From the NCBI RefSeq assembly GCF_036588685.1, contig NC_086380.1, forward strand, positions 58,528,001-58,592,000: DNA of 64,000 bases, written 5' to 3'. A program made the translations under genes and the position numbers. This DNA comes from Mytilus trossulus. Its lineage: Eukaryota. The notes under the pieces are model-generated. The model was not told where the DNA came from. It made no database searches and worked only from the letters and a program-made list of their open reading frames with translations. Of this stretch, positions 1 to 64,000 are shown piece after piece (position 1 is the first letter of the stretch; every line of letters starts with the position of its first letter).

Positions 1-1284
1 TTAAACGACGTCATTCATAATGTTTCAATATCAATGAACACCAAATGTTTGCCCAAAGTAAAAAAATCATTCTTGTAGTCAGTTAGAGCAGCTGATAGTT
101 AAATATCTGTGTATCTTTTCGTGGAATAATTTTTCAATCTACAGTCAGGAATATATAGGTCAATGAAATTTAGCATACTTGAAGAGATTCTCTCTTTTAC
201 TCTTACGGTTCTTTAAGAACACTTGACTAATATAATGATTGTTTATGTAAGAACTACACATATATAAAATAAATAAATAACAGGATTTGAATCTGAATAG
301 CATATTTGTTGTTTAAAGCACAATTGTTAAACATCAGTATAATTATAAAGAGTGTGACTTGAAACTCATTACTACGTCAGAGGTTTTGAACTGGGAACTT
401 TATAAATCAATCCGGCCAGATTTTTTGTATTCAAGGAAACTGATTCATATATTTAACTATGTTCAGCCTGTTTCCGAATTCTATTATAATTGTATATTTA
501 TTTATTCTATAATTAGTAAACTTTTGAACTTGTAACATGAATGCCAGGTACAAATATACATTTTTGCATTATTTATTAAGCAAACAGTTATATGGATATT
601 TCTTATGTGGTAAAAGTTCAATTCGGTGTCCTATTAGCGGGCCTCATGTATATTCTATAGTACGTTGATTTTATTTTTAAAAGAGACGACAATTTAGATT
701 TGTCAACTACAATATCAAGTATTTGGTGTACATTTCAGGATAAAAACAATAGATGAACATTGTCGACTAAAATAGAATTCGTTTGTTCTCGCTACAAAAC
801 AGTAGAAAATTTGGACGAGCTTAGCTTTTCGTTCTGTTTTTAACGCTCAAACACATAAAGTTTATACTTTCCGACAATAAAGGTACATATATGATGATAT
901 TTTTTATAATGACGAATTAATATGTTATGTCTAAACTATCTAGTTATCAAATTTGATAAAACCCACCATTTTCTTTGCAAAATACATGTACTAAGTCAGG
1001 AATGTGACAGCTGTTTTTCACTTATTCCGTTTGATTGAGAGCGCTACATTTTATAAGTTTTAATGGACATCGTCGAGATCTTTTTAAATTCGTCTTTAAG
1101 ATGATTTCTGTGTTGAAAATTTGTACGTCAAATCTTGGTTTTATAAATAAAACAACCCATATATTTTATATACCATTAGTATTGACCTTAAATAGTTATT
1201 AATTTGAAAAATAAAGACAATACCATATCAAACCGTTAGTTATTCTAAATTGAAAACAGTTTGTGTCTGATTGTTTTTTAACCT

Positions 1285-1357
1285 TGACCATAAGTCACAT
1301 ATAAAATAGCTTTTATAGTGACCATAAGTCACATATAAAATAGCTTTTATAGTGACC
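1285..1357 (+). repeat. Perfect 34-bp tandem duplication
   Basis: tgaccataagtcacatataaaatagcttttatag x2. Confidence 0.9.
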
Positions 1358-4300
1358 CAATATGTATAGACGACGAAAGCCATAGCAAAAGTTAAAATGA
1401 TAATTCTAGAATATGATACACAGTTGACTATTAACCTCAACTCTTAACTTGTATCTACCCCCGCATCATTGATATGCAATATCGACTTATCCTTAACCTT
1501 ATATAGCTACATTTGTTACTATTTCTATCACACTTTAGAATGTACAATTATCTACTTAATTCATATTAGCTCTTGTAATAAATAAACTCTTCATAGATAA
1601 CAGGATTAAATTTTGTAAAAGCGTGCTTAATAGATATAAGTGCCTACTAGGTATATAAATGTGTATTTTCATTAGTCAGTTCTATACATCTCGTCATACG
1701 TACTGCCATGTCACAAGTTACTTAAATATGACGTAAAAAAATAAATTTCCTTCTGGTTAATATTTTGGTGTGGTAAATATGCCAAACCTATTTCCGTTGT
1801 ACGATGCTTTTGTAGGTAAATTATTATCAACAAAATCTTGACTTCCTCATCTACACCTTTAAGGTATATATATGATTATATGATATATTACGTCGATTAT
1901 TATTTAATATTGTGTTTTATATTGGACAGGAAATCGACACTAAAGGCATACAATATGCTAGGTACACTGTTCACTGTAGTAATTAAAGTATTACATATCT
2001 GTAATTTTGGCCAATAAATGACACAATATAGATTATTTATTATAAGTTTATTTAAAGGAATGTATATGCGGAAACGGAAGATATCACTCAAGCTTTGTCA
2101 TTCCAATTCATTACATGTAAATAGTTTGGACAAGTAAGTGATTGAAATATGTGTATATATATACTCTTGTCGAATTGTTAACGACTCGAAATTGATATCT
2201 ATATATAGTATGTTTATTTTTTGTGTTCCGTTTGCTCGTTGACCTTGAAATATATTTACCACTCGTAAATTGTATGTTGGTATCGTTCATTTACAATAAC
2301 AAATAAACCATGTACAGTAGCTGTCGATGGTTTATGCCTGTCATATGTGTTTTGTTGAGCATTGTTAGTTGGAAGTTAAGGAGTTTGATTTCAAAATTAA
2401 TTGTGTCCTATTGTCCTGTCAATGTCTTTTATAGCCACTTGTACGTTATGGGTTGTTCTCATTATTTAAGGTGTAAAATTCCATCCACACTGTGATCCTA
2501 CTTACATTTAACAAAGAAGATGTTGTGAGATACGAGTTTAAGACTGCAAATATTGTATTGTGCAGATCAATCACATAGCAATCAAAAATCAAAAAGAAAA
2601 AGAAAAAAAAAAAGAAAAAAAAAGAAAAAATTGAAATTAGTAAGGATTATATCGATGATTAAACTTATCTTGATTTTTGTGTATTTTTTTTATAATCTTT
2701 GAGGTTTCGCAAAATTCTTCAAGGTAATTTATAATTAAACATGTGTAAAACAAAAATATAATACGCAATTATCTTACATGTTTTAACGGCTAAGTATGTG
2801 CATAGCGTCAACAAATTAAGAAAATAAATATAGATTTTTCTACGATACAAACAGTTTTCCAAAATAACAAAGGTTTCTTTGAACGAACACATCTATACGT
2901 GCTTAAAATGTAAGACCATATAATGCAAAATGTTTTCTCTTAAAAAATATTAAAAGGTTATAAATGTAGAAACACTATTATTCCTTCGTGTCATATAACA
3001 TGTATTTTGAATTCAGTTTATTTTTTTATGTTTATTTTGGAGTATGACTTTTGTTATTGGTGTGAATTTATCAATTTTGAATCAACTAAATGCACTTCAT
3101 CCTCTTCGTTCTGCTGTTTGTAGATGGAGATCAAAGTTCAATATATGAGTGACATAGACATGACTTATATTTTCATGTCTGACTCTGTGCATTCACTTAA
3201 TATATCACACTTATAAAAAGGTTTGTTGTCTACTCGATGAGGTTGATACATACACTATACACAAGAGGAAAAAGCTGTTGAGTAATAATAAAAGAAGACC
3301 TTTTTCTCATTGGTTGTTTATTTCTTTGTCATAGCAGCATCAATGACGTTAAATAAAAATATTGTACATCCAAAAAATAGTCTAAAAAGCAAAACATATC
3401 AAAGGATTATTTGAACTCAAACGTCGATTACAAATTGACACGGCAATCCAAATATGAAAAAAACAGTATACAATGCATAATAAATAAAAGATAGCTTGTC
3501 TCACAATTCCTAAGGTTAAGGAAAATATATGTTTTTATGAAGCGCAACAAAGCTCGATGCACTAGAATTATTACAAGAATTTCCAATATGTTGCACGCAA
3601 TACAACTGTTAAGTTTAATTTTGCATCGCATATCTAATAATAGGTGAAGAGTATAAAAGGTAACAGCAAAATACACTTTCAATATCATCGTCATAAATAA
3701 AATATTAAAATATAAACAATTTTTTTTGTGGTTTGATTTGTGGATTCATCCAACACAGAAAAGAGTAAGTGAAATAGTAGTGAATTAGTAAAAGGTATAC
3801 AAAACATAAACGAGTTCTTGGAATCTTCGCCATATTTGGTCTGAGTCGAGTATTTTAATCTCTTGTGTTTTACATTTATGACTACCCGTGGTTTGATCAT
3901 TCGATTTATTTTCTTGAGGTCAGATATGTTGTATTATTCTACGACTTACAACATGTACAATGCATACTACAATGTGTGTTTCAAATGGTGACCGTAACAT
4001 ATGTGTAATAAATGACTTCAATCGGTCTTAATAGTACATCTGCTGTAGTAATTTTATTTTTGGCAGATACGCACTTCGTGTTAACTTATTTATTACTGTA
4101 GAATGCCTTAAATAATATTGCTCAACATACTTTCAAGTGTTATACATGTAATGCAAGCAATTTCCTAATAGATAACATACATATTGACAAGTTCGCAGTA
4201 ATTATTGAAAGGAACGTTATCATTCAAATATATCATCTTTACTCTCATTGGTGCTTTCAACACCTGCTTAATGCACAGTTGATAGCTGGAATTATCTCGT

Positions 4301-5719
4301 AACAACAACTTTTGTTTACATATGTTTGTTACATATGACTTTTGACTCACCCAATCCCGAATTAATAATGTTCTTTAATCATAAGCAGGCTTTTCCGAAG
4401 TACAAACCCTGTTTTAATTAAAGATATCATTGCTTAACTCAATGGTATCATATTTTCCGCTACAGTATCCAATGTATTGCACTAATATACCAATCATCAA
4501 TACTCACAAAAAATTTCATTTTAAAAATATTGTACAATTAAAATTAATCTGTAAATTGAAATATAAAATATCAACTATACAAATATATAATTAAAAAATT
4601 CATTACAATAAATAGATAAATTAGGGTGTTAACTTCTGTTGTGGTTCCTGTCAATAATTTCAATTTTTTTTCTAAGAAATTGAAAATTTCACAAATAAAT
4701 TTTGTCAATTAAGCTATATTTTTATTCAATTATTTTTAGGGTATTTTTTGGTATTTCTAATAAAAACGTTACGAAAACAAAAGTTTTTAATTTGATAATA
4801 AATAATTAAAAAAGGAAACGTGCTTTAATTTTCATTTTGTTCAAAATACCTTATAGTGGGATATATTATGGACATAATTGTGCAAATCGTGATACAAGCA
4901 TGAAATTTGGTATAAAGGTTAACTAAATGATACTTATAAAAAATCCGCTGCTGGCCAGAAAAAATAATCATTTTTTCAAGATGGCCACCACACATTTTGA
5001 AAATGGCGTCATAACAAATTAGCCAATATTTGTTAATCCTTTGAAAGGTGTGAAATATGTAAAATCCATTGTTAGATTTGATAAAAAGAAAATGACAGTT
5101 CATTAATAACGACTAGAAAATACATTAATGAAACTTAAGGTGACTTCCGGTTTCAAAATGTCGGCTAACGAGTCAAAAATTTCGATTTTTTTTACTTTCA
5201 AGCAATTTTACAAGGGATTTTAATCCTTGAAAGATGTGTCATGTATAATTCAATGTAAAATATGATAAAACGTTAAAAAGAGCTCCTTAGTACGACAAAA
5301 CAACACATAACTGAAGACAAATAGTGGTTTCCGGTTCCAAACTAGATGCAAATACGTAAATATTATTTTAATAATTTTCATCAACTTAACAAGTTATAAC
5401 ACAAGCATGAAATACAAGCACGAAATTTGATATACAGGTGGACTAAACGATAATTAAAAAAAAACAGGTGCTGGCCATCAAAAAATTTCCATTTCTGCAA
5501 GATGGCCACCGGTCATTTGGCAAATGGCGTCATATCCAGTTGTAAATCTTTGAAAGTTGTGTTATAGGTATAATCCAATGTAAAATTTTTGAAAATGTAC
5601 TTTTTTATAATTTTCATCAACTTAACAAGTTATATCACATTCTTTGTTAAGATTAAATGCCTAGTTTGGTTAGAAAGACAGGTTCTTTATCGTAAAATTA
5701 TCGGAGAGTAGCCAATAAC

Positions 5720-6370
5720 AAAACTCGTACAAGGAAGGACAGAACGGTAGCATTTACAGTCACCAACACAACTGGATTTTTCGCCTTCTCATTTCAAAAG
5801 TTCCCGACAGGAGGATGCAACTTTAACGGTAGCCGAAGAAGTCCTCGATTTTTTTCTTTCATCCAACCCCAGTGTTCATGAATTGGTACATAAATCAGAC
5901 TGAGCCCGAACTTATCCACCTTGATACGCTGCTCTTTGGATGTGCTCCGAAAAAATGATGTTGTTCTGTCGTACATGATGCAAACAAATGTTTCTTTTAT
6001 GTCCTTGTATGTGTCTTTATACTTCAGCAAAGAAATAAGTCCGCCCCTTACATGTTGAAATACTTCCTATTTCATTCAAACTGACCTATTCCCTTAGTGT
6101 CACATGCACTGAATGTATGACTGAAAGGAAGAGTAGCTACACGAGGACCAAACGCATTTGATATATCACGTACAGGAAGCCATCAAAAGTCTTCATTCCT
6201 CCCAAAACCTATTCACAGTTTGTTCCACCATATTTTTGGAGTGCTGCAATTCTTAATACTACTACATATGTGTCGGTGCTACCTTAAATTACCGTCCTAC
6301 AACAATTTTCATAATCAGGCCGAACATGGACAAACATTCGTATATCTGCTTCTCCGTGCTTACAAGGGGT
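5720..6370 (-). pseudogene. Decayed Academ transposase C-terminal part (XPG/PIN-like nuclease and Cys-rich finger)
   Basis: Motifs resemble HEEADTR, DTDV, HAFTGCDT, WGW and a terminal Cys cluster; stops and frameshifts present. Confidence 0.7.
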
Positions 6371-7554
6371 AGCTAGAAAGTATCCTTATTTGTCTCTTCA
6401 GAAACATTTCTGTCGGCAAGATACTTGAAAAATTTCGTTTCGTTGTCATCTTCATAGAGAAAACTACTCAAGAACCCAACTTTTGTCTTCTCACATCTAA
6501 CCTTTCAATGAATCAATTAGTAAATCTAACACAATATCTACTCTTGAATACTTATCGATGCAAGATTTTATTTAAGGCCGTAAAACAAAATTGTAAAATC
6601 ATCCAATATTCCTTACAAGGTGGCCTGGAATTAACCATTGCTGCTCTATCAACGATAAATGCGTCAGAATTTGGATCTGCAAATTACAAAATGTTTCCAC
6701 TTTATCCCTTTGCACCGATTTAATACCACTGTTTAAAATGACATCCGAAGACAAAAACGGAGGAACAGTTTGTCTTTATGGATTAAGAAATATTCCAAAT
6801 CAATTTGTCCACTGCGACAAAAAATAAAAGTCTAGAAAAGATATCTAAGAGCTCTAGCTTTGTTTTTTACAAAAACGTTTACAGTCTTATTTTACCGACA
6901 TAATAGGAGTTGTTCTTTTTAATCTGGTTATAAGAAACCGGTTCCCCTTCGTTTTGTATTTGCTTCAAACGATCTTCAAATTATTTGCCTTTGATCTTTT
7001 TAAAGAAACCCTTGTGTGTTCATTAAGTCGTTCATCTATCCTAGAATGTCTCAAACAGCTAGATCTTGCAAATGTATCTGATAGTCTACTGACTTCTGGT
7101 CTAGCTACCACCAATACGTCTAAATGAGGTCTTCGGTTAAACCTATGACAACACACCGCCCTTTACAATTGCATTATTCTGTTTTTGTCTGATCGATTGT
7201 GTTATAAGAAAAAATATTTACTGGTCTTACGTACAGTAAAATTTTCATTTTCAAAATCAATTGCCACCTGTGGGTGACTTAAGAGAAGGGAAGCCATATC
7301 TCGGAGAAGGTCGGTCGCGATCGAGAATATGTTACACGAGCAAGACCTAAATGAATACAGTATCATGCTTTATATGGACTGTTTGTACAAAATCTGACTC
7401 ATGAAATAAGCATAATACCAAATTCACAAGAAGTTCTTATTTTATAATTGAACGCCAGGAATTGAACTGTGGTAGAGACTATATTTTCTTACGCCAGTAT
7501 ATCAAATCATTGAACGTCACAGAGTTATGACATGATTATAAGAACAGCCACATT

Positions 7555-7700
7555 TGAAAATGCCTGTACCAAGTCAGGAATATGACAGTTCTTGTCTATT
7601 CGTTTTTGATGCGTTTTGTTATTTGATTTTGCCATGCGCTTATGGACTTTCCGTATTGATTTTCCTCTGAGTTCAGTATTTTAGTGATTTTATTTTTTTC
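7555..7700 (+). repeat. Interspersed SINE-like repeat (gaaaatgcctgtaccaagtcaggaatatgacag...); related copies at ~960-1110, 30275-30455 and partly 41490-41600
   Basis: Shared motif in four unrelated contexts. Confidence 0.6.
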
Positions 7701-9196
7701 TGTGTGTAGCTTTCTTAAGCCGATATATACCTTTCAAGCTAAAACACATACAGTTATCTGATGCGCGTGTCTAGTCCTAGGTACATTTGAACATACATAC
7801 AAGAATATGCCGTTCTAGGTGTAGCAATAATGTGTCCATCTACCTTCACGTAATATATCACCCAGAATTTTATAACAAGTCATTTTAATTTGAAATCCAC
7901 CTTACATGACGATAAACGTATCTTCTCTGTAAAAATCAGGCAATTCCCACTAAATATCCATTACCAAAAGTGGCTGATCTGCCGTTACTGTTGATGTTTT
8001 TTTTTCCTTTTAACCACATTTTCCGTCTTATCTATCAAATACCTCATCATTGCAACTGGATTGGCTTGTTTTTAAACAGTTGCATCATAGATTTTACACT
8101 TACTTGCTTTTTAGAGTAATGAGATGAACTACGATTTATACCAGTTTGCCCTGGTAGTGCATACAAATCACTCATTATGTCTATAAATAGTTTGCGCATG
8201 CGCAAAATTGTTAAATAATGTGTGTCATAACCTTGAAAAATGTTATCAAACCAAATCATAATATCATTGAAAAACCCAAATCACTTATTTTATAGTAAAT
8301 AGTTCTAAATATTTTTTAATGAATTTTGTTACATTTTCGCGCATGCACAAACCCTGTATGTGCCAAATACACATGTCTAGTGAATTATTCACATGAAAGA
8401 AGGTAGCTACCAAACCTGACAGCCGTTTTTCACAAAAAGAAGGTAAACGAAAAGTTTTCCAGAAAAAATCAGTATTTTTAAACTGAAAAAAAACAGTCAT
8501 TTTAGAAAACGGCGTTGGCCATCTTGAAAAAATATTTTTTTTAATGGCCAGCAGTTGTTTCTTTAAAAGTATATAATAATGATGCTTTGTGGTAATTTTC
8601 ATGCTTGTATCATCATTTGCACAATTCCCTCGATTTTGCCTGCTAATATCTTCCACTATTAGTATGCATATGTGTTTCATGTCCCCGTTTTTCACTTAAA
8701 ATCGATATTCTAAAAATTTATGTTATACATAATTAATTTATAGTTTAAATATATATTTTGTTAAGCTCAAATACACTTACATATGTTGAAAACAATGATA
8801 GTACTGATACGATCTGGTAATTTCAATTTTTACGTCTTCTTCATTCAATGTTATTGGTTTTAAAAGAAGTGTTTCAATGATATGAAAGTGTTCATAATAT
8901 GTTTCTGCACACTAAAAGTAACGTCTTTTCACGGTTTTCTTGGCTTTTAATGTAAACATTAAAAAAGATATGAATCTGTTAATTATTTAGATATGTTCTA
9001 GATGCATACTTGCAAAGCAATAACTAATCGTTATAAACAAGTAAAAATTGAATGAATAGTTTAAGAAATACCAAAAAAATGTCGCTGATTTAGAAAGATG
9101 TGCAAAACTGGTGTATTAAATATGTTCTGATATTCCTCAAATGGATGCATATTTCCAAATCATTACAACAAAATATGAAACGAGTGTAAAATGTTG

Positions 9197-9620
9197 TTAT
9201 GCCCCACCTACGATCACCTACGATAGTAGATGATCATTATGTGTTCTGGTCTGTGCGTCCGTTTGTCCGTCCGTACGTTCGTACGTCCGTCTGTTTCGCT
9301 TCAGGTTAAAGTTTTTGGTCAAGGTAGTTTTTGATGAAACTTGAAACTTTTAACACATGTTCCTTATGATATAATCTTTGTTATTTTAAAGCCAAATTAG
9401 ACTTTTGTTCCAAATTTCACGGTCCACTGAACATAGAAAATGAAAGTGCGAGTTTCAGGTTTAATTTTTTGGTCAAGGTAGTTTTTGATGAAAATGAAGT
9501 CCCTATGGTATGATCTTTCTAATTTTAATGCCAAATTAGATTTTGTATTCAATTTTAGGGTTTATTGAACATGGAAAATTATAATGCGAGTGGGGCATCC
9601 GTTTAATTTGAACACATTCA
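9197..9620 (+). mobile_element. Helentron-associated (HINE/pearl-like) non-autonomous element, family 1; paralogs at 17484-17872, 26051-26479, 51290-51709, 59869-60288
   Basis: Subterminal IRs atgccccac/gtggggcat, a 5' hairpin, a (GTCC/GTTC)n microsatellite, two internal tandem core repeats and a short 3' palindrome. Confidence 0.7.
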
Positions 9621-9839
9621 TATATATTATCTTTTTGTCCTCAATCAAGCACTTCAAACACATTTCTAGAATACACAGATAATCTATCACAATTACAAAA
9701 ACAAGTCACTTACTTCATAAGATGGCCTTTAATACACGCCTCGTGTATATTGCAGAGTAAGAAGTGAGTGGCGTGCTTGAGAAAACAATAAAACTATTAA
9801 TGATAAAATTACTTAATCTTATGAGTGTATGAAGACAAG

Positions 9840-10070
9840 TTTTTTACCGGAACGAAAATGTATGTGTGGGAGGAATGATAAGGGATATCTATGTATTCTT
9901 CTTAGCATACACTATTAAAATAAAGTTCCCAATTTGTGGGACAAAGGTTAGTTAATCTGCCGTATGAGCTGTTTCAACACCCATGCAGTTATTAAATGAT
10001 TCCCAATTTATAAAAATAGAGCGCATCCGGAGAAATGCAGGGTTTAAATATTGTTCACCATCAGTTCGGT
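9840..10070 (+). promoter_or_regulatory. Putative IL-17 proximal promoter, conserved in all six copies
   Basis: TATAAAA at 10009-10015; kB-like sites aaagttccc and atgattccc; GAS-like ttaccggaa at ~9844; Inr-like tcagtt at 10061. Motif-level evidence only. Confidence 0.5.
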
Positions 10071-10139
10071 ATGCATAACAGCAACAACTAGAGACAAGAA
10101 CACAATCAGCACCAAGAAGTTCTCCAGAAAATATACAAG

Positions 10140-11022
10140 ATGAATTTAATCAATGTAAGCAACAATAGTTCAATGTTTCAATTATTCAGTTAAAAAGTGA
10201 TGTCTATATATCACGACCATTGTTTATTTTCATTCACATCTAGCATCAATAGATTAAATTCCTTAACTAATCTATAAAACTAAAAAATAGAAGTAATTTA
10301 AACCAATCTATAAAACTAAAAAATAGAAGTAATTTAAACCATTTGTTTTAATAATGAACGAATTTTTGAATTGCCTCTGCAATTGTTAATACTGTTGCGA
10401 AATCTAATAAACTTGAAACCTCAATTGAGTTTTTTCTTCATTTCATTTTCAGATCCTTAAAATTGCCAAAGTATACATTACATATTGTTTCGTGTTCGTC
10501 AATAGTGCACCAACATGTGCAGACCCTGAAGACGTACAGGCTAAATTAAACAGTATAAACGGAGGAGTAGATTACAGGACATTATTTTTCACTGACGGCT
10601 GGAAACCAGACACGATGGTCAGTGATTTTGAAAATCTGGTATCTCTAAGGAAGGATATGACAAAGATCGGTTGTCCTTCAACCTTTTTAGAAGGATTTGA
10701 TCTCCCATTAATGGCACGTACATCATGCCCTTGGTTTTTGGAACAAACGCCATACAATGCTGAAACATATCCCCATACACTCTATAGAGCTGCTACCAAA
10801 TGTGATAAATGTATAGATGCTTCTGGCGATCAAAAATGTTCACCAATTCAACGGAAAATCAAGATATTACGAAGAACTGGTTGTGACAATGGGCTTTATC
10901 AATATGAAGTCTCAGAGAAATATATCCCAATAGCCTATGTATGTGAAAAGCAAAGAGAGGTCGAACATGATGCTCCAATAATCCCTGCCCTACCACCAGC
11001 TGATGGACCAGACGGAATGTAA
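10140..11022 (+). CDS. IL17: IL-17-family cytokine, copy 1 (type A); exon 1 CDS 10140-10154, intron 10155-10452, exon 2 10453-11022; 194 aa
   Basis: ATG AAT TTA ATC AAT|gtaagc donor; tttcattttcag|ATC acceptor in frame with the 176-aa ORF. Hydrophobic leader MNLINILKIAKVYITYCFVFVNS-AP. IL-17 motifs RTSCPW, YPHTLYRA, KCDKC, CSPI, ILRRTGC, IAYVC. Confidence 0.9.
10265..10340 (+). repeat. 36-bp tandem duplication in the IL-17 intron (copies 1, 3, 4, 5; single unit in copies 2 and 6)
   Basis: aac(t/c)aatctataaaactaaaaaatagaagtaattta x2; intron lengths 298 vs 263 nt. Confidence 0.9.
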
Positions 11023-14000
11023 GGTTCATGATATACAACACATACATTCCAGAGTTACTGGAACACATATTGTAATGTCCTATGGACATATATGATTTTA
11101 TATTTATGATATTGATTTGTTAAATATTGACATAACGATAAGACTAATGAAATTTCCGTCCCCAAAAAACATTTCTTTATGTAGACTTGTCCTTACATTT
11201 GCATGTTTAAAAAAGATATATGTTCGTATGTTATTTCTTTCCGGAACAATTTTACTTTTAGTGTTAAAGTATGTATCTTTTGTTTTAAATATAAGCGAGT
11301 GCGAGAGTGTAAATCTGTACCTTTTTTTAGGTATGTATTTTATGAAAACAATACTTGATTAATTTCCTATGTCCAAAGCACTTTTCTATATTCCTTTCAT
11401 AAGTTACACTCAAACCCAAATATTCAAAATTAAAAGATGCGTAAGAACCAGTTAAAGAGCTATATGACAAAACGGCCATAAAAACAAAAATTGCCAATGT
11501 GAAAACTCTCCACAAGAGACCAAAATAACACAGAAATTAACAACTATAGATCATCGTACGACCTCAGCAATGAGCAAATTCCATACAACATAGTCAGCTA
11601 TCAGAGGACCCGAAATGACAATATTTGTATTTGTTTATTATAAAAAGATTGTTCAAATGTAATTTTTAAGAACATTATATAAAGTTATTTATGATCTGTC
11701 ATAACAGTGTCATAAAAGTATTTTATTATAAATCTATATTGTTTTTGATTTATTTTTATTTTGGAGCCTTGCATGTTTTTAATGCTGCATTTATTTGTTA
11801 TTCCTTTTTGTAATAAAATTTTACTTTTTATAATTTCTGTCTTATTCATGTTATAAACGTCTACATATTGGTATTTAAAAACACAGCAATTTAAAAAACA
11901 GATAAAGAAATATGTTCAAGTGATTATTTTTGATGTATGAACCTCTTTCATATGTTAAAATGTGGAGACTTTACTTTTATCCTAAAGTCTTCTAGTGGAT
12001 TCAATATATAAAGTGCGATTTGGCAAAGAACATATAATCGAATACTGAACCGGTCTAACAAATTTTCAAAAGCTGCAAAATTCAGTTGATATTTCAGTTT
12101 TACATTGTGTTATATAAAATGTTAAATTGTATGATATGACAAATATGATTGATGACATTGTCTGTTGATTCCAATATAAATTTTCTTTTCCAGCATATCA
12201 TTGATTAACATTGTTTTCAAGCATTTTTGTCAGTCTGATCATTCAATCCTTTTCATGAGAATTCGTATCATCGGAAAAGTATTCCCCAGGACTAACATTT
12301 TTTGCAATTTGGGAGTAAAAAACGTTTTTTATATAAAAAAATTAATTATGATTTTTTTAATCAACATAAACTTATATAATTGGGCTCAAATTGAAGCTAA
12401 ATTATTTAAGATGGTAAGAAAAATCTTACTTTACCATTTAAAGCATTAATTCTTACTCAAATAAAGCCAAAACCGTCATGCTGAACCCAAACAACGGCAA
12501 GAAATGAACATTTGAAATGCATAGTTTTGAATTTTTTAAATATTTCTAACGATGTCGATTTGGCCAACGTAAGATATGTTATTCTTTGAGAAAAATGGAA
12601 CGTCATATCGTTTTGAAAAATATTTGCCACCATACTCGTTTTTGAGGAAAATTGAGAAATATAATATTGTTTACTCAACCCCTCCCGTAAGCCTCACAAA
12701 TTGCGCCAAAAATTAAGACGTTTTCCGAAAATAACGTTATATTTCCCCGCTATTTTTTCAAAGGCAGTGCGACGATGTTGCAGACAAATGTATTTACACT
12801 GTGACTTTGTTGGGTAGTTGTCTCGATAGCACTCATATCGCATCTTCTTATTTATAATGAACCAGTATCTGAACAAGATAACAATTCAGTTAGTTTTACT
12901 ATTGTGTTCGTCAAAATTGTGAAACCCGGGTGCGAAACATACAAACCGTGGAATTACAGACTAAAATAGTCCCTCTGGTATCTTTCATCCCTCTTTTAAA
13001 AACAAAAGTATTACCCGTTAGAAATCCGTTTCTGCGTCTCGGTCTATAGTACCAAAGCAGGGTTAATTTTCATATTATACTTCCATTTGATTTTTTTCTT
13101 CTGAATACTCATTTAGTTTATGCCACTTCATTGTAGATGACAGACATCAAGTCACTTGACGTCCGTCATCCACAATCATTATTTATTTTATCGTTACTTT
13201 ACAATGAAGCGTTTGGCTTATATCGAAATTAACACAGAGCTCGTGAAATTTTGTGCAAACAAACACTTGTCTAAAAACTCACTAACTCCGTATTATTTAT
13301 TCGTTTTGCAGTTTTGGGGTTTTTATTCTTTATAGGCTTCTAGCTATAACAAAAATCTGTATGTTGACTCTGAGTGTTTTTAATTATACGGGTCTTTGGG
13401 TTGCTGTCGTATTAATGTATACTTTAAATCTTTTTCAAAACAAAATGATTGATTTGGGTATGGAAATATTCACATCTCTTAACTTCTCCCGTCCGACAGT
13501 ATATCTTTGCTAAAATTGGGTGCGGCCGTTTAGCTGCTAGGATGTATTAATTTGCAGCCTCGTTTAGTCGAAATAAGAATGTCGTTTATCCGATGCATAG
13601 TGAAGTGAGAGTCTCGCGCTATATAACGTTAAACGCAAACTTTATTTAACAAAAGAGATCAGAAATAAAATTGAGAATAAACGAACGGGCCGAAAAGCGA
13701 GCATGACTGTCGTTGTTTTACGCTTCAATATATGAGTTATTGCATATACACAATGGAGATTGTTTTCTGTTCTACTACCTTCTACCTAGTTTGGCTGCAT
13801 ACAATGTAACTACTGATGTTGACTTCTATTTTATCATTGATTGTTCAAACAAATGAATTGAAAGAAAAAAATGCGGAAAGAAAGTCTAAAATTTTCGTTT
13901 AAAAATAAAATATAAATTAAAACAAAATGCCAAAAATGAAAATCTGTTTGAGACAATTATCAGATGAGAACAAATGATTATGCATCACTATATGAAACTG

Positions 14001-15563
14001 ATAAATTGATTTGTGCCGTGCTCCAGTGGCAAATATATCACGCATATTTACGACGAGGCGGAAGTGGATCTGAAATAAATCATTGATACATAATTATGAT
14101 AACAATCTTGAGTTAAGCTATTAGCCCCCCTCCCCAATTTTGAATTATGGTATTTCGATGGCTCTTTTTTCCCTATCCTATTATGGATACGCTGATTAGT
14201 GAGGACGTGTCTAATTAGTCAAGACCTAAATGAAGACATACACCGCTGTTTTTGGCTAAATTATATTTGTTTCCTCATACACTTTAAACACCAAAATCGT
14301 TAGATATTTTCTACTTGTATTTCAGTGTATATATTACAATGTTTTCCTATTTCATTTTTGTTTTTGAAATTATTACAGTGTCATCTTTTGTTTTACGTTG
14401 TTTGCGAGTTAAAGGTTTCATTCAAAAAGCTACTATTCATTGATAGCACTTCAGCGCAAAGCTTGATGAATGTTAGTTTACGCCGTATTTTATTTTTCTC
14501 AAGAAACCTTTTTTCATCTTTCTCAAGTAAAACCAGACTTTGAGTTTTCTATTCTGAATGACAAAATCTCGGAAAAGTTTGGTAAAGAATTAATTCCAAT
14601 TTGCATTCAAATGCAATAAAAAAAATCATTACGCATTGATCTCGTTGTTCCTTACTGCATGTATTAACGATACTTTCATAAAACGGAAACTTAAGTGAGT
14701 ATGGTCTATATTGATCAAGATAATTGCATTTCTTTTATGATAGACCAAGAGGACAAAAATGTCTTTAAAGATTTGAGTTTAAATTTCTGTAAACATTTTT
14801 TGCCGATTCCCGCCGTGCTCTTTCCTTTGATGAAAGAACCCTCCCTTTCCAGACGGCCATAGCAATTCCAATGGTGACTCCGGTATGACGTCGATGTATC
14901 AGTATAGTTATAAAGGATGAAACTTGAAACTCATTATTACGTCAGAGATTATTAATTTATAACCTCAGATGTCAAGCCGGCTAGCTTTCAAATACGAAGA
15001 TGCAAACAAATAATAAAGCTGTTTTGTTTGTATAAGGCTACTCTACGAACAAGTGTTTCATCATTGTATTGAAATTGAAAATGGAAATTTGGAATCTTTC
15101 AAAAGACAACAACCTGACACTTTATGTTATGTTTAAAACATGTTTTATTAACTAGCAGGAATATACTGTATACTTATGAGGATTACCTAAGTGTATCACT
15201 TTCTCTTTCCATGCTTTAAACGATATTCAAAGTAAAGAAATCCTTGAAACCTGAAATGTATCCCATTTAATGGATAAGTATACTCATTATCACAATATCA
15301 GTGCACCCGGAAAATGAACAATATATTGAGGTTGATATGATTTAACTAACAGTGGAATGAATACTCCCGATTTCCAAGTTTTAATAAAATCAAATTGAAG
15401 TCGTTGAACTTATATATTAATTAATTGCTATAACTAATCTTGCTTATTGTTGCAGGACATAATGTGATCTAGAGATGTTAATTTCTGTGTCATTTGGTCT
15501 CTTGTGAAGAGTTTTCTTTTGTATGTTTTTTTCAATGGCAATCATACAATATCCTTCCTTTTT

Positions 15564-15911
15564 ATGTATAGATTATAACATGCCCTTTTCCATATTGGCC
15601 CTGGTATCATCCCGAGACTCCCATATCGACCTCGAGGCTTTAACCGGGCCAATATGGAAAAGACATGTTATAATCTTTTTATCACATATTTAAGTTCTGC
15701 AGAAAAGTAAAAACAAGTTAATTATAACAATTTAATAAAACATGAAAGGTAAAATCTTTATCAATTTATCACAAACGTGTCGTTAAGGATGCAATGACGT
15801 CACGTCATTTGGAACAGGGCAAAATATCCATATCTCTTTTTTGCCCCGGGCAATTTTAAGGTTATTGCATATGCAATTCCTAAGGTATTCATAACAAATA
15901 TGTGATAAAAA
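15564..15911 (-). mobile_element. HINE-like element, family 2; paralogs at ~49595-49942 and ~58163-58517; empty sites at ~24160 and ~40945
   Basis: Hairpin gattataacatg..ttttccatattggccc / gggccaatatggaaaa..catgttataatc (15571-15675); subTIRs tttttatcacatatt (15676) / aatatgtgataaaaa (15897). Confidence 0.7.
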
Positions 15912-16352
15912 TACTTTTGCTAATCACGCACCATGAGAAATATGTAACCTGTATGGTGTTGTAAATCGTTGTCGATGACTTACACCTAATGATAATAACA
16001 ATAAAAAATACTGACACTCTTTGATAAACTTGTTGGACACAAATGTATGCCTATCAAATGTTATTAGACCGTCGTATAGTATGAAAAGACGGGCAAAATA
16101 TACCAAAAGTGACATTCAAACTCCAAAGTAAAAAATGAACATACATGGTTTTGAAAAAAAGACGAACAGTCGAATAACAGCACACTTAATACAACATAAA
16201 ACATCAAAAGACTGATTAACACAAGCCCCAACAACAATTAAGGGTGATCTCAGGTGCTCAAGAAAAAATATCATTTATAATTCATCAATATTGGTCCTCA
16301 ATCATCTTAAATTTCGTACTTTATTTGGCCTTTTTCACTTTTTTGGATTCGA

Positions 16353-16398
16353 GCGTCACTGGTGAGTCTTTTTTTTAGACTAAACGCACGTCTGGCGT
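16353..16398 (+). ncRNA. Hammerhead paralog with mutated core (predicted inactive); further copies at 50383-50428 and 58961-59004
   Basis: CTGGTGA replaces CTGATGA, TAAA replaces GAAA, and stem III acgcacgt is no longer palindromic. Confidence 0.7.
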
Positions 16399-16737
16399 AT
16401 ATACAAAATGTAGTCCTGGTGATGAGTTTATTTTCTAAAACTGAAAAAACCTTAGTTAACCAATGTTTAAAATACTTTCTTTTTCAAACCTTTTAGGTGA
16501 TATGTCAAGTTGGTTTGTTCCGTATATTTAATGTTAATGAAAAACAAAGACTATCACAAAAAGGCCCTTACGATTTAAACAAAATTTTTATTACAGTGCT
16601 ATTTTACTCCCTCTTCTGTTAGCTATATGAGGAACAACACAAAACTAAAGTGATATGGAAGGTATATGACAAAAATACACTGTCACCATTATATAATCTA
16701 TATTTGCAAGTAACGAAAATCAAATGACGATTACTCT

Positions 16738-16746
16738 TTCCCGGAA
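16738..16746. promoter_or_regulatory. STAT (GAS) consensus TTCCCGGAA; also at 25291, 42135, 50772, 59348
   Basis: Exact TTCN3GAA match conserved ~1.9-2.2 kb upstream of copies 2-6. Confidence 0.45.
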
Positions 16747-16936
16747 GACAATAATTTGTGATTGCGACAATAATAAGAAACCAGGAGACAAAACAGTGTT
16801 AATCTTCATCATAGACATACAGAAAAACTGAGTAAAAATTCAAACAAACATTGAAATAAATCTATCAAAGCGGCCACTAAAACGCACTATGACGTACTCG
16901 AATTCGTTATCCCGATAAGATAGAAATCAAGTTAAA

Positions 16937-17160
16937 ACGGGTGCCGCATGTGGAGCAGGATCTGCTTACCCTTCCGGAGCACCTGAGATCACCCCTAGTT
17001 TTTGGTGGGGTTCGTGTTGTTTATTCTTTAGTTTTCTATGTTGTGTCATGTGTACTATTGTTTTGCTGTTTGTCTTTTTCATTTTTAGCCATGGCGTTGT
17101 CAGTTTGTTTTAGATTTACGAGTTTGACTGTCCCTTTGGTGTCTTTCGTCCCTCTTTTAA
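16937..17160 (+). repeat. Short interspersed repeat (probable retroelement 3' end), present only in spacer 1-2
   Basis: Absent at the paralogous site aagttaaatatata (50963, 59539); ttaaa occurs on both flanks. Confidence 0.7.
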
Positions 17161-18168
17161 ATATATATATATATATATACAAGGGAAAAAAAAAAAAAAA
17201 CCATCACAATGAAAACCTCTTGATATTTAACTCGGTCGAAAAAAAATATAACATATGAATCTGTTAATTATTTAGATATTTTATAGATGCATAAATGCAA
17301 AGCAATAACTAATCGATATAAACAAATTAAAATTGAATGAATAGTATATAAGTAATACCAAAAAAATGTCGTTGATTTAGTAAGATGTGCAAAACTGATG
17401 TATTAAATATGTTCTGATATTCCTCAAAGGGATGCGTATTTCCAAATCATTAAAACAATATATACAACGATGGTAAAATGTTGTTATGCCCAACCTATGA
17501 TCACCTACGATAGAAGAGGGGCATTATGTGTTCTGGTCTGTGCGTCCGTTTGTCCGTCCGTTCGTTCGTCCGTCTGTCCCGCTTAAGATTAAAGTTTTTG
17601 GTCAAGGTAGTGTTTGATGAAACTTGAAACTTTGTACACATGTTCCTTATTTTAATCTTTGTAATTTTAAAGCCAAATTAGACCTTCGTCCCAAATTTCA
17701 CAGTCCACTGAACATAGAAAATTAAAGTGCGAGTTTCAAGTTAAGGTTTTGGTTCAGGTAGTTTTTGTCAATTCTAATGCCAAATTAGATTTTGTATCCA
17801 ACTTTGGGGTCCATTGAAAATGAAAATTTATAATGCGACTAGGGCGTCCGTGTACTTTGGACACATTCTTGTATATTATCTTTTTGTCCTCAATCAAGTA
17901 CTTCAAACACATTTCTAGAATACACAGATAATCTATTACAATAACTAGAACAAGTCACATATTTACTTATTTAATAAGATGTACAGAAGGGACTTAAAAT
18001 ACTATTCACAAACCTTCAACCCGTAAGTAGCATTTTTGTTACAATGATCTATTCCATTATGATTATTTTGATAAAGTAAACAATGATATCGATGAGTATA
18101 CAATTTGTTGTGTTCCTTTGAATATGTTTATGAAAAAACATTGTCTCTTCGATTTTTCACAATTAACT

Positions 18169-18400
18169 TTCTGGTGATCAGAAATAGTCCTCAATTCAAC
18201 AACACATCAAGATATTAAGAAGAGCTGGTTGAGACAATGGCTTTTACAAATATGATGTATAAGAGACCTTTTTTGTATAGCCTTTGTATGTTAAAAGCCA
18301 AGAGTGGTAAAAAGCTATGTACAAATAATCCTTGCTGGATCACCAGATGATGGATCGAATAGAATGTAATGTCCATGATGTCCACAAAATCAATTCCATG
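18169..18400 (+). pseudogene. Decayed IL-17 fragment (3' half of exon 2 plus start of 3' UTR) upstream of copy 2
   Basis: tctggtgatcagaaatagtcctcaattcaac...aagatattaagaagagctggttgagacaatgg...gaatgtaatgtccatgat aligns with the end of the functional exon 2; in-frame stops and indels. Confidence 0.85.
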
Positions 18401-18865
18401 CAATTTCGTTTATAACACATCAAACTAAATACGAATCAATCAATCACATTGGCCTTTAATATACGCCTCGTGTATAGTGCAGAATAAGAAGTAAGGGTCT
18501 CACTTGAGAAAACAATCAAACTATTAAGAATAAAATTACTTAATCTTATGAGTGTATGAAGACAAGTTTTTACCGGAACGAAAATGTATATGTGGGAGGA
18601 ATGATAAGGGACATATATGTATTCTTCTTAGCATACATTATTAAAATAAAGTTCCCAATTTGTGAGACAAAGGCTAGTTAATCTGCCGTATGAGCTGTTT
18701 CAACACCCATGCAGTTATTAAATGATTCCCAATTTATAAAAATAGAGTGCATCCGGAGAAATGCAGGGTTTAAATATTGTTCACCACCAGTTCTGTATGC
18801 ATAACAGCAACAACTAGAGACAAGAACAAACGCAGCATCAAGAAGTTCTCCGGAAAAATTACAAG

Positions 18866-19713
18866 ATGAATTTAATCAATGTAAGCAACAATAGTTCAAT
18901 ATTTCAATTATTCCGTTAAAAAATGATGTCTATATATCACGACCATAGTTTATTTTCATTCACATCTAGCATCAATAGATGAAATTCCTTAACTAATCTA
19001 AAAAACTATAAAAATAGAAGTTATTTAAACCATTTGTTTTAATGATGAACGAATTGTTGAATTGCCTCTGCAATTGTTAATACTGTTGCGAAATCTAACA
19101 AACTTGAAACCTCAATTAAGTTTTTTTTTCATTTCATTTTCAGATCCTTAAAATTGTCAAAGTATACATTACATATTGTATCGTGTTCGTCAATAGTGCA
19201 CCAACATGTACAGACCCTGAAGACCTACAGGCTAAATTCAAAAGTATAAATGGAGGAGTAGATTACAAGACATTATTTTTCACTGACGGCTGGAAGCAAG
19301 ACACGATGGTCAGTGATTTTGAAAATCTGGTATCTCTAAGGAAGGATATGACAAAGATCGGTTGTCCTTCAACCTTTTTAGAAGGATTTGATCTCCCATT
19401 AATGGCACGTACATCATGCCCTTGGTTTTTGGAACAAACGCCATACAATACTGAAACATATCCCCATACACTCTATAGAGCTGCTACCAAATGTGATAAA
19501 TGTATAGATGCTTCTGGCGATCAAAAATGTTCACCAATTCAACGGAAAATCAAGATATTACGAAGAACTGGTTGTGGCAATGGGCTTTATCAATATGAAG
19601 TCTCAGAGAAATATATCCCAATAGCCTATGTATGTGAAAAGCAAAGAGAGGTCGAACATGATGCTCCAATAATCCCTGCCCTACCACCAGCTAATGGACC
19701 AGACGGAATGTAA
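18866..19713 (+). CDS. IL17: IL-17-family cytokine, copy 2 (type A, mosaic N-terminus); exon 1 18866-18880, exon 2 19144-19713
   Basis: Same splice signals, intact ORF, 263-nt intron, same motifs as copy 1. Confidence 0.9.
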
Positions 19714-22700
19714 GGTTCATGATATACAACACATACATTCCAGAGTTACTGGAACACATATTGTAATGTCCTATGGACATATATGTTTTTATATTTATGA
19801 TATTGATTTGTTAAATATTGACAAAACGATAAGACTAGTGAAATTTCCGTCCCCAAAAAATATTTCTTTACGTAGACTTGTGCTTACATTTGCATGTTTA
19901 AAAAAAATATATGTTCGTATGTTATTTCTTTCCGGTACAATTTTACTTTTAGTGTTAAAGTATGTATCTTTTGTTTTAAATATAAGCGAGTGCGAGAGTA
20001 TAAATCTGTACCTTTTTTTAGATATGTATTTTATGAAAACAATACTTGATTAATTTCCTATGTCCAAAGCACTTTTCTAAATTCCTTTCATAAGTTACAC
20101 TCAAACCCGAATATTCAAAATTAAAAGATGAATAAGAACCAGTTAAAGAGCTATATGACAAAACGGGCATAGAAATAAAAATTGCCAATGTGAAAACTCT
20201 CCACAAGAGACCAAAATAACACAGAAATTAACAACTATGGATCGTTCAACCTTCAGCAATGAGCAAATTCCATACAGCATAGTCAGCTATAAGAGGACCC
20301 GAAATGACAATATGAATTTTTTTTTTAAATTAACAAGCTTATTTATATCAGGGTTGTATTTGTTTATTATAAAAAGATTGTTCAAATGTAATTTTTAAGA
20401 ACATTATATAAAGTTGTTTATGATCTGTCATAACAGTGTCAAAAAAGTATCTTATTATAAATCTATATTGTTTTTGATTTATTTTTATTTTGGAGCCTTG
20501 CATGTTTTTAATGCTGCATTTATTTGTTATTACTTTTTGTAATAAAATTTTACTTTTTATAATTTCTGTCTTATTCATGTTATAAACGTCTACATATTGG
20601 TATTTAAAAACACAACAATTTAAAAACAGACAAAGAAATATGTTCAAGTGATTATTTTTGATGTATGAATCTCTTTCACATGTTAAAATGTGGAGACTTC
20701 ACTTTTATCCTAAAGTCTTCTAGTGGATTCAATATATAAAGTGCGAATTGGCAAAGAACATATAATCGAACACTGAACCGGTCTAACAAATTGTCAAAAG
20801 CTGCAAAATTCAGTTGATATTTCAGTTTTACATTGTGTTATATAAAATGTTAAATTGTATGATATGGCAAATATGATTGCTGACATTGTCTGTTGATTCC
20901 AATATAAATTTTCTTTTCCAGCATATCATTGATTAACATTGTTTTCAAGCATTTTTGTCAGTCTGATCATTCAATCCTTTTCAGGAGAATTCGTATCATC
21001 GGAAAAGTATTCCCCAGGACTAACATTTTTTGCAATTTGGGAGTAAAAAACGTTATTTCATATAAAAAAAATAATTATGATTTTTTTAATCAACATAAAC
21101 TTATATAATTGGGTTCAAATTGAAGCTAAATGATTTAAGATGGTAAGAAAAATCTTACTTTACCATTTAAAGCATTAATTCTTACTCAAATAAAGCCAAA
21201 ACCGTCATGCTGAACCCAAACAACGGCAAGAAATGAACATTTGAAATGCATAGTTTTGATTTTTTTTTTAAATATTTCTAACGATGTCGATTTGGCCAAC
21301 GTAAGATATGTTATTCTTTGAAAAAAAATGGAACGTCATAACGTTTCGAAAAATATTCGCCTCCATACTTGTTTTTAAGGAAAATTGAGAAATATAATAT
21401 TGTTTACTCAACCCCTCCCGCAATCCTCACAAATTGCGCCAAAAATTAAGACGTTTTCCGAAAATGACGTTATATTTCCCCGCTATTTTTTCAAAGGCAG
21501 TGCGACGATGTTGCAGACAAATGTATTTACACTGTGACTTTGTTGGGTAGTTGTCTCGATAGCACTCATATCGCATCTTCTTATTTATAATGAACCAGTA
21601 TCTGAACGAGATAACAATTCAGTTAGTTTTACTATTGTGTTCGTCAAAATTGTGAAACCCGGGTGCGAAACATACAAACCGTGGAATTACAGACAAAAAT
21701 AGTCCCTCTGGTATCTTTCATCCCTCTTTTAAAAACAAAAGTATTACCCGTTAGAAATCCGTTTCTGCGTCTCGGTCTATAGTACCAAAGCAGGGTTAAT
21801 TTTCATATTATACTTCCATTTGATTTTTTTCTTCTGAATACTCATTTAGTTTATGCCACTTCTTTGTAGATGACAGACATCAAGTCACCTGACGTCCGTC
21901 ATCCACAATCATTATTTATTTTATCGTTACTTTACAATGAAGCGTTTGGCTTATATCGAAATTAACAAAGAGCTTGTGAAATTTTGTGCAAACAAACACT
22001 TGTCTAAAAACTCACTAACTCCGTATTAATATTATTCATTCGTTTTGCAGTTTCGTGCTTTTTACTCTTTATAGGCTTCTAGCTATAACAAAAATCGTTA
22101 TGTTGACTCTGAGTGTTTTTAATTATACCGGTCTTTGGGTTGCTGTCGTATTAATGTATACTTTAAATCTTTTTCAAAACAAAAGGATTGATTTGGGTAT
22201 TGAAATATTCACATCTCTTAACTTCTCCCGTCCGACAGTATATCTTTGGTAAAATTGGGTGCGGCCGTTTAGCTGCTAGGATGTATTAATTTGCAGCCTC
22301 GTTTAGTCGAAATAAGAATGTCGTTTATCCGATGCATATTGCAGTGAGAGTCTCGCGCTATCTATACGTTAAAGGCAAACTTTATTTAACAAAAGAGATC
22401 AGTAAAACAATAAATTGAGAATAAACGAAAGGGCCGAAAAGCGAGCATGACTGTCGTTGTTTTACGCTTCAATATATGAGTTATTGCATATACACAATGG
22501 AGATTGTTTTCTGTTCTACTCCCCTTCACCTAGTTTGGCTGCATACAATGCAACTACTGATGTTGACCTCTATTTTATTATTGATTATTCAAACAAATGA
22601 ATTGAAAGAAAAAAATGCGGAAAGAAAGTCTAAAATTTTCGTTTAAAAATAAAATATGAATTAAAACAAAATACCAAAACTGAAAAACTGTTTGAGACAA

Positions 22701-24607
22701 AATCATTGATACATAATTATGATAAAAATCTTGAGTTAAGCTATTTTTTGAATTATGGTATTTCGATGGCTGTTTTTTTACCCTATCCTATTATGGATAC
22801 GCTGATTTTTTTAGGACGTGTCTAATTAGTCAAGACCTAAATGAAGACCTACACCCCCTTTTTTTTGTAAATTATATTTGTTTCCTCATACACCTTAAAC
22901 ACCAAAATCGTCAGATATTTTCTACTTGTATTTCAGTGTATATATTACATTGTTTTCCTATTTCATTTTTTTTAATCATTACAGTGTCATCTTCTGTTTA
23001 ACGTGTGAGTTAAAGGTTGTATTCATTTAAAAAGCTACTGTTCATAAATAGCACTTCAACGCAAAGCTTGATGAATGTTAGTTTACGCTGTATTTTATTT
23101 TTCTCAAGAAACCTTTTTTTTCATTTTTCTCAAGTAAAACCAGACTTTGAGTTTTCTATTCTGAATGACAAAATCTCGGAAAAGTTTGGTAAAGAACTAA
23201 TTCCAATTTGCATTCTAATGCAATAAAAAAATCATTACGCATTTGTTCTCAATGTTCCTTACTACATGTATTAACGATAATTTCATAAAACGGAAACTTA
23301 AGTGAGTATGGTCTATAATGATCAAGATAATTGCATTTCTTTTATGATAGACCAAGAGGACAAAAATATCTTTAAAGATTTGAGTTTAAATTTCTGTATA
23401 TTTTTTTTTTGCCGATTCCCGCCGTGCTCTTTCCTTTGATGAAAGAACCCCCCCCTTTCCAGACGGCCATAGCAATTCCAATGGTGACTCCGTTATGAAG
23501 TCGATGTATGAGTATAGTTATAAAGGATGAAACTTGAAACTCATTATTAATTGATAACCTCAGATGTCAAGCCGGCTAGCTTTCAAATACGAAGATGCAA
23601 ACAAATAATAAAGCTGTTTTGTTTGTATAAGGCTACTCTACGAACAAGTGTTTCATCATTGTAATGAAATTGAAAATGGAAATTTGGAATGTGTCCAAAA
23701 GACAACAACCTGACACTTTATGTTATGTTTAAAATATGTTTTATTAACTAGCAGAATATACTGTATACTTATGAGGATTAACTACATGTATCACTTTCTC
23801 TTTACATGCTTTAAATAATATTCAAAGTAAAGAAATCATTTAAACCTGAAGTGTATCCCATTTAATAAATAAGTATACAAAAAATCACAGTATATCAGTG
23901 CACCGGGAAAATGAACAATACATTCAGGTTGATATGATTTAACTAACAGTGAAACGAATACTTCCGTTTTTAAAAATTTAATAAAATCAAATTGAAGTAG
24001 TTGAACCTTTATATTAATTATATGCTATAACTAATCTTGCTTATTGTTGAAGGACATCAGGTGATTTAGAGATGTTAATTTCTGTGTCATTTGGTCTCTT
24101 GTGAAGAGTTTTCTTTTGTATTTTTTTTTTCATTGGAATTCATACCATATCCTTTTTTTTTTATAAATACTTTTCTAATCACACACCATGATGAATATGT
24201 AACCTGTATGGTATTGTAATCTTTGTCGATGACTTAAACCTAATGAAAATAACAATAAATAATACCAATACTCTTTGATAAACTTGTTGGACACAAATGT
24301 ATGCCAATCATAAGTTATTAGATCATCGTAGAGTATAAAAAGACGGGTAAAATATACCAAAAGTGACATTCAAACTTCTAACTAAAAAAATGAACATGCA
24401 TGGTTTAAAAAAAAGGACGAACAGTCAAATAACAGCACACTAAATACAACATTAAACATCCTAAGACTGAATAACACGAGCCCCAACAACAATTAAGGGT
24501 GATCTCATGTGCTCAAGAAAAAATATCATTTATAACACACCAATTTTGGTTCTCAATGCTCTTGAACCTCGTACTTTATTTGGCCTTTTTCACTTTTTTG
24601 GATTCGA

Positions 24608-24653
24608 GCGTCACTGATGAGTCTTTTTTTTAGACGAAACGCGCGTCTGGCGT
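24608..24653 (+). ncRNA. Minimal type I hammerhead ribozyme (intact core) within a retrozyme/Penelope-like repeat fragment
   Basis: Stem I gcgtca/tggcgt; CTGATGA 24614-24620; stem II gtct/agac with a T7 loop; GAAA 24636-24639; palindromic stem III acgcgcgt; GTC cleavage triplet ending at 24647. Confidence 0.8.
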
Positions 24654-24966
24654 ATATACAAAATTTAATTTCTGAAACTGAAAAAAACCCTTAGATAACC
24701 AATGCTGAAAATACTTTAATTCTTTTGGAATCAGTTCCTTTAAGTTCTCAGGGCATTATATAAATTTATTTCTGGTTTTATTCTTTTTCTGGGGGAGTGG
24801 GGTAAGCGTTTGGTGCTACATGTTCATTTAGGTAAATATAGGCTGGTAAAACTATGATGACATTTACAAAATCTTCAGTTCAGAAACAACTTAATCTTCC
24901 TGTAAATTCACACAGCGGAATGATACCAACACATTATAAATAAAAAAAGGAGTAAATAAATAAGAT

Positions 24967-24977
24967 GGAAAGTTTCC
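24967..24977. promoter_or_regulatory. NF-kB/Rel-like site GGAAAGTTTCC; also at 41807-41817
   Basis: Retained in two otherwise diverged paralogous blocks. Confidence 0.4.
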
Positions 24978-26768
24978 AACTCCAAATGAAAAAATGCATT
25001 TCTCAAAAATTCGCCTAAGTTACTATAAGATTAAGTCGTTTTCAAACCTTTTATGCGATATGTCAAGTTGGTTTGTTCCGTATATTTAATGTTCATGAAA
25101 AATGACTATCACATAAAGGCCCTTAATATTTAAACACAAATTTTATTACATTGCAATTTTACTCCCTCTTCTGTTAGCTTCATAAGGAACAACACATAAC
25201 TAAAGAGATATGGAATGTATATGACAAAAATACACTGTCAACATTATAATCTATATTTGCAAGTAACGAAAGCCAAATGACGATTACTCTTTCCCGGAAG
25301 ACACTTATTAGTAATTGCGACAATAATTAGGATCCAGGAGACAAAACAGTGGTAATCTTCATCATAGACATACAGAAATACTGACTAAAAATTCAAACAA
25401 ACAAGGCGCCGTGTTGAAGGCCGTACTTTAATCTATAATGGTTTAATTTTTAAATTGTTATTTGAAATAAATCTAGCAAAGCGGCCACTAAAACGCACAA
25501 TGACGTACTCGAATACGTTATCCCGAAAAGTTAGAAATCAAGTCAATAGATATAGGAAGATGTGGTGTGAGTGCCAATGAGACAACTCTCCATCCAAGTA
25601 ACAATTTAAAAAGTAAACCATTATAGGTTAAAGTGCGGCCTTCAACACGGAGCATTGGCTCACACCGAACAACAAGCTATAAAGGGCCCCAAAATTACTA
25701 GTGTAAAACCATGCAAACGGGAAAACCAACGGTCTAAATAAATATATATACAAGTGAAAACAAAAATAAAACAACACAATGAAAACCTCTTGATATTTAA
25801 CTTGGTCGCAAAACAATATAACATATGAATATGTTAAATATTTAGATATGTTCTAGATGCTTACTTGCAAAGCAATAACTAATCTTTATATATATATGAA
25901 AAGTATATAAGAAATACCAAAAAATGTCGCAGATTCAGTAAGATGTGCAAAACTGATGTATTAAATATGTTCTGATATTCCTCAAATGAATGCGTATTTC
26001 CAAATAATGAAAACAATATATACATGATATAGAACGAGTGTAAAATGTTGTAATGCCCCACCTACGATAGTAAAGGGGCATTATGTGTTCTGATCTGTGT
26101 GAACGTTTGTCAGTCCGTACGTTCGTCCGTCCGTTTGTTCGTCCGTCTGTCCCGCTTCAGGTTAGAACATTTTGGTCAAGGTAGTTTTTGATGAAACTTG
26201 AAACTTTGTACACATGGTCCTTATGTTATAATCTTTGTATTTTAAAGCCAAATTAGACTTTTGTCCCAAATTTCACGGTCGACTGAACAAAGAAAATGAA
26301 AGTGCGAGTTTCAGGTTAAAGTTTTTGGTCAAGGTAGTTTTTGAAGAAATTGAAATCCCAATGGTATGATTTTTCGAATCTTAATGCCAAATTAGATTTT
26401 GTATTCAATTTTAGGGTCCATTGAACATGGAAAATTCTAATACGAGTGGGGCATCCGTGTACTTTGGACACATTCTTGTAAATTATCTTTTTTCCTCAAT
26501 CAAGCACTTCAAACACATTTCTAGAATACACAGATAATCTATAAAAATAACTAAAACAAGTCACTTATTTACTTATTAAATAAGATGTAGGGACTAGAAT
26601 TACTTTTCACAAACCTTCAACCCATTAGCAGCAATTGTGTTACAATGATCTATTCCATTATGATTATTTTGATAAAGTAAACAATGACATCAATGAGTAT
26701 AAAATTTGGTGGTTCCTTTGAAAATGTTTAGGAAAAAACATTGTCTCTTCGACTCTGCACAATCAACT

Positions 26769-27000
26769 TTCTGGTGATCAGAAATAGTCCTCAATTCAAC
26801 AGAAAATCTAAATATTAAGAAGAGCTGGTTGAGACAATGACTTTTACAAATATGATGTATAAGAGACCTATGTTTGTGTAGCCTTTGTATGTTAAAAGCC
26901 AAGAGTGGTGAAAAAAAAATATACAAATAACCCTTGCTGGATCACCAGCTGAGTGTTCGAATAAAATGTAATGTCCATGATATCCACAACATCAATTCCA
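26769..27000 (+). pseudogene. Decayed IL-17 fragment upstream of copy 3
   Basis: Paralog of 18169-18400 with the same TAG and TGA stops. Confidence 0.85.
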
Positions 27001-27463
27001 TATAATTTCGTTTATAACACACTAAATACGAATCAATCAATCAAATTAGCCTTTAATACACGCCTCGTGTATAGTACAGAATAAGAAGTAAGTGTCGTAC
27101 TTGAGAAAACAATAAAACTATTAAGGATAAAATTACTTAATCTTATGAGTGTATGAAGACAAGTTTTTTACCGGAACGAAAATTTACTTGTGGGAGGAAT
27201 GATAAGGGATATCTATGTATTTTTCTTAGCATACACTATTAAAATAAAGTTCCCAATTTGTGGGACAAAGGTGAGTTAATCAGCCGTATGAGCTGTTTCA
27301 ACACCCATGCAGTTATTAAATGATTCCCAATTTATAAAAATAGAACGCATCCGGAGAAATGCACGGTTTAAATATTGTTCACCACCAGATCTGTATGCAT
27401 AACAGCAACAACTAAAGACAAGAACACAATCAGCATCAAGAAGTTCTCAAGAAAATATACAAG

Positions 27464-28346
27464 ATGAATTTAATCAATGTAAGCAACAATAGTTCAATGT
27501 TTCAATTACTCAGTTAAAAAGTGATGTCTATATATCACGACCATAGTTTATTTTCATTCACATCTAGCATCAATAGATGAAATTCCTTAACCAATCTATA
27601 AAACTAAAAAAAAGAAGTAATTTAAACCAATCTATAAAACTAAAAAATAGAAGTATTTTAAACCATTTGTTTTAATAATGAACGAATTTTTGAATTGCCT
27701 CTGCAATTGTTAATACTGTTGGGAAATCTAATAAACTTGAAACCTCAATTGAGTTTTTTCTTCATTTCATTTTCAGATCCTTATAATTGCCAAAGTATAC
27801 ATTACATATTGTATCGTGTTCGTCAAAAGTGCACCAACATGTACAGACCCTAAAGACGTACAGGCTAAATTCGACAGTATAATCGGAGGAGTAGATTACA
27901 GGACATTATTTTTCACTGACGGCTGGAAACAAGACACAATGGTCAGTGATTTTGAGAAACTGATATCTATAAGGGAAGATTTAACTAAAATTGGTTGTCC
28001 TTCAACATTTTTAGAAGGTTTTCATCTCCCATTAATGGCACGTACATCATGCCCTTGGTTTTTAGAGCAAACGCCATACATTGCTGAAACATATCCCCAT
28101 ACACTCTATAGAGCTGCTACCAAATGTACTAAATGTATAGATGCTTCTGGCGATCAGAAATGTTCACCAATTCAACAGAAAATCAAGATTTTACGAAGAA
28201 CTGGTTGTGACAATGGGCTTTATAAATATGAAGTCTCAGAGACCTATATCCCAATAGCCTATGTATGTGAAAAGCAAAGAGAGGTCGAAAATGATGTTCC
28301 AATAACCCCTGCCCTACCACCAGCTGATGGACCAGAAGGAATGTAA
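27464..28346 (+). CDS. IL17: IL-17-family cytokine, copy 3 (type B); exon 1 27464-27478, exon 2 27777-28346
   Basis: Intact ORF and splice sites; type-B residues VKSAP, KCTKC, IQQK, ETY, ENDV, GPEGM. Confidence 0.9.
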
Positions 28347-28959
28347 GGTTCATGATATACAACACAAACATTCCAGAGTTACTGGAACACATATTGTAAT
28401 GTCCTATGGACATATATGTTTTTATATTTATGATATTGTTTTGTTAAATATTGACATAAACGATAAGACTAGTGAAATTTCCGTCCCCAAAAACATTTCT
28501 TTACGTAAACTAGTCCTAACCTTTGCATGTTTAAAAAAAGATATATGTTAGTATGTTATTTATTTTCGGTACACTTTTACTTTTAGTGTTAAAGTATGTA
28601 TCTTTAGTTTCAAATATAAGCGAGTGTGAGAGTGTAAATCTGTACATTTTATTATATGTATTTAATGAAAACAATACTTGATTAATGTCCGAAGCACTTT
28701 TCTAGATTCCTTTCATAAGTTACACTCAAAGCCGAATATTCAAAACTAAAGGATGCATAAGAACCAGTTAAAGAGCTATATGACAAAACGGACATAGAAA
28801 TCTGAATGCTAAGATCCAATTTGCCATATAATATATGTTTTCTGTGTTTTAAAAGATTAAAAAAAGTATCAAATGCTATTAATGATGTAAAGTATTTGAA
28901 TCATATCAGTGTGTTAAATAATTAATTCCTGTGAACTAATCGAATTTTATTCAACAAAT

Positions 28960-29152
28960 ATAAAAAGAAGAAGATGTGGTATGATTGCCAATGAGACAAC
29001 ACTCCACAAGAGACCAAAATAACACAGAAATTAACAACTATAGGTCACCGTACGGCATTCAACAATGAGCAAAGCCAATACCACAATGACAGCTATAAAA
29101 GGCTCCAAAATGACAATGTAAAACAATTCAAAAGAGAAAACTAACGGCCTTT
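28960..29152. repeat. Interspersed ~190-bp SINE-like family (aagatgtggtatgattgccaatgagac...); copies at 37920-38105, 62755-62945, a variant at 25544-25737, and truncated copies at 11490-11622, 20180-20312, 45580-45713, 54040-54171
   Basis: Multiple dispersed copies within the window in unrelated contexts. Confidence 0.7.
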
Positions 29153-31124
29153 TTTAAAGCAGGGTTGTTTTTGTTTATCATAAAAATATTTTTTAAATGT
29201 GATTTTTAAGAACATTATATAAAGTTGTTTATTATCTGCCATAACAGTGTCAAAAAGTATCTTATTATAAATCTATATTGTATTTTATTTATTTTTATTT
29301 TGAAGCTTTGTATGCTTTTAATGTTGCATTTATTTGTTATTACTTTTTGTAATAAAATTTTACTTTTTATAATTTCTGTCTTATTCATGTTATAAACGTC
29401 TACATATTGGTATTTAAAAAAACACAACAATTTAATAACAGATAAAGAAATATGATCAGGTGATTATTTATCATGTTTATGATGTATAAACCTCTGCCAT
29501 ATGTTAAAAGATAGAAACTATACAACTACCCTAAAGTCTTCCAGTGGGTTAAGTATATCAGTTACGATTTGGCTCCCTCAAATACGACTATCAGGACCTG
29601 ATCATATAACCCTGAACCGGTCTAACAAATTGTCAAAAGCTGCAAAATGCAATTTATATTACAGTTTTACATTGTGTTATATAAAATGTTGTATTGTACA
29701 ATATGACAAATATGATTGATAACACTGTCTTTTGATTCCGATAAAAGTTTGTATTTATCATGTTGAAAGAAAGGTTAAATTTCCAGCATATCATTGATTA
29801 ACATTGCTTTCAAGCATTTTAATTAGTCTGAATATTCAATCCTTTTCATGAAAGAAGTTCGTATCATCAGAAAGGTATTCCCCAGGACGAACAATCTTCA
29901 TCTGGCGACACCTCTCTGTAGACAAACGGAAGACTACTGGATTTAAAAATATGCACTGCGACATCATAATTTTGTAATTTCACAATTGAGGGTATAGGTA
30001 ATCTATCTACGCCATCCAGTAGCTCGGAGAATATGATGAACATTTTCACGAATTCTTCATAACGTAGATAAAGTCATGGCTATTATTTTTTATATATAAC
30101 TCTCCATGATGTTCATTTAAATGAATTGCTGCCCTTTAAACAAAAGCCGTTGGGTATCTATCACATCTATACAAATTGTTATACCTTAGCACCTTATAAA
30201 CTCCATCCTGTGTATGTTTGAAAGATGTGTGGAAATAAATTACAAACTCATATAAAAAACAATATAAACTTGATGCTACTGTCATACAAGTTAGAGGTTT
30301 AGCTCAATAAAACCAGGTTCAATCCCCCATTTCCTAAGAAAATGCCTGTACCAAGTCAGGAATATGACAGTTGTTGTCCCTTCGTTTGATGTGTTTGTGC
30401 TTTTGATTTTGCCATTTAATTAGGGAATCAGTATTTTTGTGATTATACTTTTTTACAGCTATCATCTTGGATATTGCCAGTCACAGATTTTTTAAACAAG
30501 TTTTCATTGGAAAAGATGAAAAGGAGAACATATACTTTCCTTCACCAAATAGGGTTTGAATTATGCATTATTCTCTTTCAGTTTATACGAAAAAAACACT
30601 CTATTGTCAAGATCAGTCGATAACAATCCTTTCTTATACCTAAATCAAACTAAAATTTTCAATAACAAACACGTGTAGCTGGTCCTCAAGTTTAAACCGC
30701 CTGATTGCAGATGTAATAGTTCCCAATTTATATTATCCGACTGTCCACCCTATTACTGACGACCTTAAAATTGTAAATAACACTTTTCTACAGTAAGTGT
30801 TACCCAAAGGCCCAAAATATCTGGAGCCTTAATCCATCAATTTGAAACACACCATGACACAGTTGGATTATGCCATGCAACTGGTTAAACACTAGAAATA
30901 AAAGGTAGATACTTTTTTCGCAGAAATTTAGACTGTGAGGTCGTTAATAAAAATCCGTATTGAAAAACCCTGAATGATTCTATGAATAAATATGCAACAT
31001 CAATCATTAAAGACCAAAAGATTGCAAATTACATTTCCTTCCTCCATGACAAAAAGTATGTTGGCGTGAATCAGTTGTGGATACTAAACAATTCCAAAAA
31101 TCCGTTAGAGTATATACAATATAA

Positions 31125-32270
31125 GGCCGTGTTCACACCAAACGTCATGTACAGTTAACTTGTTCCCAATTAGTTCAAAGCAATGTACACTGGTTTTACA
31201 TTAAGTTTGTTCACAACTGTACATATGGTTTAATACTTTGTACATAAGTTTATCACACTTGTAAACTAACTGTCATTTACATGTAATTACATAAAACTGT
31301 ATTCAAATTTCATGGACAATTTTTCTTGCAGTAATGAAAGCCGTTTTGACGAATTGCAGTTCTATAAGATCTTATAAGGTACTAAAGATGTCTCAATTAC
31401 GCAATAAAACAACGAAGGCGGCAGAACGTGCTTAGGGAGCAACAATGTAACTTAAGAAGAGGAGAGTGGATTTTTAGTTTTTTGTCCGAATCAGAAAATC
31501 ATGTTCAAAGCTATCATGAAAATGTTTTTTTTTTTTTTTAAATATTTAACACTATGCAGAAAATCTAGATTCATTATTTTTTTTTTGTCATCTGCTTGAC
31601 CAGAATATTTTTTCTTCATTATAATTTTTATATTTTTTTTAAATTCTAGCCAAGCAACAATACAATTTACAAAATTAGTAATGCATTAATGAGTTAATTG
31701 AGTAAAGACCAGTGGCAAATAGTTCATGCATATTTCAAACGACGTACAAATTATATTAAGTGAGGTTCTCATTCAAAGTTGTTTTCTTTCCCGGGTTAAT
31801 TAGGCAAAGAGAAACTGTACTTGCTTTTGTACCAACCAAATCATCCAGTTGCTCATAAATGTGACAGTCCATGCGGCAAGATATTTTCGAATGTGTTGGG
31901 CAAGGATGATGGTTTGAGACTCGATTAGGGAGTTAATAAAGCTTCCTAAAGTTTTGTTTTATAACAAAACAATATATCGGGTTTAGACAAATAATTCGAC
32001 AAAGAACTTTATTAATATTTGTTATAAATATTAATTTTATAGTTCACGTTTCTTCTTTAAATTTACATGGTAAAATTCATGTTCTAAATACCCTTTTTTG
32101 TGTACACTTAACACACACAAGGCATACATTGACTTTCGACTGCATGTATACCAAACATGATTTAAACTACATGTACACATTGCGTTATATCAATGGGAAT
32201 GTAACTGTGTTCAGTTTACGTGTGAATTACACTAACACAACACCGAGGTTAGGTCAATGTTAACGCGGCC
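31125..32270. mobile_element. Non-autonomous PIF/Harbinger-like element nested in the RT relic
   Basis: TIRs ggccgtgttcaca / tgttaacgcggcc with TAA/TTA flanks; removing it rejoins the RT-like sequence tatatacaatataa|gactc. Confidence 0.6.
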
Positions 32271-32298
32271 TTAGACTCGTTCATCTTACAATAGTATA

Positions 32299-32436
32299 TT
32301 AGGAGCCAGCCGAAGGACGCCTCACGGTGCGGGAGTTTCTCGCTGCATTGAGGACACATTGGTGGCTTTCGGCTGTGTCTGCTCTATGGTCGGGTTGTTG
32401 TCTTTTTGACACATTCCCCATTGCCAGTCTCAATTC
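32299..32436 (+). repeat. GC-richer SINE-like fragment inserted in the RT relic
   Basis: Sharp compositional change; its tail gttgttgtctttttgacacattcc is related to the reversed fragments at ~15075-15115 and paralogs. Confidence 0.5.
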
Positions 32437-33886
32437 TATGTATTCACATTTGACCGATTTACACTCTACACTAGTATTCCTTATTCCGAAATAAAAACAA
32501 AGAAAATCGGACGTGTTGGTTCCCTTGTAAAAGGCCAAAGTAGCTGCGCTGCACATATCATATGATAGGGAGGGATATATAAACCCTACTTTGGAAAAAT
32601 CTGACTCTGTTTCAAACAAAAAGTTCTCAGGCACTTACATCATCAAAACGCCGGAATTTCTTTATTGACAACATACATGTGTTACGCTATTGAGGAGGTT
32701 GTGTTGGTTTTTTTTAGAAAACAACCACCGTCCCCAAAGGAACCAACTATGCTCCTCTTCTTGTAAACTTATTCCTTTATTTGTTTCAGGCCAACTTACT
32801 ACAGGAGTTTCTTGAAAACGAAAGAAAACTGAGAAGTAGGCATTATTTTTAACTGCACATTCCGCTATTTGAATGATGTCCTTTCATTTCCTAATTTGAA
32901 GTTTATGTAGCATATTGAACGCATCTATCCCATCGACTTTGAGTCTGCCTTATATCTTGACCGACATCTAGAAATTGAAAATAAGGGTCGTTTGAAAATA
33001 AACGTTAACGAGAAAGGAGATGGTTTTAGGAACTGTCCATTTCTATAATGCAGCATTTCAGCAGCGAGGCCATTTTAAATGGTCTGCACGAAAGGGTGAC
33101 TTTCAAAACATTGTAACTCGCTTAGCCATATAGAGTGAGATATCAACGGCGTATGTTTTATCACAAACTTGCCTTTTGAAGTATAAGAACATGATCGAGG
33201 AATAGAAGATAGATACCAAAGTAAGGGAAAAGGGGGGGGGGGGGTAAACTCATAAGTTTAAAATAAACAAATCAATACCTGAAAAGAAAAAGAGACAATC
33301 AGACATAAAACAGTACAATAAAAACAACAAAGATAAATTAAAGACTAGAATGAGCAATATGAACCCCAACGAAAAATGTGGGTGATCTCAAATACTCATG
33401 AAGATCCACGGAGGGTAAACAGCGACTGTCCAACACTTTAGCCAGGTAAGTACGAACCCGGATATAAGTCTAAATCTCTAGGTCGCATTTGGAAAAATAA
33501 CCGAGACTGGATTGTAGTTTTGACAATTGGAATATTTCTTCTGTTGTCATTTGTGTAACGGATATCCATAACGCCTATCGTCATTATGAGATGATAATAT
33601 CGGCTTGTTTAGCGTAAATAAATTGAATTATATTTATTTTCAAATATATAAAACAAAATATTTCAAGAGGACAAGTTTTACTTTAAATCTTTATGAATGT
33701 ATCCTGAAAAATAGATCTCCTATCGCAACTTCTATGTTCATTAACTCCATACATATGTGTGGAGTCGTCATGATAGCCTCGGAATAGTAATGAAGATGGT
33801 TTCATTTTTCAGTTTACTTTTTAAAATGCGATATTCTTTTTATTTATCTTAAACTGGTTTTCTAGAGGGTTGTTTTTGTGTGTGTT

Positions 33887-33908
33887 GGGGGGGGGGGGGG
33901 GGGGGGGG
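33887..33908 (+). repeat. Poly-G tract (another at 33232-33244)
   Basis: Run of ~22 G. Confidence 0.9.
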
Positions 33909-35039
33909 CGGAGTTTGCATTATGTTTTATTAGTTTTTGTATAAGCACCAAATGACTAATTATGTAAACTATATTTGTGCGGTAATCTATTATATGAACG
34001 TGTTTTAGAACATCGTTTACGGAAAAGAAGAAATATGACATCACTTTTCAAACAGGTTGATACGGAAGAATTTTCCAGGTTTCTTTTCTCTTTAATAGGT
34101 TAACATACTTGTAAAAGAGTAAACTTATAATTTTAAAACAACATTTTACATTACCTACACACTACGCCGTAAACCACAATCATATATAATTTCAAATCCC
34201 CTTCTTTGGCCGGAAATATTTGTTTAAAGTTTAAGCACCTATGTTTAATGTAGCCAACCAAATGTATCACACTTTTTAAACGTTCATTGTTAAAAATAGA
34301 AAGGAACGGTTGTTGAGTTGTAGCGAAAAATTTGTGTTCATTGGTTGCTTATAGATTCGTCATATTGAACATGTTGACAGTGATGTATGCACCATGTTTT
34401 AAATGACGTAAACCCGATTTAATTTTGGGAATATACCTGTCTTTTTTTAAATTTTAATAATTTGTTTAGCTTTTCACTCATTCACTTATGTGCATCTTAT
34501 GTTTAATTCTTTCAATAATTTTCACAGAAAGGACACCATTATTACCATAAACGCTTATATTCTATCAATATATACATACGTAGCTACAAATTATGCAATT
34601 GTGGCTGGACATAAATGTAGATCGGGGTTATATATTATTTCTTATAAAATCAAACGATATAAAACAAGAGACTTGTTGACTAAATTGTATTTTCGTTATA
34701 TCTATTTGCGTGTTTTCATGGGGAATTCATATTTATTACTTATTTAACTGATAAGATAAAACTTCTCTTGATTATCACAATAAAATATTTGCTAAAACAA
34801 ATACCAGCTAATACACGAACTTTTGTAATTATTGAATCGAAGCATTTAACTTATCATCCTTCAAACCAGACATGCGGTTAATTTTTATGTAGACTCGTCT
34901 AACGTAAAACATAAAATTTTAATCCTGGTTTATATGATGAGTTTATTTACAACCACTGGGTCGATGCCACTGCTGGTGGAATTTTATTGTTTATGATTCA
35001 TGTATGTACGTTGCACAAAACTTAATCGATAAAATTACT

Positions 35040-35896
35040 ATGATATTATTACGTAAGTATTTCTGTATTGGCCTGAGGCGAAGCCGAAGGCCAATACAGC
35101 TGGCCGAGGACCAATAACAAGGCCAATACAGAAATACACGTAATAGTATCTTTATTAATTAACTACAGTGTTACAATTTTATTTTTTTTTTTCATTTCAC
35201 AAGAGATAAATATTTTTACCTTGAAAATTGTTGAAGTGGAACTATCCAAATCTCAGTTTCTTTTTATTAGATGCAATATATATAATGATCTGGTGCTGTT
35301 TCTAGGTGTCTTCAGCATTTTCTCATCTGATGAATTTTTCTACCCTTTCCAGTCACTATAAAGTGTTGATATTGATACCACTATCCATAAGCCAAATTAC
35401 CAAAGAACAGAGATTTTCATAGTTACAGAATGCCTGGTTCGGGTTGAAAAAATAAATGAAAGTTTACAAAAAAAAAAGAGCGAAAGTAAACAGGTCCGAG
35501 GTCGTCAAGAAATGAACTTTGTGATAATCTACTCGTTCCCCAAACCTGAAAAAGTTCTATCATCTGCTTTCAAAATACTTTTTAAATGAATGTGACCGTC
35601 TTTAGCCTGAAATGTATGCCATACTGACATTTTCAGCATGTTTAGATGACTAAATGACAACTGTGTCTTCAAAACAACTGCTTACTTTCAGTTTCTGTTT
35701 TTCATGACTTTCGATGTAAAAACTAGAGACGTTCCGAAATCCTGCACTTGTGCCAACTCGGCCAACATAGAATAACTCGGCCAATACAAAAAAAATCTAT
35801 ATTGGCCGAGTTATTCTGTATTGGCCGAGTTTACACCTTATATTGAATAGGAAGGTTTCATCATATTAAGTCCAATAACAGTGTAGTTAATTAATA
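35040..35896 (-). mobile_element. HINE-like element, family 3
   Basis: Terminal hairpin 35047-35145; 21-bp subTIRs at 35153-35173 and 35876-35896 (one mismatch); internal hairpin ~35756-35831; absent from the opposite arm of the inverted duplication. Confidence 0.7.
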
Positions 35897-37320
35897 CTTC
35901 AATATAAAACTATCTACAGCCCAAATAAATGCATTTTAAAACAAATACCACATTTTGATAGCAAAATAATAAATAAAAAACAAACATTCATTGATTCTTT
36001 TAAAAATAAAAATTACAGCCCTGTCCGTTATGACCATAGTTGCATTTATGTTGTAAGTTTACCATTTACCATGTCCAGTATGTATTTTGTGATTTAATAT
36101 TCCAGATCATTTAACATGGATAGGGAAAGTTCATTAACTAGGTTAATCAATACGGAAGTACTGTATTTCACTCTAGAAGGCCGTTTACACTTCATTAACT
36201 TTAAATGGAAATGAAATCGCGTACCAATTGAAAATAGTTCAGTTATCATTAACAATAAAAGCGTATATTTAATCGAGGCATACTATTTGAAATACCTTCA
36301 ACATTTTCTTCATTGTTAAAGTGTGTCCGCTGTAAGAGTAAATTGGAGTAAATGAAACGACAACATAATTTAAGCCGATTTTCAAATCTCGAAAATTCAT
36401 GTTTGAAATGTAACCTTTATTAAGATGAAGGAGTCACATGAACTCCAAACGGAATAAGAATGTCGATGGGGTGTACGTGCCCCTTCATGTATGTACTAGA
36501 TAACATTATTCGTTTTGCAGGGGAGTAAAAATCAATGAGGCATTCAATAATCTTTTTTTACAGAATTGCCTATAGAAGTACTGAGGACATAACGTTCATT
36601 TATTTTTGTATGTACTTCAAAAGACTGTACTCTGCAAAACTCTTAATGTGTTCAATCAATTTAATTGTCACGAGCATCACTATAGCCACTTTATTTTCTT
36701 CAAACATTATTTATCGTGTTTGTCAAGTTTAGAAAAATTCAAGAAGTTTTTTTTTTATATATTTGCTTGGTTTTATTTAAACAAAACAAAAACATATAAA
36801 AGATAAAGTTCATTCAAAGCAAACAGTGTGTTTTATTTTGTGTTTGTACATATCGTTTATAATTCAATTTTGTAATTTAATGAAATTAATTTCTGTTTTG
36901 AAACGTCACACACCAATCACAGATGCAGGTTGTATCGTTTTATTTTGTTAATATTACTTCAACTACAGGGCATATGGACATAGTTATTCGCTCATTCTTT
37001 CATTATTACATTCATTTCATAGTATATAGTTAACCTGCTAAGTAAATGCTTGTTTGACAGTAAAAGGTCATCTGATAACGTTAATCTTAAAGATAATACA
37101 TCTATAAGGTAAACGGTTCTTCTATTACATGTTTTGTAAAAGTGTTTATCTCTTAACAAGTAAAAGAATTGGTGTATATACAAACAGATCAATGACATAA
37201 TAATAAAATAAAGTTATTACAATTTCCTTATATTTTTGTAAATCGGAAGTTCATTTATTTCAGGAAACTTGCCATTGCAAAAATATGTTGACGTTAATAA
37301 CGACAGAAAATTACCCTTAA

Positions 37321-37903
37321 TGTAGTATGGGAGTCTAAAATAAAAATGATAGAATTTGTTCATACTTTGTCAAAATGTAGTATCTATTGATACATGTTCA
37401 AAAATATTAGAAAAATGATAGGTCACCGCGCATTTTCTCAAGCTACAGGACGTGACAAAATGACAAATTTTGTATGGATTATACAGGAAAAAACAACATT
37501 TTGTGTATAGAAACTAAACAAAATGATAGAATTGTAAAATAAATTAGGAAAAGATTGCTTTCAGACAATGCTTTGAGAATATCAAAAGAAAAGATAGGGT
37601 CACCTTACGTTTTTTCCGGCTAAAAGACAAAATAGGAAAATTTCATGTAGAGTTCAACAGAAATTGCACTGTTTTAGTGTTACCTCCCCTTAAAATGCCA
37701 ATTTGAAAATATTCAAAATCTACAAAAAATGATCTGCACTTGTAAAAATATTAATATTTCTAAGTTATATTCTTATAAATTGGTTCTTTTAAATGAAAAT
37801 TCCCATTAAGTATTTGCATTCCTGCATCAAATTTGATAGAAAATATGGACCTTAGATTCTCTGTTTTTTACAATCCAAGATGGCGAAAGACACCCATACC
37901 ACC
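37321..37903. mobile_element. MITE with TTAA target duplication (Kolobok/piggyBac-type)
   Basis: ttaa|tgtagtatgggagtct ... agacacccataccacc|ttaa. Confidence 0.7.
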
Positions 37904-38922
37904 TTAAAACACATCTATAAAAAAAAGATGTGGTATGGTTGCCAATGAGACAACTGTCCACAAGAGACCAAAATGACACAGGCATTAACAGCTATAGGTC
38001 ACCGTACGGCCTTCAACAATGAGAAATCCCATACCGCATAGTCAGCTATAAAAGGCCCCGATAAGACAATGTAAAACAATTCAAACGAGAAAACTAACGG
38101 CATTTTTTATATAAGCAGTGAAAACTCAGAGAAGACACCATTTTAATCAACATCTACCCGATCATTGCATTCACACTCGTTAAAGCTAAATACATTCAAA
38201 AAGGAGACATACATTTCTTTAATATCGTCATTAAACTGTAATCTTATCTTGTCTGTAATTCTATTCCAGATGTAACTACAGAACTGTATTATAATATATA
38301 TTTTTTCGAGTTTTCAGTTATTCTTTTAAGAAAGGTATGTCAGTTTCCCCCAAACTACTGACTACTGAACTGATAATACACTCGGGGACTGATAGCCAAC
38401 AAGCAGCCTTTTCTTATATCACTTTTTGCGAACAGAAACACTAAAATGAATTAAATTGTATTCTAAAAAAAAATGGCAGAATGTAAAATAATGCTTGAGC
38501 CGAATGCCGAAGCGTGGAGAAAACAATATTGGAAAAAAAACTAAATAGAAAAATTGTGCATGTCATCAAAACAAAGACACTCAAAATTGTATAAAGGTCT
38601 CAAAAAGCATTCTAACAAAATGCAGGAATGCATTGTGGGGATAACTTTATGTCGTCATTAGCATCAGCAAATCTTTGCAAATGCAAACTTCCGACTAACA
38701 AAAAAACCCAGCATAAACACACTGTGTGCTTATTTAATAAATACTTTTTGTTAAATCAAAATAAAACAAAACACTAAACAAAGGAATCCTGTTCCCTCAG
38801 AAAACTTAAATTATCTGAATGAATTTTATCTTTTATGTGTTTTATTTATCTTAAACTAGACAAATACGATGTCATTTTTTTTATAAAACTAAATGCCTAA
38901 GGGTGATGTTAGCAACAATTAA

Positions 38923-39298
38923 GAGGGTATCCATGGAAAAACGAGGCATTGGATGGCGCATGACTTATTTTGTTTTCAATTTTTTTTTTTTCATCTATTT
39001 CATTCTTTCTCAAAGTTAAATTGTGTTTTTATATTTACTGCAACAAATACAATACATAGAAATACTGAAAATTCATTGAAAAGGGGAGATAACTCTTCAT
39101 TTTGTACAAAATTGTGTTGCATTGTTAGTGAACTTTAAAATCATTTTCTGAGCCATCCACTGTTGATTCAAAAATATCTTTGACATATACATCCTGTGTA
39201 TGATATAAACATTGCATTGCAACCAAACATTCTGTGGGGAAAAATATGTTGTGCCACCCATATCATAGGATTTGCCTGATATTTACTTAGACAGCCTC
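38923..39298. mobile_element. Second MITE with TTAA target duplication
   Basis: ttaa|gagggtatcca ... tagacagcctc|ttaa. Confidence 0.55.
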
Positions 39299-42200
39299 TT
39301 AAGTTTTGTTTAACACATGTAGAGTTTGTTTTAAGTGCATCAAATAATGAAAAAATAATTTGTTCTTATCACTTCTCTAGGAAGTTCTGTAGATAATGTA
39401 TCTCAAAATAGATGCACTTGAATGTGTTATTTGATTTGAATGTTCGAGATCTGAAAAGCGGATTTACTTATAATGTTTCTTAATTTACTCTTATTCGTTT
39501 AAAATCTTAATGAAATTTCATGAACGATACATCAATAGAACAACACGTGTATCTTACAGAGGACACACTATGCCAATAAAGAAAATGTTTAAGGTCTCAA
39601 AGGCTTCGATTTAATACAGGGCTTCGTTTAATGATAACTGAAATATTTTCAATTGGTACACGATTTTATTTTAATTAAATGTTAATCAAGTGTGTACGGC
39701 CTTCTAGAGTGAGATACATCACTTCCGTATTGATTGACCTAGTTTTTTGAACTTTTCATATCCAGGTTTAATTGACAGATTGAATCACAAAATACATATT
39801 GTACATGGTAAAGGATATAAGTACGACAGCAATGCAGCTTGTTTGTTCATAACGGACATAATAGTAAATTGTTTTTTGAATAGAATCAATGATTATAGAT
39901 TTTGATTTATTATTTTTGTTTTAAAAGTATTTATATGGGGTTTAGATAGTTTTATATTGAAGTAATAATCATCATGTATCATCAACTTTATGTCTGGTTT
40001 GATAGGAGAAATATTAACATAGATCTATTCATTTCTTATAGAAGTTTTTGTTATAGCTGGTATTGACTTAAAATAATCAAGAGAAGTTTTATTTCATTAG
40101 TTAAATAGTTAATACATATGATACCAATGAAACACAAGCGAATATATATGACATAAACTTAAATTAGCCGAAAAGTCTTTTGTTCTATATCATGTGTATG
40201 GTATGATTTTATTTGATTTTTTATATAACCCCGATCTACATGTATGTCTCGCCATAATTGCATAGTTCTTTAGCTGTGCAAATATGTTGATAGACTACCA
40301 CGATTAATGGTAAAACAGTATCCTTTCTGTGCAAATTAATGAAGGACTTACCATAATAATGAAAACATGTGAACAGCTAAAGCTTATTAAAAGTATAGAT
40401 AAGCTAAGAATACGCAAGGAATTTAACCAAACGATAAATCGGGTTTACGTCATTTGAAACTGAAAATATGTTTCATCATTGTTCTACTTAAGTTATTTCA
40501 GTTTTTAAATAAGCTTTATTCACTAGCTCGAATATACTGTATACTTGATATATATGAGGATATACTACCACTTCCTCTTTCCATATCTTATGCTATATTC
40601 AAAGTTAAGAAATCATTTATCATGTTTATAACTTATGTGTATTTAATTAAATGGATAAGTGTACAACTAGTCCCATTATATCAGCTCACACAGAAAATTA
40701 ACAATACATTCAGGCTAATATGATTTAACAAACAGTGAAACGAATACTTCCGTTTTCCAAGTTTTAATAAAAACAAAATTAAGTCGTTGACCTAATATAT
40801 GAATTATATGCTATAACTAATCTTGCTTATTGTTACAGGACATAAGTTGATCTAGTGATGTTAATTTTTGTATCATTTGGTCTCTTGTGAAGAGTTTTCT
40901 TTTGTATGTTTTCTCATTGTCAATCATACCACATCTTCTTTTTTTTATAAATTCTTTAATAATCACACACCCTGATGAATGTGTAAGCTGTATGGTGTTG
41001 TTAATCTTTGTCGATAACTTGCATTTAATGATAATAACAAGAAAAAATATTGATATTTTGATAAATTTTGTTGGAAACAAGTATATTCTGACCAAAAGAT
41101 ATTAGATCATCGTAGAGTATTAAAAGACAGGCAAAATATACCAAAAGTGATAACAAAACACTAAACATAACATAAAAAAAAACTAACACTGACTATCACG
41201 AGCGCCACCAACAATAAGGGTGATCTTAGGAGCTCAAGAAAAAAATCATTTATAATTAAATGCTTGAATTCTTTTGGAGTAAGTTCCTTTGAGTTCTCAT
41301 GGAATTATATAGATTAATGTCGGGTTTTTTTTCTGGGGGAGTGGGTTAAATGTTTTTTTTCCCTACAAAACGTTTTAACCTGGTACCTTTTGACGGCGAT
41401 TATTCATTTTTTTCTATGTCCTATATTTTTCCCATTAATCTGTTTATTTATTGTAACCCTGTCGTGTAGTAATGTCATTTTAATGTTATAATTAACACTG
41501 CCATTAAAGTGGGAGGCTTGGCATGCCACAAAACCAGGTTCAACCCACCAAGTCAGGAAAATGGCCATTGTTACATTATAGTTCATTTCTGTGTGTGTTA
41601 CATTTAGGTGTTGTGTCTCTGTTGCGTCCTAGTTCTCTTATATTTGTTGCCTTTATTTACATGTGCATTTAGGTAAATATAGGCTGGTAAAACACTGATG
41701 ACATTTAAAAAAACTTCAGTTCTGGAACAACTAAATCTTTCTGTAAATTCACACAGCGGAATGATACCAACACATTATTTATAAAAAAGGAGTAAATTAT
41801 CCAACAGGAAAGTTTCCACCTCAAAATGTAAAAATTGCATTTGTCAGAAAGTAGCCTAAAATTACTATAAAATTAAGTCGTTTTCAAACTTTGTAGGCGA
41901 TATGTCAAGTTGGGTTGTTCCGTATATTCAATGTTCATGAAAAACAATGACTATCTCAAAATGGCCCTTAAGATTTAAACACAAATTTTGTTGCAGTGTA
42001 ATTTTCTCCCTTCTCTGCTATTTATTTGAGACACAACACAAGAAGAAAGACATATGGAAGGTATATGAGAAAAATACACTGTCAACAATATGATCTATAT
42101 TTGCAAGTAACGAAAACCAAAGCACGATTACTCTTTCCCGGAAGACACTTATTTGTATTTGCGAAAATAATTAGGATCCAGAAGACAAAACAGTGGTAAT

Positions 42201-42629
42201 CTTCATCATAGACATACAGAAATACTGACTAAAACTCAAGCAAACATTGAAATAAATCTATCAAAGCGGCCACTAAAACGCACAATGACGTACTCGAATA
42301 CGTTATCCCGATAAGTCAGAAATCAATTTAAATATAAATACAAGGGAAAACAAAAAGAAAACAACACAATGAAAACAACTTGATCGCCAAAAAAACATAA
42401 CATATGAATCTGTTAATTATTTAGATATTTTCTAGATGCATACTTGCAAAGCAATAACTAATAGTTATGAACAAGTGAACATTGAATGAATAGTAGATTG
42501 GAAATACCAAAAATTGTCGCTGATTTGGTAAGATATGCAAAACCGATGTATTAGATGTTCTGATATTCCTCAAATGGATGCGTACTTCCAAATCATTAAT
42601 ACAATATATAATACGAGTGAAAAATGTTT

Positions 42630-43258
42630 TTAATTCTAACATGACGTCTTTCAAACGCTTTGAGTACACACCCGTGGTAAACTATGAATATATATCATTA
42701 GCTGTTCCGATCGTACTCCCACGTCATATGTTTTTTTTTATGAATGAAGTACCCGACGTCATAGAATGATGACATAATAATTCAAGCATTTTACGGGTAC
42801 ATACACGCTTCTGATACCGAAAATCATCACAACAAGGAAACGTAAACAAACGATGCTAATATGGGGTATAAGCCCATTGTTTTATACATAGAAGGCATAT
42901 AAGTAAATTATCATTTAAATTCATCCAAATCTCTATATATACGTTATTTTAAATAGTTTGAGCATGTCACTTATTATGTTTGCTCCGTTCTTTTACGCCA
43001 ATCCAAAAGTATGTTAATTTATGGGAACGGCAAATATTTGCCTCCACCTAGAGCGCTTCAATCCAAAAGAATTGCCATATTCGTCCTATTTGAATCGAAA
43101 TAATGCATGGGGGCTTGAATATATCTATATTTTACCACGAGTTGTCCCTTTATGCCTATATTTTACCCCTTGCTATCGCTCAGGGTAAAATATTTGTCAT
43201 AAAGGGCCAACCCGTGGTAAAATCACGATATATTCAAGCCCCCGTGAATTGTTTCTCA
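42630..43258 (+). mobile_element. HINE-like element, family 4, ending in a long hairpin
   Basis: Hairpin 43097-43255 with ~70-bp arms (gggggcttgaatatatc..ttttaccc / gggtaaaa..gatatattcaagccccc); absent from paralogous units. Confidence 0.6.
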
Positions 43259-43533
43259 TTTATGTTTTTGCCCTCAATCAAGCACTACCAACACATTTTT
43301 GGAATACACAGATAATCTATTGCAATAACAAAAAATAGGTCACTTATTTAATAAGATGTAGGGACTAAAACTACTCTTCACAAACTTTCAACACGTAAGT
43401 AGCAATTTTGTTACCATGATCTACTCCATAATTATTTTGATAAAGTAAACAATGATATCGATGAGTATAAAATTTGTTGTGTTCCTTTGAAAATGTTTAT
43501 GAAAATACATTGTCACATTTTTCACAATTAACT

Positions 43534-43760
43534 TTCTGGTGATCAAAAATAGTCTCAATTCAACAGAAAATCAAGATGTTGAGAAGAGCTGGTTGAGACA
43601 ATAGATTTTACAAATATGATGTATCAGAGACCTATGTTTCGATAGCCGTTGTATGTTCAAAGCCAAGAGCGGTCTAAAATGATGAATAATTAACCCTTAC
43701 GGACCACAAGCTGATAGGTCGAAAATAATGTAATGTCCATGATATCCACAACCTCAATTC
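43534..43760 (+). pseudogene. Decayed IL-17 fragment upstream of copy 4
   Basis: Paralog of 18169-18400. Confidence 0.85.
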
Positions 43761-44231
43761 AAAGGAAATTTCATTTTTAAAAAATAAAAACTAAATACGG
43801 ATCAATCAATCAAATTGGCCTTTGATACACGCCTAATGTATAGTGCAGAGTAAGAAGTTAGTGTCGTACTTGAGAAAACAATAAAACTATTAAGGATAAA
43901 ATTACTTCATCTTAAAAGTGTATGAAGACAAGTTTTTTACCGGAATGAAACTGTATGTGTGGGAGAAATGATAAGGGATATCTATGTATTCTTCTTAGCA
44001 TACACTATTAAAATAAAGTTTCCAATTTGTAAGACAAAGGCTAGTTAATCTGCCGTATGAGCTGTTTCAACACCCATGCAGTTATTAAATGATTCCCAAT
44101 TTATAAAAATAGAGCGCATCCGGAGAATGCAGGGTTTAAATATTGTTCACCACCAGATCTGTATGCATAACAGCAACAACTATAGACAAGAACACACGCA
44201 GCATCAAGAAGTTCTCCGGAAAATATACAAG

Positions 44232-45114
44232 ATGAATTTAATCAATGTAAGCAACAATAGTTCAATGTTTCAATTATTCAGTTAAAAAGTGATGTCTATA
44301 TATCACGACCATAGTTTATTTTCATTCACATCTAGCATCAATAGATGAAATTCCTTAACCAATCTATAAAACTAAAAAATAGAAGTAATTTAAACCAATC
44401 TATAAAACTAAAAAATAGAAGTAATTTAAACCATTTGTTTTAATAATGAACGAATTTTTGAATTGGCTCTGCAATTGTTAATACTGTTGCGAAATCTAAT
44501 AAATTTGAAACCTCAATTGAGTTTTTTCTTCATTTCATTTTCAGATCCTTAAAATTGCCAAAGTATACATTACATATTGTTTCGTGTTCGTCAATAGTGC
44601 ACCAACATGTGCAGACCCTGAAGACGTACAGGCTAAATTAAACAGTATAAACGGAGGAGTAGATTACAGGACATTATTTTTCACTGACGGCTGGAAACCA
44701 GACACGATGGTCAGTGATTTTGAAAATCTGGTATCTCTAAGGAAGGATATGACAAAGATCGGTTGTCCTTCAACCTTTTTAGAAGGATTTGATCTCCCAT
44801 TAATGGCACGTACATCATGCCCTTGGTTTTTGGAACAAACGCCATACAATACTGAAACATATCCCCATACACTCTATAGAGCTGCTACCAAATGTGATAA
44901 ATGTATAGATGCTTCTGGCGATCAAAAATGTTCACCAATTCAACGGAAAATCAAGATATTACGAAGAACTGGTTGTGACAATGGGCTTTATCAATATGAA
45001 GTCTCAGAGAAATATATCCCAATAGCCTATGTATGTGAAAAGCAAAGAGAGGTCGAACATGATGCTCCAATAATCCCTGCCCTACCACCAGCTAATGGAC
45101 CAGACGGAATGTAA
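44232..45114 (+). CDS. IL17: IL-17-family cytokine, copy 4 (type A); exon 1 44232-44246, exon 2 44545-45114
   Basis: Intact; differs from copy 1 at two residues of the 176-aa ORF (NAE/NTE, PAD/PAN). Confidence 0.9.
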
Positions 45115-48100
45115 GGTTCATGATATACAACACATACATTCCAGAGTTACTGGAACACATATTGTAATGTCCTATGGACATATATGTTTTTATATTTATG
45201 ATATTGATTTGTTAAATATTGACATAACGATAAGACTAGTGAAATTTCCGTCCCCAAAAAATATTTCTTTACGTAGACTTGTCCTTACATTTGCATGTTT
45301 AAAAAAGATATATGTTCGTAGGTTATTTCTTTCCGGTACAATTTTACTTTTAGTGTTAAAGTATATATCTTTTGTTTTAAATATAAGCGAGTGCGAGAGT
45401 GTAAATCTGTACCTTTTTTTAGATATGTATTTTATGAAAACAATACTTGATTAATTTCCTATGTCCAAAGCACTTTTCTATATTCCTTTCATAAGTTACA
45501 CTCAAACCCAAATATTCAAAATTAAAAGATGCGTAAGAACCAGTTAAAGAGCTATATGACAAAACGGGCATAGAAACAAAAATTGCCAATGTGAAAACTC
45601 TCCACAAGAGACCAAAATAACACAGAAATTAACAACTATGGATCGTACGACATTCAGCAATGAGCAAATTCCATACAACATAGTCAGCTATCAGAGGAAC
45701 CGAAATGACAATATAATTTGTTTTTTTTTTTAAATTAACAAGCTTATTTATATCAGGGTTGTATTTGTTTATTATAAAAAGATTGTTCAAATGTAATTTT
45801 TAAGAACATTATATAAAGTTATTTATGATCTGTCATAACAGTGTCAAAAAAGTATTTTATTATAAATCTATATTCTTTTTGATTTATTTTTATTTTGGAG
45901 CCTTGTATTTTTTTAATGCTGCAGTTATTTGTTATTCCTTTTTGTAATAAAATTTTACTTTTTATAATTTCTGTCTTATTCATGTTATAAACGTCTACAT
46001 ATTGGTATTTAAAAACACAGCAATTTAAAAATAGATAAAGAAATATGTTCAAGTGATTATTTTTGATGTATGAACCTCTTTCATATGTTAGAATGTGGAG
46101 ACTTTACTTTTATCCTAAAGTCTTCTAGTGGATTCAATATATAAAGTGCGATTTGGCAAAGAACATATAATCGAACACTGAACCGGTCTTACAAATTGTC
46201 AAAAGCTGCAAAATTCAGTTGATATTTCAGTTTTACATTGTGTTATATAAAATGTTAAATTGTATGATATGATTGATGACATTGTCTGTTGATTCCAATA
46301 TTAATTTTCTTTTCCAGCATAGAATTGATTAACATTGTTTTTAAGCATTTTTGTCAGTCTGATCATTCAATCCTTTTTATGAGAATTCGTATCATCGGAA
46401 AAGTATTCCCCAGGAATAACATTTTTTTGCAATTTGGGAGTAAAAAACGTTTTTTTCATATAAAAAAATTAATTATGATTTTTTCAATCAACATAAACTT
46501 ATACAATTGAGCTCAAATTGAAGCTAACTAATTTAAGATGGTAACAAAAATCTTTCTTTACCATTTAAAGCATTAATTCTAACTCAAATAAAGCCAAAAC
46601 CGTCATGCTGAACCCAAACAACGGCAAGAAATGAACATTTGAAATGCATAGTTTTGATTTTTTTAAATATTTCTAACGATGTCGATTTGGCCAACGTAAG
46701 ATATGTTATTCTTTGAGAAAAAATGGAACGTCATAACGTTTTGAAAAATATTTGCCACCATACTCGTTTTTGAGGAAAATTGAAAAATATAATATTGTTT
46801 ACTCAACCCCTCCCGTAAGCCTCACAAATTGCGCCAAAAATTAAGACGTTTTCCGAAAATAACGTTCTATTTCCCCGCTATTTTTAAAAGGCAGTGCGAC
46901 GATGTTGCAGACAAATGTATTTACACTGTGACTTTGTTGGGTAGTTGTCTCGATAGCACTCATATCGCATCTTCTTATTTATAATGAACCAGTATCTGAA
47001 CGAGATAACAATTCAGTTAGTTTTACTATTGTGTTCGTCAAAATTGTGAAACCCGGGTGTGAAACATACAAACCGTGGAATTACAGACAAAAATAGTCCC
47101 TTTGGTATCTTTCATCCCTCTTTTAAAAACAAAAGTATTACCCGTTAGAAATCCGTTTCTGCGTCTCGGTCTATAGTACCAAAGCAGGGTTAATTTTCAT
47201 ATTATACTTCCATTTGATTTTTTTCTTCTGAATGCTCATTTAGTTTATGCCACTTCATTGTGGATGACGGACGTCAAGTCACTTGACGTCCATCATCCAC
47301 AATCATTATTTATCTTTTTTTACTTTACAATGAAGCGTTTGGCCTATATCGAAATTAACAAAGAGCTCGTGAAATTTTGTGCAAACAAACACTTGTCTAA
47401 AAACTCACTAACTCCGTATTATTTATTCGTTTTGCAGTTTCGGGCTTTTTACTCTTTATAGGCTTCTAGCTATAACAAAAATCGTTATGTTGACTCTGAG
47501 TGTTTTTAATTATACGGGTCTTTGGGTTGCTGTCGTATTAATGTATACTTTAAATCTTTTTCAAAACAAAAGGATTGATTTGGGTATCGAAATATTCACA
47601 TCTCTTAACTTCTCCCGTCCGACAGTATATCTTTGCTAAAATTGGGTGCGGCCGTTTAGCTGCTAGGATGTATTAATTTGCAGTCTCGTTTAGTCGAAAT
47701 AAAAATGTCGTTTATCCGATGCATAGTGCAGTGAAAGTCTCGCGCTATATAACGTTCAACGCAAACTTTATTTAACAAAAGAGATCAGAAAACAATAAAT
47801 TGAGAATAAACGAACGGGCCAAAAAGCGAGCATGCCTGTCGTTGTTTTACGCTTCAATATATGAGTTATTGCATATACACAATGGAGATTGTTTTCTGTT
47901 CTACTACCCTCCACCTAGTTTGGCTGCATACAATGTAACTACTGGTGTTGACTTCTATTTTATTATTGATTATTCAAACAAATGAATTGAAAGAAAAAAA
48001 TGCAGAAAGAAATATGAATTAAAACAAAATACCAAAACTGATAAAACTGTTTGAGACAATAATTAGGTGAGAACAAATAATTATGCATCACTATCTGAAA

Positions 48101-51100
48101 CTGATAAATTAATTGGTGCCGTGCTCCAGTGGCAAATATATCACGCATATTTACGACGAGTCGAAAGTGGATCTGAATTAAATCATTGATACATAATTAT
48201 GATAAAAATCTTGAGTTAAGCTATTAGCCCCCCTCCCCAATTTTGAATTATGGTATTTCGATGGCTGTTTTTTCCCTATCCTATTATGGATACGCTGATT
48301 TTGTGAGGACGTGTCTAATTAGTCAAGACCTAAATGAAGACCTACACCGCTTTTTTTTTGCTAAATTATATTTGTTTCACCATACACCTTAAACACCAAA
48401 ATCGTCAGATATTTTCTACTTGTATTTCAAGGTTAAGGGTAGTATTCATTTAAAAAGCTACAGTTCATTGATAGCACTTCAACGCAAAGCTTGCAAAATG
48501 TTAGTTTACGCCGTATTTAATTTTTCTCAAGAAACCTTTTTTTTCATCTTTCTAAAGTAAAACCAGAATTTGAGTTTTCTATTCTGAATGATAAAATCTC
48601 GGAAAAGTTTGGTAAAGAATTAATTCCAATTTGCAATTTTAATGCAATAAAAAATCATTACGCATTTGTTCTCGTTGTTCCTTACTGCATGTATTAACGA
48701 TAATTTCATAAAACGGAAACTTAAGTGAGTATGGTCTATAATGATCAAGATAATTGCATTTCTTTTATGACAGACCAAGAGGACAAAAATATCTTTAAAG
48801 ATTTGAGTTTAAATTTCTGAAAACATTTTTTGCCGATTCCCGCCGTGCTCTTTCCTTTGATGAAAGAACCCTCCCTTTCCAGACGGCCATAGCAATTCCA
48901 ATGGTGACTCCGTTATGACGTCGATGTATCAGTATAGTTATAAAGGATGAAACTTGAAACTCATTATTACATCAGAGATTATTAATTTATAACCTCAGAT
49001 GTCAAGCCGGCTAGCTTTCAAATACGAAGATGCAAACAAATAATAAAGCTGTTTTGTTTGTATAAGGCTACTCTACGAACAAGTGTTTCATCATTGTAAT
49101 GAAATTGAAAATGGAAATTTGGAGTCTGTCAAAAGACAACAACCTGACACTTTATGTTATGTTTAAAATATGTTTTATTAACTAGCACGAATATACTGTA
49201 TACTTATGAGGATTACCTACATGTATCACTTTCTCTTTCCATGCTTTAAACGATATTCAAAGTAAAGAAATCCTTGAAACCTGAAATGTATCCCATTTAA
49301 TGGATAAGTATACTCATTATCACAATATCAGTCCACCCGGAAAATGAACAATATATTCAGGTTGATATGATTTAACTAACAGTGGAATGAATATATCCGA
49401 TTTCCAAGTTTTAATAAAATCCAATTGAAGTCGTTGAACTTATATATTAATTAATTTCTATAACTAATCTTGCTTATTGTTGCAGGACATAATGTGATCT
49501 AGAGATGTTAATTTCTGTGTCATTTGGTCTCTTGTGAAGAGTTTTCTTTTGTATGTTTTTTTTCAATGGCAATCAAACAATATCCTTCCTTTTTATGTAT
49601 AGATTATAACATGCCCTTTTCCATATTGGCCCTGGTATCATCCCGAGACTCCCATATCGACCTCGAGGCTTTAACCGGGCCAATATGGAAAAGACATGTT
49701 ATAATCTTTTTATCACATATTTAAGTTCTGCAGAAAAGTAAAAACAAGTTAATTATAACAATTTAATAAAACATGAAAGGTAAAATCTTTAACAATTTAT
49801 CACAAACGTGTCGTTAAGGATGCAATGACGTCACGTCATTTGGAACAGGGCAAAATATCAAGATCTCTTTTTGGCCCCGGGCAATTTTAAGGTTATTGCA
49901 TATGCAATTCCTAGGGTATTCATAACAAATGTGTGATAAAAATACTTTTGCTAATCACGCACCATGAGAAATATGTAACCTGTATGGTGTTGTAAATCGT
50001 TGTCGATGACTTACACTAATGATAATAACAATAAAAAATACTGACACTCTTTGATAAACTTGTTGGACACAAATGTATGCCTATCAAAAGTTATTAGACC
50101 GTCGTATAGTATGAAAAGACGGGCAAAATATACCAAAAGTGACATTCAAATCCCAAAGTAAAAAATGAACATACATGGTTTTGAAAAAAAGACGAACAGT
50201 CGAATAACAGCACACTTAATACAACATAAAACATCAAAAGACTGATTAACACAAGCCCCAACAACAATTAAGGGTGATCTCAGGTGCTCAAGAAAAAATA
50301 TCATTTATAATTCATCAATATTGGTCCTCAATCATCTTCAATTTCGTACTTTATTTGGCCTTTTTCACTTTTTTGGATTCGAGCGTCACTGGTGAGTCTT
50401 TTTTTTAGACTAAACGCACGTCTGGCGTATATACAAAATTTAGTCCTGGTGATGAGTTTATTTTCTAAAACTGAAAAAACCTTAGTTAACCAACGTTGAA
50501 AATACTTTAATTCTTTTTCAAACCTTTTAGGTGATATGCCAAGTTGGTTTGTTCCGTATATTTAATGTTAATGAAAAACAAAGACTATCACAAAAAGGCC
50601 CTTACGATTTAAACAAAAAAATTATTACAGTGCTATTTTACTCCCTCTTCTGTTAGCTACATGAGGAACAACACAAAACTAAAGTGATATGTAAGGTATA
50701 TGACAAAAATACACTGTCACCATTATATAATCTATATTTGCAAGTAACGAAAACCAAATGACGATTACTCTTTCCCGGAAGACAATAATTTGTGATTGCG
50801 ACAATAATAAGAATCCAGGAGACAAAACAGTGTTAATCTTCATCATAGACATACAGAAAAACTGAGTAAAAATTCAAACAAACATTGAAATAAATCTATC
50901 AAAGCGGCCACTAAAACGCACAATGACGAACTCGAATTCGTTATCCCGATAAGATAGAAATCAAGTTAAATATATATATATATACAAGGGAAAACAAAAA
51001 AAAAACACTTTCACAATGAAAACCTCTTGATATTTAACTCGGTCGAAAAAAATATAACATATGAATCTGTTAATTATTTAGATATTTTATAGATGCATAA

Positions 51101-51989
51101 ATGCAAAGCAATAACTAATCGAAATAAACAAATTAAAATTGAATGAATAGTATATAAGTAATACCCAAAAAATGTCGTTGATTTAGTAAGATGTGCAAAA
51201 CTGATGTATTAAATATGTTCTGATATTCCTCAAATGGATGCGTATTTCCAAATCATTAAAACAATATATACAACGATGGTAAAATGTTGTTATGCCCAAC
51301 CTACGATCACCTACGATAGTAGAGGGGCATTATGTGTCCTGATCTGTGCGTCCGTTTGTCCGTCCGTTCGTTCGACCGTCTGTCCCGCTTCAGATTAAAG
51401 TTTTTGGTCAAGGTAGTGTTTGATGAAACTTGAAACTTTGTACACATGTTCCTTATTTAAATATTTGTAATTTTAAAGCTAAATTAGACCTTCGTCCCAA
51501 ATTTCACGGTCCACTGAACATAGAAAATTAAAGTGCGAGTTTCAAGTTAAGGTTTTGGTTCAGGTAGTTTTTGATGAAATTGAAGTCCCTATGGTATGAT
51601 CTTGTCAATTCTAATGCCAAATTAGATTTTGTATCCAACTTTGGGGTCCATTGAAAATGAAAAATTATAATGCGATTAGGGCGTCTGTGTACTTTGGACA
51701 CATTCTTGTATATTATCTTTTTGTCCTCAATCAAATTTCTAGAATACACAGATAATCTATTACAATAACTAAAACAAGTCACATATTTACTTATTTAATA
51801 AGATGTACAGAAGGGACTTAAAATACTATTCACAAACCTTCAACCCGTAAGTAGCATTTTTGTTGCAATGATCTACTCCACTATTATTTTGATAAAGTAA
51901 ACAATGATATCGATGAGTATAAAATTTGGTTTGTTCCTTTGAAAATGTTTATGAAAAAACATTGTCTCTTCGATTTGTCACAATTAACT

Positions 51990-52220
51990 TTCTGGTGATC
52001 AGAAATAGTCCTCAATTCAACAGAAAACCAAGATATTAAGAAGAGCTGGTTGAGACAATTGATTTTACAAATATGATGTATCAGAGACCTATATTTCGAT
52101 AGCCTGTGTATGTTAAAAGACAAGAGCGGTCGAAAATGATGTACAAATAACCGTTGCCGGACCACCAGCTGATGAATCGAATATACTGAAATGTCCATGA
52201 TATCCACCACCTCAATTCAA
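51990..52220 (+). pseudogene. Decayed IL-17 fragment upstream of copy 5
   Basis: Paralog; reads ATA GCC TGT GTA TGT (IACVC) at 52099-52113. Confidence 0.85.
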
Positions 52221-52686
52221 TGTCATTTCGTTTATAACACATAAAAACTAAATACGAATCAATCAATCAAATTGGCGTATAATACACGCCTCGTGTATAG
52301 TTCAGAATAAGAAGTTTGTGTCGTACTTGAGAAAACAATAAAACTATTAAGGATAAAATTACTTAATATTATGAGTGTATGAAGACAAGTTTTTACCGGA
52401 ACGAAAATGTATGTGTGGGAGGAAACATAAGGGATATCTATGTATTCTTCTTAGCATTCAATATTAAAATAAAGTTCCCAATTTGTAATACAAGGCTATT
52501 TAATCTGCAGTATGAGCTGTTTGAACACCCATGCAGTTATTAAATGATTCCCAATTTATAAAAATAGAGCGCATCCGGAGAAATGCAGGGTTTAAATATT
52601 GTTCACCACCAGTTCTGTATGCATAACAGCACGTCTATAGACAAGAACACAATCAGCATCAAGAAGTTCTCCGGAAAATATACAAG

Positions 52687-53569
52687 ATGAGTTTAATCAA
52701 TGTAAGCAACAATAGTTCAATGTTTCAATTATTCAGTTAAAAAGTGATGTCTATATATCACGACCATAGTTTATTTTCATTCACATCTAGCATCAATAGA
52801 TGAAATTCCTTAACCAATCTATAAAACTAAACAATAGAAGTAAGTTAAACCAATCTATAAAACTAAAAAATAGAAGTAATTTACACCATTTGGTTTAATA
52901 ATGAACGAATTTTTGAATTGCCTCTGCAATCGTTAATACTGTTGCGAAATCTTATAAACTTGAAACCTCAATTGAGTTTTTTCTTCATTTCATTTTCAGA
53001 TCCTTAAAATTGCCAAAGTATACATTACATATTGTTTCGTGTTCGTCAATAGTGCACCAACATGTGCAGACCCTAAAGACGTACAGGCTAAATTAAACAG
53101 TATAAACGGAGGAGTAGATTACAGGACATTATTTTTCACTGACGGCTGGAAACCAGACACGATGGTCAGTGATTTTGAAATACTGGTATCTATAAGGAAG
53201 GATATGACAAAGATCGGTTGTCCTTCAACCTTTTTAGAAGGATTTGATCTCCCATTAATGGCACGTACATCATGCCCTTGGTTTTTGGAACAAACGCCAT
53301 ACAATACTGAAACATATCCCCATACACTCTATAGAGCTGCTACCAAATGTGATAAATGTATAGATGCTTCTGGCGATCAAAAATGTTCACCAATTCAACG
53401 GAAAATCAAGATATTACGAAGAACTGGTTGTGACAATGGGCTTTATCAATATGAAGTCTCAGAGAAATATATCCCAATAGCCTATGTATGTGAAAAGCAA
53501 AGAGAGGTCGAACATGATGCTCTAATAATCCCTGCCCTACCACCAGCTAATGGACCAGACGGAATGTAA
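52687..53569 (+). CDS. IL17: IL-17-family cytokine, copy 5 (type A); exon 1 52687-52701 (MSLIN), exon 2 53000-53569
   Basis: Intact ORF, GT-AG intron of 298 nt, same motifs. Confidence 0.9.
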
Positions 53570-56500
53570 GGTTCATGGTATACAACACATACATTCCAGA
53601 GTTACTGGAACACATATTGTAATGTCCTATGGACATATATGTTTTTATATTTATGATATTGATTTGTTAAATATTGACATAACGATAAGACTAGTGAAAT
53701 TTCCGTCCCGAAAAAACATTTCTTTCCGTAGACTTGTCCTTACATTTGCATGTTTAAAAATGATATATGTTAGTATGTTATTTCTTTCCGGTACAACTTT
53801 ACTTTTAGTGTTAAAGTATGTATCTTTTGTTTTAAATATAAGCGAGTGCGAGAGTGTAAATCTGTACCTTTTTTTAGATATGTATTTTATGAAAACAATA
53901 CTTGATTAATTTCCTATGTCCAAAGCACTTTTCTATATTCCTTTCATAAGTTACACTCAAACCCGAATATTCAAAATTAAAAGATGCATAAGAACCAGTT
54001 AAAGAGCTATATGACAAAACGGGCATAGAAATAAAAATTGTCAATGTGAAAACTCTCCACAAGAGACCAAAATAACACAGAAATTAACAACTATAGATCA
54101 TCGTACGACCTTCAGCAATGAGCAAATTCCATACAACATAGTCAGCTTTAAGAGGACCCGAAATGACAATATAATTTGTTTTTTTTTAAATTAACAAGCT
54201 TATTTATATCAGGGTTGTATTTGTTTATTATAAAAAGATTGTTCAAATGTAATTTTTAAGAACATTATATAAAGTTGTTTATGATCTGTCATAACAGTGT
54301 CAAAAAAGTATCTTATTATAAATCTATATTGTTTTTGATTTATTTTTATTTTGGAGCCTTTCATGTTTTTAATGCTGCATTTATTTGTTTGTTACTTTTT
54401 GTAATAAAATTTTACTTTTTATAATTTCTGTCTTATTCATGTTATAAACGTCTACATATTGGTATTTAAAAACACAACAATTTAAAAACAGATAAAGAAA
54501 TATGTTCAAGTGATTATTTTTGATGTATGAACCTTTTTCATATGTTAAAATGTGGAGACTTTACTTTTATCCTAAAGTCTTCTAGTGGATTCAATATATA
54601 AAGTGCGATTTGGCAAAGAACATATAATCGAACACTGAACCGGTCTAACAAATTGTCAAAAGCTGCAAAATTCAGTTGATATTTCAGTTTTACATTGTGT
54701 TATATAAAATGTTAAATTGTATGATATGACAAATATGATTGATGACATTGTCTGTTGATTCCAATATACATTTTCTTTTATAAAAAGGTTAAATTTCCAG
54801 CATATCATTGATTAACATTGTTTTCAAGCATTTTTGTCAGTCTGATCATTCAATCCTTTTCATGAGAATTTGTATCATCGGAAAAGTATTCACCAGGACT
54901 AACATTTTTTGCAATTTATGAGTAAAATCGTTTTTTCATATAAAAAAATTAATTATGATTTTTTTATCAACATAAACTTATATAATTGGGCTCAAATTGA
55001 AGCTAAATAATTTAAGATGGTAAGAAAAATCTTACTTTACCATTTAAAGCATTAATTCTTACTCAAATACAGCCAAAACCGTCATGCTGAACCCAAACAA
55101 CGGCAAGAAATGAACATTTGAAATGCATAGTTTTGATTTTTTTAAATATTTCTAACGATGTCGATTTGGCCAACGTAAGATATGTTATTTTTTGAAAAAA
55201 AAATGGAACGTCATAACGTTTTGAAAAATATTTGCCACCATACTCGTTTTTGAGGAAAATTGAGAAATATAATATTGTTTACTCAACCCCTCCCGTAAGC
55301 CTCACAAATTGCGCCAAAAGTTAAGACGTTTTCCGAAAATGACGTTATATTTCCCCGTTATTTTTTCAAAGGCAGTGCGACGATGTTGCAGACAAATGTA
55401 TTTACACTGTGACTTTGTTGGGTAGTTGTCTCAATATCACTCATATCGCATCTTCTTATTTATAATGAACCAGTATCTGAACGAGATAACAATTCAGTTA
55501 GTTTTACTATTGTGTTCGTCAAAATTGTGAAACCCGGGTGCTAAACATACAAACCGTGGAATTACAGACTAAAATAGTCCCTCTGGTATCTTTCATCCCT
55601 CTTTTAAAAACAAAAGTATTACCCGTTAGAAATCCGTTTCTGCGTCTCGGTCTATAGTACCAAAGCAGGGTTAATTTTCATATTATACTTCAATTTGATT
55701 TTTTTCTTCTGAATACTCATTTAGTTTATGCCACTTCATTGTAGATGACAGACATCAAGTCACCTGACGTCCGTCATCCACATTCATTATTTATTTTATC
55801 GTTACTTTTCAATGAAGCGTTTGGCTTATATCGAAATTAACAAAGAGCTCGTGAAATTTTGTGCACACAAACACTTGTCTAAAAACTCACTAACTCCGTA
55901 TTATTCATTCGTTTTGCAGTTTCGTGCTTTTTACTCTTTATTGGCTTCTAGCTATAACAAAAATCTGTATGTTGACTCTGAGTGTTTTTAATTATACGGG
56001 TCTTTGGGTTGCTGTCGTATTAATTTATACCTTTAAATCTTTTTCAAAACAAAAGGATTGATTTGGGTATGGAAATATTCACATCTCTTAACCTCTCCCG
56101 TCCGACAGTATATCTTTGCTAAAATTGGGTGCGGCCGTTTAGCTGCTAGGATGTATTAATTTGCAGCCTCGTTTAGTCGAAATAAGAATGTCGTTTATCC
56201 GATGCATAGTGCAGTGAGAGTCTCGCGCTATATAACGTTAAACGCAAACTTTATTTAACAAAAGAAATCAGAAATAAAATTGAGAATAAACGAACGGGCC
56301 GAAAAGCGAGCATGACTGTCGTTGTTTTACGCTTCAATATATGAGTTATTGCATATACACAATGGAGATTGTTTTCTGTTCTACTACCTTCCACCTAGTT
56401 TGGCTGCATACAATGTAACTACTGATGTTGACTTCTATTTTATCATTGATTGTTCAAACAAATGAATTGAAAGAAAAAAAATGCGGAAAGAAAGTCTAAA

Positions 56501-59500
56501 ATTTTCGTTTAAAAATAAAATATAAATTAAAACAAAATGCCAAAAATGAAAATCTGTTTGAGACAATTATCAGATGAGAACAAATGATTATGCATCACTA
56601 TATGAAACTGATAAATTGATTTGTGCCGTGCTCCAGAGGCAAATATATCACGCATATTTACGACGAGGCGGAAGTGGATCTGAAATAAATCATTGATACA
56701 TAATTATGATAACAATCTTGAGTTAAGCTATTAGCCCCCCTTCCCAATTTTGAATTATGGTATTTCGATGGCTCTTTTTTCCCTATCCTATTATGGATAC
56801 GCTGATTAGTGAGGACGTGTCTAATTAGTCAAGACCTAAATGAAGACCTACACCGCTTTTTTGGGGTAAATTATATTTGTTTCCTCATACACTTTAAACA
56901 CCAAAATCGTCAGATATTTTCTACTTGTATTTCAGTGTATATATTACAATGTTTTCCTATTTCATTTTTGTTTTTAAAATTATTACAGTGTCATCTTTTG
57001 TTTTACGTTGTTTACGAGTTAAAGGTTTCATTCAAAAAGCTACTATTCATTGATAGCACTTCAGCGCAAAGCTTGATGAATGTAAGTTTACGCCGTATTT
57101 TATTTTTCTCAAGAAACCTTTTTTTCATCTTTCTCAAGTAAAACCAGACTTTGAGTTTTCTATTCTGAATGACAAAATCTCGGAAAAGTTTGGTAAAGAA
57201 TTAATTCCAATTTGCATTCAAATGCAATAAAAAAAATCATTACGCATTTGTTCTCGTTGTTCCTTACTGCATGTATTAACGATACTTTCATAAAACGGAA
57301 ACTTAAGTGAGTATGGTCTATAATGATCAAGATAATTGCATTTCTTTTATGATAGACCAAGAGGACAAAAATGTCTTTAAAGATTTGAGTTTAAATTTCT
57401 GTAAACATTTTTTGCCGATTCCCGCCGTGCTCTTTCCTTTGATGAAAGAACCCTCCCTTTCCAGACGGCCATAGCAATTCCAATGGTGACTCCGTTATGA
57501 CGTCGATGTATGAGTATAGTTATAAAGGATGAAACTTGAACTCATTATTAATTGATAACCTCAGATGTCAAGCCGGCTAGCTTTCAAATACGAAGATGCA
57601 AACAAATAATAAAGCTGTTTTGTTTGTATAAGGCTACTCTACGAACAAGTGTTTCATCATTGTAATGAAATTGAAAATGGAAATTGGGAATCTGTCAAAA
57701 GACAACAACCTGACACTTAATGTTATGTTTATAATATGTTTTATTAACTAGCAGGAATATACTGTATACTTAATATGAGGATTACCTACATGTATCACTT
57801 TCTCTTTCCATGCTTTAAACGATATTCAAAGTAAAGAAATCCTTGAAACCTGAAATGTATCCCATTTAATGGATAAGTATACTCATTATCACAATATCAG
57901 TGCACCCAGAAAATGAACAATATATTCAGGTTGATATGATTTAACTAACAGTGGAATGAATACTCCCGATTTCCAAGTTTTAATAAAATCAAATTGAAGT
58001 CGTTGAACTTATATATTAATTAATTGCTATAACTAATCTTGCTTATTGTTGCAGGACATAATGTGATCTAGAGATGTTAATTTCTGTGTCATTTGGTCTC
58101 TTGTGAAGAGTTTTCTTTTGTATGTTTTTTTCAATGGCAATCATACAATATCCTTTCTTTTTATGTATAGATTATAACATGCCCTTTTCCATATTGGCCC
58201 TGGTATCATCCCGAGACTCCCATATCGACCTCGAGGCTTTAACCGGGCCAATATGGAAAAGACATGTTATAATCTTTTTATCACATATTTAAGTTCTGCA
58301 GAAAAGTAAAAACAAGTTAATTATAACAATTTAATAAAACATGAAAGGTAAAATCTTTAACAATTTATCACAAACGTGTCGTTAAGGATGCAATGACGTC
58401 ACGTCATTTGGAACAGGGCAAAATATCAATATCTCTTTTTTGCCCCGGGCAATTTTAAGGTTTTTGCATATGTAATATGCAATTCCTAAGGTATACATAA
58501 CAAATATGTGATAAAAATACTTTTGCTAATCACGCACCATGAGAAATATGTAACCTGTATGGTGTTGTAAATCGTTGTCGATGACTTACACCTAATGATA
58601 ATAACAATAAAAAAAATACTGACACTCTTTGATAAACTTGTTGGACACAAATGTATGCCTATCAAAAGTTATAAGACCGTCGTATAGTATGAAAAGACGG
58701 GCAAAATATACCAAAAGTGACATTCAAACTCCAAAGTAAAAAATGAACATACATGGTTTTGAAAAAAAGACGAACAGTCGAATAACAGCACACTTAATAC
58801 AACATAAAACATCAAAAGACTGATTAATACAAGCCCCAACAACAATTAAGGGTGATCTCAGGTGCTCAAGAAAAAATAACATTTATAATTCATCAATATT
58901 GGTCCTCAATCATCTTCAATTTCGTACTTTATTTGGCCTTTTTCACTTTTTTGGATTCGAGCGTCACTGGTGAGTCTTTTTTGGACTAAACGCACGTCTG
59001 GCGTATATACAAAATTTAGTCCTGGTGATGAGTTTATTTTCTAAAACTGAAAAAACCTTAGTTAACCAATGTTAAAAATACTTTAATTCTTTTTCAAACC
59101 TTTTAGGTGATATGCCAAGTTGGTTTGTTCCGTAAATTTAATGTTAATGAAAAACAAAGACTATCACAAAAAGGCCCTTACGATTTAAACAAAATTTTTA
59201 TTACAGTGCTATTTTACTCCCTCTTCTGTTAGCTACATGAGGAACAACACAAAACTAAAGTGATATGGAAGGTATATGACAAAAATACACTGTCACCATT
59301 ATATAATCTTTATTTGCAAGTAACGAAAACCAAATGACGATTACTCTTTCCCGGAAGACAATAATTTGTGATTGCGACAATAATAAGAATCCAGGAGACA
59401 AAACAGTGTTAATCTTCATCATAGACATACAGAAAAACTGAGTAAAAATTCAAACAAACATTGAAATAAATCTATCAATGCGGCCACTAAAACGCACTAT

Positions 59501-60584
59501 GACGTACTCGAATTCGTTATCCCGATAAGATAGAAATCAAGTTAAATATATATATATATATATACAAGTGAAAAAAAACAAAAAAACATCACAATGAAAA
59601 CCTCTTGATATTTAACTCGGTCGAAAAAAAATATAACATATGAATCTGTTAATTATTTAGATATTTTATAGATGCATAAATGCAAAGCAATAACTAATCG
59701 ATATAAACAAATTAAAATTGAATGAATAGTATATAAGTAATACCAAAAAAATGTCGTTGATTTAGTCAGATGTGCAAAACTGATGTATTAAATATGTTCT
59801 GATATTCCTCAAATGGATGCGTATTTCCAAATCATTAAAACAATATATACAACGATGGTAAAATGTTGTTATGCCCAACCTACGATCACCTACGATAGTA
59901 GAGGGGCATTATGTGTTCTGGTCTGTGCGTCCGTTTGTCCGTCCATTCGTTCGTCCGTCTATCCCGCTTCAGATTAAAGTTTTTGGTCAAGGTAGTGTTT
60001 GATGAAACTTGAAACTTTGTACACATGTTCCTTATTTTAATCTTTGTAATTTTAAAGCCAAATTAGACCTTCGTCCCAAATTTCACGGTCAACTGAACAT
60101 AGAAAATTAAAGAGCGAGTTTCAAGTTAAGGTTTTGGTTCAGGTAGTTTTTGATGAAATTGAAGTCCCTATGGTATGATCTTGTCAATTCTAATGCCAAA
60201 TTAGATTTTGTATCCAACTTTGGGGTCCATTGAAAATGAAAAATTATAATGCGATTAGGGCGTCCGTGTACTTTGGACACATTCTTGTATATTATCTTTT
60301 TGTCCTCAATCAAGTACTTCAAACACATTTCTAGAATACACAGATAATCTATTACAATAACTAGAACAAGTCACATATTTACTTATTTAATAAGATGTAC
60401 AGAAGGGACTTAAAATACTATTCACAAACCTTCAACCCGTAAGTAGCATTTTTGTTACAATGATCTATTCCATTATGATTATTTTGATAAAGTAAACAAT
60501 GATATCGATGAGTATACAATTTGGTTTGTTCCTTTGAAAATGTTTATGAAAAAACATTGTCTCTTCGATTTGTCACAAATAACT

Positions 60585-60810
60585 TTCTGGCGATCAGAAA
60601 TAGTCCTCAATTCAACAGAAAACCAAGATATTAAGAAGAGCTGGTTGAGACAAGGGATTTTACAAATATGATGTATCAGAGACCTATATTTCTATAGCCT
60701 TTGTATGTTTAAAGCCAAGAGCGGTCGAAAATGATGTACAAATAACCCTTGCGGACCACAAGCTGATGGGTCGAATATAATGTAATGTCCATGATATCCA
60801 CAACACCAAT
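60585..60810 (+). pseudogene. Decayed IL-17 fragment upstream of copy 6
   Basis: Translates SGDQK*SSIQQKTKILRRAG*DKGFYKYDVSETYISIAFVCLKPRAVENDVQITLA, versus functional SGDQKCSPIQQKIKILRRTGCDNGLYQYEVSETYIPIAYVCEKQREVENDVPITLA. Confidence 0.88.
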
Positions 60811-61271
60811 TATATGTTATTTCATTTATCAAAAATAAAAACCAAATACGAATCAATAAATCAAATTGGCCTTTGATACACGCCTCGTGCATAGTGCAGA
60901 ATAAGACGTAAGTGTCGTACTTGAGAAAACAATTATAAAACTACTTAATCTTAAGAGTGTTTCAAGACAAGTTTTTTACCGAAATGAAAATGTATGTGTG
61001 GGAGCAATGATAAGGGATATCTATGTATTCTTCTTAGCATACACTATTAAAATAAAGTTCCCAATTTGTAAGACAAAGGCTAGTTAATCTGCCGTATGAA
61101 TTATTTCAACACCCATGCAGTTATTAAATGATTCCCAATTTATAAAAATAGAACGCATCCGGAGAAATGCACGGTTTAAATATTGTTCACCACCAGCACT
61201 GTATGCATAACAGCAACAACTATAGACAAGAAGACACGCAGCATCAAGAAGTTCTCAAGAAAATATACAAG

Positions 61272-62119
61272 ATGAATTTAATCAATGTAAGCAACAATAG
61301 TTCAATGTATCGATTATTCAGTTAAAAAAAGGTGTCTTTATATTACGACCATAGATTATTTTCATTCACATCTAGTACCAATAGATAGAATTCCTAAACC
61401 AATCTATAAAACTATAAAAATAAAAGTTATTTAAACCATTTGTTTTAATAATGGACAAATTTTTGAATTGCCTCTGCAATTGTTAATATTGTTGCGAAAT
61501 CTAACAAGCTTGACCACTCAATTGAGTATTTTCTTCATTTTATTTTCAGATCCTTATAATTGCCAAAGTATACATTACATATTGTACCGTGTTCGTCAAA
61601 AGTGCACCAACATGTACAGACCCTAAAGACGTACAGGCAAAATTAAACAGTATAAACGGAGGAGTAGATTACAGGACATTATTTTTCACTGACGGCTGGA
61701 AACAAGACACAATGGTCAGTGATTTTGAGAAACTGGTATCTATAAGGGAAGATTTTACTAAAATTGGTTGTCCTTCAACATTTTTAGAAGGTTTTAATCT
61801 CCCATTAATGGCACGTACATCATGCCCTTGGTTTTTAGAGCAAACGCCTTACATTGCTGAAACATATCCCCATACACTATATAGAGCTGCTACCAAATGT
61901 ACTAAATGTATAGATGCTTCTGGCGATCAGAAATGTTCACCAATTCAACAGAAAATCAAGATATTACGAAGAACTGGTTGTGACAATGGGCTTTATCAAT
62001 ATGAAGTCTCAGAGACCTATATCCCAATAGCCTATGTATGTGAAAAGCAAAGAGAGGTCGAAAATGATGTTCCAATAACCCTTGCCCTACCACCAGCTGA
62101 TGGACCAGAAGGAATGTAA
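61272..62119 (+). CDS. IL17: IL-17-family cytokine, copy 6 (type B); exon 1 61272-61286, exon 2 61550-62119
   Basis: Intact ORF, 263-nt intron, type-B residues. Confidence 0.9.
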
Positions 62120-64000
62120 GGTTCATGATACACAAAAAATACATTCCAGAGTTACTGGAACACATATTGTAATGTCCTATGGACATATATGTTTTTATAT
62201 TTATGATATTGTTTTGTTAAATATTGACATAAACGATAAGACTAGTGAAATTTCCGTCCCCAAAAAACATTTCTTTCCGTAAACTAGTCCTTACGTTTGC
62301 ATGTTTAAAAAAGATATATGTTAGTATATTTTATTTATTTCCGGTACACTTTTACTTTACGTTTAGTGTTAAAGTAGGTATCTTTTGTTTCAAATATAAG
62401 CGTGTGCGAGAGTGTAAATCTGTACATTTTTTTGGATATGTATTTAATGAAAACATTTCTTGATTAATTTCCAATGTCCGAAGCACTTTTCTAGATTCCT
62501 TTCATAAGTTACACTCAAAGACGAATATTCAAAATTGAAAGATGTATAAGAACCAATTAAAGAGCTGTAAGACAAAACGGACATAGAAATCAAAATGATA
62601 AGATCCAATTGCCATATAATATATGTTTTCTGTGTTTTAAAAGATTAAAGAAAGTATCAAATGCTAATAAAGATGTAAAATATTTGTATCATACAAGTGT
62701 ATAAAATAATTAATTCATGTGAACTAATCGAATTTTATTCAACAAATATAAAAAAAAAAATAAGATGTGGTATGATTGCCAATGAGACAACGCTCCACAA
62801 GAGACCAAAATAACAAGGAAATTAACAACTATAGGTCACCGTACGGCCTTCAACAATAAGCAAAGCCAATACCACATAGTAAGCTATAAAAGGCTCCAAA
62901 ATGACAATGTAAAACAATTCAAAAGAGAAAATTAACGGTCCTTTTTATAGCAGGGTTTATATTTGTTTATTATAAAAATATTGTTCAAATGTGATTTTTC
63001 AGAACATTATATAAATTTTTTATTATCTGTCATAACAGTGTCAAAAAGTATCTTATTATAATTCTATATTGTATTTTATTTATTTTTATTTTGAAGCTTT
63101 GTATGTTTTTAATGTTGCATTTATTTGTTATTACTTTTTGTAATAAAATTTTACTTTTTATAATTTCTGTCTTATTCATGTTATAAACGTCTACATATTG
63201 GTATTTAAAAAACACAACAATTTAATAACAGATAAAGAAATATGATCAGGTGATTATTTATGATGTATAAACCTCTTTCATATGTTAAAGGATAGAAACT
63301 ATACTATAACCCTAAAGTCTTCCAGTGGGTTAAATATATCAATTGCGATTTGGCTCCCTCAAATACGACTATCAGGACCTGATCATATAACCCTGAACCG
63401 GTCTAACAAATTGTCAAAAGCTGCAAAATGCAATTTATATTACAGTTTAACATTGTGTTATATAAAATGTTGTATTGTACAATATAACAAATATGATTGA
63501 TAACACTGTCTGTTGATTCCGATATAAGTTTGTTTTTATCATGTTGAAAGAAATGTTGAATTTCCAGGATATCATTGATTAACATTGCTTTCAAGCATTT
63601 TAATTAGTCTGATCATTCAATCCTTTTCATGAGAGTTCGTATCATCGGAAAAGTATTCCCCAGGACTAACAATCCTCATCTGGCGACACATCTCTGTAGA
63701 CAAACGGTAGACTACTGGATTTAAAAATACGCACTGCGACATCATATGTTTGAAATTACACAATTGAGGGTATATGTAATTTATCTACGCCATCCAGTAG
63801 CTCGGAGAATATGATGAACATTTTCACGAATTCTTCGTAACGTAGATGAAGTCATGGCTATTATCTTTATACATAACTCTCCATGATGTTCATATAAATG
63901 AACTGCTGCCCCTTAAACAAAAGCCGTTGGGTATCCATCATATTTATACAAATTGTTATACCCTAGCACCTTAAAAACTCTATTCTGTGAATGTTTGGAA

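Follow-up and report, generated by a model that had tools for sequence, protein, structure and literature searches.

Six tandem interleukin-17 genes of Mytilus trossulus with the T1B cystine knot, a published type lacking cysteines 2 and 5

Six interleukin-17 (IL-17) genes, in tandem and on the same strand, are present in the 64-kb stretch of Mytilus trossulus DNA analysed here (the window). In each of them the second and the fifth cysteine of the cystine knot (Cys 2 and Cys 5) are replaced, and Cys 1, 3, 4 and 6 are kept. This is the arrangement known as type T1B. The six intact genes are mussel T1B IL-17s, which very probably act as ordinary secreted pro-inflammatory cytokines.

Each copy is made up of a five-codon exon 1, a GT-AG intron of 263 or 298 bases and an exon 2, which together give a protein of 194 residues. 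The frames are open in all six copies, which lie in the window as follows.

10140..10154, + strand: copy 1, exon 1, five codons from the ATG, then the GT donor
10155-10452: copy 1, intron
10453..11022, + strand: copy 1, exon 2, the rest of the 194-residue IL-17 (IL17-16 orthologue), stop included; Pfam IL17 E 3.5e-9
18866..19713, + strand: copy 2, exon 1 18866-18880, exon 2 19144-19713; Thr codon 19486, Tyr codon 19627; identical to XP_063397816.1
27464..28346, + strand: copy 3, exon 1 27464-27478, exon 2 27777-28346; Thr codon 28119, Tyr codon 28260; reads TKCTKC; exon 2 identical to XP_063448269.1
44232..45114, + strand: copy 4, exon 1 44232-44246, exon 2 44545-45114; Thr codon 44887, Tyr codon 45028; identical to XP_063448270.1
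52687..53569, + strand: copy 5, exon 1 52687-52701, exon 2 53000-53569; Thr codon 53342, Tyr codon 53483; identical to XP_063448271.1
61272..62119, + strand: copy 6, exon 1 61272-61286, exon 2 61550-62119; Thr codon 61892, Tyr codon 62033; reads TKCTKC; identical to XP_063448272.1

Copies 2, 4, 5 and 6 are thus identical to M. trossulus RefSeq proteins with the same short exon 1. For copies 1 and 3 the RefSeq match is in exon 2 only (that of copy 1 is identical to XP_063448268.1), and the annotated first exon differs. It was observed that in these two models (P0011 and P0013) a longer upstream first exon, in the region 9864-9935 for copy 1, replaces the five-codon exon. As every copy has the short exon with its donor in an intact state, the RefSeq models of copies 1 and 3 may be mis-annotated. 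No joint across the copy 1 intron was found in contigs from four of the 12 listed runs, a result on which no weight is placed.

Units of about 8.5 kb with 85-97% DNA identity make up the array (window 9700-64000), which is broken at about 30-40 kb by sequence unrelated to it. This gap contains two pairs of inverted repeats that are 70-75% identical (34396-34873 with 39990-40460, and 35890-36337 with 39552-39969), perhaps a decayed transposon. The copies form two groups, one of copies 1, 2, 4 and 5 and the other of copies 3 and 6. The coding sequences of copies 1 and 4 differ at 2 of 585 bases, and such near-identity may reflect either a very recent duplication or a duplicate introduced by the assembly. 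The 3' part of copy 2 equals copy 4, and its differences from copies 1, 4 and 5 (19144-19300) fall mostly in codons 10-57, where its letters are partly common to copies 3 and 6; from its sequence, copy 2 resembles a mosaic such as unequal crossing-over or gene conversion would produce.

Five stop-riddled fragments were also seen on the + strand (18169-18398, 26769-27000, 43534-43748, 51990-52218 and 60585-60806). They correspond to the 3' third of an IL17-3/16-like exon 2, with 72-78% DNA identity to copy 1, and precede exon 1 of copies 2-6 by about 0.45-0.5 kb, none being found before copy 1. These fragments are duplicated together with the repeat unit. Searches with loose patterns and no chance control gave a kappaB-like site in five of the six copies (copy 1: 9921-9930), a TATA box some 130 bases before the start codon in all six (copy 1: 10009-10014) and at least one ATTTA within 500 bases after the stop, again in all six (copy 1: 11102-11106).

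Membership in the family is well grounded. All four queries, drawn from copies 1, 3 and 6, matched the Pfam IL17 profile (PF06083) at 35.2-37.7 bits; with a cut-off of 24, the match is not due to chance. An AlphaFold2 model has four strands and a pLDDT of 93.7, and its best Foldseek matches are IL-17A (E 7e-6). The top three VIA hits of the model are IL-25 and IL-17A, with Z of 6.4-7.8, which is middling according to the tool's note. The homodimer prediction, which is not counted as evidence here, scored 0.56, with one control at 0.40. To the protein P0020 (VDI39142.1), which matches by eye the IL17-16 sequence given in the supplementary data of Saco 2021 (PMC8353272), the six copies are identical at 171-186 of 194 residues (88-96%; copy 1, 174/194), and to IL17-3 (AKM49937.1) at 117-129 of 194 (60-66%). 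The Mytilus IL17-16 isoform threshold is at least 80% identity to the isoform cluster, a value that is compared here by protein identity and that Saco 2021 applied in clustering its own set. Judged by protein identity, the six genes are six copies of the Mytilus IL17-16 orthologue.

Copy 1 encodes nine cysteines, at residues 17, 27, 79, 97, 122, 125, 134, 149 and 169, and Cys codons at 97, 122, 125, 134, 149 and 169 are found in all six copies. Cleavage of the signal peptide near residue 23/24 would remove Cys17 and leave eight in the mature protein of copy 1. A cut at this place is published, in the passages of Saco 2021 (PMC8353272) concerned, for the paralogue IL17-3, whose signal-peptide likelihood is 0.98; IL17-16 itself is given there a signal-peptide likelihood of 0.47, without a cut site. 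By eye, the N-terminus of IL17-16 is hydrophobic. The sites that matter for the knot are given below for copy 1.

10726..10728, + strand: Cys97, knot Cys 1 (CPW motif), facing the Ser of IL-17A SPW; predicted partner Cys134
10795..10797, + strand: Thr120, replacing knot Cys 2
10801..10803, + strand: Cys122, extra Cys outside the knot; putative partner Cys79 (10672-10674)
10810..10812, + strand: Cys125, knot Cys 3; predicted partner Cys169, the same pair being modelled for McIL-17-3
10837..10839, + strand: Cys134, knot Cys 4 (CxP motif)
10882..10884, + strand: Cys149, loop Cys; putative partner Cys27 (10516-10518), within or between chains
10936..10938, + strand: Tyr167, replacing knot Cys 5
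10942..10944, + strand: Cys169, knot Cys 6

An earlier note on this DNA had read a Thr codon at 10795 and a Tyr codon at 10936 of copy 1, and these are indeed ACC (Thr120) and TAT (Tyr167); the same two codons occupy the sites in every copy. Its statement that all six genes read RAATKCDKC and IAYVC stands in full for IAYVC. For RAATKCDKC it stands in four copies, since copies 3 and 6 read RAATKCTKC, a variant in which no Cys is altered. The SCPW/KCSP pair (Cys 1/4), which the note had taken to be retained, is kept, and so is the pair Cys 3/6, with Cys97, Cys134, Cys125 and Cys169 present in six of six. All copies, therefore, lack Cys 2 and Cys 5 and carry Cys 1, 3, 4 and 6, as in T1B. A T1A protein has six knot cysteines, and here Thr and Tyr stand at sites 2 and 5. 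A T2 protein has Ser at sites 1 and 4 and Cys at 2, 3, 5 and 6; here Cys is found at 1 and 4 and at neither 2 nor 5.

The assignment of these sites depends on the register, which was set by a profile of 141 homologues aligned to human IL-17A. A pairwise PDB sequence search was rejected as the basis because it was too weak (best E 0.02). In the profile, the family's ArckCkkC falls on AKCRHLGC of IL-17A, and vgctC falls on VGCTC. By this alignment sites 2, 3, 5 and 6 are occupied by Thr120, Cys125, Tyr167 and Cys169, respectively, and Cys122 lies opposite a His of IL-17A. Furthermore, from the conserved Pro onwards the C-terminal strand aligns without a gap, which places Tyr at site 5 and Cys169 at site 6.

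The homologues themselves were taken as 50%-identity representatives, the best 150 of 179 matches being used. In this set, Cys is present at both sites 2 and 5 in 109, absent from both in 39, present at site 2 only in two and at site 5 only in none. The two rows with site 2 only both have aberrant C-termini. The covariation is strong (Fisher p 5e-34), a value that overstates independence as the rows are related and the 39 losses are not 39 independent events. Such a joint loss is, at the level of aligned sequences, the pattern expected of a bonded pair. Together, the profile register and the joint loss (109/2/0/39) uphold the claim of the earlier note that both partners of one knot bond are replaced.

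The same set clarifies the status of Cys122. Its equivalent is present in 149 of the best 150 of 179 homologues, and thus Cys122 is no stand-in for site 2. It also accompanies Cys 2 in all 111 homologues of this set that keep Cys 2, which makes it a separate and older cysteine. The TKC cysteine accordingly lies outside the canonical first-Cys register, as the earlier note had assumed. The one exception among the 150 also lacks the Cys79 equivalent, and this single row without both lends weak support to a Cys79-Cys122 pairing. The N-terminal Cys and the loop Cys tend to occur together (96/7/8/11, counted over the 122 rows whose N-terminus is long), which suggests a Cys27-Cys149 bond within or between chains. 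The counterpart of this bond in IL-17A/F is between chains. Human IL-17A/F (T2) has the same fold as the six copies and likewise two of the three knot bonds; however, it keeps Cys 2/5 and 3/6, has Ser at 1 and 4, and is without a Cys122 equivalent.

The loss of Cys 2 and 5 is already known as a named, widespread and published type. According to passages of Chen 2024 (PNAS, PMC11087794), IL-17 knots are sorted into five types, and T1B is the one in which Cys 2/5 is lost and the four strands are still linked. T1B and T1C are stated there to be "commonly found" in invertebrates, with three T1B genes in amphioxus. The six copies agree with that description in the loss of Cys 2 and 5 and the retention of Cys 1/4 and 3/6; the replacing residues and the two extra Cys pairs are not described in these passages of the paper. 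In the part of its dataset concerned, XP_033644984, which was scored here as Cys 2/5-lost, is included, and none of the six Mytilus rows is a ligand, so that no type is assigned there to IL17-16 itself. In the literature search, PMC11087794 was the sole related source for the term T1B. Passages of PMC4517768 describe the third invertebrate bond alone, and nothing resembling T1B appears in those of PMC13105070. The earlier note had implied that the pattern was new. That does not hold, as it is common in described mollusc clades, T1B having been published and being found in 38 of 150 clusters (best 150 of 179).

Closer relatives are also on record. The Mytilus IL17-16 of Saco 2021 (PMC8353272) has the same Thr/Tyr pattern; in the passages concerned, 6-8 Cys are counted as three bonds, the loss of Cys 2/5 is not remarked upon, and IL17-16 is present in 0-2 variants per M. 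galloprovincialis genome, whereas six copies lie in 64 kb here. Similarly, McIL-17-3/MgIL17-3 (PMC10055819; AKM49937.1 = P0023), as described in passages of that paper, is a protein of 194 residues with the same Cys numbering, Thr at site 2, an aromatic residue at site 5 and the same two predicted knot bonds, Cys97/134 and Cys125/169, which are modelled. It is a paralogue, about 61% identical to the copies, and the functional data belong to it and not to them. The passages of Chen 2023 (PMC10055819) claim the Thr at its second site as a first report and name the other lost position as the sixth, replaced by Gln, Arg or Val. In IL17-3, -5 and -2 these three residues stand two positions after the final Cys, and this suggests a two-residue shift in that alignment. 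On this comparison of sequences, the paper probably misnames the lost site, which would be the fifth and not the sixth.

The best 150 of 179 representatives comprise 104 with all six knot Cys, 38 with the T1B pattern and eight others. The pattern occurs in 19 of the top 25 homologues and in 19 of the next 125, in a search for which this protein was itself the query. It reaches mussels, scallops, abalone and sea stars; the carriers named, from 20 of the 38 looked up, are Mytilus edulis, Potamilus, Dreissena, Mizuhopecten, Argopecten, Haliotis asinina, Asterias and Patiria. In M. galloprovincialis, six of the 23 isoforms show it by eye (IL17-3, -5, -6, -7, -16 and -17). Of the 38 rows, 31 have Phe or Tyr at site 5 and 32 have Thr, Pro or Ser at site 2. 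A small residue at site 2 and an aromatic one at site 5 suggest packing in place of the bond. The replacement by Phe/Tyr and a small residue was not found described in the T1B literature passages.

A quick tree of 108 columns, Cys columns included and 72 of its 148 forks open, places 36 of the 40 rows that lost site 2 in one group (SH-aLRT 88). The tree requires five changes, and its well-supported branches force only one. A subgroup of the T1B-pattern rows, Dreissena among them, is further without the loop Cys and, in most cases, without the N-terminal Cys, with about six Cys left (P0031, P0039, P0045, P0060, P0064, P0108, P0133, P0158, P0160, P0163, P0170, P0174 and neighbours).

Other readings of these data have to be weighed. 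One could assume a different register, in which Cys122 is knot Cys 2 or Cys169 is Cys 5 with Cys 6 lost; a pairwise phmmer comparison with IL-17A is ambiguous in this region and ends before the last motif, and the text of PMC10055819, in the passages concerned, names site 6. This is very improbable, given that Cys122 coexists with Cys 2 wherever the latter is kept (111 of 111, best 150 of 179), that the gapless C-terminal strand assigns Tyr to site 5 and Cys169 to site 6, and that the Gln, Arg and Val past the last Cys point to a shifted alignment in that paper. Recent decay, by which redundant tandem copies turning pseudogene would have lost their cysteines, is extremely improbable and is refuted by the conservation seen in other species. 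Thr120 is found in all of 15 aligned sequences, which come from more than one Mytilus species and are 60-99% identical, the pattern extends to scallops, Dreissena, abalone and sea stars, and the six frames are all open. It is true that stop-riddled IL-17 fragments share the repeat units and that 17 of the 19 variable sites among copies 1, 2, 4 and 5 alter the protein; however, this non-synonymous excess is not significant (p = 0.2), and none was significant in the four groupings of copies that were compared (p 0.15-0.96).

A third reading concerns function. The loss of the Cys 2/5 bond might alter the ligand so much that IL17-16, or T1B ligands in general, would engage another receptor or behave as a partial agonist or an antagonist. 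That most T1B-pattern rows form one group in the quick tree (36 of 40, SH-aLRT 88, Cys columns included) and that the replacements are conserved, with an aromatic site 5 in 31 of 38, would agree with this, and the six mussel IL-17R isoforms mentioned in passages of PMC8353272 could split ligand classes. In its fullest version, T1B would be an old, mollusc subfamily of mostly single origin, its small/aromatic pair would reshape the dimer or the receptor face, it would have its own receptor or damp the six-Cys ligands, and the six-copy array would be an expansion of modulator dosage. Both the short and the full version are considered unlikely. The T1B strands are still linked by definition in the passages of PMC11087794, the AlphaFold2 model keeps the IL-17 fold, and McIL-17-3, a T1B protein, raised an NF-kB reporter and apoptosis. 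The suggestion in the earlier note that the protein may be a modulator or antagonist found no support, as this same T1B paralogue increased both the reporter and hemocyte apoptosis.

The evidence on McIL-17-3 comes from passages of PMC10055819. It was induced 3-4-fold by Vibrio, it raised the NF-kB reporter 2.07- and 11.07-fold, and it increased LPS-induced hemocyte apoptosis. The reporter assay was an overexpression of a GFP-vector plasmid in HEK293 cells, without the mussel receptor; as evidence of receptor agonism, the result is weak. IL17-3 is reported, in passages of the published work, as the top-expressed mussel isoform and is up in gills after Vibrio bath infection. Among the passages listed on mussel IL-17 expression, none mentions IL17-16, and no functional data on it were found in the literature.

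Under the preferred reading, the six proteins would be ordinary pro-inflammatory cytokines that keep the cystine-knot beta fold. The predicted bonds Cys97-Cys134 and Cys125-Cys169 would tie all four strands, and the predicted Cys79-Cys122 and Cys27-Cys149, the latter possibly between chains, would add two more; the knot pairings rest on homology, covariation and the published homology model. The aromatic ring at site 5 may pack against the small residue at site 2, taking up the room that the missing bond leaves. By analogy with the family and the paralogue, it is expected that IL17-16 is secreted, dimerises and binds a SEFIR-domain IL-17 receptor, and that the bound ligand would signal as an agonist via CIKS/TRAF6 to NF-kB.

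The result confirms that a further cluster of mussel genes has an IL-17 knot type already in print and, as such, matters little. It adds that T1B makes up six of the 23 isoforms of the mussel repertoire, that a small residue opposite Phe or Tyr almost always takes the place of the lost bond, and that PMC10055819 probably names the wrong lost site. Nothing found points to a receptor specific to T1B or to antagonism of T1A. Were either true, it would help to explain the division of labour among some 30 bivalve IL-17 genes and six receptors.
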